From the NCBI GenBank assembly GCA_040954595.2, contig CM082594.2, positions 5,317,319 through 5,381,318 on the forward strand: 64,000 nucleotides of DNA, given 5' to 3'. Made by a program: the position numbers and the translations under genes. Within the stretch, counting starts at the first letter, position 1; every line of letters begins with the position of its first letter. This stretch comes from Balanoglossus misakiensis. Its lineage: Eukaryota > Animalia > Hemichordata. Below the pieces are notes generated by a model. The model was not told where the DNA came from, searched no databases, and worked only from the letters and a program-made list of their open reading frames with translations. Shown here piece after piece: positions 1 through 64,000 of the stretch.

Positions 1-1020
1 AGATTACGAATTTTCACTGATGAAGTGGCGCGGTAGATGCAGGCAGACTTTTTACTCCCAATGCCGTATAGCTAAGCCGACGTTCCCGAACGAAATTATC
101 GCTTCTGCAAGCGTTGGCTACCCCTTACCCGGTGTTATCGAACACTCGGACGAAAATCTATAAATCGTGGTCTTTTCCCTTCTAAAACAGAATAGGACTG
201 GAGCGCATGAATGGTCTGCGCGTTTCTAAAGAGATTCAGAGCCGGCCGTGGCTCCAGCGATGACAAAAGCCTAGTACATTTGCGGCGTGCTCTTCTATTC
301 CTTTCGAGCGACACAGGCCCCGAGTGTATGAGACCGGCCTGCCCGGGCGATAAAGCTTTCTGATCGAAGTAGAGACAGGCCAGCTTCTCATAATCTCCAT
401 AAGAGGATTACTTGGGGGGAACACGTCACAAACATTTGATGAAGACTGCCTTCTCTCGCGTTATTACACGCGGGCAATTGAAGTGTATAGGGCTGCGCGT
501 AAGAGGCAACGCCAACGGTGATTACCATAACTGGCCATTTGGCCAATTCAGATAATTTCGTCTATTTACGGGATAACTGTGATTGTGTAAACGGCTCTGT
601 TGCTTTTTCGAACTTTTCAGTCGATTGGCCAAACACACACGCAAAACGGATACACGTTATTAAAAATGATTTGATGGTTTAGACAAATCAGGGCCCGATA
701 AATCATAAAAAATGCCCGTTACGTTCTGCCATCAAAAATAATAGAGGCGAGGCAGCATTCACTTGAGAGAAGTCATAATGTGTCGCTGATTGTTATGGGC
801 ATAAAGTATACGCTATTTTGGCATAATTGAACGCAATTTTTTCCCTCAAAAATTGGGCCTAATACAACAACGCAGAGGCCGAATAAACGCAGTGTGGCGA
901 GTCGTTCTTCGCAGAGCGGGACACAAGCTTGCCCGGCGCGTTTCTATATCGCGGATTTTGGATCAACTCGTGGGTCAACTTCTCGCTCCGGACTGATCGA
1001 TCGCCGTGTTTGTTACTCAC

Positions 1021-1205
1021 CTGAGTTTGTGTAAGACCGAGGGACGCCGCCAGTTCCGCTCGTTCGGGGAGGGCTAAGTACTGTGTTCGCTGGAATCGGC
1101 GGTTCAATTGCTGCAGCTGTAAGCTGCTGTATATGGTACGTGGCTTTCTCATTTTCTTGCCTTTGCCGTTCACTCGGAGCTCATTTTCCGAGACGGTCTT
1201 TTCAG
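1021..1205 (-). CDS. Dlx: Dlx coding exon 2 (homeodomain residues 1-44)
   Basis: Acceptor ttcttttcccag|CTGAA. Translates (A)[61 protein letters not shown], a diagnostic Dll/Dlx homeodomain. Donor CAG|GTGAGT at 1020 is the conserved Q|VKIWFQN intron position. No VKIWFQN exon was seen in 1-1020, so exon 3 is outside the window. Confidence 0.97.
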
Positions 1206-1563
1206 CTGGGAAAAGAAGAAGGAGGCAGATATCAAATTGGGCACTTCTAGGGTGGAATGGTTAATACTTTTGACGACCTCTGCACCCGGGTACCTCATAA
1301 AATTGGATTAGAGCGTCTTTCATCGAGTGTAACCGGGGGAAATTTCATTGCTCGTGATTACTGTCGAGAGCATGCACCTATTACCGCCTCGATAACAGGC
1401 GTTAACTTTTGCCCCGTCGGTAAATAGACTTTGATTTGCTTTTGATCCACGTCATGGTTACCTGAGACGCTGTAAACGCTTCATTTTAGAATTTATACAC
1501 ACGCATTATTTTTTATAAGCGATACCGAAACATAAAACGAAGTAACAAGTAGTGGAAGTGTAC

Positions 1564-1870
1564 CTTCTCTCGTCATCGTGGGACTCGTGCACGTCGTCGC
1601 CGTCTGGTAGGGGTTGAGATAGTGGTGTCCGTGGTTGGCCATGGGGTTCATGTGGAACGGGTACCCGAGCGGTCGGGAGTGCTGCGCCGCGCCGAACGGC
1701 GAGTCGTGTTGCGACGGTCCGGTGGGCGGGCAGCGCATCGGCCCCGGGTAGTGGTGGTGCGTCGGCGCGCCGTACACCGAGCCCTGTTGCTGCATCTGTT
1801 GGATTTCCATGAACGCAGACTTGGAGACTTCCACGTCCAGACCGTCAGCGAGGCTTGTCATTAAAGACAT
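1564..1870 (-). CDS. Dlx: Distal-less/Dlx homeobox transcription factor, coding exon 1
   Basis: ATG at 1870 gives MSLMTSLADGLDVEVSKSAFMEIQQ...HHHYPG...TSPTMTRE, containing the conserved Dlx N-terminal SKSAFME motif and a His/Pro-rich region. Donor GAAG|GTACAC at 1563 (phase 1) joins in frame to exon 2. Confidence 0.9.
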
Positions 1871-1924
1871 CAGCGGACAATTACGAAGGGGTTTTTTCCT
1901 TCCTCCCGATCGCTGCGTAGCTAT

Positions 1925-2125
1925 CAAATACTGACTGACTGAACGAACGATTTGCGAAACAACCAGCGAACTATCTATCTCGAAGTCAATAAGTATTGGC
2001 CCCCACGCGGTAAAATTAATATGTATGTTTAGAGGACACGCCCACTGACTTTACAACTCATACGATTGGCTCCTGGAATAATAGCCTTTAATTGTGCCCC
2101 ACCGAATATTTAATTAGCTCAGGTC
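1925..2125 (-). promoter_or_regulatory. Putative Dlx core promoter
   Basis: On the minus strand, just upstream of the ATG: Inr-like TCAGT repeats (~1930-1942), an AT-rich CATATTAATTTT (~2012-2023), a CCAAT box (gattggc ~2064-2070) and TAATTG/TAATTA homeodomain sites (~2089, ~2110). The transcription start cannot be fixed from sequence. Confidence 0.4.
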
Positions 2126-4496
2126 GGAGGAATTGTAATCGCCAGTTACCGTGTAGTCCCACGTCTCGCTCCCATTGTTCGGTATTGTGAAATTGTCTCG
2201 TCGGGAGGCTCCAGACAGATAGCCGAAAACACTGACAACAGAATCACAGGTCCTGCAAACTGTCACTCACGCCCTAGCCCAGCGACCGTTCACTGGTCGA
2301 GCAGGGGGAACATCGGTCGGCCCCCACTCGAAAGTTTAGCAAAAAGTTCCCGAGCCCCCTTTCGCAACAAGGCCCGGGCTCGTTTTTTTCCTAAGTGCTG
2401 CCGTCGAAGGATACGTTTAAAAGTGACCCCGGTGACACAGAAGGTAGCGGAGGTCGGACTGGGGAAGCTTGGATGTACAGACACCGTCTACACACAATCC
2501 CTATTATCCCGACATCGTCCACTATTCACTTAATTGGTGCTAAGTAGCACTTTCTTTCAGCCGTCTTTCAGGAGAGCTGACCACGAAACACAACAAACCT
2601 TTTACGCGCAACAATCGCAGGCAGCCAGTTGAAAAGGGGGTCCCCACAAAAGTTTGTATGTTTTCGGCGTAATAAAGAAGGGGACGGCGGTACGGGGACG
2701 GCGAGCTGGGCAGCGGGCGGACCAGTGGCGCCGCGCTTTTAATTCCTACATACACGCGCGATTACTGATAAAATTAAACCCTTCTACACTCAATTGACAT
2801 TGTCCAGGGGTAGTAAGGTGACATTGGGTGACCCCCGGTGGTCACAGAAACGGGACAGGTTCACTTCGAAGCAACCCTAGCGCGAAAAAAAAAAGTTTTC
2901 ATGGCTGAAGGAGACTTAATAGTCCCTGTTTACGCTGGGTCGATAGCTGTGCAAATACTTGTCCTACGATTACAGGTACTAAACACAGCTACTGTGCCTC
3001 GTGAGTGAAACTGACCCCTTCTGTTAATCCCACATACCCACGGCACTTATCGTGTAAACTCCACAGGAAAAAAATGTCAATAAAGTGTCCGCGGGGAGAT
3101 ACACATCACCACTGCACCAAAAGAGGTCCACCACGCGACACTGTTTTACAAGTAAATAACACACATTAGCCGTTAAAATAACAAAATAACAAATGGGGGC
3201 AGTGCGCGCATACATGTACGACCCTTGGTTGTACTAGTTAGTTATATATTACAGCAATTCGGCAAATTACTCAATAATTACCATATTAACCCTAATTCTA
3301 GCCTTTTCTGTAGAATGTGTTCCCCCTTGTGTTGACATATTAACCAATTTTCCGTGGTTAAATCAACACATCCAGAGTCATTTGTCAAAAGTAGACGGCA
3401 ATAAAATGAAACTAGTGGTAATTTGCCCATTTGTCTGGCTACCAACACCTGCCTAGCATCAGTCCGACCGCCGCTGTCACTGTGTGTCCACGACAGCTCA
3501 CTGCAACCACAGACCCGCGTCGGGAAACGGACCAGGACCGGCTAAAAAGACACGGCCTTTGATATATACAAGCGAGTACATTTTTGTGGGAAACAGAACT
3601 CGGGATGATTTACAGGTAAACGCCACTTCATTTTCTTTTCACCCCGACGCAGGTGTCCCCGACTCAAAAAACTGAGTTTTCGACAGTGACACGCACACAA
3701 AACAAGCCGGTTGTGATATACGACTCGCGGGGGCTGGGAGGAGCCCCGTCGCAAGATTTCTTTCCGAATGCCAGCGAATTCCTCCAGAAACAACGCAATT
3801 TTACGAGCAGGTAATTTATGCCCTTATTGAACTGTGTACACTGAACTTGATGTCGTTCGACTTTCAAGGGAGGCGAGTAAAATCTGCATCAGAATGCATC
3901 GCTCGCCGTTTATGGCGTTGTTTTCATGTTGTGTAGTAAAACTGACACACATTATAAGGAAAGTGTTAGACTTCCAAATTTATCGTCAGTTGGATGGAGA
4001 ACGGACATTTAAATATGCCGTGAGGTAAACTCCTGTATTATGTACTATCTATACTGTTACCGGATTCAAAGTGACAGGTTTGGCTGGTGTTGTTTATCAT
4101 GAACGCGGCCAGTCCTTTCAGAGAATCATACAACTTCATAAAAATATTATTGACGATTTTTATATATCACTCGCCTGAAATACTCATCAACGACATCATG
4201 ATATCGAACTTTACAATTAACACGTTAAATTTTGCGGTCTGTCGCCATTTGCGACAAAATCCCCAGCGCTATTGAGCAATAGCACCTTGATATTAATCCT
4301 AATATTGCTCAACTAGATTTGGTCCATCTTTTCGTTACGTGGATTACAAATGAAACTGTCATTACATTATTCACCATTCACCGAAAGTATTTCATAAATT
4401 GCATAAGACGCCGTTTAATATAGATTACAAGCGGGAAAATTTCCGCTGTTGTGGTTCATTTTCCTCGCGACTCTTTCTTCAATAACAAACACTTCT

Positions 4497-4524
4497 GAGA
4501 GAGAGAGAGAGAGAGAGAGAGAGA
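4497..4524. repeat. (GA)n microsatellite
   Basis: Pure GA run read directly. Confidence 0.95.
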
Positions 4525-7500
4525 TACGCGGCCCCTTTTTCGAAACGCGCGAGAAAGACTTGAAAGGTCAACCGACAACTTTGCCCACTGCCACGCTCCT
4601 CAATGCATCCACTATACCTGTTGTTAATTGCGGCGAATCTTGTCGATTGCGTTTCATTTTTTTCGAATATCGTCCGTTTCAATATTGATTACCAGAGCGG
4701 AGAGTCGGTTGTCGGGAGAGCCGTTCTCTCTCACTTTTCTCCAGTTGCGGCCTTGCATGACAGGATGTTCTCGCCAAGCGACATCGTCCACCCGCTGATT
4801 CGGAATTGTATCACAATAATGGAATTAATTATGAAGTAAAAACCGTAAGAACGTCTTTTCAGAACCCCTTGTGTTTAGTCCCAGCAAGTGGAAAAAATTG
4901 TTCTCATATTTTTCTCCGTCTTTCCCGAATACCGCACCGTAGGATGCGGTCCGCGCACAAAAGTAGTCTTCGCAGTTCCTTTCACACGACTGCGCGGTTC
5001 GCCTTTTGATTTTAAACAGGCGTATATTTATTGACAGTGTCTGATGACGTTTTGTATTGCTTGTCAATTTATTTGGGGACATTAGAGACGGGGGACGGTT
5101 TTCTCGATCCAAACGTCTATTCGGATCATTCTTTGAGAAAATGAATCGCGTGATGTTTTCACAGTGAGTAACCTATGCGGGCCATTTTTGTTGCTGAAGT
5201 CTTTTGGTATGAAACGGCCAAAGGTATAACCACAAGCTTCATATCTGCTCCGTGAAAGCAGTTTTCTCAAATTGGTTAACAACCAGAAAATTTAACTCTC
5301 GTTTGTTGCCCCAATTTCATGGCGACCGTTGTCCGCCAGATTTCGTCGAGTTTCCAGAAATTTGTTCTGTCAACGTCTTTCACGAAGCCTGTGCCTCAAA
5401 TTCTTTATTTCCCTAACCCATCTTCCAATCACCAATTTATTGAATCTTTCGGAAGCTAACCCAGAAGATACTTTAGACTGACGTTAAGAGTGTTTATGGC
5501 CGGTGATATTGATGTTAATTTTGGCAAAATTTACCTTCACCGAAGCGTAATTATAATTACTCTTAATTATTTTAATCGCAATTAAATTCCGCGCAATTTA
5601 ACCGCAATACGAATTATTGTCCTTGCAAATTGTAAGACACGAAAATCTGTTGTCGGTTTCTCTCTTTCTGTCTCTCTCTGTCTCTCTCGGTGATTGCTTT
5701 GAGAGGCGAGATGGACAGCGACGAGAGACGCAAAAAAGTGGTCGATTGCCGACATCCACAAATGAGGGGGAAGAGGCAAATCAAGGCAGCATACTCGGGC
5801 ACTACAGGTGTCCTTCCATAGAAATGTGCATTTTGTTTTTGTTCATTAAGACACGGACGGGCTTGCTGGATTTCACGCTGTGTCTGAAGCCCGTCTCAAT
5901 GCGCGTGTCGTTATATCGAGCGAAATTATCTCCTGTCGTTAGTTTGGTTTTTTTACTTGGCTCTCCTTGGTTTAAAATCGAAAATACGACAGGGCCTTCT
6001 AACGTCGTATCCCCCCATCCACACGTAAATTGAGTAATTTTGTTTGGGGAGTATTCCGTCCATGCGTGAAATACGCGAACAGCCTTTAGTTCGAAGTTCT
6101 GACTACACCATAGATGGCGCTGCGTATGTAGCCCACAGTAACCATTTCCTACTTCCACTGTCAAACACAAACGCAGCCAGCACATTTGACGAAACCAACT
6201 TCCAGGATTCCAAGGTGTTACAACAATAAGTAATTTCCTCTAAGACTTGAAAGTTTTTCCTACAAAATGAAAGAAATTCGATGTCTGCTGAAGACATCTA
6301 ACTGACAGCAATTGAAGAGAAACTACAGCCTAGATGACGAGATATGTCGAGAGAGAGAGACAATTTATTAGCATAAGAATCAAAGCGAAGTGTGAACTGG
6401 TTTAGGAGAGGCGTCATCCGACTGAGAGTGAATCACAAATCTGGGTCCTCTGAGATCTGCTTCACGGTTACGTTTTGTAATTTTTAATTGCAGAACAAGG
6501 CCATTAAAATAGAATACGACCATAAGCAATATAAAGAGAAGTTGCGCTTCCAAAGGAAACGTGTTACATCTGCAGCCTGGCAGTGTCTCTTTTTAAATAA
6601 ATAGGCCCGGGTGTGAAAATTATCTCCGCGTTCCGAAGTGGAACCCTGAATTTACCGTCGCGGAAAATTCACTGTTTGATACAATAACACAGATAATATT
6701 TTTCTCTCTGTTTAAGTAGTACTAAGAACAGCCAGCGTGTCAGTCTCGCCAAGTCAGATCAGATCATAATCACAGAGCACGGAATACAGATTAAAATGTG
6801 GACTTTATACTCAAAATGGGCTGCAATTTCTTTGGGCACAATCATGTATCACCACAACGATTTCATACACGTCTACAAAGCGTGTTATTGTCATCCGCCT
6901 GTGTATTTTTTTCTCTGTGATTTCATCTCGATTGCCATCTTTCACAGACCATGCTATCATATTAGTCGTACATTTGCAGTTAACAAATTACAACTTGTGC
7001 ACACAATGTCTCTATCGCCCCATATGAATAAATTATTTCATCAGTCTATACGGGGGCCTAATTCTCCTGTATTGTATATAAAGTGCATTGTTAAAAAGAC
7101 CAATTTACTCGTTGCGATTCTTTCCCACTACAGACTAATGCTTTGGGCGGTTCTTCTTTAAAGCAGTTTCGATTTTTATTGTTGTATTTAAGATGTACGC
7201 ATAAAGGCTAGACCTTTCTGGCTTAGTGTGGCGTTTTCGTCTTCTAAAGCACAATAAGATATCTATTCTTTTTATTAAAAAAAAACTTTGCTCTGAAAAA
7301 TAATCGTCTTTTTCGCCAGGACTGATATGAGTTGATTTTTTTTCTGTCATTACGCGGGGGCCATCAGCAGACAATTAGGGCAACCGTAAGATTACGCGGT
7401 AAATAGCGAAGTTGCATTGACTTTACATCTCCATTCACAGAAGTTCATAAACGACGGCCTGTCTCTGGATGTCATTGGCAACAACAGCCCACCGCCGTCG

Positions 7501-10500
7501 AATCCGGGCAACGCGACACGCGCACGCCTAAACGGAGCCTCGCTTTTGATATTGATTTTTGAGTATTTGTATACTTGGGTGTGGTACGGGAGAGAATATC
7601 ACCAAACTGGCTCGCTCAGCTGGGACTTGGCAAATATTTTTTTATAAAGAATTTGCGAGGCATTATCCGGTGCGGAGGATGGATATCATCGGATGTTTTT
7701 TTTCTTCTTCTGCACATCGTCTCAATGCCTTGTCTTTGGTAGGGTGAATCGGAACGATGCAACGCGATATATGTCGAAATTACTTAATGCACTTAGGTTC
7801 GAGATTTTTTCCTTTGATTCGGGCTTAGTTGGTTAAATCAGCAGATCGCGGCATGAAGCCTGAGTAAAGAACCACATGATGTCGCCAGTACTTTACAGCG
7901 GCGAAAAAAGGGGGGCTTTAAATATTCATAACGGATCGTAGCGAAAACGAGTGCAGTCCGGGTGCACGTGCAAAACACTGCCGACGTCTAGATTTGAACA
8001 CACTTGTATTCAGGGCGTTTAGCCGAGGCAAAAAACAGTACATTTCAATAATTCGAAGAACCTTTGTATAGTGCGTCCAGCCAACGAGTAGGGCTACGAC
8101 GACGACGCAACAATTTTCCCGTGCTTTCATTTCCCCCTGACAAATACATTTCAAAAAAGCGCCTAATCGTGCAAATTATCCGAAACCGTTACAGAAAGAG
8201 GATATTAAGCCCATGGAAAATAATTATGACGTTTTTGAGCTTTTATCTGCGTTACAGCGGTCGTGATTACATTGCAACTTTTACCGGTGCGCTCGTGGTA
8301 ATTGGCGCTCAAATTATTTCCGATTACCCTTTAATATGGGGGAAAGAAGCCTGGCTAATTAAACAGAGGCTTGTGTTGCCATCAAGATATGCGAGTGCGC
8401 CTCAAAGAAAGCGTTTTTTCCACTCCATTTTCCGTGTATTTTGCTGGCCCGATAAAAGCGTTTCTGTCATTTCTTTTTTTTTAATATGCGACTGTTTGTG
8501 TGTCCCCCTTTTGTGTTCGAGACATTTTACCTCTGAACGACAGGTAAATTGTGCGAGGCAACGAACCATAAATACAATAGCGGCCCAACTCAAAACTTCA
8601 ATATGACACGCTGATACGTTAACTGGACGATATAAAGTGCGTCTTGTTGCTTGGAACACGGCCGACTGTTCGCCAAGTCTCTCAAGTATACAAGGCACTC
8701 TAAGGTGACGTGTTTTTATTCAAGTTCAGTGCTTTGTGTTACCTATGCATCACAGCCACCTCACCTGGTCAGATCGTTTGATCCTCGCGTGCGACGCAAT
8801 CATTTCTGTCATCACCTGCGCGACGAAGCTCGGACGGGAGAAAAACAGTCATCGACCGTAAAAGTGGGACTGATCATCAGCTGGGAAGTTTCTTCGCCTC
8901 TTCCCTCCACGCCGTGTCGATTGAACGACGAACGGTATTAGCCTAATTTTACGTATCAGTCACGTTTGATGCGCCATTTCAGATGCCAATTTTCTTGTTT
9001 ATGGTCGCAGTAAAACGTCAATGAATTTTCGTCTCGATCTGCCGTGAGCTTTTGCAGCCTAGCCCGGTATCTTCCTAAACGTTCATTTCGGCAATTAGAC
9101 ACGCATAGGCATGTAGTCGATCGACGGATTGCCAGTGTATATATATACACACACACTCTGCAGCTGGGACGACAACTGCTTTCGAATCTCTCCCTTGCCT
9201 CCGCTCCATAGTTTTACTAACCCCACCCATTATTATAAATTCGAAAACGAAATTTGTCAGACAAAGTGAATTTGTTTGAAACTTCGCAGGTTTCCTGCCA
9301 GAAGTTGCCCTGTTGCGAGTGTGTGTGTGTGTGTGTTTTTTTCTTTCTCTCCGTTCGTATGCCCGCGAATAAACAAAAGTGTGGCTGTACCGGTTGATTG
9401 TTACATTCCCAGTCCCACAGTTCATTAAAAAGCGAAATTTTCAGGAACCTCGATCCCGTTCTCAAACAAAGAATTTTGAGTGGCTTCCATATATATCACT
9501 GAACACAATGTACTATAGATCTGAGCAGGGCCTTAAAATATTCATGGGGTTGTTGGAAGAAAAAAATGCTTTCAGGGGAGCGCAGTAACAGAGCCAGGCA
9601 CGCGCCAAAACACACGTCCTAGGAGTAGCGACCACTCGTCCACAATGACTGGCTAATAATACGAAACGATGAAATCACGGTGATAGTCAGGCATATGCTT
9701 TGGAACTGAAAGGAGAAGCTTTCTCATGAATGCTAAATGCGCCTAGTCGATAGTCGCTCTCGGCGTCCGTTAAGCTGGCCGACACCGAGAAGAGAGGGTA
9801 GCCTCGCTTGATAGAAAAAAAAAGAAAAAAGTTCGCAGCGTCCTGGCGAGCGCATTCAAGGGGAAAAAGGAGAGTCGTGACGTGAAAAGCGGTTTTCCCA
9901 ATATCTCGGAGATGGACACGTGTTTGCCGGGGATGTATATAGAACTTTGGGCTTTGGCGGCTCAGCACTCGACAGACATACGATTCCCATGGTGGCGTTT
10001 TGTCGGAAATTCGACACAAAACCCTAAGAAACAAGTCTGCGCCCGGAGTGGAAACGAACCATTTTAGCCACCAATCGAAGTAAGAGCAGGGTTGTTTGGA
10101 GGGTTTTTTTCGCCGATGGATTCTCGTAAAAGTGGAAAATAAGAAAAGGGTCGTGTGTCTCCAGCGTTAGTTGTATTTATTTACACGTTGATGCCCCTCG
10201 CTTTTGACGCACGTTGTATGAGGCGAGGGTTTATTAAAAAATCACAACACAAGCCGGCGCAGGCCGCATTTACATGTAAATTTCATGGGTCCTGCCATTG
10301 TATGTTTCATCTTGGAATAATATCGAGGTCGGAATAACGCACGAACCTAAACCCACTGAAATAAAAATTACCCAAATAAAGTTTTCTTTTTATTATTCAT
10401 GTCTAACACGGTGAAGAACACCGACTAAAGGCTAACATTTTATTGGAAATAAATAAATTAAAATTACTCCTCGATTAAATTCTTCCATATGGAATCCGCC

Positions 10501-13500
10501 CAATTATTGCCCAATATCATCAAATTTTAATCGATTAGCGTTTTTTTAAATTGATCGCATTTTTTCTATTTTTATAGGAACATAGGTGATGAATTTTTCA
10601 TATCGATTCACTGATGAACAAAAGCATGGTTGTTGAACACACAACTATGTCATCTGTACTTTTTATCTGTATTTTGCCTTTTTTTCTATCTCTCTCCCCT
10701 CCCTTTCCTTTATCATGCGCAAAATGTTGCATTTATTTGTGACTGAAGATTTATCGAAAATAACTCACTACGGTAGGAATGTCGGGATACGGCCGACTTG
10801 TTCGTGTTTTAAAGGCGCGTTCACTATACACATGTTATTTAATATGTCGGAGTGAATTGACTGCGTGGTGACTGTTAATTTTCGCCCGGAAAGTTAATAT
10901 TCCTCCACGCCGGCCGGTTACTCGCGATTGTCACACATCACTCGCCTGAAAACAAGCCCAATCTTTCAGAGCGACGGGGGGATCCGTCACAAGTTAGGGG
11001 GGAGAAGTGCCCCCGGGTTATAGTCGCTGTGAAAAATTTAAGCCAAAAAAGCTCAGCGAACAATCGCGATTGAAAAAAAAGTGAACGCGGCGGCCGAGTA
11101 CGTGACTTTCGTGTCAAGCTTGTTTAAGGGAGATTAAGTTAGTCGTGACATTGGGAACAACGCTGGCCCTGGGCGTCTCCCCCCGCGTCCCATGCTGCTG
11201 ATTAGCCCGGCTTGTGTCAAACTCAGATCAGAGAATTCCCCCCTGAATTTATGGCTGCCTCGGTGGTGTACAACTCGACTAAAAATCATGCCTCCTAATT
11301 TCAGTTCACGATAGTTTTCCGTCCCGTTTTTCTCTCCCTCTCTCGTCTAAAGCGCAAAGAGACCTTAAACTATTCTTAATTTCCTTTTAAATTCATTGCA
11401 AAATGTTTTAATGCTTGTGATCAATGTTAACGAATCTCTATGTGCGCTGTCTAGAATGGTGATTGCCCGAAACGCCTATGCCTCCCATTGGTCGTTGCTA
11501 CGCGACAAACTAGCAGCACGACAGAGTCCGACCAGGCGCACATATAGTATCAGACGATAATAAAGACCACGAGCAATTTTAGATAGATCTGGGAATTTCA
11601 ACTAATGCTTGATAAACGGACTTTATCAGGGCGCTGATTCCAGTAAATGAGCCTCCGCGCCTCTTCTTAGTCATTACATCATATTTTCTCAGTAATAAAA
11701 GAGGGGCAAACAACGAACAATTTTGAACTAAGTATAATAAAAGGCGAGAGAGACGCAAATGCCTCCATATTCCTTCGATTTCAGCGACGCGCTCCACAGT
11801 TGCTCTCAGTAAACTGCGAAATTTCACGAATGTTGGGTAAATATCGCGCGGAGAACGATGGTATGTTCGTTTGGGGTTGTGGCCAGATGCAGCTGCTTGG
11901 GTACAGAAAAAAAATCGCTCCACGTTGACCAACGTCAAGGTAAGTGTGACAAGACAAATGTGGTGTCCGAGTGTTTGGGGTTGGGGGGTCCTAGACCTCT
12001 CGATTTCCAAAACAGACTGAAGCCGCGTTTTTTTTTCAGGAGGGGAGGGGAGGGACGTGAAACCGGGCGCTCTCGCCTCGTTGAAGGGTGAGTTTGAGCG
12101 CCAACAAAAACAGAAAAAACGGGAGAAAATGTCAACGTCCCCCCAATGAAAGGACGTCGAATTCAATTGAATCTTTTGTGCGACATTTTTCCCCCAAGTT
12201 CTGTTGCTCTCGGTTGCCGCTGGCGGGAAACGCAGAGGTGACCAAACCAAGTACCTTCGCACCGACTCCCATTGAGCACAATAACATTAGAGACCGAAGC
12301 CGTGGAACTTCGCCCAATAATTGGCTAGCCCACTCTCGTGTGTTATTGAGCTCACAATGCGTGCCACACAACAAAATATCCGCTCAGCAAAAATGCACGA
12401 CAGGCACGGAGATGCCGCTCAGAAAAAAATGACCTTAATACGTGCCTATCCCCAGTGGATGAAAACACACTCTGAAATACTGAAATATGACTATTATGGA
12501 TAAACATCATCGGAATAAATACCGCATATAATGATTGGCTACACATTTGAATCAAATATAATTTCGCTTTCTATTTTGACTACCAGACTATTAGCTGCAG
12601 TCTCTCATTGACTCTAAGACACATGTGCGTTTAATTAAAATGCGTCAGAATTAGTTTTAATATATATTAAAATTTCTGCTCAAAGACCGGGGCGAGGTAG
12701 AAACCAACGCGTATACAGTCGAGTGTATTGTGAGCGGCTTGCGGATTTTCTTGCGAATTAATTACTTTTTTTCCTCGCAGAGCCGTAACTATATACAAAG
12801 TTAAAACTATGAACGTACGCGAAGACTGTTATTTCTACGTTGTAGTGTAACGCGTAGTTATGTCCATTCAAGTCGGTTTCAGGCAAATAGTTGAATCACA
12901 CAGACTTTTACCGATTGAATTTACTGAATCATTGGCATGGGCCGCTCGCTCAAAAACCCCAGAACGGGTGCAGGGATTGTCTGATTTTCTGTTGCGCCTT
13001 GGATTAACATCACTATCGATACACACTTCTGATTATCGCTTACACATTTGCACTGACTGTAAAGTATATTTTCTTAATATTCTTCTACTCGCAATTAAGT
13101 TTAAATTTCGACGAATATTGCCACTCCTTGCCTTGCTTCAATCTTCCCCAGCCCTTCGCATAAAACCCGCTTAACGTTATCATCATTTTGAACCGAAAAA
13201 TGGAAGTCTGTGCGTCCAACATTTGCTGTGTCGCGGCGGTATTAATGTATAGGAAGTTGACATGACCCAGGGTCGGGGAACAAGAGAGATTGCTTACTTA
13301 CTTGTGTTTACTCGGCTAATGATTTTTAACTATTTCCAAAAGTAAATAAATCAGTGTGTGAATGCTATAATTTTGGAGTGTTCTGTTTACATAGAGTTCG
13401 TAAAATTAAAGTTGAATGTAAGCTGACAAATAAGCATATTTGTTGTGTAAAAACTAATATTATGAGAGGACGCGTGTTGGGTGACTCTCTAGTAACGGAC

Positions 13501-16500
13501 TGACATTTCGCGATTCACCCGGCAACGACTACGACCCAGAAGTCATTAAAACACATTTCGACCACAAAACATTTTCGAAGCGATTGAATTTGTCAAAATA
13601 CGACGACGAGGAACGGTCGATCCGTACTGACAGTTCTCTAAGGAGATTAAGTTTCAAAAATTTTCCCCAGGAAAATGTCTGCCATTTGCATTTTGGCGGG
13701 AAAAGAAACGAAAGGGGCTGGTGGTTAGACGTAGTCAATAAAAATCGAGGAGAGCCTATTTGATTCACTTGATAAATTTATTATACAGGAGGTAATTTGC
13801 GCGAGGGATATATCGAGTGAAAAATTAATAGGTCTCTGGAGATTTCCACCCGACTGGCTCTGATATTTGAATTCTCTGCACAGTACTTTAAACTGAAAGC
13901 CCGCGCCCAAACTATATTAACACTCATCCAATATTGGAAATTTGATGAATACAGTCAGGTGTGAGAGCGGGACTTACACGTCGCCGCCGCTTTGAATAGA
14001 AATAAAGGTTCCATATAGTGCAACGTTTTTCAGTCGATAACACGGCAATGAATTTTAAATAACATTTAACGCAGAGATATTAATCGGCTCATGATTTTGA
14101 TGTAGCAATCGTACGGTTATATTATGCCGACTATAACATCAGATTCCATCACAGATGGCTTATTTAATAATAATTGAATAATGTTTTTATGACTTATCAA
14201 TTAGGAGACAATTACAGATATTTTGAATTAATTTGTAGATTCCTCTATTCTAGCTACAAACCCCGTTAAAATCTCTAACCACTGACATCGTTCAGAAAAA
14301 AATAGGACATCAAAAATAATCGTGTCACAGCCGATATTAATATATAAACAGTCACGGTATCTTGACGAATCGCAAGCTGCTTGTTTTTCCCCAGATTGTT
14401 CGTATTTGCTTGACCCTTTTAGATGTTGGCACTCATCGTTTGACCCGCGATGGGTGTTCGTTTATATTACGTTGGCATTGGAATCTGACTGCAACACCGC
14501 CATATTTTATTCAATCCAGACATTGTAGACGTTAAAAAAATACAAGTCGAATTCTAACTCAATATATATTGACGCGGATATACGTGTCAGGCGAAGTCAA
14601 TTTGGCTGAGGTCGTAATTAAATAAAATTATTGGACCATCAGAAGATGGACGCACAAGAAAAAAAAACATATTCTGAAATAATGCCAGGTCACTTTGTCG
14701 AGATCACAATTGCAGGCCGAAACGACGAGTTTCACTAAGCAGAATCTCAGTTGAGATGTTCATCCACAAAACTGAACCAGAGGTAAATTTTTGGCAAAAA
14801 AAATATTGTACATATACACCCACTCAGCATAATTTGCTGCAAGTACTTTTCACAAAAAAATCACTTGGAAAAGATAGCGAAACCATAAAAATCACTTGCA
14901 AAAATAGCGAAGATATTATAGTGCAACGAGCAATACTATAAGCTTAAACGAGAAAACTGTCGTATTACGGAGCATTTTAGTCGCCGCTTAACCGAGAAAA
15001 CCGCAATCGATATTATCAAAATCACTTGGGTTACTAATCAGATTTACTTTACTTTTTTTCAATTGACAAATCTATATGATAACATCTTGTTTCACACAGT
15101 TTACATGTTGATTAGTAGACAATTCAGAATTATGACCTCATGAGGTCCAGAACGACGAATCTCGAGAAAAGGGAGAGAGTGAGTTATAGTTTCGGCGGAA
15201 AACGTGTGCGATATTTGGACGGAAGATTGACTTATTAATGAGATGCACAAGTTAGCTGTAACCTATGCAACACATAGAGTGTTAAAAATTAGGTCATCGT
15301 CACCTCAGTCCTCATTAATTACGATATCAAAAGTGAAAATATGGCGTTTACTTCAAAGTAAACAATGGCCGTTTATTTTTGGAAATTCTGATATCTTTGT
15401 GCTACGAACCTTCCACTGCAAAACAACACATTTATGAAAACTTCCAATGAGTTAATCTCGATATAGATACCCGGCATAAATTCCCCAACTACAGTCTTCG
15501 ATTAAAACACCACATTTGAACACAACAAGTGAATAATGCAAAACAACCCGTCACTTTATGTCGCCACCGACGAATGCCACGTATATCATCATTTAACGCG
15601 ATGTTATCGCATCTTGATCATGTAACCTATAGCATCTGTTTCTTCTTTATTCCAATAGCCGTAATTTCATCAGCAAATTTGTCGTGTTCAGCAAGTCGTT
15701 GAGTATTACCCAGGGGATGGCACTGAGACGAAACCTCGCACAGAGATCTAGTGCAGATGTGTTATTCTAGTTTGATCGTGAGATGCGCGGGTTATGTTCA
15801 ATCTTTTGTGTACAGCGGAACCTGGCCTATCCAACATTTTGTACGAACCTTCACGACTGGCTGGAATTTTCTGAGATTCATTTCACGCGACCTATATTCT
15901 CAGAATTTGGTAGTGGTCGTATTTTACGTGTTTCTGCACAGTTTCAGAATCGCTGCCGTGTGTAAAACATATTGTAAGTAAACCACACGCGTTACTGCCG
16001 AGAATTGTTCTAACAAACCAAAATCGCAACTTCTAAAACTGACGAATATTTTAGCCCGAAACGCAATGACTACACACATAACGTCAACTGTCTATACGGG
16101 GAAATTCTCAATGCTTAATTTAAAAAAAAAAAAAAAAACAAGATATGTCTTTCTTTCGTTTTATTCAGTTGTACACACTAATCTACTCAATTTTTAATGT
16201 GGTCATGGGCGAACAAGATTTTAAAGACTTTCATTTTTGTAGGACAAAATCACCGTTCGCAGGCCGGGGGGTACATTAGTTGCCTAAAAAAGTGACTATG
16301 GATGTTCACTGCCGACCCGATTCGTCAGTTTGCCGACATGTTGAGTATCTGAGGCTGGAGACAGCTACCCTCCATTCTCTCTCGAAAATACATCTCCATA
16401 TCATTCACAAAACCTTTTGTAATTTAGCTTAAACAGGGATCGCACAAGTTACGTTTACGCAGTACAATTCAACGGAAGCCGAAGGCCCACTGAGCGCACT

Positions 16501-18133
16501 ATATGTCGTTTCGGCGCTATTTTCGGGAAAATTACCCTTAATAAGCCAACTAAACGCTGAGAGAAAATTGCCCAGAGAGAGAATTTACCTCCACTAAAGC
16601 ACTCTCTCCATCTCGCTTTTCTCTGTCTCTCTAGTCAACTCGCGACTCAAAGGATCTCAATGAACCTATCAAAAATCATAAAAAAGTGGACCTGTCTCCC
16701 CCAGAATCTAATATTTCAAAAAATCGTTTCAGGCGCTCCTTTGTATGGAGCACGGCGGGCGAATTCGCCCTGTACAAAAAACTATCAAAACACGGGCATT
16801 CATTTTGAAGGCCTTGGATGCGTTACCTAGCAACAAACAAATTACAGCTCGGCGAAAATGTGAATGTTTCATCCACGATCTCTTTGTGGACTACCACCGT
16901 GCGATGGAAATTGTTGTATCACTATTCACCGCTCGGTTATGGTAGTTTTGTCATAACTTTTTGATTGCTGTAAACTCCGAGAACTGTTTGGATAGGAGAT
17001 TTTTGCGTTTTTATGTCGGTTTTGGCTCTCTTTAGACCAAAGGGAGGCAAATCAAGTGATTTCACGTGAAAAGAAAATGGGGGAAAGTCTAGAATTGATC
17101 TGGAAATAACTGTCGTGTTTTACGTATTCTCAATACGACCAACGGCGCATTACAAACTTGCATGTCCAGCTTATTTTTATCGTCTGCCTGGCGTGTTGTC
17201 TAAGACGACCGGAGACAGGCCTAAATGAAAACCCACTTCTAAGAAGATCTACGCTTATTTTTATTTGCACATTATTCAGATTCATGTATTTGATATTATA
17301 GGGACAACTTTATGAGGAGATATACTAGAACTTCGATATTAACTTGCACTAAATTGTTTAACATTTGAAATGGATTATATTGAATAAATATTTACAAATA
17401 AAATGTTATTGTACAAATGCGCGCACGATTTACACTTGAATTCGAGTTGATGACCTGTAGTTTTCTGCGGAGTGATATATTTACCCAGTGGCTGGATAGC
17501 TGGTTTACCTGGGTCTTCCTTTCACTGCATATAAGGAAAGCCCGGGCCTGGCCACACGATTGCCTGGCAAATCGTACGGTGTCAGTCATAGGCTTGGTTT
17601 GACAGAACGATATCATACACTTGTCGAATCAAACACTGATCTTCGCGTGTTAAAATACACTAAAGGTGACACGAACGAGAAATCAAAATTATTCAACACA
17701 CTCGTCAATTTATCTGAATTGTCACATCTTAAGACGCATCTAGAACAGTATATTCCCTGCCTGATTTCAGACGTCAAGACACGCTCTTGTTTATGCCACG
17801 AATCACCTTTCACAATTTAAGATCGTTTGTGATCGCCGTGTCGTGTTTTGACGACAGGTACAATAGCTTTGAGCAACACTAAATGCAGTTTCTCATCTTT
17901 TATGAAAGCACGTATATTTACAGTCGCGATCATCGGGTCAGCCAAACAGACCCGTGCATAAAAGTCGTTCTCAATGGGACCTATTTATTATTTCGAGACA
18001 TGGTGACAGTTTGAATACTGACATGTAATCACGGTCAGATGATTGCGAATTTGGATTTCTGTACATGTCAGCTTTTTCAAGATTTTTTTTGTATTTGTAT
18101 CAGGGTTGAAACTATTCGGTTTTCATCATGTTG

Positions 18134-18263
<130 letters not shown>

Positions 18264-20659
18264 CATTTTACAGAGTAGACCAAGAAACCGCATTTGATAC
18301 CCAGAACACAAATACTGAGAAAATAGTCCAAAGTTGGGTTTACTGGGGCTTTAAGTAGAAACTCTGACCCTGCCATGGACTAGATATAATTGATTCGTAC
18401 GTTTATAGATACTTCAGACCAGCTAGTTTAAAAGTTTTGTCCCTATTTTCTAGTTATATCATTGATCCAGTAATAAAATGAGTGGTTGCTACGCACTGTC
18501 GTTACATTTATTTTCACTTAACTAACTATCAGATTTTTTACAAGAACAGTGTAAAGTTTAAACGACTTTTATTTTGGTTATTTTAGTTTCTTGTGATAGA
18601 TTGTTTAACCGTTTCAACGCCATAGTCAACTTGTCATTTTTTCACAAAATCAACCTCATAACTTTTGATGCAAAGTTAGAAATAGTATATGATATTCTCA
18701 CGGCATAATCCACCGAGAAGATGTTAGCAGCATAATTGGAGTTGAGAGTAATCCCTAAAACAAAAGTAAATGCACGTGCATATGTTATTTATTATCCCGT
18801 GATTGTCTATTAATCTGTCATTGAATGCTAAATCTGAAAACAAGACTCTCTTGCGTTTTTTTGTTCTTTCTGGGAAATTATCATTCAGTACAGAAAGGTC
18901 GTGAATGGTGAGTGGACTAAAGGGCGACATCGCAGTGGGACGTCTATTTTTGAAATAACGCGATCTAATTAGACCCGGATTAATACAGAAAAAATGCAAC
19001 ATATCATATTGTACCACTTAGCGCAAGGTTTGTTCAAAGGCGACATCCGGGGCCAAAGGTTTCATTAAAGCAATCCGGGAGCTTCAAACCCGGCCACTCT
19101 ATTATCTAACACACCAAAACCGATCCCACCGCCAAACTTAAGTTCGGCCAAGTTTTTGTCAGTCAGTGGACTCCGTTGACATGAGCAGATTTCCCATCGT
19201 GTCAAATTCAGTCATTAGATGTCTATAAGATCGGGACTTTTTTTCCTCGAAAACGAATCTTTTAAAGGGACAAGGTCTCTCTATCGCTGCCCTTTTCCCA
19301 TTAATTATGTTTGATACAAGACACCGTTTATGTTAATCTACATGTGGATATATACTGAATCTATTTTCAACTACGCTTCAACCCTAAATTTGGCGAGTTA
19401 TGCATTCGATGTTATAGGACTGGTTAAACGATTAACAACAACATCCACACCTATATTTATGAGTATGCCGATACTAAAGTAGCTGATTATTCTAAAACAA
19501 CAAAGAGAGTACAACGTTGTTCTACACGACTCATAAAAAAGCAATATAACGATCATCCGAGAATGATAATTTTGCGAGATTGACCGATCACTAATGGATC
19601 AGCTGGTGTGATCAGCAAGAATTGCTTCGGCATGGTGCAGAGAGACTAAAATTGCGCATTTTCGAGAGTGGTGTTTTGACATCAGTCTCTTAAATGATGG
19701 CAGTGGTCAAATGAATTCAAAGCGGAAAAACGGGCAGATTTTAAACGATTGGAGCTGCAGATCCTTTTAGAGACAAAATAATTACACTTATAGACACAGA
19801 TCCTCTCTATCATTTAGCGCTGATGACAAGGGCGGCGTGGATGTCAACAGTACCGCAAGAAGCCTGCGGATCTTGCAGTATACCCGGCATACAGCTCAAA
19901 GTGCGCAGAAATAAAGTCTGTTTGTCGTGGAAACCGCTAAAGTCAATAAAACGAAGCCCCGCAGAATAAAACTACCATTCAATTCATCGCTATGCATATT
20001 AAAGCGACCTAACTGCTGTTCGCGAGTAATAAATCACTTGAACTACCACGGTTCAGTAGTTTGCTGAGATTCTCAATCGTTCAAGTCGAAATTTCAACTG
20101 AACGTCGCCATTCTGACCAGATTAATGATGAAGTAAGACTATTTTAGAATCATGTTTATCTATAGTGCTATTTTCATTTTCCTCCAAACAAAACAACGTC
20201 GTGTTGTCCGAAAAAACAAGAAGTTCCGACATGAGCAGGCGATCATTACACCCCCGCCAAATTATGGTCAAAATGCGTTGAAATGATTATCATCGATAGA
20301 TAATTGGGTACAAAAATACACCATCCACTTGAAATTAAACTTGCATTGTTTCAAGAGATAAATATCAACTAACCTTGGTTTGATACTATTTGACTTCAAG
20401 TAATTTGTAACAATTCCTTCCATTATTAAAGTGTGCTTAATGTCTAAATGCACAGGCATAGAAAACGACTGGTTTTGCACGCCCAGTCCGGCAAAAGACA
20501 CATGTGGGGACAACAGATCAAGACCTTTCCGTAATTAAGACATTGAAAGTAACTGTAGTTCTCAACCAAGAGAATCTCATGATTACATTTGATAGACATG
20601 GATGGCTTAAAGTTATTCCTATCATTTTTGCGTGTAAATTTATATTTCCTTACATAAAA

Positions 20660-20727
20660 GAGTGAGTGAGTGAGTGAGTGAGTGAGTGGGCGAGCGAGCG
20701 AATGAATGAATGAATGAATGAATGAAT
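20660..20727. repeat. Compound (GAGT)n/(GCGA)n/(GAAT)n microsatellite
   Basis: Read directly. Confidence 0.95.
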
Positions 20728-22694
20728 ATTTTGATTCAAACCAAAAATAAACAAATAAGTGAGAAAAAAACCTAAATAAATAGAAAAGTAGAGCTACTCA
20801 ATCCGACGATATTATTTTACCTGTCACATTAACAAGTCGATTTGGTATTTGACTTCGGCACCACAAATTTTATTTATGGCCTATCGACAATGGCCGTGGC
20901 CGGGTAAATCGCATTATATCGGGTTAGAAAATTGATCAGAGAATGATGGTGGCGATTTGAAGTGTTTCGTAAAGAGGCTTTGATAAGTAGAAAATACTTT
21001 GACGAAAACAAGCCGCGTTGTATTACACGCTCTATAAAAGGGGTATAAAATAGCAATAAAGGGCTTTAAATAAGAGCAATTTGTGTCCTATCCGAGATTG
21101 ACCATATGTGTTGCCAGCCCTATACTAAACTTCACGTTGTGTTCGAGATTCGATAAGGTCTATCTCGCGATCAGGCTGCGCGGTCTCACTTCTCCCGCGG
21201 ATCTGAAACAAAGGTCCTTCGTTTAAAACAATCAGATAGTGAACAGAAGGCCGTATTATGGTCGTATTAGTGTTCGCAAGTTTAACTCCTGGACCATCGC
21301 AACTTTAAAAAGGTGTATTTGAGGAGAAAGTTGCTGTAATCTACGGCTGATTGTTCGGGGGGTTGATGCGGATTCATTATAAACGAATATCCCGATGGTC
21401 GGTGCTGTGAGCGGCAGATTTTATACAAGGATATAATAACCATGAAGGGGGCCAGCCATTCATTATCCCAGTCTTATGAAACTGGTAGAAATTTGTACAT
21501 CTGGAGCGAAATCTTAATGCTGCGTTCAACGAGGATCCTTTGCATCGGCCACCGAAAACCTAATGACTATTAATAGGCTTTTCAATTATGTTTTAACGAG
21601 AGCTGGTATGGTAGCCATCGCCCTAACGCCTACTACGTTAGCATGGATTAACGCGAAATCCAGATCCCTGGCAAAGATAAGCCAGTCAAACTTCTGTCGC
21701 GCTTTTTTTAGGCAACTCTCCCTTTCCTCGCACTGATTTCCGTCACAGGGGGAGGGGGAGGGATGACAAGGATCCCAAACGCGGGAGAAACAGGCCCCAA
21801 CTTTGTTATCATTTGCGGTAAACACTCCAGGTGGTGGCGATCGGGAGTTACGGCGAGAAACATGTGAGCGCGGAAAACAACCCGGTAAAAGTGTTGGTCG
21901 AATTCGGCGCGTGTCATACAGTAACACTTTATTCAATGCTATGGAACTATTAGCGAGCGGGATAATGGGTCTCCGCCGAGTAAAAAAAAACTAGTGCTTC
22001 TAGCTTGTATGATACGAGGATTTAAAATCGCCATCTGGGTTGGCAGAAATCGACAAACTCAAAATTTAACAAAACAGACACAAAAAGTAACAGTTATGCA
22101 TATTTTTTCTACAAGTAATGATTTTTTTTAACGCTTTAAGTCATTTGAACTCTGCATGCAAAGGAAGGTCCTGTCTTTGCCAAGTTATAAGAAATGATTT
22201 TGAAATTTTCCACAGTTTTAAGCCAATCGATATCTCCCTGCTGTTTTCCCACTGAATCGGATTTCAAGGGAAGAATACTATCCCCTTCTTCCTGTTGAAA
22301 GATGGGAAGTATTGTCTGTATTCCTGGCTTTGAACAAGAGGGCACAATTGTAAAGGCTGGCCGTGACACGGATTACGGCCGAAAAAATAGAAATCACAGT
22401 TGGGTGTCGGGAGGAGATTTTTAATCGTCTTTAAAGTACAAGTAGTTGACAGAATGAGCACCTTTTCTTCAAAGCTGGAAGTGATGATGTACAAGATAAT
22501 CCGCATTAAAACATCATCACTATCGATGTCCTTTTCAGGGGTTTCTTAAGGGGCAGTCAAGCTTACTGTTGGCCGCTAACTAAGGGTCATAATCCCGTAA
22601 TTGGTAAGCAAACACGTCGTCCAATCAGGCTTGTTTGCCTCCGTTGTTTACACTTTGTTTTCGTAGCCCGTCCTAAAACAAACAGACCCGAACA

Positions 22695-22752
22695 TACACG
22701 CGCACGCACGCACACACACAGACAGACACACACACATGCCCACACGCACACA
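22695..22752. repeat. Imperfect (CA)n/(CACG)n microsatellite
   Basis: acacgcgcacgcacgcacacacacagacagacacacacacatgcccacacgcacaca. Confidence 0.8.
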
Positions 22753-24827
22753 TCGAGAAAGAAGCTAAAACCCGACTACCCGAATCGCATTTTGGAACTC
22801 AGCGCACGGACAAGTATCTAAAACTGGCCCCCTCCCCCGCCCGAATCTCACAAGAATCGACTTGGGACCGTAACATGCGTTGCACTGAGATAACGCGAAG
22901 ACAATACCGTCCAACCAAACGACATTTAAACAAGTGCTCTGATTGGAAATAAAATTCCAAAACCAGACATCATAAAAGGCAAATATATGAGACGTGGGAA
23001 CAGCTAAAGCGTGCCAGTATAAGAACCTTTCCATATTCCCATCTGCTACCGATTAAAGTTATGGTTTTGCCACTATCGTGACACGAAATATCTTCAACTA
23101 CATAATGTAGGCATCTGTTGGCCGTGCATCCCATCGCACATAGGAGTGTCTCAGCGCCGGATATGTCCCTCCTAAACATAAAAATCCACAATAAATTTAC
23201 CAACTCGTGGAACACTAATGTTCCGCCTGGCTACTTCTCTCGTTTCCCTTTTAAACACAACATTTTGTTGTCCAAGGTGTTAATTACCAGTGTTCCCCCC
23301 ATTGCAGTTTTACAACTCGTATCCCCATTGTAGCCGATTCCAGCGGGCGATCTTATCTTCTCCACGGGGGGACATCTGCTTTAGACGAGTCTACAATCCG
23401 GGGCCCTTTAGGCCATTTCCCCGAACGTGCTTGTTAGGGAGGGCTCGTGTGTGTGTGTGTGCTATTGAAGAAACACGGCGAACAAATTGGCCCTGTGCTC
23501 CCGACCCTGGCCGAACGTGCGGCAGATCTGTTTCTTGTTGTCGTTTCAGACCCATTCTGCTGTAAAAAGTCGACTCAAAACAAGGGAGGGGTAAAACAAA
23601 GAGCACTGCTAATTTGAATTACAGGATGACAAAAGCGATTGTTTTCACTCGGCCGCACATCTCTTTACTTTATACGCCGTAAATGTCAACAAAAAGGGAA
23701 GTTGGTGTCACAGTCTTCCCAAACTGATTTATGCCCGCCATGATGGATGCCGGGACCCATAACACACGCCGGCACCACCACCCCTCCCCCTCGCGATGTC
23801 ACGTGACAATGTCCGGACTTCAACGGCTTCTGAAGACACTTTCCATCCCCCCTCCCCCCAAATCTTCAACGCACCGTCCGGCTGCAGAACTTTGACACGT
23901 TGAATGCGTTAACGTATAACTGTTCTCGTGTGTTAAATGCAATTTCCTACGTATTGTCAACACATATCAACCCAACCTCGCTTAACTGGAGCTCAAATTT
24001 GCCGACTGTGTCAGCTCACTGACTCCCTCTTTTTTCGATTTTCCTGTTTTGTATTGTTCAAGTTCATTGGTCCGTGCTGCGGCCTTTGTCTGATTATGTT
24101 AATTCGCCATGACACTAATAGTTGTGCCGCGGGGGCCTAGCTCCATGTTTCGCTTTTCAAACTCTCCCAACACAATACGGCGGATTCCCGACTAACCATT
24201 CGATTTACCAACCGACGTGTTTTCTTCTTTATTAGCTACCGGCACGTGATCAAAGTCGATACATAAGTTTGTCTTGTACGGGAGGGGGAGTAGGGGGCCC
24301 GAAACAAACAAAACAAAAACTGCTCCTTTCATGTACGTTGGCGCCCGCGTCTAGTTACCGAGCAAATTGGCACGGCTGATTAGCATAAAATATCAATGTA
24401 AAACCATATTCAGATGTTGGCCTTCGTTGAAAATGAGAAAATTCTGAAACAAGTATTAATGATTGACTGAGAAAAGATTTGTACATTAGGTAATCTGCTT
24501 ATCGCTAATAACGATACGACCGGTGTGAATTCGATGTAAATCCTTTCTGAACAGTCCTCAAATCCCATAATTATTAAGTTTGTCTTTTATTTTATACACT
24601 GATCAGGCATGAGATATAATGAGTCGTCATTAGCATCGGTAATACCATCTTGTTTCTTCGCTGTGGCCACGCGAGCATCGTTATTGTTTTATTTATAGCC
24701 AAATGTTTGGTTTACTTTGGTTGCAGGTATTGTATTAAGTTTTAATGAGTATTTTAAGTTAAGTCCCGGGTTCAATTGTATCACCCATCCGTGGACATTG
24801 TATCTCGCCGTCAGCAAAATAAGCGTC

Positions 24828-24945
24828 CACTCACTGACTGACTGACTGACTGACTGACTGGCTGACTCACTCAATCACTCACTCACTCACTCACTCACAC
24901 ACACACACACGATCAGCATACATACATACATACATACATACATGC

Positions 24946-24976
<31 letters not shown>

Positions 24977-25045
24977 CATACATACATACATACATACATA
25001 CATACATACATAGTTACATAGTTACATAGTTACATAGTTACATAG

Positions 25046-25076
<31 letters not shown>

Positions 25077-25191
25077 CATACATACATACATACATACATA
25101 CATACATACATACATACATACATACATACATACATGCATACATACATACATACATACATACATACATACATACATACGTACATGTACATAC
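24828..25191. repeat. Compound microsatellite (ACTG)n-(ACTC)n-(CA)n-(CATA)n with (CATAGTTA)n insert
   Basis: About 360 bp of tetranucleotide arrays read directly. Confidence 0.98.
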
Positions 25192-28100
25192 TTTTACTGT
25201 AATTTCCCTGTTGTCTATATATTTTAGTAATCTATCAATAATTTCCTGTCTGCCTATTCTCTGTATGCCTTTCACATTTATTTGAATCAGATATATTAGT
25301 CGAAAAAATAAAGATTTCATTAAATATGTAACCCGTGTTCACAGTCCGATATTTCCTGATTATTAGTATCACGAGTTTCCAATTCTATATTCAGTCCATG
25401 GTGAGGTTGAAACGAAAAACTGACTAAGTCGAATTGTGTTTCTTTGTTAGCTTAGTGTGTGTTTTTTCCTGTACAAGGTCTTCACCACCCTCCACCCCGC
25501 TTCATCAGCGTAGGACATCTTGGCACGCGCATTTGGCAAAGACAAACGGATCCTGGCTGAGACGGAGTCAAATTAATAGTGAACCCGGGAAGCAATTTAG
25601 ACAGGCAGATCGGGCTGTGTGTTCATTACGGCGATACGTTGCCATTGTGCAATTATTTCTCGCGACTCCGGGGTACGCTTGTAATGCAGGGCAATTTATG
25701 CGACGATTTACCAGTCGAGAGAATAGCTGCAAATTCTGTGACCCGGGGTCATCCTTGTTTAGCCGATAGATGGCAGCGGAGACACTGGATACGCCGTGAT
25801 TACCGTGAACCCATGGATACGGGAGCTCCAGCAAACCGTATCGTTTACGGAAAGTTACAGGCAAACTGCACATAATGACTAAAAAAGATACGTTTTCGCC
25901 GGAAACAAAAACTTTTAAAACCTAGAGTTAACTTGTAACTTGTCTCATTATTTTGAAAGGATGGTATTACCAGCATTCTTCGCCTGACACTCGACTTGTC
26001 CTTAACGATTATAGACAAAAAAACACTGTAGTTTTCGGGTCATTAGATGGAGGATATTCCCGCCATAACTTCATGATTTCATGATTTAATGAACTACGTG
26101 TGCATCAACATGCACTGTAAAATATACCACGAAAATGACCTCGTTCATCAATCTGTCTGATCTTTCATCGTATTTATCGAAAATTTTAACCCTGTCATTT
26201 CGTGGGGGACCTGAAATGAAACTAACGATTTATGTTTTCCAATCGAGGCCAGAAGTAACGGCGCTATTGTTTTCATTGCAAGAAATATTTGGGAAATTCA
26301 TCTTGGCGCATTTCTTGTAAAGGTATTTATTTTTTATTTTCTCAAACCGATTCGGCCTTTCTCGTTATGTCCCTGCATATACTTTGCATATACTACCTAA
26401 AACTCAGTGGTCAGTATATAATCACCGATGCAATCCCAGACAAACAGTTGCAGCAATATTAAGTAAATATATCTTAAGATTGAAAAGTAGAGCAATGGAG
26501 CGCTTAATAAAATTGTACCACTTTTTGCATAATGCAACTTATGACAAATGCCGACCTTAGCTCCCTATCAAAAGTAAATAACATATTGTAATTTAAGTAA
26601 CACCTTGTATAGGCCTAGTTTCATTCGTACAACGTAAACCTGCACTATCAATATTTTTTTTTAATTAACATATTCGTTTATTTGGGACTTCACACTTGTC
26701 AATATAGTACAGGATATCAAATGAATACATATAATTACTTTTGTCTTAATTACTGAGAAGATCGACTGAAATGTATAAAAAGCCTGTATAACATTTTATT
26801 ATGGCCATGTTTGTTTGCTCCTGCGAGAGATCCAAGCACACTCGCTCTCTGCTGGTTTACTGAATGAAGGTAAAATTTGGGGCAACATTAGTCTTTGCAC
26901 AGTGCGTACAGCTGTGATTTATGAAGGGAGTTTTAATATATTATCTTTCTTTCCTTAAGAGCACAAGATTTCTTTTCGACAACCAGGCTTTTTAAACAGT
27001 GTAGAATAAAACTTGAAAGCCCTTCAGGGTTTCAAAAAAGGCTTGCAATTTGACTCCTTATTCATTGTGCTCATAAAAATTGCATAGTCAGTGCTGTCTA
27101 TGTTAAACGATCATTGTGCGCAGGCGAGTGATACCCGTGATTCAAAAACATATGCTTAGTCTCATTGTCGAAACCCCCTTAAAGAGTCTGCCTAGTCAAA
27201 ATTATCGGAAAGAGACACATACGACAAAACTAACTACACCAATATTCCCCTTTTAAAAGGGTCAACAGCTTCCTACAGCGCGCAACAGACGCCATGTTTA
27301 CTTCGTGCAGTAAACCGGCCTCCGCCGCCGCGTGTCGTTAACTCCCACGAAAACGTATAGCTTCCGATTTCAGCCGAGCTTCCAGCGAACACTGAAGCAG
27401 CTGTGATCCCGATTTCCGAAGTCAACCGAAGGTCGATCGCCCTATGGCATAGATAGCACAGATCATAAATACGTATAGGTTTCGGTATTGTGTTTCGTTC
27501 CCGTCACGAGCCATCAAATATTCCGCTGTCTTTAGACTCGAGCATATGGGACTTCACTAATAGACTAGCGAACGAGAGTTTTATACCTTGCAAATGGGGT
27601 ATAGGACAAAACAACTGAGATTTTTTGTGTGAATGATTTATATTTTGACCACAGATGCCGTTTTTCAATGAAAGTAAGTTAGAAAGCTCTAAAATCTACA
27701 CATTTTTGTAAATCACCGGTTTTTGGAACGTATCTGTTATTGTGTTGTTGTGATTGAGCTATCACGTGACCAACAGTTCCGAAACTCTAATAAAATATGT
27801 TTGCCTGTGAAATGACTAGACATTAAGCTAATAGCTGAACATTTAGCTAAAACTAAAAAAATACGAGAAAAGGGCAGATCCGTGAGTTTGATTGTTAAAG
27901 CGATACACGTTTTGTTTTGAAAGGCCAAGGGGGGGGGGGGGGGGATAAATCGTTTTTGCACCACGTGAAATGTTATTTATTTCATCCCGGTTTTCCAGAA
28001 TTGCCGGATGATGGAAGTAATGATCTCATCTCGCTTGCAGAAAAACAAGAAAAGTAACGAAGAACACCGGGGCTTGTGTTGACGTCAGAATGGCGTCATA

Positions 28101-29650
28101 TTACCATCGCCTTCAAACACGGCAAGAAAATTCTCTAATGATCGATAATTCATGAGCTAGTTCTGTAGCACGACTAATGTCTCATATAACAAAATGATGG
28201 CAGTAAATTCAAAAGATATCCATTGCATTCCTGTAATGTGATTGGCGGTTTGAGGATAGATATTCAAAAAGAAAGTTTTTGAAAAAAAGTTCTTTAAAAA
28301 ATTGTGTCACTCCCTGCATAGAAAGCTTTGTTTAGATCCATTTCGGAAACTATGATAACGTGAACAAAACACGTTGTTTTCATAATCACTTCATTTTACT
28401 TAAGGCGGCCATTTTGAATTCCTAGTATACATTATGGTGGCCATTTTAGCCACCGTGCAAAACGCGCGAGTTTAACTCGTCTGACTCTCGAGCAAGTACA
28501 TGGAGATAGGTAGTGTAGGCAGGGACAGACAGATGGACAAAGTGAGGTAAAGCATACACAGAATAACGATTTTATGGTTTAAAAAGTTATGAAGGAGCAA
28601 TACGTTTAAGACACAGCCTGGTGGTTTACAACGTGATGCAACGTGATACGACGAGATGTACGAAATGTGCATTAGTGTAGCAATCATGCCTACTGATAAT
28701 GCAAAAAATGAGAAGGTCAAAACGGCGGATTTTAGGGAGAACATTGGTTCAATTCGTCCAATTAGATAGTCATACTGTGATTTGCAAGGACCCTGGGGGA
28801 GAAAATGGCATTTTCTTGTGTTGCCCGTGTGAGAAGGTCATGTTTTATGTATATGATAAATTAAAGGCGCCATTTTATTTTGCTGCTCGCAAGGCCCGTC
28901 ACGGTTGTTCGGTCGTCGGGGGTAAAAAGAAAGCGATCATTGACGGAAGGGCGTTTTAACCGATCTCAATTTTCTAGCTTTGCTGAGTGAATATAATTCA
29001 GTAGAAATGGTTTACATTCTGAACAGATTAACTTAGTATTGCTTAATGATATTTAGTTATGCAGCGTGGTTGAGATGGAAAAGGAATGGGGGGGGGGCAT
29101 CATAATACAATACTACCCAACTTGATCGTAGGGGGCGGTATCTGGTCTTAAATGTCCAGGGTCGGTTGCGAATATTTTTTACAAACTCGTCGAAACCAGA
29201 ATGAACATGGGCAATAAGTTTATCATATACGAGTAGGAAGTCTGTCATCTGAGAGAAGTCTGGAAGACGTGCGAGGAGTATATTAAGTCAGCCGAAAATT
29301 AATTGTCTCAGAAAGCAGGAACGGCCCCAGGTTTCGTCTCCTTCATAATTACTACATGCCTGGAAAAATCACTGGAAATTACCACTGACTCAAATGAGTA
29401 CAACGACCGGCGTTTTACGAAGCTCGTTCACCTGGCTCGTCCTGCGACCCGGTAAATGATTTTCATATCCGGTCCCCGAAGTCAAGGCAACATTTCAAGG
29501 AATTGGGAGAGTGTTCGGAACAAAACGAGTGCAATTTTGGATTCAGTGGGTTGGTAGGAGTCCACGGTGAATGCAGCTAGTCACCAAACTTGAGACTAGT
29601 GTCTCGCGGCAATTATGGTCGGTCCAGTTATTGAGGGAACAAATTAATTT

Positions 29651-29730
29651 CATTATCATCATCATCATCATCACCACCACCACCACCACCACTACGTACC
29701 ACCACTACGTACCACCACCATCATCACCAT
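29651..29730. repeat. (CAT)n/(CAC)n trinucleotide repeat
   Basis: Read directly; includes a duplicated accaccactacgt. Confidence 0.9.
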
Positions 29731-32700
29731 CTCAACATTTGACTTTGATAGATCCACAATAGGAGTTATCCTTGCACACAGACTCACATAAAACACCACT
29801 TCTCTCTGAGAGCAGGATAACGGCTGGGCCGTACAATCCCCCCCAGGAGTTGAAATTCGCTTGAAAACTTGCAGCAACTTAAAGTACAAGGGAATGATGG
29901 GAGCAGACCAATTAAAGTGTAAATGGATACGGCAGCAAAGACAAACTTCAATTATTCACAGATAAGGCCTTCTGCAAGGAGCTCTTCTTGGAGGGAGATG
30001 CGAAAATAATGATAATCGCATAATTTATTCATCAAACTCTGGCTTTTTCTGAGGTAACAGGGGTCAGCGAGCGATGGAAATTGACGGGGGAAATGAAAGT
30101 CGATGGTTTGCAAGTCGGCTGAATACTTTCCTTTCCTGTGAAGGCATCGACCGACAAACGAAAAATGGTATTGTTCGATGGTTTGTGATGTGTTTCCTCA
30201 TGTATGCCGTCTGTATAGCGATGCCACTGACGCGGTAACAGACAGAGATCTATACCATTGCATGTTGGAAAAGTGTCAGAATTTTTATCACATTGTTGCA
30301 GACGATTCAGCTGCTGATTTTTGCGAGGAAAGGCTACTTTTGTTTGCCGCGTGCGCCGAATTTTGAATGAAACAGCACAAATACCATACACCTTGCTTTT
30401 CTCCATTTAGAATCATTAACTCTATTGGTAGTTGACAAAAATTACCACAAGTTTTGCTATATAAATTGTCGGTTCCATGGTAGTAACATTCATCTTACCC
30501 TAATGGGAAATTTTCTGACAGTCGAGGGCAAACGCGAAGCCAAAACATTATCGTTACAAGTTACAGAGATATAGAACATATTTACATGTATGTACTTAAT
30601 AACAGCTCTCTCACACATGATCTGTTGAGTTTGCGCGAAATGCAGCGGACTGCCGCTGGAGTTCATATCATCTGTAAATAGAGTATATCTGCATATCGAG
30701 GATGGATTGACATTTAAGATATGGACTCACACATCACTCTTTGTTGTGTGTGTTTTACGAATTATGTGACCCCAGAGAAATTGTTTTCAATTCCTCGTGT
30801 GGTGTGAAGCAAGTGTTGCAAAGATTACAATGTTTGTGCACGCAGTGAGGTGTTGACTACTGTCATTTTGTGGCAGGTAGTCGGATGAAATTGCCCTAAT
30901 TACAGCTGATATATATTTTTTTGTTTAGGAGAGCACGGCGAATGAAAACATCGAGCGATGCCCAGAGAGTTAGGTGGGACCAAACAATGTAAGGCAACAT
31001 TCTGAGCCAGGGTCCTTGGGTGTTGTGAGCGAATGAATGATTCAAGACTTAAAAGGTAAAATTTGGCAAGGAAGAGCGAAAACACACAAGGCGTTGCAAT
31101 TAAGTGAAAATTGTCGATTTCGTCAACGCGGAAGCGCACTCCCACGCGACAATAGACCAGAGAAGAAAATTGCCCCTCAATAGCACAGCTTTGCCGAGAA
31201 CTCGCACCGAAATTATCCATTCTGCTACGACATAGGAAAACGGCAATTATTTGCTTTTTAAAAGCGCTGCGAGCTCTGTACCAGGCGAAGGTTTTTTTTG
31301 TCGTGTCGTAGCTGCGGGGATAAATACGGGCGATACTTGGTATAAACAGAGGAAACTCCTAGCAAACACGTCTCGCAAGGGAAACCCATGCTGCTTTTTG
31401 AAGGGTCCCAAAAATGTGCCTGATAAGTTAGCTCTTGATTTTGCTGAAACGTCACTCCACATACACCGTCGTGCGACAGCGCTGTGGTGTGCTGATTGAG
31501 CCCAGCCGTCAAGCGGCGATTTATTTTCGACGGAAAGGAAAGCTTTTTATCGTCGTTTGCTTTTCGTGTTATTTTTGTACGACGACGACAGCGTTCACGC
31601 ATTGTCTAACAGAAAATGAGGTGAATGATAGCGGTGTTTTTCTTACAAGCACGACCCAACCAATTGACTCGCGATCGTGCTATACTGGAGAATCACGGAG
31701 AGATTAGGCAGAGATCAACAGTACACGTCAACAGTAAAACTATAGTTTGCTCATCATTGTCTCATCGTAAATCTCATTTTATAATTGCCAAACTGGCACA
31801 CCCCAATTCTCATCTCTAATTCATATTCTCCTGCATCAAATATTCGGAAGCATGCTGTATAAAATCTTGCATATAATCATTCCATTTTTGTTCTCACTAA
31901 TCCATCAATATACATGCGATACTGCCTAGTGATCAGTAAAATGGCGATTTATCGAAAAAATTATTACCGAACAGGTTCACTTTAGCTGGCACTCCCTGAG
32001 TTGACTCCGAGACGTATGTTTACCGTCACTGAAATGATCTATCGACCTGGAGTGTCACGTTGAAAGCTCTCGCGTTTAAGATATTATGTATTTGAGTGGG
32101 GTTGGAAACTAATGGATCAAATTCCCACACAGTGACCACACAATCGGGGAAGCATATTGAAGACTTCCCCAGGAGGCTGTTTTCTGTGGTGTATGGCTTC
32201 CATACCACGTTCCGTTGTATCAAGTTGGTATACGGCTTCGTGCCATGATACTTATGATACGTTGGGATTTCTCGTGGACAAGCAGACACGCAAACTGGCA
32301 GACATGCAGATAAGCAGGCAGGCAGACAGACGGGAGAGTGGACGGATAGATATAGATAGATAGACAGATAGCACCACTGAATGAAGCAAGGTAATGATAG
32401 AACCGAAATATAGTGTAGATGTATACGCAATTGCATTGTTTGACAGTGACAGTGGGGCAACTGACAATGACTGGACAATGCTGGCAAAACTGTTCAGGAA
32501 ATGCTGGCACTGTATGAAAAGGCTATAGGAGGGGCTAGCTGGCACATATGCCAAGTCCTGCTATGCCCATGCTCTCACATGTTGAAAGTGCAGTCTTTGA
32601 CTGCAAGGAATACGAAAGTTTAGAATCACGCGATCTCAATTTTTTGATCGCGAGGGATTTGAACGCCACAGGGGGTGGTCCCACCGGGTTACGCTCGCTT

Positions 32701-33393
32701 CACCACGGACACCGCCGAGCTCATAATTTGGTGGGAGATGCGCATATGCTGACGACACGTGACGTTGTCGAAGGTTAAAGAGGGAAGTGGGGGATCCCTG
32801 AACGTGGTCATTCAAGCTTGCTTGATTCGCTTTGGTCATTCTGAAGGACAGATGTGCGCTGTCTGGCCGCCTGGACATGCGCCCTTTCCGTCACCTTCTG
32901 CTGGTGCCTTTGACACTCCACAGAAGATGGTTCCAGTCCATTTCACTTGATTAACCTCATGAATATTAATTGACCTCATGAATATTAATAAGACTATCCT
33001 GCAGTGTCGGCTTGTCAAGTTTTCGGCGTTTGGACTATTTTTTCACAATTGCTTTACCCTTCGGGGCAAATGGCCTCGATGCGTGTGGACGCCACGCGCG
33101 ATATTGTCCAATGGGAAACTTTGTACTAAACAAGCTCCAAAACGGAGACCTGGCTTCTGACATATGCACTGCAGTGTCGGCCGCGTGCGCCAATTATTCA
33201 ATTAACACGTTGGTAATGCATCTAATTGCCCCTTCCGCCGCGATAAGATCTTAAAATTAAGTTTACCAAGAATTATTGCACATTTTAGTTCGGACGACAA
33301 ATGCATCGTTATTGGTCCATACCGCCAGGGTGAATGCATTTGTGTTTTCATTTTTTTAAACACGCATGAAACATTACAATTCTACTTGGTATT

Positions 33394-33810
33394 AGTCGAT
33401 TTCACGTTCCTGTCTTGTCGATTCCAGTCGGTTTACCTAGTTAACGATTTTATTATTTGCTATCGATTTTACCTAATGGTATTGTCGATTTCAGTCGGTG
33501 GTACAAGTGGTCAGTTTTATAATCGAACTCAATCGGTCGTAGCAGTTGTTTTCATTCGGTGGTAGTTACGTACTGGTATCAAATTCACATCAAATCTAAT
33601 CAAATCAAATCATATCATATCATAAAAATATCACTCGGTGCCTGAGTTGTGTAATTCATTCCGTGTTGCCGTTACACTCGTTAATAGCATTTGTTATTTT
33701 CACTCTGTGGTACTTCGGATCATTCAGTTGTGCAGCAGTCGATTTCCATCGACGGTGTATAGCTGCCGATTTCAGTCCGAGGTATTTTGTCGATTTCACG
33801 GTCATTTCAC
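33394..33810. repeat. Decayed minisatellite, ~20-bp unit resembling GTCGATTTCAGTCGGTGGTA
   Basis: Recurrent gtcgatttc / cagtcgg / ggtggta words at irregular spacing, interrupted by (AATCA)n/(ATATC)n at ~33588-33623. Confidence 0.6.
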
Positions 33811-34234
33811 CTTTACGTAGCGGACAAAGACCCTTAATTTACTCCACCGAGAGACTATGAATATATTGAAGCCGATTTTCAACGTCAGCGTTCTGAACAA
33901 GTGCGTCATTATCAATGGATTTTCAATGACACAAACTTACCGCCTGACGATCGCGCAGCTTCAAGGCAAGGTCATGTATGCATAATTTCCCACAATGGAT
34001 TAATTTTTAAAAACGAAGGGTGAATTATTTCCAGCGCAAGTGATAAAGTACGATTGATCCCATTTAATATTATTTAAACCATTTCTTTGGGAATTTATAC
34101 TCTGTATTTCGTCCGTTTGCTTGACCTTCAAGGCACTAGATAAATTCAACAGCTAAAACCATTGACCGGGTTCTGTTTAAAGTGTAAGCACATAACTTAA
34201 ACACAACCTACATTTGTAGATATCTAATATTAAA

Positions 34235-34422
34235 TTAAGGTAGAATGCGCCTCGAAAATTAGTCTTAAACTTTATTCTCATATTTTGCTCTCAAGACAAC
34301 TTTAGATTATACTCTCTTCTAATTAAGAATAAAAATTACCGGTGGTCACGGAACAAAAGTTTTAGATAGAGAGAGCAAAATTGTCTCAAATTTGACATTC
34401 AAAATGGCCGCCTGTTAACTCT
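34235..34422 (+). mobile_element. Truncated TTAA-flanked non-autonomous DNA transposon (MITE) end
   Basis: TTAA followed by GGTAGAATGCGCCTCG, with internal ttcaaaatggccgcc...gttaactct. The reverse-complement word ggcggccattttgaa recurs at ~28403. It resembles an abundant TTAA-target MITE family I recall from hemichordate DNA (unverified). The second terminus was not found. Confidence 0.55.
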
Positions 34423-36664
34423 GAGCGAACGTCGAATATCTACAGATCTCCGCGCGTGTTCTGCGACACTTCTTCGGTTGAGAATGCCATGCACAAGTCG
34501 CAAAAAACAACAACAAAGTGATGACTTAAAATACCCCACGGTATTTGGACGAGAAGCCCGTCACTTGAGATCTCCTCAGTGCTAAACACTCTCCCAGCGC
34601 TCAATGTTAAAAAACACCCACGTAACATCATATAAACTTTCAATAGACGTTCTGTCTTCTCCCTCTGTTATCAGCAACTTCATTTCATTACATTTCTCCT
34701 AATTAATAATACAAAGCACAAATTAAAGTATCACCTTTCCCGAAACCAAGGGAACATAGCGCTCCTTTCACATCCGGGACCTCGGATGACATGAGCGCGC
34801 GGCGCGCGTTTACCAGAAATGAACTCGCGGGAGAATTGCGAGCGAAAAAAAACACAACTCAACGCACCAGAAAACAATTCCCTATAAAACATTCAAAAAG
34901 AAGAATTAATCGGCGAACAATGTGATTTCAATACCGAAACTTAACAGTCGAAATTTAGCAATACCATGTAATGTTTTGACATGCCAGATTCAGAACAGCG
35001 AAACCGACCAGACTGGAAAAATGAAATGTTATAGAAAAATTCAACCGGATGCGTAATCGTGAAAGTAATCTTAGCCACATTATTTACATTTCAGCATTTT
35101 CATTAATTCAACTCATCGTTTAAAGTCGTCAGATGCGTGTTTAATGTAAAACAAAGACTAAGTCCGTCTTTATAGAAAGAGCACATTCCGTGGTACAATA
35201 TATTGACTGAAACGAAAGGCTGTTAAATATCGCATGGAATAAATCAACGGCTATCAAGCGTTTATTGTCGCTATAATTGTTGACCCGGTCACCGATTGTC
35301 AGAGTAAGTACGTTTTATGTACCAGTTGTCGCCAATTTCTGTTAATTTTGCACAAAAAAGTGGGGACCGATTTGTCTTCTGATACACTATTCTAGAATCA
35401 AGAGAAATGTCATCAAACATGACATGTTTGCGCGGAATGTGCGAAAAAAATCGACGTGGAACGGGTGCGCCTTGTGCCAGTTGTAACCCCTACAAAAGGC
35501 GCAGCATTATTTTTATCTTTCAATCAAATTAAGCAAAAGGAGAACAAAATTACCCTAAGTTAGGGTAAGAACCGCCAACAATAAAACGTCTTATCATACG
35601 AACAAATATCGCAATTAAATGTTAATGTTCCCATATCACTTGTTTATCGTGACCGAGTTGTAAGAAACCCCTGATTTTAGTAAATTACTGTCTTACTGTG
35701 ACTGTATTTAAATACGCACTGTGTAGATAGGCTTTTAGATTACTATATTCATAAATGCAATTCTTTCGGCGAACATCAACACGCAGGCGTCATTTTGTGC
35801 ACACAGCCGTTTGTTTTGCACCGAAGTAAATACAAGCGAGTATGGTATGCACATTTACCGGTTGTTGCACCTGTGATCGATCTAGGCCAAGTTCAAGAAT
35901 ATTGGCAATCTTTAATAAAAAGTTGGGTTTCGCGTATGTGTAAACAAGGTGGCGTTAAAGCTACATTAGCTGTAAATTTTGCCTGTTTTAAAGGGACATA
36001 TCTCTCTCTTGCTGCCCTTTTCCCACTAATCGTATTGAGATTGTGACACTGTGAGGTTTTATCATCATTCGTGTATTTTGCTTACTCGCGAACGTTTCAG
36101 CCCGTTCAGCATCTACGCTACACCAATAACCGAATTCATTTGAATAAAGGTGTAATTAAAATCAATTTCTTATTATGTTATGAAATCGCCGAAATCGTCT
36201 TTTCAGAGTTAGCCCCAGTTTCACAATTCAGACAATATTAATACAACCCACGATACAGACAACTAGGGCGGTGTACCGGTCACATGGGACTCGCTACGTG
36301 ATTTCATTCAAAGCGAGATTACCAATCCCCTCTTTAACCTGTCATACATATTAATCTGTTTTGATTATTTCGGGAGTATATTGTGGCTGAAAACTTGCGA
36401 CTGATCTCTTTAAACGGACGTATAGTGTGCTTGACAAGAGCGATAAAAATCGAGAGGACCCTTGGGATAGTTGTATTAACCGAGCCGCGGCGATACGTGC
36501 TCGCTTTCCCGTCAACTCGATTCCTGCCGCCTCTCGCTAAACCCACTCTTGTCGTTAAATTTGGCATTGCTCTCAATATCACAGAATTGTTCGATTTCTC
36601 CTCCACCCTTAGCCCCAACAAGTTTTTGTTTGTCTACCTGCTCACTTGTCTACGTTTAATTTAG

Positions 36665-36773
36665 CTCTCTCTCTCTCCCCTCTCTCTCTCTTCCCCCCCC
36701 CTCTCTCTCTTCCCCCCCCCCCTCTCTCTCTTTCCCCACTCTCTCTACTCTATACCTCTCTCTACCTCCCCTC
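36665..36773. repeat. (CT)n/poly-C low-complexity tract
   Basis: Polypyrimidine tract with mirror-like repeats. Confidence 0.9.
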
Positions 36774-38590
36774 GCTTTACTAGCGATAACACATAGCGAG
36801 TGTTATTTTGTGAAGATAGCAAAAGATTCCAACCGGTAAAGAAACTTAACCATGGTATCGATAGCTTATGAATAAACAGTTAAGCAACAGAATAATCTGA
36901 TCGGCATCTTTGCAAGTTTAACCATTCATTGAGTCGTACTAGTGCTGCTATAATTATGAATTGATTTCTTTCGATGTGTTTCTTAGACGTGTTTTGCCAG
37001 ATTGCCGGGCTTTTACAACGGTGGTGGCATCATGCGAACAACATCACCGATTTACAACGTCGTATCAGCGGCGTACGTTAGTGACACGAGTTGATAAATA
37101 TAAGTGTACGGGAATAAACGTCACCGCTCCAGACGGTGGTCCGAAAAAAAAAACAAGCATCTACTTAAACGTGCATTAGTGGAAATGCCGCAATGGTCGG
37201 CGGTCCCGCCAACCCCAACTTAGATTTCTCTCTCGACTGATTTCGTTCTTTGCCACGGTTAATTAAACACAATCATAAGCAAGTTAATCGATTGTTGCTT
37301 TCCCAACAGCGAGCTTGGTAATCAAAGTGCAAATGTCCATTTCAACTGTAGAGACCTTCTTTTGAATATGGAAGCTTTATGTGCATGTGTGAAGAATATA
37401 AGAATACACATATATATGTGTGTGTATGTATATACATGTATACATACATCTGAATTTGCATCGGTGAGAGTGTTTATTTATCACATCGCTAAATTTGTCA
37501 GTTTTTCAGTAAAAGTCATCATCTTGCTTTTTCTTGCTTTTACAGATATTACGGATACACCATGCCATCGATTGCCATAGCAACCGCTGGAGCACGAAGT
37601 CGCGAGCCAATGGCCTGGAGTCGAAATTTGAGCGACAATGAAATTGATTGTCAAGGGTCTCTGCATCGTAAAACCGAAATTCGACTTGATATATCCAAAT
37701 GTGACACCTGGGCGATGCTTTCACTCGCTTAGAATTCCCATCCGGAGGCCGCAACAATTCCCGTGGTCAACACCGACAGTTTCGCTTGTTTATGATCACA
37801 TAGATTAGTTAGTACGCGAGACAAACAAAATTTCCTTTCCGAGTGTACAAAGATCCCGTTGAGTATAACTTATATTTAACTAGATTCCTAAAATAGTGTT
37901 ATTTGTTCTCGTGAACAACAACAACAACAACAACTAAAATATACTCACATCAAAAGAAATACAAAAAAACAAACCATGTTTGTTATATAATCCCTTAGAA
38001 ACAACAAACTCTGTATCTCCACAAGTCTGTATACTTTTGTATAACGCGTCGGTAAAATCAGAAATATATACTGGTGACAACGATAGCGTGCCTTACGCTT
38101 TCTTTTTACCCCTTTGTTGCAAAAGGTAGGTTAACATTCAAATATGAGTTGCGATTTGTGATTGGACAGTCTACTCAGCCTTGGGAATCAATTCATCTAA
38201 AATCCACAATTTTAACTACAGCTAAAACCTAACGCAAGAATTTATAAATACCGTACAATTGACAACGCATTCTTAATTTTCAATACTTGTATTCTAAATT
38301 ATGCCTCGCTACGATTGATACTGTACTTGAATGTAGAAATATTCAGTTTATTTAAACGTTACAACATGGAATTGTCTCTCATGAGTGTTCATTTCAACCC
38401 CACAGATAAGAGTGATAATTTTTTATGTATTAGTTAATGGCTGGCAAGGAAATTGGATTAATGTTATCAATGGTCTATCGATAATATTTGATAGTCATAA
38501 TGAAATTAAGGAAATAAAGGTGTGGTCTTGATATCCTTTTTATTGATTAATTGACTGAATTTGATTAGTGTTGTACTGTGATCGATTGGT

Positions 38591-38839
38591 TTTCATGACC
38601 TCCTACATGACCTTACATCCTCGTACTTCCGTTGATATGAATCCATCAGTTTGATGAAAAAACTCTACAAAACTCTAGAACTGCAGCTTTAGTCAATGAA
38701 CTAGGCTCACAATTACCAAGCTGCCTATTTTTCACTGAAGTAATATTTTCAACATTTTTTGTACCAAAATTTTGAGTTTTGACGACCCCGTACCACCGGA
38801 AGTACGAGGATGTACGATTATATAGGGGTCATCATGAAA
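38591..38839. mobile_element. Foldback/MITE remnant with ~40-bp imperfect inverted repeats
   Basis: Perfect 18-bp inverted repeat TACATCCTCGTACTTCCG (38614-38631) / CGGAAGTACGAGGATGTA (38797-38814), extending imperfectly to tttcatga...tcatgaaa. Confidence 0.65.
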
Positions 38840-40972
38840 GTGACCTGTTCACTTAACAGGATAAACACGAAAATCGAGTTTACGGTTAAGGCTGTGACCT
38901 CAGCAGGGCCGTGAGCGCAATTTACTTTCGAAACATGATGTGTTCAGAACGATGTAGTATGCCATGCCTCGTTATCTTCTGTGTTTGAAAAATAAAAGTA
39001 GCCCCTACGGGTCACCTCACTTGTGGGGATTTTGATTTTATTTCTCTTGTCTGATTCTTCTCAGCTTTAGTTCATATCTTCCTGCTATTCAGTGATGATA
39101 AAAAATAAACGACTTTAGAGTTATCTGTGGTTAAGAAGATGTTCCTCGGTAAACGAGGTGGTGGTTAATGATCTTGAGCGATAGCTGCACTCGACTGAGC
39201 ATTAGAAACCCCGTGTTTTATTATTGCATTATGAATCCCACATGCTTCTAAGTCAAAAATAGCATTAAAATCAGAAAATTGACAAGCAAGGGGCATCTGT
39301 TATCATGAAAACCATGCTCGGACCAATTTCGAATACTCGTTGAGTTAGCGCTATTGGTAGATTTCTGACTGCGACTCGTATTTCCCGGTCTGATACAATC
39401 AGCGACGCTGCCCGGGATCTTCGCCGACGGAAAAGCTTCTTAAATTACGTTCTGCACGTGCGATGATGAACTCCGCTTCGCTGGAACTGTTCCCTGATCA
39501 GTTGAAATCGATACGATCATCTTACATAGCGAAATCTACAATTCCGTAAAATAGATGACACTCTAACTCGCTGTATTTTAGGTGAAATCTGCACAGGTCG
39601 TGACCTGGGATTCCGAAATGACACAAACATAACTGCTTCCCGATGGAAGCAAAGAAATTTCATTAGAATTCGACGCAGCGGTGAGCTCGTCTAGGTATAC
39701 GCCCTAAGAGCGAGACTTCGCCAAATTGACTGGCGTTACCAAATCGCTGACTGCCAAGATAATCACCCTGAAAGGCGAGTTTGCATTCCCGCTGCGAACA
39801 CCAAGGATGTAACGAGAATATATTCAGTCTGATTGCAAAACTGGAAGACTTGTTTATGTACGTGTCGCTGGAAATGGCCAAATTTAGTCCCGATTCAGTC
39901 ATTTATTAAAGGCTCCACAAAGAGACCCTGATTAGGCCGTCATGTCACTCACACAGTTTTTCATTTTAATCAACGTGCCGAGTGCCATCGACTCGACGCC
40001 AGCATCGCCCATTCATCGTCCGCACTAAATACACAATTAAAAAAAAAGACCGAAGCTGGCCTGGTTACCACGGCAACCGGTCCAAATAGTGAGGGTCTGG
40101 GAAAGAATATGAGTTTTATCACTCAAATCCCTCCATGTGTAAAGAGACATTTATCGCCTAGCCCAGCCTGGGAGAACAGATGTGGTTTGTGAAAAACTTA
40201 GTAAAAGATTGTTCGCGAATCGCGATGCGCAGTCACTTCAATTTTAACCAAACAACTGTCTACAGAAAAGAGAAAGTACTAGTTTTGTGCAAAGCTTGGG
40301 GAAAGAAGGGTATTATCTACATAAGAAGTCACGTAGACTGACAGAGAGACAGGCAGACAGACAGAGAGACTGAAGGACAGACAGGCGGATAGACGTACAC
40401 ACATCACACACTCACTGGTTTATGTATCTCGGACAGGGCGTATTATGGTAGAAATGTTTGCAGGGCGATTGTTTATACGACAACATACTATGATGCTGGT
40501 TCAGAGAGACTTGGTGGATTGGTGAACAGCAAACGAAGATAGCAAATTGTGAAGATTGATCTACAAACTTCATTTGCAGAAACTGGAGCACAAATGTCAT
40601 CTTTTTCTTTGGTTCGCGGCTTTGACATGGCTGGAGAAATACTCTTAGTTCGCTGTGCAGATACCTATGATACGTCATCTCCGTCAAAGCATGGTGGCGC
40701 TGCAACATGTCCGGTTTGAATATTCCCGATGGCATAGAGTATATACAAGACTCTCATAAACAATGAATCGAAGATCTTCCTGTGAATTTGATTGTAGAGA
40801 TAAAAAAACACAGAGATTTACCAATGTCGGTAAATGTGCCCATTTATATCACGTAAAAAACATGAAAACTGGAATTTTTTATCATGGCCAGGGTCAGGTT
40901 ATCTCAAATTTGAAATTCTAAATGACCCAGTCTCTGTTTAAACTCAACGGAGAAATATTAAAGTGGAGGTTT

Positions 40973-41126
40973 ACTGACTGACTGACTGACTGACTGACTG
41001 ACTGACTGACTGACTGAATGACTGACTGAATGAATGAATGACTGAATGAATGAATGAATGAATGAATGAATGAATGAATGAATGAATGAATGAATGAATG
41101 AATGAATGAATGAATGAATGAATGAA
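40973..41126. repeat. Compound (ACTG)n/(GAAT)n microsatellite
   Basis: Read directly. Confidence 0.97.
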
Positions 41127-44100
41127 CACAGTTATATTCACGGCCAGTCAGACAAACAGGTGAACATAACAGACATGAAAATATCATGCCGAAATTTATG
41201 AAATGTAACTCAATACGGTAGATTGTTTCTATAATTAGATTCCTGAAAACCAGCTAAGACAAAAAAAAACATTTGAAAACTCGTTTATTGAAGACTTATA
41301 ACAGGTGATATTATAACAGGGTTCATAGACGTAACTCAACACGCCGTGCGGATCTTCGCGCTCAGAGTCACTTTGTCAGTGAATTAAAAGGTCGTTAATT
41401 TTTAACGAAGTTTGCATTTCTGGGCGAGAGAACTTCCGTAATCGGAGAGGAGAAACTACAGAGGTATGCATAAGGTGTCGACACACTCACGCACGCGACA
41501 TCAAGTCATGTCGTGTCGTTTGCACGAAAATAGGAAGCCCTCCCGGCGAAATACACGCTGAAGTATGATGATTTCATATAAAGGTCATGTGGATAAAAAG
41601 ACCGATGCGTTGCTATGACTTGGAAACCGATATACATTAGGTAAATTCACTGATCTTAAGATAAAAGAAATCCATCTGAGGTACGTTAGCATCGTGTTGA
41701 TCATTTTTTTTTGTATGAACACACATTTTGTCTGACCTAATGTACTCAGGGTTTTTTAGTATGGGATGTGTAGAAGCATTAACCTTTTGAAAAATGTATT
41801 TGAAAATTGAACATATAGTACGGTGAATCGGTAAATTTGACTTTTTAGGTAGACAATTTCACATTTCCCCGTTTCTTTGTAGAGTTTACACTTAGAATTT
41901 CCGATAAAGACAACTGATCGGATTAGTTTGCTTAGCAAGTTATTTCTAAAAAAAGGGGGAGTCTGGTTTGAGAAGTTTGGGAGAAGTGTGTGGATGTGGG
42001 TGTACAAAGAGACAGAGTGACAGGGAGTGAAAGACAGACAGACGTAGACGGACAGACAGACAGATAGACGGAGAGACGGACAGACAGATATATAGAATGG
42101 AACATAGCTGAAGAGAAGTCGAACATCATGCCCTTAAATGATTTCAATAATATCCCTATATTTTTTTATCTCCAGGCATTTACATTAACGGCTCCTGATA
42201 TTGCCTTAAACACTGTTTATCTGGACTACGTAATAGTAGTTTTATATACCTAGACATAATTTTCAACCAAAACGACTTGAAAATCTTACCACACGCAGTA
42301 CGGATCCTAATATCGTCCCTACCCTTAAACAGAGGTTATATAGACTGTTTTAAAAGACTCGGTTTATCGTGATAATTTTGAAGGAAAGGGAGAAAATCTT
42401 TTAAAAAACATTTTCTTCCTGCATATTAGATGAGGATATCTCATCAGCACGTACATATGTATACATGCATATTTTAAACCAACCATAAATACACAAATGT
42501 CAGCTGCCCTAAATTATCGCTCGCGAGCAATTTCGCGCCGATCTAAATTGAGCATGCATTTGGAGCATGTTGAATAGGCGCTAATAACAACATTTGTAGA
42601 CGGGGAATGCATTTTTAAACAATCTGACGAGTCTGACCGATGGCAATGTGATTTTGGAAAGGTTCCGTTTATCTCGGGGCAAAATATTGAGTGATAATTG
42701 CTTTGGATCGATGAAAATGTCTCAGTTCTGGCGGAGGAGCCCGTTTTTCGGCAAAAAAATAATAAATCACACGATCGGCTGAAGTACAGAAATATCATTA
42801 GAGGACACAAGTCAAGGCGTGTGACGTGTGACAACGTTTTCCCTGCTGCAACAAATATACATAAGTGACGTCATCAGTCAAATCATCATACGCTTGTTCG
42901 GGACTTCACTGTTACATTGTGTAAACTGCCGCGAAAATTAGAAGTACCTCTCCACATTAAAAAAAATGTAAAAATGGAGCGTAACTGTGTTTCGCGCAAA
43001 TGGAAAGCAGAAAGGTGAACTTTCTCTGTCGGACTTCTCAAAACCTCTGTGTCGACGGTGATCGCCCCGTCGCCGGCACAGGCACTGGAGTAAAGATTCA
43101 ACGAATCGATAAACATCAATTAAGAAAGTTCACTCTCCGTGACAATTATAGAGAGAGTGAATAAGGTCGACCCGGCGAATGCCGGCAACGTCAGCGATAT
43201 ACAAACCAGAGCGATTACCCGGTTTCTCCTTACTGAAAATGAACCATTAGTTTCCATGGATACCAGGTTCGAGATGGCTGACATTGTAATCGAGTTAAGG
43301 TTCGGAGCAGAAATAGCAGTTAACACACAGGGATAATGGAATCGATTCATTATTCATGACGTTTTAATGGCGTTTTGAATATATAAATAGGGGGGAAATT
43401 ACCAGCCGGCTTTGATTTGAATGAGATAAATAACACTTCTGCGACTCAGAAACTTTCGTCCCATCTGCTTATTTGGACGCAGCGGCCATTCAACAAGTTC
43501 GTTAAATTGTTAAAAAAAAATTGCGTATTTGAGATTCCGCACATGAAGTTTATTTCGTTTTGTGCACGATGTTTTGAGAGATGAGATGCTCCTTGGGTGA
43601 TTTGTGCGATCGCTATACTTAAAAAAATTATAGCATGCTTTCTTTTTGAATCATGGATTAAGACTAGACCACAACAATGTCTATCAGGCTAAAACAGAAA
43701 CCCTATTTAAAATAACATATAGGAAAACGCTTCGGACTTCTTGGGTATCAAACATTTGGCACGTGTCTTGACTTTTCTACTAGCTTACAACGCTATCACA
43801 ATATTATGTTCTGAATTGAAAACTAAAGACTTGGGTTAAGACGTTGATGGGTACGTTTGTTAATACACTTTGTTTCACGACCAAACTCCACCTATACCGA
43901 GGTTGCTCAAAACTATTGTCTTTTGTTTCTTAGACACTTAATGGAGTGGATTTATTTTTGAGATTTATTTTAAAAGACAAAGGGGTTTGGTGTAATTTTC
44001 CGTTTGAGCGAACAGTCCAGCTGGATCACTAACAGACTTTCGTGTCAACTCCAAATCACGACGACGAAGAAGAACTATTTTAAAAAGTTAGTTACTTTCA

Positions 44101-46499
44101 CTTTCTGAAACATGAAACTTACCCCTAAAATTATTGGTTAATGTGATTGTGAGAAATGAAGATTTCTCTGTTCAGAAAATAGGGTGATATTTTGTCAGTT
44201 ATGAGTTCAATATCAGTAGTCAGATAGTAGTCGTTTCGGTATCAGAAACTGCTGCCAGAATGAGGTGAAACATAGGGTTTTCACATTTCGAGAAAAGTCC
44301 AGCCAGCTATTCACTGTTGATAGTATATTCATAAAGTACAAGGTTGCGACGGAAATATAGAAAATGCAATGTCAAACCCAACTGGCATCTCAGTCAGTAT
44401 ACCAGCTCGACTTTGCGAAATTCCCAGCGGAAAAAAAATCGCCACTACGAAATGATGCCTCAATTGGCACCTAATTATCGGATAAAGGAAGTCTTTATAT
44501 CGTTATTCTCGTTAATTGGCGAGAGAATAAAACATAGACCCCCTACAGAGCGTGAAATGAACGAACACAACACCAACAGTGGAAGTCATCTTCGCTGTGA
44601 TTGGCAGGATTCGAGTTGAATGTCGTGTTTGTAAATGTGACCAGACGATGGCAGTGTCGGCTAAACTACACACGATTTTGAAAGCGCGAGATAACATCTA
44701 GCTGTAACGTGGTCTCTTTTGTTTGTTTTTCAATGTCAGACCAGTAGATTAGTAACCCCGGCACATCACAATAGTACCTCGCAAATGTTTCCATGTAAAT
44801 ATAATTTAAAGAGTTCGCCGACACCATTGAAGTGCCACTGAAGCGTGTAAGTGTAAATTTCAATTAAACGAAATTACAGAGAACAATTAAAATGAAATTA
44901 ATAATTAACAGTTCTTTCATCAGCCCTCACGACGCAAATTTTTGCCTTTGGTTGTCACCTTTGTTTTAAAATTAAAATTAGAAGCACTTAATTTCTAGTG
45001 CGGGCCTACATGCATCTGGACAGTAATTCTGAGAAATCCGGACGACTGATAAAGATAAAGGGACTATGCACATCAAGATCTTTGTTTCTTAGGCGAAAGG
45101 CAACAACTGACTGTTTAGTCCCCCGCCAATACCAGGATACCAGGCTTGAATTGGATGCCTATCGCCTAAAAGTATCACCAACAGTCACAATTTTGCCCAT
45201 GCATTAGATTTCTGTGTCACAAACCCAGATCTTCAAGTCAGCCTACAACTGAACGTGTTAAAGCCAATTCAACAAAACTTCGATAAAAGTGTCTTTAAAA
45301 TTCTACATGCCAGTTGACATCGATTGAGCCGAGTTTCTGTAGACAGTACATTCTGACACTTCGAATTATTGTCAAGTGGCTACTAACGTATGACAGGTTT
45401 TCACTTGCTGTCTCCAAGGACCATGGGGGAGGGGGGTCAGTAAAACACGACCGAAAAGTCCTGTTCTAAACATTTTCACGTTTATCCCGGCGATGCACCC
45501 GATGGGTGCGCCCTCTACAAACTGATGACCCTACTGACACATAGTACGCACAATGTAGAGTAATGACCCAATTGCAACATGTATAACATGTTATCGACTA
45601 GCTAATTTTTGCTGATAATTTCTTTTTGCTTTGTTTCTGTTTGTTTGTAAATGGACAGTAACATTGCAAATGGACAGCAAAATTAGTAACATCATGGGTC
45701 TTTCACAAGAAAGATTACGTCAAAAATTACGTAGGTGGCGCTCTAACCATATCATAGTACATGATGTTGGAGAGTAGCCGCGCAGTACACCTGGACGACG
45801 CCATCTGGCGTGGAAGTTCTCGTTTAATAATAAACTCTGTAACATGTTTAACTTTCATTCCGTCTAATAAATTACTGTCGAGGCTTAAGTTCCTTGACGT
45901 CTCCTCCGATTAAAATTGGTCGGTCATGGAAAATACACGCATCCTCTCTGTCTGTGTCTGTCTTTTGTAATGAGCTTGCATGTAAAATTACCACTCAGAA
46001 AACAGCGATGTTTAGCATCTTGCTTAGTCAACTGTCAATGGCATGTGCCTTGTTGCTGACGGTCATCAGTAAAATAAAGAACCCCAAAACCAACAGGCAA
46101 AACGTTGAGGTACTGAACTTCCTGCAGCTGCCGCTCTACATGCTAAAAACATTTAGGCACACATAGCCTGAGAGAAGATCGTGGACCAGGTTATAGTGAA
46201 CCAGGTTATAGTGAACCTTGTTGTTGCAAAGTTAGTGGACTGGTGATAATTGGTAGGCAACTGCTGATGGATTTGGTCCGCCTAAAAACAACATCTACGC
46301 ATGCAGGGCTGTGATTTGAGGGGGATTACGGAGGTGAAGCCAGTTTGAAGATGACCTCTTCCGTAAATTTATGTTTTATTATTTATTTATTGCAAATGTT
46401 CATTTCTGTGATTGGTTTTGAAACAAACATTATACAGCGAGGGCCGTGAACATCAAAAAATGAACAGGCAAGGCATACGCCTAGTAAAGGTAGACTTTT

Positions 46500-46574
46500 C
46501 GGGGGACACAGAGTGAGTTCGGATGACCGAACAATTCGGATAATCGACGTGCGGATAATCGACGTTCTACTGTA
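46500..46574 (-). mobile_element. Solo terminal repeat of a Tc1/mariner-pogo (Tigger-like) element
   Basis: Minus strand reads TA|CAGTAGAACGTCGATTATCCGCACGTCGATTATCCGAA: a TA target, a CAGT terminus and a duplicated CGATTATCCG motif typical of pogo-like TIRs. The partner end was not found. Confidence 0.6.
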
Positions 46575-46914
46575 CACAGGATAATACCCCAGTTTTTGAC
46601 TGCGAAATGTGTTGTTGTTTTTCAATCGCACCATGAAGTATAACACGAATAAAAAGCCCATTGTATTCCGTATACAATGCATATACTGTTATCGGCAATA
46701 ACTCAGAGGTCGTCAGTGTGAAGGTCACAGAGCAATATATATGGGATAGGGGCAGGGGAGCAGACTATAACGATTGCACCAGTCACTGTGGTCGGTTATC
46801 ACCTACAGACGGTGGCAGCTAGGGAGCAGTGAGTGTAAATCTCGGAGCGAAACGTCCTCAAGAATACAGTCAGCTGGAGCTGGTTACTTTTATCGGCAAC
46901 AACGACTCGTCAGT

Positions 46915-47010
46915 ATGATATATCTGCGTATTCTCTTGAGTCTTTTGGTTTTCGTCCACGCGCATGGCGAAGATAGTGCGAATACTACGACTGCGCCGGA
47001 TCATTGGAAG
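46915..47010 (+). CDS. Exon 1: signal peptide + linker
   Basis: MIYLRILLSLLVFVHAHG-EDSANTTTAPDHWK; donor AAG|GTATGA (phase 0). Confidence 0.85.
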
Positions 47011-50000
47011 GTATGAAGTTCAGGCTCAACCTATTTATTCCTACGAAGCAAAAATGTTGATTGTGAACCAGTTCCAAGGGCACAATGTATCGGTGGCATG
47101 TTCCTATGCGGGAACTCTAAGAACAAATTCCAATCGACAATTTGGGAGAAATAACCACATTTGTCCATTGTCCTACTAAGAGTACAAAACGCGGTTGCCT
47201 CTCGGCTTTTTTGGAGGTGGACGACAAAACAAAAACTTTTGACTGTTGAATGAAACTGTCTTGAATTGGCAGTTCGACAAATTACATACGGTTCATTTTT
47301 CATTTCAGTACGCGGAGGATTGCATAACGGGTAAGTTATACGTTTATATCCTTCAATGTATTCACTAACGCTTTTGCCAAGAAATTCTAACAGCACCGCA
47401 AATGTTTTTTTCTTCTGACTTCAGTAATATCGACAGGAAATACTGTAGTGTTTCCCACGAATTTTAAAAGCTTGATTTTTATTAGCCGTTTTTATTAAGT
47501 CAATCTCATAACTCGTATGGCAATAGAAAGTTAATTTCTTAGTTCTCAAATATTCAGGAAATATATGCATTACATGGTTTCCCTGTTCAGCGTACGACTG
47601 AACATTTCTAGTTTGAAAAGGGCCGTTTCCCATTATCTCCACATAATGTAAGAAAGAGTTATCTTTCCAGGTCGCATCTGTAATGAAGATTGCCAAGGAC
47701 TTTCGGATAATGGCTACTGTAATGATAGGGGAGACGGGTCCTATTACAACGCAAATCGAGACTGCAAATTTGGCACGGACTGTAAGGACTGTGGAGTAAG
47801 GGGTTGGTACACTAAACATCCGATACATGCCTCTGAGTTCTAACTCTGAAAAGGAAATTCATGTACTGATTCTGCACTTTGTCGTCGCACGCCCAAGCAA
47901 AATATCATTAGCATGTCATTTGCATAGGGATAAAATATGCTAATTTCAGACCCATGTTACAGTGTGTGAACATAGACCGATACGGGAAAATGTGATAGAC
48001 ATTAACATTCTTTCACTTTCTAAATTGGTATTTCTTGGTATAGCCAAGGGGGAAGTCGTACAAACGTGTTGATTGTTATTTCTCTCTCCAGTGTGTTCCA
48101 ACACATGTTTCGAGAGCAACGACGGAGCGTGTGATGACGGTGGTGATGGCTGGGAAACTAGAACCTGTACTTGGGGCACGGACTGCCATGACTGTTATGC
48201 GCATAGTAGGACTATAATTATATCAAGGATCGTCATATCAATGGCAATTCTGTGACCATTATATGAAGGCCCATTATACCAATGACCCCTATTAAATGAT
48301 CCTGGCATCAAAGACACTAAATCAATGGAGCTTTCCCAACTACGTGACCATTATGCCAACGTCCAATATACCAGTAACCATATTATCAACCACTGTATCA
48401 ATATATGAATGTCCATTATATATTAAGAGAAAAATGACAGTCTTTTTTCAAAACCATTTCGTAAACGATCAATACATTTCACCCAGCAGGTACTCATTTT
48501 CACATTTCCACTTTTCAGGGCCTTGGCGACCAGATGGTCGGTGTGGACCAAAAAAACATCATACGTTGCCAAATTTCAATCCAGGAGAATGTGATCCAAA
48601 CAGTTTATCACCGTGCTGTTCAGCAGATGGATGGTGTGGCAACACAACTTTGCACTGTGATTGCCCCACCTGTATCAATTATAGCAGTATGTATGGCAAT
48701 ATTAACAGTAATTTAGTATTCAGAGACTTGATTTGCCAACAAGTGGCCGCAAGCGTGGTGGCCATATTGCATTTTCGTTTATATATAATGATAGATAATG
48801 ATAGACCCATTGGGCTGAAATGGTTTATAGAATTTGTTATGTAAAATTTTATCTCACTTAGGCCTACTCACCCACTCTCACTCACTCACTCACTCACTCA
48901 CTCACTCACTCACTCACTCACTCACTCACTCACTCACTCACTCACTCACTCACTCACTCACTCACTCACTCACTCACTCACTCACTCACTCACTCACTTG
49001 CTCGCTGGCTCATTCATTTATTCTTTCATTCACCCACACTGTCGTCTTAACCTTTTTTTTTTGCATTTCATTTCAAAGTTCAAAAATGGCGCGATGATGG
49101 AAGGTGTGGTCCAGATTATCCGCTGCCCAACGGTGACCCCGCCGAATGCAACCCATACAGTCCCATCGCTCATTGCTGCTCTGAATTCGGCTGGTGTGGC
49201 AGAACTGTAGCTCATTGTTACTGCCCCAGCTGTAAAGACTACTGTGGTAATGTAAAATCTTCAAATTTATTGGCTTCGTAACAAGTTAGGCAAAAATGGC
49301 AACCGGTCCACGCCGTTTTTAGTCTTCACAGATGTGTGTGATTAATTTATGTGCGCACAAACACAAATGACCTCATTCCTTCAGTCCACGTTTTGCACAA
49401 ATTGTGATACTATGATTATTTTCGTCTTTTTTGGGCACACATTTCCACTGACACTTTTCTGCGTTCTTACCCCCAACAGCTCGTCACTTGTTCGATTTCG
49501 TAAATACTACGAGATCACCGGATCATTGGCAGGTGGGAAGATCAATCTCAAACTATTTATTCCTACGAAGCAAAAGTGTTGATTGTGAACCAGTTCCAAG
49601 GGCACAATGTATCGGTGGCATGTTCCTATTCGGCAACTCTGTGAACAAATTCCAATCGACAATTTGGGAGAAATGACCACATTTGTCCATTGTCCTACTA
49701 AGAGTACAAAACGCGGTTGCCTCTCAGCTTTTTTGGAGGTGGACGACAAAACAAAAACTTTTGACTGTTGAATGAAACTGTCTTGAATTGGCAGTTCGAC
49801 AAATTACATACTTTTATCAGCTTCATTTTTCATTTCAGAATGCGGAGCCTTGCGTAACAGCTTTAACAGGTGAGTTACACGTTTATATCCTTCAATGTAT
49901 TCACTAACGCCTTTGCCAAGAAATTCTAACACCACCTCAAATGTTTTTTTTTTCTTCTTCAGTAATATCGACTGGAAATACTGTAGTGTTTCCCACGAAT

Positions 50001-53000
50001 TTTAAAAGCTTGATTTTTATTAGCCGTTTTTTATTAATTCCATCTCATAACTCGTATGGCAATAGAAAGTTAATTTCTTAGTTCTCAAATATTCAGGAAA
50101 TATATGCATTACAGGGTTTCCCTGTTCAGCGTACGACTGAACATTTCTAGTTTGAAAAGGGCCGTTTCCCATTATCTCCACATAATGTAAGAGAGAGTTA
50201 TCTTTCCAGGTCGCATCTGTAATGACAATTGCACAGCCTATTCGGGTAATGGCGTCTGTGAGGATGGGGGAGAGCCACCGGAAGAAGGCGGAAGAATAAT
50301 CCGAGACTGCTTAATTGGCACGGACTGTAGAGACTGTGGACCAAGGGGTAATTGGTACACTTATTCTGCACTTTGGCCTCGCATGCCCAAGTCAAATGTC
50401 ATTTGCATATGCTAATTTCAGACCCATGTTTCAAAGTGTGAACATAGACCGATATGGGAAAATGTGATAGACATTAACATTCTTTCACTTTCTAAATTGG
50501 TATTTCTTGGTATAGCCAAGGGGGGGGGGGAGTCTTACAACATGTTGATTGTTATTTCTCTCTCCAGTTTGTTCCAATACATGTTCCTCGAGCCACGACG
50601 GAACGTGTGATGACGGTAGTGATATCTTGCACACTAAAAGATGTGATTGGGGCACGGACTGCGCTGACTGTAGAGGGCATGGTAGGACCATAATTATATC
50701 AATGATCGTCATATCAATGGCAATTCTGTGACCATTATATGAAGACCCATTATACCAATGACCCCTATTAAATGATCCTGGCATCAAAGACACTAAATCA
50801 ATGGAGCATTCCCAACTACGTGACCATTATGCCAACGTCCAATATACCAGTAACCATATTATCAACTACTGTATCAATATATGAATGTCCATTACATTTT
50901 AAGAGAAAAATGTCATTTTTTTTTCAAAACCATTTCGTAAACGATCAATACATATCACCCAGCAGGTACTCATTTTCACATTTCCACTTTTCAGTGCCTT
51001 GGCGACAAGATGGTCGGTGTGGACCAGATTATAAGTTGCGAAATTACAATCCAGGAGAATGTGATCCAAACAGTTTATCACCGTGCTGTTCAGCAGATGG
51101 ATGGTGTGGCAACACAACTTTGCACTGTGATTGCCCCAGCTGTATCAATTATAGCAGTATGTATGGCAATATTAACAGTAATTTTGTATTCATAGGCTTG
51201 ATTTGCCAACAAGTGGCCGCACGCATGGTGGCCATATTGCATTTTCGTTTACATATAATGATAGACTCATTGGGCTGAAATGTTTTATAGAATGTGTTAT
51301 GTAAAATTTTATCTCACTTAGGCCTACTCACCCACTCTCACTCACTCACTCACTCACTCACTCACTCACTCACTCAGTCACTCACTTGCTCGCTGGCTCA
51401 TTCATTCATTCATTCATTCATTCATTCATTCATTCATTCATTCATTCATTCATTCATTCATTCATTCATTCATTCATTCTTTCATTCACCCACACTGTCG
51501 TCTTAATCTTCTTCTTCTTTTTTTGCATTTCATTTCAAAGTTAAAAAATGGCGCGATGATGGGAGGTGTGGTGCCGATTATCCGTTGCCCAACGGTGACC
51601 CCGCCGAATGCAACCCATACAGTGACACCGCTTATTGCTGCTCTGCATTCGGCTGGTGTGGCAGATCTGTAGCTCATTGTTCCTGCCCCACCTGTAAAGA
51701 CTACTGTGGTAATGTAAAATGTTCAAATTTTTTGGCTTCGTAACAAGTTAGGCAAAAATGGCAGCCAGTCCACGCAGTTTTTAGTCTTCACAGATGTGTG
51801 TGATTGATTTCTGTGCGCACAAACACATATGACGCCATTCCTTCAGTCCACGTTTTGCACAAATTGTGATACTATGATTATTTTCGTCTTTTGGGGCACA
51901 CATTTCCACTGACACTTTTCTGCGTTCTTTCCCCCAACAGCTCGTCTCGATGGCGTAAATAGTACGAGATCGCCGGATGATTGGAAGGTATGAAGTTCAG
52001 GCTCAACCTATTTATTCCTACGAAGCAAAAATGTTGATTGTGAACCAGTTCCAAGGGCACAATGTATCGGTGGCATGTTCCTATGCGGGAACTCTAAGAA
52101 CAAATTCCAATCGACAATTTGGGAGAAATAACCACATTTGTCCATTGTCCTACTAAGAGTACAAAACGCGGTTGCCTCTCGGCTTTTATGGAGGTGGACG
52201 ACAAAACAAAAACTTTTGACTGTTGAATGAAACTGTTTGAATTGGCAGTTCGACAAATTACATACGGTTCATTTTTCATTTCAGTACGCGGAGCCTTGCG
52301 TAACAGGTGAGTTATACGTTTATATCCTTCAATGTATTCACTAACGCCTTTGCCAAGAAATTCTAACAGCACCGCAAATGTTTTTTTTCTTCTTCAGTAA
52401 TACCGACTGGAAATACTGTAGTGTTTCCCACGAATTTTAAAAGCTTGATTTTTATTAGCCGTTTTTTATTAATTCCATCTCATAACTCGTATGGCAATAG
52501 AAAGTTAATTTCTTAGTTCTCAAATATTCAGGAAATATATGCATTACAGGGTTTCCCTGTTCAGCGTACGACTGAACATTTCTAGTTTGAAAAGGGCCGT
52601 TTCCCATTATCTCCACATAATGTAAGAGAGAGAGTTATCTTTCCAGGTCGCATCTGTAATGACAATTGCACAGCCTATTCGGGTAATGGCGTCTGTGAGG
52701 ATGGGGGAGAGCCACCGGAAGAAGGCGGAAGAATAATCCGAGACTGCTTAATTGGCACGGACTGTAAAGACTGTGGACCAAGGGGTAATTGGTACACTTA
52801 TTCTGCACTTTGGCCTCGCATGCCCAAGTCAAATGTCATTTGCATATGCTTATTTCAGACCCATGTTTCTAAGTGTGAACATAGACCGATACGGGAAAAT
52901 GTGATAGACATTAACATTCTTTCACTTTCTAAATTGGTATTTCTTGGTATAGCCAAGGGGGGGGGGGAGTCGTACAACATGTTGATTGTTATTTCTCTCT

Positions 53001-54337
53001 CCAGTGTGTTCCAATACATGTTTCTCTAGCCACGACGGAACGTGTGATGACGGCAGTGATATCTTGCACACTAAAAGATGTGATTGGGGCACGGACTGCG
53101 CTGACTGTAGAGCGCATGGTAGGACCATAATTATATCAATGATCGTCATATCAATGGCAATTCTGTGACCATTATATGAAGACCCATTATACCAATGACC
53201 CCTATTAAATGATCCTGGCATCAAAGACACTAAATCAATGGAGCATTCCCAACTACGTGACCATTATGCCAACGTCCAATATACCAGTAACCATATTATC
53301 AACCACTGTATCAATATATGAATGTCCATTACATTTTAAGAGAAAAATGTCAATTTTTTTTCAAAACCATTTCGTAAACGATCAATACATATCACCCAGC
53401 AGGTACTCATTTTCACATTTCCACTTTTCAGTGCCTTGGCGACAAGATGGTCGGTGTGGACCAGATTATAAGTTGCGAAATTACAATCCAGGAGAATGTG
53501 ATCCAAACAGTTTATCACCGTGCTGTTCAGCAGATGGATGGTGTGGCAACACAACTTTGCACTGTGATTGCCCCACCTGTATCAATTATAGCAGTATGTA
53601 TGGCAATATTAACAGTAATTTTGTATTCATAGGCTTGATTTGCCAACAAGTGGCCGCACGCATGGTGGCCATATTGCATTTTCGTTTATATATAATGATA
53701 GATAATGATAGACCCATTGGGCTGAAATGGTTTATAGAATTTGTTATGTAAAATTTATCTCACTTACTCACCCACCCACCCACCCACTCTCACTCACTCA
53801 GTCACTCACTCAGTCACTCATTCATTCATTCATTCATTCATTCATTCATTCATTCATTCATTCATTCATTCACCCACATTGTCATCTTAATCGTTTTTTT
53901 TTGCATTTCATTTCAAAGTTAAAAAATGGCGCGATGATGGAAGGTGTGGTCCCGGTTATCTGCTGCCCAACGGTGACAACGCCGAATGCGACCCATACAG
54001 TCCCACCGCTTATTGCTGCTCTGACTTCGGCTGGTGTGGCGGAACTGTAGCTCATTGTTACTGCCCCGAATGTACAGACTACTGTGGTAATGTAAAATGT
54101 TCAAATTTATTGGCTTCGTAACAAGTTAGGCAAAAATGGCAGCCGGTCCACGCCGTTTTTAGTCTTCACAGATGTGTGTGATTAATTTCTGTGCGCAAAA
54201 ATACAAATGACCTCATTTCTTCAGTCCACCTTTTGCACAAATTGTGATACTATGATTATTTTCGTCTTTTGGGCACACATTTCCACTGACACTTTTCTGC
54301 TTTCTTTCCCCCAACAGCTCGTCACTTGGTTCTGTAA
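46915..54337 (+). CDS. Secreted cysteine-rich multidomain protein (6 hevein/chitin-binding type-1-like + 6 six-Cys DGxCDDG/GTDCxDC modules), 19 coding exons, 678 aa
   Basis: join(46915-47010,47309-47330,47671-47802,48092-48205,48519-48686,49079-49246,49480-49532,49839-49869,50210-50347,50568-50681,50995-51156,51541-51708,51941-51987,52285-52306,52647-52784,53005-53118,53432-53593,53919-54086,54318-54337). All introns are GT-AG with compatible phases; total 2037 nt with no internal stop. Signal peptide MIYLRILLSLLVFVHAHG; AATAAA at 54432. Confidence 0.85.
47309..47330 (+). CDS. Unit 1 microexon (22 nt, one Cys)
   Basis: tttcatttcag|YAEDCIT(G)|gtaagt; converts phase 0 to phase 1. Confidence 0.8.
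47671..47802 (+). CDS. Unit 1 exon A, six-Cys module
   Basis: GRICNEDCQGLSDNGYCNDRGDGSYYNANRDCKFGTDCKDCGVR; acceptor ctttccag; donor G|GTTGGT placed by homology with units 2 and 3. Confidence 0.8.
48092..48205 (+). CDS. Unit 1 exon B, six-Cys module
   Basis: VCSNTCFESNDGACDDGGDGWETRTCTWGTDCHDCYAH; symmetric phase 1. Confidence 0.85.
48519..48686 (+). CDS. Unit 1 exon C, hevein-like eight-Cys module
   Basis: RPWRPDGRCGPKKHHTLPNFNPGECDPNSLSPCCSADGWCGNTTLHCDCPTCINYS; CCSxxGWCG is the chitin-binding type-1 core. Confidence 0.88.
48864..49034. repeat. (CACT)n/(CATT)n microsatellite in the C-D intron (paralogous tracts at ~51325-51490 and ~53760-53875)
   Basis: Read directly. Confidence 0.95.
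49079..49246 (+). CDS. Unit 1 exon D, hevein-like module with extra C-terminal Cys
   Basis: IQKWRDDGRCGPDYPLPNGDPAECNPYSPIAHCCSEFGWCGRTVAHCYCPSCKDYC. Confidence 0.88.
49480..49532 (+). CDS. Junction/linker exon, unit 1 to 2
   Basis: ccccaacag|ARHLFDFVNTTRSPDHWQ|gtggga; phase 1 to 0; weak donor. Confidence 0.7.
49839..49869 (+). CDS. Unit 2 microexon (31 nt)
   Basis: NAEPCVTALT(G)|gtgagt; carries a 9-nt in-frame insertion relative to the other copies. Confidence 0.78.
50210..50347 (+). CDS. Unit 2 exon A
   Basis: GRICNDNCTAYSGNGVCEDGGEPPEEGGRIIRDCLIGTDCRDCGPR; donor G|GTAATT. Confidence 0.85.
50568..50681 (+). CDS. Unit 2 exon B
   Basis: VCSNTCSSSHDGTCDDGSDILHTKRCDWGTDCADCRGH. Confidence 0.85.
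50995..51156 (+). CDS. Unit 2 exon C (hevein-like)
   Basis: VPWRQDGRCGPDYKLRNYNPGECDPNSLSPCCSADGWCGNTTLHCDCPSCINYS. Confidence 0.88.
51541..51708 (+). CDS. Unit 2 exon D (hevein-like)
   Basis: IKKWRDDGRCGADYPLPNGDPAECNPYSDTAYCCSAFGWCGRSVAHCSCPTCKDYC. Confidence 0.88.
51941..51987 (+). CDS. Junction/linker exon, unit 2 to 3
   Basis: cccccaacag|ARLDGVNSTRSPDDWK|gtatga; phase 1 to 0. Confidence 0.78.
52285..52306 (+). CDS. Unit 3 microexon (22 nt)
   Basis: YAEPCVT(G)|gtgagt. Confidence 0.8.
52647..52784 (+). CDS. Unit 3 exon A
   Basis: GRICNDNCTAYSGNGVCEDGGEPPEEGGRIIRDCLIGTDCKDCGPR. Confidence 0.85.
53005..53118 (+). CDS. Unit 3 exon B
   Basis: VCSNTCFSSHDGTCDDGSDILHTKRCDWGTDCADCRAH. Confidence 0.85.
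53432..53593 (+). CDS. Unit 3 exon C (hevein-like)
   Basis: VPWRQDGRCGPDYKLRNYNPGECDPNSLSPCCSADGWCGNTTLHCDCPTCINYS. Confidence 0.88.
53919..54086 (+). CDS. Unit 3 exon D (hevein-like)
   Basis: IKKWRDDGRCGPGYLLPNGDNAECDPYSPTAYCCSDFGWCGGTVAHCYCPECTDYC. Confidence 0.88.
54318..54337 (+). CDS. Terminal coding exon
   Basis: cccccaacag|ARHLVL* (TAA at 54335-54337). Confidence 0.8.
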
Positions 54338-54431
54338 ATGTGAATACTAGCGGGGCAGATTATTAAGGAATATAACGGCGATGGTATCTGTAAAATTGAG
54401 TCAATTTGATTTATGGGTGTAATGTAATTTC

Positions 54432-54437
54432 AATAAA
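54432..54437 (+). terminator. Polyadenylation signal of the cysteine-rich gene
   Basis: AATAAA (overlapping AATAAATAAA) ~95 nt after the stop, followed by T/GT-rich sequence. Confidence 0.7.
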
Positions 54438-54930
54438 TAAACGCACAAATATCTGTTCATATCCGTTCCATCATTCATAAGCACGTTTTGTATGTCAGTT
54501 ATGACATTGTCACTTCAGGGCCGTTAGTCTACCAGCAATGGAAACACATACCATCAAGATTTCTACAAAATTTAGTGCTTGCTCTTGTATTTTGGACCGC
54601 ACAAATGTGATCAAGATGAATTTAATTTGTTTGTACATTTTTATCTGCACAGCACGTGTGTTGTACGCGCCGTAATTGTTAACACAATTTTGGCTGAGAT
54701 TATGATGTTGGATGAAGACATAGCGAAGAAGTGAACACAAAAAATTAGTTCTCCTGTTAAATAATTGTAAATGTGATTTTATGAACTTATCAATAAAGCG
54801 ACTTAAACACGCATAAAGTGGACTTGTTTCTTTAAACATGACGGATTTCTATATACTCTATTTTGTCCCAGGTAAATTATACTATCAAACAGGAAAAAAA
54901 TACTGAAAAATAGCCACAGCGTATACACAG

Positions 54931-54936
54931 TTTATT
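54931..54936 (-). terminator. Candidate polyadenylation signal of the GPCR
   Basis: TTTATT on the plus strand (AATAAA on minus) ~1.3 kb past the GPCR stop; an alternative lies at 55479-55484. Confidence 0.4.
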
Positions 54937-55925
54937 GAAAGAATACTAATAAATACAAAACAGACAATATTTTTTTAATCGCGAGCTGCAATGTAGCAAA
55001 ACAATGATGACTGGCTGTCACAACTCACACCCCGCACGGGATAACATCTACTAAGATCATACCATAATATTATTGACGGATCCGTGTGTCGAAATGTGAA
55101 CAAAACAAAACAAAGATAGGAAAAGACATTTGGTTTACACCATGCGAATCAGTAAAATTCATATACACATAAAAAAAACAACGACTACGTTAAAATGTCT
55201 TAGGTTGAAAACCGTTTACCGTTCAAAAGTACTGAAATAACGCTCATTTTTTTAATTCTCGGGCGACAAAAGTACATGTTCAATAAATGAACGTTTAAGA
55301 GCAAAATAATTTTTGGGCAGTCATACCATTTTTTTCTTTACGGGACCTACATTTGAATGTACTATAGCAGACCCAAAAAGGAAATACATGATGTACGTGT
55401 AAACTCAGTTGACCTTTCACCTACATTTAATATCCTGTGATTTGACACAGTAAGGAAAAAAATATTTAGAGTTGAGAGTTTATTTTTTTATGAGGTACAC
55501 TTTACTTGAGTATTTTATGTCACACAAAGATAACACGGCAAAAGTTGTTTATATGTCTTGATGTGTGTTTTTTGTTAAATAATGCGATGCACAAAAATCG
55601 TGCAATATAGAGTGACGTGGAGCGATCAGAAATGGATAGCTGTGTCATTGGGAAGGTGGGAAGACACGCATGTGGGTAGGTAGGTAGGTTGGTGGGTGGG
55701 TGGGTGGGTGGGAGGGTATTGAATAAAACAAGATCAGTCCAACTACGCACCGTTCCAATGGTGAAACTAGGGCATGAATAATATTGATAAGCTCGATTAG
55801 CTTAATATGAAGATCCTCCGCGCATGTTCGAAGTTTTTAGGAATAAAGCTGTCAATGAAACCTGACGCTTGTTTTTCCCCACTAAGATGGTGGGTGGGCA
55901 GAAGAGGCATGGTACTTGTATCAAG

Positions 55926-56098
55926 CTAGACTCTCTCACAGCCCCTCTCGTCGTCCATGCAGGCTTATGGACTGATTGCATGTGTGCCCGGCGAGAGGTT
56001 CACTACACAACACCATATGGGGCTTCTCCTTTGCTAAACAGTTGAGGGCGCATCAGTGAAGAGCCTTGTAGCGAACCGTGGGCTGTGAGAGAGTCTAG
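55926..56098. mobile_element. 173-bp MITE with perfect 19-bp terminal inverted repeats
   Basis: CTAGACTCTCTCACAGCCC (55926-55944) and GGGCTGTGAGAGAGTCTAG (56080-56098); flanks gtatcaagc / gtaggaatcaagc resemble a degenerate target duplication. Confidence 0.85.
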
Positions 56099-56232
56099 TA
56101 GGAATCAAGCGTAAAACTGTCCAACTTTTGTTTCACAATTGCACAGAAATTCAATTGAGGCAGGCGTTGACAGTCAGTCTCTGAATGCACCGCAGCAATC
56201 GTCTGCGCAAGTAAGACTTAGAAACTTGGACT

Positions 56233-58588
56233 TCAAGTGGGCGTTCCACGCTTGAAGCAAACCAGCTCCATGACCGCCCTTCTGTACTCTTGGTTGGCAA
56301 AGACATAAATGATGGGGTTGAGCATACTGTTCGTGTACAGGAGCCAGTGGAGGGCTATGATGAGGCCGTGGGGCAAACTGGAGGGCAGAAACACCAGAAG
56401 GATGTAGGTGATTTTATACGGTAACCAGCATATGATGAAACAACCAACGATCATGGTCAAGACTCTGGTCGCCTTCCTATCTTGGGTCGATTCAATTTTC
56501 CGCTTCCTCTGGCGTATTTGCCTCACGTAATCGAAAACGTCCGTCCGGGTTGCCGCTCCCCTGGTCCGCAGATCAGGAATCTCCGCCTCGCTGTCCCGTT
56601 TGCCAACGTCGCGTTCCATGGGCATCTGGTCAATGTCGCACAGGTTTTTGAAGTCGCTGATTGTGTTGTGGGACCTGCGCATTTTGGATTCGAAGGTCTC
56701 TTTGGTCGTCTCTGTCCTGACGGCCAACTCGATCAAGTCTCGGTTGGTGTCCTTCAACAGCATGTCTCGGATGATGGACGCCTTTCTCAGGTCGCCCTTG
56801 GGTGAGCGCGAGGGCGCTGTCCCGTCCGACTCTCCGCCGACTCCCAGTACGAGGCTCTTGCGGCGTCTTCCCGTCGGGGATGGTGGCGGCGTTCCGCCGG
56901 GGGAATACATCCCTGGACACTGAGACACCCGGCGGATGTTTCTCCGGCACGTTGGGGAGACGGCCAGACTCCACCTGCGCTTGCCGGAAATGTTAGGAGA
57001 AGGTTCCCGCTCTAACAAAGACGACACCCCAAGACTGCCCCTCCTCGTCTGCTCCACCGACGTCACAACTAAACTCTGGCGGCGGTTCTGGCAAGGGGAC
57101 ACTGCCCTTCGCTTTCCATAGATTTGTCGAACAGTAAAGTCGCTCATCGCGAAGCTGGTCTCATCAAAGTCAAGCGCAGACTTCTTTTTGAGAAATTTGT
57201 TCAAACGCGGTGAAAGTAAGCGATCGGTTTTGTATAACGGGTCACGGGGACTCTCGTTCCCATAGGAGAAATCCGGCATGGTCGATGCAGCCCCGTCTTC
57301 TGCGCCGCGATGGTCGTTACCGGCGTCAACCTCGCTGTCTGTTCTGTCCGAGCCATCGATCGACAATTCTCGTATGACTTCGCGAAGAATCTCGTCGGCT
57401 TGGTATGGCGTTTTATTTCTTAAACCAGAGTCAGTTTGGCACTGACTCAACTTCGATCTACGCTCTTCGTGGTCACTTTTCCCGTCGTCATAAGTGGGTT
57501 CCTTCAAGTCCAGCGCGACCTCGGAAGCCGAAGTCTTTTCTCGCTCTCGAGCGTGCGCATGTTTGGCGAAGAACAATCTCTCATCGGAACTCACGTCCAA
57601 ATCTGAAACTTGAAGATCCTGTCGGCTGATCCTTCGCCGTTTCTGTCTCCTCTCGCCGTCTGCCTTGTTGCCAGGGGCGGCGGACTCGGCCACCTCGCAC
57701 GGTGCCACCGCGTTCACCGAGATCACCATGTTCGTCCGTTGTTCTTGTACCACCGAATCCCTCAGGTGGACGTCCGCGAACACTGTGTGGGTTTGCTCGG
57801 CATGAGTGGACTGTAGTGAGTTCAGAATGGATATGTCCGCGTCGCTGTGTGATAACCGCGTCGACATGTCAGCCATCGAGAAGCATTGGTCGTCGGAGGG
57901 CTTCAGGTTGGCCAGCAGGTTGTCAAGGCCGGACTCGCTGCTCAAAGATGTCGGTAGGATGCACTTGAACGATTGCAGTCTCACGTTTGTGGACCACTTG
58001 CGCGTCGATCTGGTTTCCATGGAGGGCACACTGCTGCACGTTGTCGAACTGGTGTTGCTTCTGGGCAAGCAGGAACCGGGTCTACCAACGATGGTGTCCA
58101 GCGAAGATCGGCGTCGACTGCGTCGGTACATGTCGGTTTTCGTCAAGTCAAACGAATTCGAAGTCTTTATTTTCAGCCCAAGTGACTCCATGAAAGACTT
58201 TGCTCGCATGCTACGCGGGAACATCTGGCTGGTCGGGCAGGAGTTGGAGCGTCGCGGCAGCCGGGAGACGCTGAATCGGCGGACCACCGTGTTTCGGCGC
58301 CGGAATCGAAGCCGCGCCAAAACTTTGGATATCCGCCAATAGATAGTCAGCATCGTGACAAGCGGGATGTAGAAAGTGAAAACGTCCACCACGATTGTGA
58401 AAATACCCGTCTTCTGATTGGTTACATTCACTGGTGCAGCCTCGTCCAAGCCAATGAAATGCTTCCACAGTACCATCATAACACTCAGAACCACGCAGCA
58501 GAGAACCCACATCACTGCTATCGTTACCAGGCAACGGCCACGTGTTCGCGTGCGCAGAGATTTGATTGGATGTGCCACTGCATTGTAT
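56233..58588 (-). CDS. Aminergic class A GPCR, exon 2 (ICL2-TM7, very long ICL3)
   Basis: Acceptor ttccag|A TAC completes DRY. TM5 TFYIP..MLTIYWRI, TM6 KATRVLTMIVGCFIICWLPY, TM7 WLLYTNSMLNPIIY, helix 8 NQEYRRA; stop at 56233. Confidence 0.95.
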
Positions 58589-60802
58589 CTGGAATTTGAG
58601 GGGGGGGGGAGTACAAGTTTTAGTAAAAAATCTGCAGACTACGAAAAAACCCGAAATGTCAAAAGAAACACAATCACGTCCAATTTACAAAGCCTATACA
58701 CAGAGGTTAAAATGGAGTGTCTTTACATGACTATGTGGCGTCGCACTTTTTACGGTTGGATCCCCAAGCAAAAATCTGTGACTGACAGATCTCCACCTTC
58801 CATGGCATCTATGATGGTTTAGCTTACATATGTGATGACTGTGCAGTCAACATTAAAACATTCCCTTTTTAAAAAAATAACGAATATCAGAAAGACAGCT
58901 ATCAAACATTTTGGTGACAATAACAACGCACGAATTTTTCAGGACTTTGAGGTATTTTTGTAAGTAAACGAGAAATTTTGAAAGGACGTTGAACGTCAGT
59001 TTTGCGAGTCTAATTTTATTCTCAACGCCTTATTTTTGTCCTAAGGGTGGACAGACATAAAAGCACACGAGACTAAAAGAAAGAGCGGTTGTCAAAACAA
59101 GTTGCACACACAATCCCTGGGAGGTACAATTACCGTTGGACCGGATCGCCAATACAACCAAAAGGGGGAAATCTCGCGGTACACTTCCTTGGAGGGGGGT
59201 GGTTACGCCCCCGGTATAATTAATGATTTTATCTAGAGACCACAATTCGTGGCGATATGACACTCATATTCTCCACGTACGACCCCCACGGAAACTGTTT
59301 ATACCCTGTAACGAAAACAATGCTAGTCAGAAAATCAGCGTCTAAATTCTCAGAATAGTGAATTTATCTCAATTTTAACACATTCTACTCCTTTGTGGGG
59401 GGTACTGAGGCGTTTTAATTCATATTAAATTCAGATGCGATTTTTCCCACTGTCGTATTCGGCAATCAATTAAATCCATAGCCCATATTCGCGTCTTTAG
59501 ACTACGATGTTCTGCTATGATTTTTCCTGAAAATTTCGTACATGGTGTACCATTTTCACGTTAACATTTTCCACGTACTCCACAATTTTCGATGGTCCGG
59601 ATTAAAACTAGAAAAATGACGAGTTACACTTTGCAACTTTGCAAGGTTTAATGAGCAAAATGCAACCGTTCTTAATCGCCAAGGTTACTGTAGACGATTC
59701 CATGCTAACAGTTCATCCCTATGGTAATCAATGAATGGTCTGGGATTTCGAGAAGAGCGTTCGGCTGCAATTAACTGAAATGATTTCGACTTGAACTCCG
59801 TCAGACCTTCCGAAATGGACAACACGGTAGGAGGTTGAATTTTCGATCTTGGTTGATCTTATCCATAGAAGTTTAGTCGGCGACGCATAAATGGCATATA
59901 GGTGGACATTGTATTTACGCCCAATGACGGGGCATGCCACAATCCCACAAACCAAAGAACATCACTGTTGCAATTATTAACGCGATGTTGTTTTGTTGTC
60001 TAATTTCCGTGGCAACCACGGTGACGTTATACCCTCAGCGGATTAGCTATAGTGCAAAATTGGAAATCTGAAGGTAACGGGCGATATACTAGTAGTTTGT
60101 CTACAGAGAGGAAACATGGTGGTATGGCAACGGATGTTGACTCAACCGGAAACAATCGCTCGAGCGCTGATATACGCAAGTACTAGTACATACAATCAAA
60201 TAAAATTTCGCGGGTTTTGGATCAACTACTGGCAAAGAATAGACCATTTTCCGAACTCCACGAGACCCTGCGAGATCTCGCGAGACTAGGCAGTCTAAAT
60301 GGGAAGATATGCTCATGTCCTACAGGACAAATAAAACATGGCCCATCTTAGTGTTCAACGACACAAAAGTTACAAGTTCTCCTTTCGAGCGTACTGATTA
60401 TTGCGTTGGAAATCTTTAAAACGGAAATTTCGTTTTAATACTTTTTTGTGCATTTTTCATTTTGCAAGCTCCATTTAATAAGAGGGATCGCTCACTTCAA
60501 GAACGTTGAAGCTATTGCCTTCACGCACTGCATGATGGTTACATAAATTTGCGTCAACGGGTTATGATAAATTTGTTGCGAAACCAAAGCACAATATGTT
60601 GTACAAAAAAGGGAACAGTTTAGGATCAATATGCAAGTGCCCCCCCCCCTCCCCCACATCATGCAAATTGATATATCGACTCTCACCGACACCGCACTGT
60701 TCAAGAAACTCCATGAACTCTGTCGTCAACTCAAACTGTTTACCAAAAGAACAAAATTAAAACCTCAAATCACTTCACTATGCAAACCGACTGTTCACCT
60801 AC

Positions 60803-61158
60803 CGATCAATGCTCAGGGCGCAGATATTGAACACTGAAGCCGAACAGTAGACGAAATCAAAAGTTCTCCAGACGATCCAGGCGGTTTCGCCTAGCAACCA
60901 CTCGCCGGCAATCTGGTAGGCTATGTACGGGGGCATCACAAAGCAGCCGACGCAGAGGTCGGCCACGGCCAGGGAGATGAGGTAGTACGCGTTGACTTTT
61001 CTCAGCTTTTTGGAGCTGGTGATGGCGACGATGACCATCACGTTGCAGAGGATGGTCACCAGGCAGACAAACGTCAGCAAAACGCCAAGGCTGAGTTTTC
61101 CCGTCGAAGTCAGAGTTACAGCGGAAGCTGCGTCCGCATCTGAAATATTCGCCTTCAT
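60803..61158 (-). CDS. Aminergic class A GPCR (histamine/muscarinic-like orphan), exon 1 (N-term to TM3); full protein 903 aa
   Basis: ccaacATG start; NIS sequon; TM1 TILCNVMV, TM2 SLAVADLCVGCFVMP, TM3 WRTFDFVYCSASVFNICALSIDR with D3.32. Donor CG|GTAGGT (phase 2); 356+2356 = 2712 nt in frame. Confidence 0.95.
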
Positions 61159-64000
61159 GTTGGAAATGATGGACAGGATTCTGAACTGATGGGCATCAAA
61201 AACCGGACGCGTGTCTTCGCGACGAGTTGTCCTCGGCTAATGATACTATCTCCTGGCGTGACTGGTGATGAGCGGCATAAGATCACGTGAACAAGAGATG
61301 ACCATCCCCATCCCTCCATAACCTTGCAAACACGTGCACGTGAAGACACATTTCGTGTCAGGGATTTCCTAGAGGGAATAGTCGCAATGCACATCGAACC
61401 GGATGCTCAGACCATCATTAGTGCGACACGTGGCTTTTTAATTGCCAACTGCATATTGGACAAAGGCTCAGAAAGGACAACCGGCGCACCAAGACCATGG
61501 TTTTGAGAAACACGTGCCTAATTATTTGGAGAGAAAAAAGTTTTTGACTTTGTTGCTTGGCCTCAAATGTAACGGAAAAATATGTTTTCTGATTATGTTC
61601 CTTGACCTCAAAAATGCATGCACCGCGCTGCATGGCTCCGAATTTTCACTGCAGGCAACCCCATTTTGTCTGGTACATGCTCCACGTGGTACGTGCGCAC
61701 TGACCAGCAATGCGAGCCGCATTAGTCTTAATTGGATCAGTTGCAAAACACGTAATAACGCTAATTTGACGGATAATATTCGTTCCTGAAAGGGCAATTT
61801 GGGTGACAGAGTTGGAAAATCGGTCGTCGTTAAAAAGGAAATGACGCTTAGTTTTATGGGGTTTTAATATAATCTGTGGTTTTAAATTGTTGTAAATTGG
61901 CGGAAATGCGCATACGTACAAATACCAAATATAAAACAAATAATGAAGAACTTGAACAACACATCCCGAAAAACAAACAGCGACATGGCAATACGCATGT
62001 GCGGTTTTAATATAACAAGTTCTGGGCTCGTTCTCAGACAGCTATTGGTTGAAGTTGGAACATGCAGAACTGAATGAAAAGACAAGTTGGGATTTTTTGC
62101 CTTCTGTGGACTACACACCGAGTTCTATTCAGACAAAAAAAAGGAAAATCACACGCGATTGAACCATTTCTCACAGACAAGCAGCGGTGCCAAGATACCG
62201 ACTAGCATACCGACTATCTGACCACAAATTGTGTGGATTATGGGTGGGTTATGGATTGGATCATGGATGTGATGGGGTATGATGATGCTGGCAATGTAGC
62301 CAAGATCAAAGAGGACACCACAGCCCCACCAATTTCTCTCTCACACTATATTGTTAATTGAATATTTTTGAATCATTTTATCATGTTATTTGCCAACTAA
62401 GCTAAGCCACAAGCGTAATATACCTGGCTGTCTGGTGTTACAGCGCCCCCTTCCGCCCATTTCACATACAGCGCTAGGCTTTTGGGTGATGTGTCTGATT
62501 AACTTATACACTGTACAGCAAATTTTGATGTTAACAATTGTTAAAATGTGAACGTCAGAGAGCGCTGTTCTCCGCTGTTCACAGTCGTCATTAATTGGGT
62601 CATGACGTATTCGTGTTACTTAATATATTGTGTCTTTGCGTTGCTTTTCAGTGACACGTTTGTCGTCACACTCGGCGTGACATGACGTCATATCGTTATG
62701 TACCAAAATTTGACATGTTTTTATAGTTAGCATTAAAAAAAAAACAAGTGAACGATTCTTGACACCAGGGGAAAGCGAATAAGATGCTGTGACGACTTTT
62801 CCTGTTTACGACAAAAAGTGGCATGAACGACAAGACATTATCTTCCTGTCAGTAATTTAAAGACATTTTTGCTCAAACAAGACCGGAAAGGAGACATAGA
62901 TCGTGAAATCAGCGTAAAATAACCCGCCAGGACAACTTTGTTCATAAACACGATGTCGTCTGCTTGGTAGGACGAACACTGTCAGAAAGTAAAGTCTCCA
63001 GCAACAGCGATTAGCATGTCGAGAAAATTACCAAAAGATGGAGCGTGCAGGAGTCATGATATTTTGTTGATCAAATCTGATGAACACTAAAGAGTAGCAA
63101 GCCGCTGGATATCATTGTACTGCGCCTCAATTGTGCCATCCTTAAAACCCATTTCCTGTTCTTCCCTTTCGCTCTTCCTATTGTTTACCGTTAAGAGTCA
63201 GTAATGCCTGGTTTCTCTTACTCGGAATAGAGACTACTCAAATGCTAATTTTCCCTAAACTGGCTCCATCATGGGTTCTGCAGCTACAGGTGGTCCCGAC
63301 GCTGCAGCTAATGACTATATGTCACAGAAACGGGCACCATTGAAATACCTGTACTGCTTGTATTAAGCGAGTGACAATCCCTAATGAAAATTCTCCCGCT
63401 AAAAATATACTTGAAAATTATCGTCTGGTAAATAATTGTACCAAATTCGTGTTTTTTCCCCAAAAAAACTGACAATGAGTCCTTTCTCTCCCGGAAAGTG
63501 TGTATAAGTGTTAATATAATTAAGTCTAAGTTGTTTCCGTATATTATGCCATACAGGACTTATTAACGCCTTAACCTGTTGATAGATAACAGAAAACTGA
63601 TCTCTCAAGTTTATTAGCGTCGTTGAAATGATGGTCTTTCACGCTCCATTAGACAATATTATAAAACGAGATGATACTACCAAGTACACGTTAATTTTGT
63701 TGTGATTTTTAGTTGACTCTACGTTGAAAAGACTGATTCCTCCTATTTTGGAAGCTCTATCGGGGATATATAATAATCAAAACTATCAAAATTTGTGGAG
63801 TGACTTTTCCTGTATAATATGTCGTGTATCAAAATTAGTTATGCTTTTGACTCTTTGGGGAACGGGCGGATGACTTGAAAGACGCCCCCTGCGACGTTAT
63901 TTGAGCACCGCTCTTAAAAGAGCAATGGTTATGAATATAGAATCATAGTGTGTATTATTTGATGTCATCTTAGCGTTTAGCCCCTTTGACATCCCCGTAT

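Follow-up and report, generated by a model that had tools for sequence, protein, structure and literature searches.

The acorn worm Balanoglossus misakiensis carries a gene in which three in-frame A-B-C-D units follow one another and which probably encodes a secreted multivalent lectin, its C and D modules predicted to bind chitin or peptidoglycan and its A and B modules to form variable recognition surfaces under selection, probably against microbes. Between copies, A and B differ at 40-50% of their residues, whereas introns and silent sites differ at about 2-5%, and the sequence record makes it likely that positive selection drove these modules apart. Exons that outpace introns are a familiar mark of molecular conflict; the evolutionary pattern is already known and the architecture that bears it is undescribed. 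A literature search outside subscription journals found no publication on the lectin gene, on a hemichordate PGRP with a chitin domain or on the A/B repeat.

Coordinates are positions within the window, the 64-kb stretch of Balanoglossus misakiensis contig CM082594.2 that was analysed, and all features lie on the forward (+) strand. The gene consists of a signal exon and three tandem units of about 2.45 kb (exons X-A-B-C-D-E) in a single predicted frame of 678 codons across 19 exons, encoding a multidomain protein; exon set and splicing are predictions from genomic sequence. The first coding exon (46915..47010) holds the ATG start codon, a hydrophobic stretch predicted to be a signal peptide and a short linker, ends in a GT donor with its frame running on into X1, and aligns with residues 1-20 of the Ptychodera flava protein XP_070572361.1 (P0002) in a weak match (45% identity, E 1.3). 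Unit 1 continues with X1 (47309..47330; 22 nt, one Cys, AG/GT ends, fitting phase), the hypervariable six-Cys repeat modules A1 (47671..47802) and B1 (48092..48205), the hevein-like modules C1 (48519..48686) and D1 (49079..49246), and the linker exon E1 (49480..49532). Unit 2 comprises X2 (49839..49869; 31 nt with a 9-nt insertion), A2 (50210..50347), B2 (50568..50681), C2 (50995..51156), D2 (51541..51708) and the chimeric linker E2 (51941..51987). Unit 3 comprises X3 (52285..52306), A3 (52647..52784), B3 (53005..53118), C3 (53432..53593) and D3 (53919..54086). The last exon (54318..54437) adds six codons and a stop at 54335-54337, the first AATAAA lying at 54432. A Dlx gene neighbours the lectin gene and is 99% identical to Dlx of Ptychodera flava.

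The linker E1 is chimeric by alignment: its 5' part resembles the last exon and its 3' part the end of the first exon, and the junction is present in public contigs (run X2). Unequal crossing-over would have fused the last exon to the first exon and so produced tandem units, which would still exchange tracts. Three separate genes were ruled out, since only unit 1 is preceded by a signal exon and the window contains the 5' flank just once. Sequencing or assembly error was likewise ruled out by in-frame indels and by matching public contigs, which carry exon A of unit 1 with its flanks at 1 difference in 285 nt and exon A of units 2/3 at 1 difference in 139 nt.

The C and D modules belong with hevein-like chitin-binding domains, family assignments resting here on single exons and homologues. 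D1 matches amphioxus BbtPGRP3 (PDB 4Z8I) with E 2e-20, and the homology of C/D to its hevein-like domain extends over 54 residues. With 8 Cys in C and 9 in D, both contain the eight-Cys core. The chitin site of BbtPGRP3 comprises S51, W53, W55 and H62 (PMC4610682); D1-D3 keep Ser, Phe, Trp and His at these positions, and C1-C3 have Ser, Asp, Trp and His, so that C carries Asp at the first aromatic position, where PGRP3 needs Trp53. BbtPGRP3 differs in having one chitin domain plus an amidase, without A/B modules and without the repeat, and hypervariability is not reported in the excerpted text of its description (PMC4610682). The closest protein is the uncharacterised XP_070572361.1, which shares with the window gene a signal peptide, a lone N-terminal Cys, modules A, B, C and D in the same order and 30 Cys, at 46-65% module identity; its Chitin_bind_1 match scores 23.8 bits, short of the curated cut-off of 27.8. 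It differs in following a single unit with a PGRP Amidase_2 domain, whereas three units make up the window gene, whose frame stops six codons past D3. A tblastn search with XP_070572361.1 found no amidase match under E 1 in the 64-kb window, and the stop follows D3. We infer that the gene is an amidase-less paralogue of this chitin-binding PGRP, loss of the amidase being the simpler reading.

Modules A and B are repeats of about 40 residues with six Cys and without a named family. A profile search recovered more than 1,100 database relatives of the repeat, which has no Pfam family, structure or ligand; a word-based homologue search with exon A gave no match, the A/B profiles had 0 matches among PDB sequences at E 10, and fold searches with weak models (mean pLDDT 59 for B1 and 64 for the stand-in homologue P0038) found none. 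Carriers of the repeat include trypsin, papain, kringle, EGF and FG-GAP proteins, any Pfam family being present in 12 of the 77 scanned (1e-6). The Lin-12/Notch repeat (LNR, PF00066), whose fold binds calcium, is likewise small and acidic with six Cys and provides the nearest named ESM Atlas clusters, at 0.78-0.82, under the 0.9 bar. Pfam Notch was found in 0/9 homologues at E 1, in 0/77 at E 1e-6 and nowhere in XP_070572361.1 at E 1, the scans covering these 86 homologues and XP_070572361.1. The sequence-only reading had taken A and B for variable binding surfaces; their variability is observed, and the binding surface is what we infer from it.

That reading had also claimed that exons diverge far faster than introns, almost only by amino acid replacement, and its four hand counts between units 1 and 2 all reproduce. 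Exon A differs at 14 codons outside the loop, none of them silently, and at 21/43 with the loop, all replacements, and its six Cys codons are identical. Exon B differs at 25/114 nt (22+3), with 14 replacement codons and 1 silent codon among 37 whole codons; one more silent change in the intron-split codon accounts for the two silent codons counted earlier. As neutral comparators, the X-A intron (47331..47670 in unit 1), for which about 6 differences in some 250 nt had been counted, shows 5 substitutions and 1 indel in its last ~245 nt and 12/339 differences over its whole length, and the B-C intron (48206..48518) shows the 11/313 differences already noted. Jointly, exons A and B differ at 59/240 nt against 43/867 in the flanking introns (Fisher p 4e-17), and 35 of the 36 changed codons are replacements. 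In 60-column windows the count of differences peaks at exons X (9), A (21) and B (16); intron-centred windows hold 0-7, apart from the first with 11, which takes in the end of the first exon. The A-B intron, absent from the earlier reading, shows 9.3% divergence and 4 indels of its own. Divergence of exons C and D (5-12%) equals or exceeds that of introns and lies far below that of A/B. A1 and A2 stand as far apart (51%) as each does from the distant paralogue (46-53%). Unit 3 is close to unit 2, with 1, 4 and 1 nt differing in A, B and C (whole codons).

Between units 1 and 2, A and B yield pN 0.285 and pS 0.106, and pairwise maximum-likelihood dN/dS amounts to 3.5-4.4 when the loop is included and to 5.1-7.4 when it is left out (p 0.002-0.007). 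All four modules jointly give 3.0 (p 0.008), and the signal is therefore not merely a post hoc pick of A/B. The elevated dN/dS that the sequence-only reading had called for was thus recovered between units 1 and 2 over the whole range of 3.0-7.4 (p 0.002-0.008). These values are pairwise and amount to one independent A/B contrast because A-C hardly differ between units 2 and 3; for A+B the comparison of units 1 and 3 is weaker (p 0.03-0.07), and with a double-mutation term p becomes 0.02-0.03 for 1 vs 2 and 0.33-0.41 for 1 vs 3, where significance is gone. Changes fall on 17/26 family-variable vs 3/20 family-conserved positions (p 0.0009). In neutral simulations with an equal number of changes, 4.6-6.2 silent-only codons arise vs 1 observed (p 0.01-0.04).

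Public contigs, unphased and uncounted, from two runs of one sample hold extra exon types. A further exon-A type, present in runs X1 and X2, is separated from A2 by 14 replacement codons and 1 silent codon, read by hand among the 20 rows listed; its changes recur at the same codons, and at five non-loop codons A1, A2 and this type have three different residues. The reads also hold a B type in which residues of units 1 and 2 are mixed, together with contigs of C (19/209) and of the B-C intron (14/194) that have diverged further. The fixed Cys scaffold proposed earlier holds for the three units, in which all Cys are kept, but in the further exon-A type another residue takes the place of the third Cys, and this type could be a copy in decay. 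Pairwise dN/dS, silent sites at the level of introns, changes at family-variable positions and recurrence in the further variant all support diversifying selection.

The same pattern could arise if A/B were old exons under ordinary purifying selection and later gene conversion had erased intron but not exon differences. Units do exchange tracts, as their grouping shows: units 1 and 3 go together in the intron before X (14/15 odd sites in unit 2), units 2 and 3 from X to C, and D is star-like; higher divergence, with 51- and 22-nt indels, also marks the 5' part of the A-B intron. Old exons should nonetheless have accumulated silent differences, and divergence at silent sites was found to stay below that at replacement sites. 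Only 1/44 same-residue codons differ between units 1 and 2, and 0/12 Cys codons, though TGT and TGC are both in use; in old module pairs more than half of the same-residue codons differ (15/28 for C1 vs D1, 10/17 for A1 vs B1). Fourfold sites of A/B differ at 0/15, introns at 3.5-5%; silent sites thus track introns, which argues against intron-only conversion. Identical and changed codons moreover alternate at a scale of 1-2 codons, and the conversion visible in units 2 and 3 covers exons as well as introns. Silent sites thus largely refute this explanation, to which we give very little chance. A less improbable account, though still an unlikely one, invokes exon-targeted mutation or exchange of short segments with unseen paralogues (multi-nucleotide changes, micro-conversion or segment switching) with little or no positive selection. 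Segment switching has been described for snake three-finger toxins (PMC2474615). Here 21/36 changed codons carry at least two changes, a lot for stepwise selection, one loop is swapped outright, the double-hit model absorbs the signal between units 1 and 3, and donors exist, as the mixed B type and the diverged C and B-C intron contigs attest. Adjacent double changes, however, depend on the reading frame (10 at codon positions 1-2, 4 at 2-3 and 2 across codons) and number 0 in the X-A and B-C introns, the share of transitions is the same in exons and introns (p 0.45), older paralogue donors should also bring silent changes, and the double-hit rate has to be fitted at 0.5-0.9 of the single rate, a very high value. 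Exchange can be the source of variation, yet selection is still required for that variation to be kept at replacement sites.

Selection could also be real and its driver other than microbes, the protein serving in gamete recognition, in allorecognition or as a structural component of mucus or egg coat. Reproductive proteins show the same excess of exon over intron divergence, and the A/B repeat sits on varied extracellular proteins; yet a peptidoglycan amidase is part of the closest relative, and the homologous chitin domain of amphioxus enhances activity against peptidoglycan (PMC4610682). A non-microbial driver appears improbable, somewhat less so than old exons with homogenised introns. Under the preferred reading of a diversified lectin, replacement changes between the Cys of A/B would have been fixed faster than neutral after the duplications, D is predicted to anchor the protein on GlcNAc polymers, and A/B would read a changing target, the protein acting as a predicted agglutinin or opsonin.

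In conotoxins, snake three-finger toxins and mussel MgCRP-I, inter-Cys positions likewise vary beside conserved Cys codons, introns are more alike than exons and a segment has been switched (PMC3823881, PMC2474615, PMC4558851). The window gene differs in that it does not have the build of signal, propeptide and short mature Cys peptide, and in that its divergence lies between repeats inside one gene; no sequence relation to any of these proteins was found. Closer in logic are the VCBPs of amphioxus and Ciona, secreted proteins in which two variable modules at the N terminus are joined to a chitin-binding end and which show haplotype and copy-number variation (PMC2632668, PMC4757023). The window gene has six-Cys repeats as A/B in place of immunoglobulin V domains, and its chitin domain is of the plant-like type, that of VCBPs of the invertebrate type (PMC4610682); the resemblance is best taken as analogy, not homology. 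It is conceivable, if rather doubtful, that acorn worms possess here their own VCBP counterpart, a secreted receptor of non-immunoglobulin parts, anchored on chitin or peptidoglycan, with six-Cys tips, derived from a PGRP without the enzyme and diversified within the species by selection together with shuffling of whole in-frame units and change in their copy number.

In this hemichordate gene, an unnamed six-Cys repeat under apparent positive selection is linked to a chitin-binding domain. Its unit-1 and unit-2 modules, with half of the residues changed on the same scaffold, form a natural pair for finding the target of the repeat. Our searches found no diversified recognition family described for hemichordates; if the protein is a microbial receptor, it would represent such a family and a convergent counterpart of the VCBPs.

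Three tandem units of ~2.45 kb each hold the finding, and by splice-site reading they form one predicted gene in which a signal-peptide exon (46915-47010) is followed by exons X, A, B, C, D and E three times over. The splicing, predicted from the DNA, uses 18 GT-AG introns of matching phases and leaves the frame open over 678 codons to a stop at 54335-54337. Linker exons E1 (49480-49532) and E2 (51941-51987) are in-frame chimeras whose 5' part resembles the last exon and whose 3' part resembles the first, which suggests unequal crossing-over between tandem genes as the origin of the repeat units. The E1 junction was found in a public sequencing run. A short word common to the first exon and to the last one, just past its stop, is a possible crossover point.

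Exons A and B, which encode six-Cys modules, had been described in the sequence-only reading as diverging faster than their introns, almost entirely by replacement. Recounting units 1 and 2 reproduced this. In A, all 14 changed codons outside the replaced loop (GSYYNAN versus PPEEGGRII) are replacements (21/43 with the loop included), and B differs at 25/114 nt, with 14 replacement and 2 silent codons; the introns differ at ~6 sites over the 245 nt leading into A and at 11/313 between B and C. Together, A and B differ at 59/240 nt against 43/867 in the three flanking introns (p 4e-17). The exons thus outpace the introns. Two features were absent from that reading: divergence reaches 9.3% in the A-B intron, and units 2 and 3 are nearly identical over A, B and C, so that A/B provide one independent contrast. 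Conotoxins, three-finger toxins and MgCRP-I carry the same evolutionary signature in the portions of the publications available (PMC3823881, PMC2474615, PMC4558851), and the pattern is therefore already known.

Counting over A+B gave pN 0.285 and pS 0.106. Pairwise codon models of units 1 and 2 returned a dN/dS of 3.5-4.4 when the loop was kept and 5.1-7.4 when it was left out (p 0.002-0.007), and 3.0 over all four modules (p 0.008); units 1 and 3 gave 2.6-3.4 (p 0.03-0.07). For C+D the ratio was 1.5-1.6 (not significant) between units 1 and 2, and 6.6-7.0 (p 0.01-0.02) between 1 and 3. Neutral simulations with intron-like mutation, clustered hits included or not, led us to expect 4.6-6.2 silent-only codons against 1 observed (p 0.013-0.043) and ~14 changes at third positions where 8 were seen (p 0.005-0.015). 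Changes fall on 17/26 of the positions found variable across 396 repeats of the family and on 3/20 conserved ones (p 0.0009); since they spare the conserved positions, the A/B core appears to be held by purifying selection while the remaining positions appear to change faster than neutral DNA.

Intron identity between the units could instead reflect gene conversion limited to introns. Silent sites decide against this: fourfold sites in A+B differ at 0/15 and same-residue codons at 1/44, whereas in old module pairs of the same gene such codons differ at 15/28 and 10/17. Recombination between units is real, differing segments grouping differing units, but it extends over the exons too. Every C-D intron contains a CACT/CATT microsatellite (48871-49030, 51330-51490, 53770-53870) that differs from unit to unit, and near it the grouping changes from 2+3 to star-like. 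Clustered mutation is suggested by the multi-hit codons (21/36 of those changed), which count against selection; when the double-hit rate is left free in the model, the contrast of units 1 and 2 (p 0.02-0.03) and that of all modules (0.03-0.04) remain significant and that of 1 and 3 does not (p 0.33-0.41). Double changes, however, follow the reading frame (10 at codon positions 1-2, 4 at 2-3 and 2 across codons), and the two cleanest introns have none. The diversifying selection proposed earlier is upheld by a pairwise dN/dS above 1 with silent sites almost unchanged, in one independent contrast and more weakly in 1 versus 3, and we regard positive selection on A/B as likely.

Further variants appear in public sequencing data (a single sample sequenced in three DNA runs, which may include the assembly's source), as unphased and uncounted contig pieces whose differences were read for the best-supported 40 of 129 and 40 of 98. 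Runs X1 and X2 both hold an exon-A type foreign to the window; by hand reading of 20 listed rows, beyond which the X2 contig has one more difference, relative to A2 it has 14 codons with a replacement, 1 with a silent change and 3 nt deleted from the loop, and the ~62 nt of intron beside it in the X1 contig show ~3 substitutions and a 3-nt gap. At five non-loop codons A1, A2 and this type each encode a different residue. Its third Cys codon has become Phe, so exceptions to the Cys scaffold of A exist, and the copy may be in decay. At 50254-50262 the Cys-removing changes create an acceptor-like pyrimidine run ending in AG, in a phase that would not suit the upstream exon. A B type combines unit-1 and unit-2 residues, with 4 replacement codons in the 5 of its 7 differences that were listed. 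Against unit 2, intron contigs show 6 differences in 311 nt and 6 in 326; more diverged contigs of C (19/209) and of the B-C intron (14/194) point to additional paralogues. Of 3 codons changed in a signal-exon variant, 2 are silent.

A single repeat underlies both A and B; its commonest form is C-x3-C-x7-C-x11-C-x5-C-x2-C, and 1,135 relatives were retrieved at E 0.001, the named ones including Saccoglossus and myxobacterial proteins. No Pfam family was found in the homologues scanned and no match in the PDB; similarity to LNR was a lead below threshold. Amphioxus PGRP3 has a hevein-like chitin-binding domain (PDB 4Z8I) that D matches at E 2e-20 and that, in the available text of PMC4610682, binds chitin via Trp53 and Trp55 and raises amidase action on Lys-type peptidoglycan five-fold. 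All three D copies retain Ser, Phe, Trp and His; C carries Asp at the first aromatic position of the site. Each unit has 30 Cys, and the odd ones in X and at the end of D, both also found in the Ptychodera flava protein XP_070572361.1, may pair together. D-type modules also occur in the metagenome proteins P0003 and P0004, named mannosyl-oligosaccharide glucosidase.

XP_070572361.1 is the closest whole protein, in which the same modules precede a PGRP amidase; an amidase exon was not found within the window. It is a hemichordate protein with hevein-like chitin domains fused to a PGRP amidase, a fusion that, according to PMC4610682, was known from amphioxus alone. A search with D1 yielded four candidates, all other proteins, the product of the window gene not among them. 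The literature search found no description of the three-unit gene or the A/B repeat; supplements of genome papers could list the family.

Among the neighbours, a Dlx (Distal-less) gene at 860-2050 (minus strand) has a first exon 99% identical to that of Ptychodera flava Dlx and 77% to that of Saccoglossus; it lies ~45 kb from the three-unit gene, and the interval has no other long ORF. At 56233-61236 (minus strand) is a predicted GPCR, presumably amine-type, whose third intracellular loop is very long; it includes an 801-codon open stretch.

The tests run do not identify the three-unit protein as a PGRP, VCBP, LNR protein or toxin. VCBPs, which vary in haplotype and copy number, resemble it in joining two variable domains to a chitin-binding end, in the parts of PMC2632668 and PMC4757023 available, but share no domain type with it. 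The protein, predicted to be secreted, would bind GlcNAc polymers with high avidity through D, would display six A/B modules and, without an amidase, would clump or tag its targets rather than cut them. The selected A/B positions would touch a target that itself changes. Selection on A/B together with a role in microbial recognition, itself plausible, seems to us somewhat favoured.
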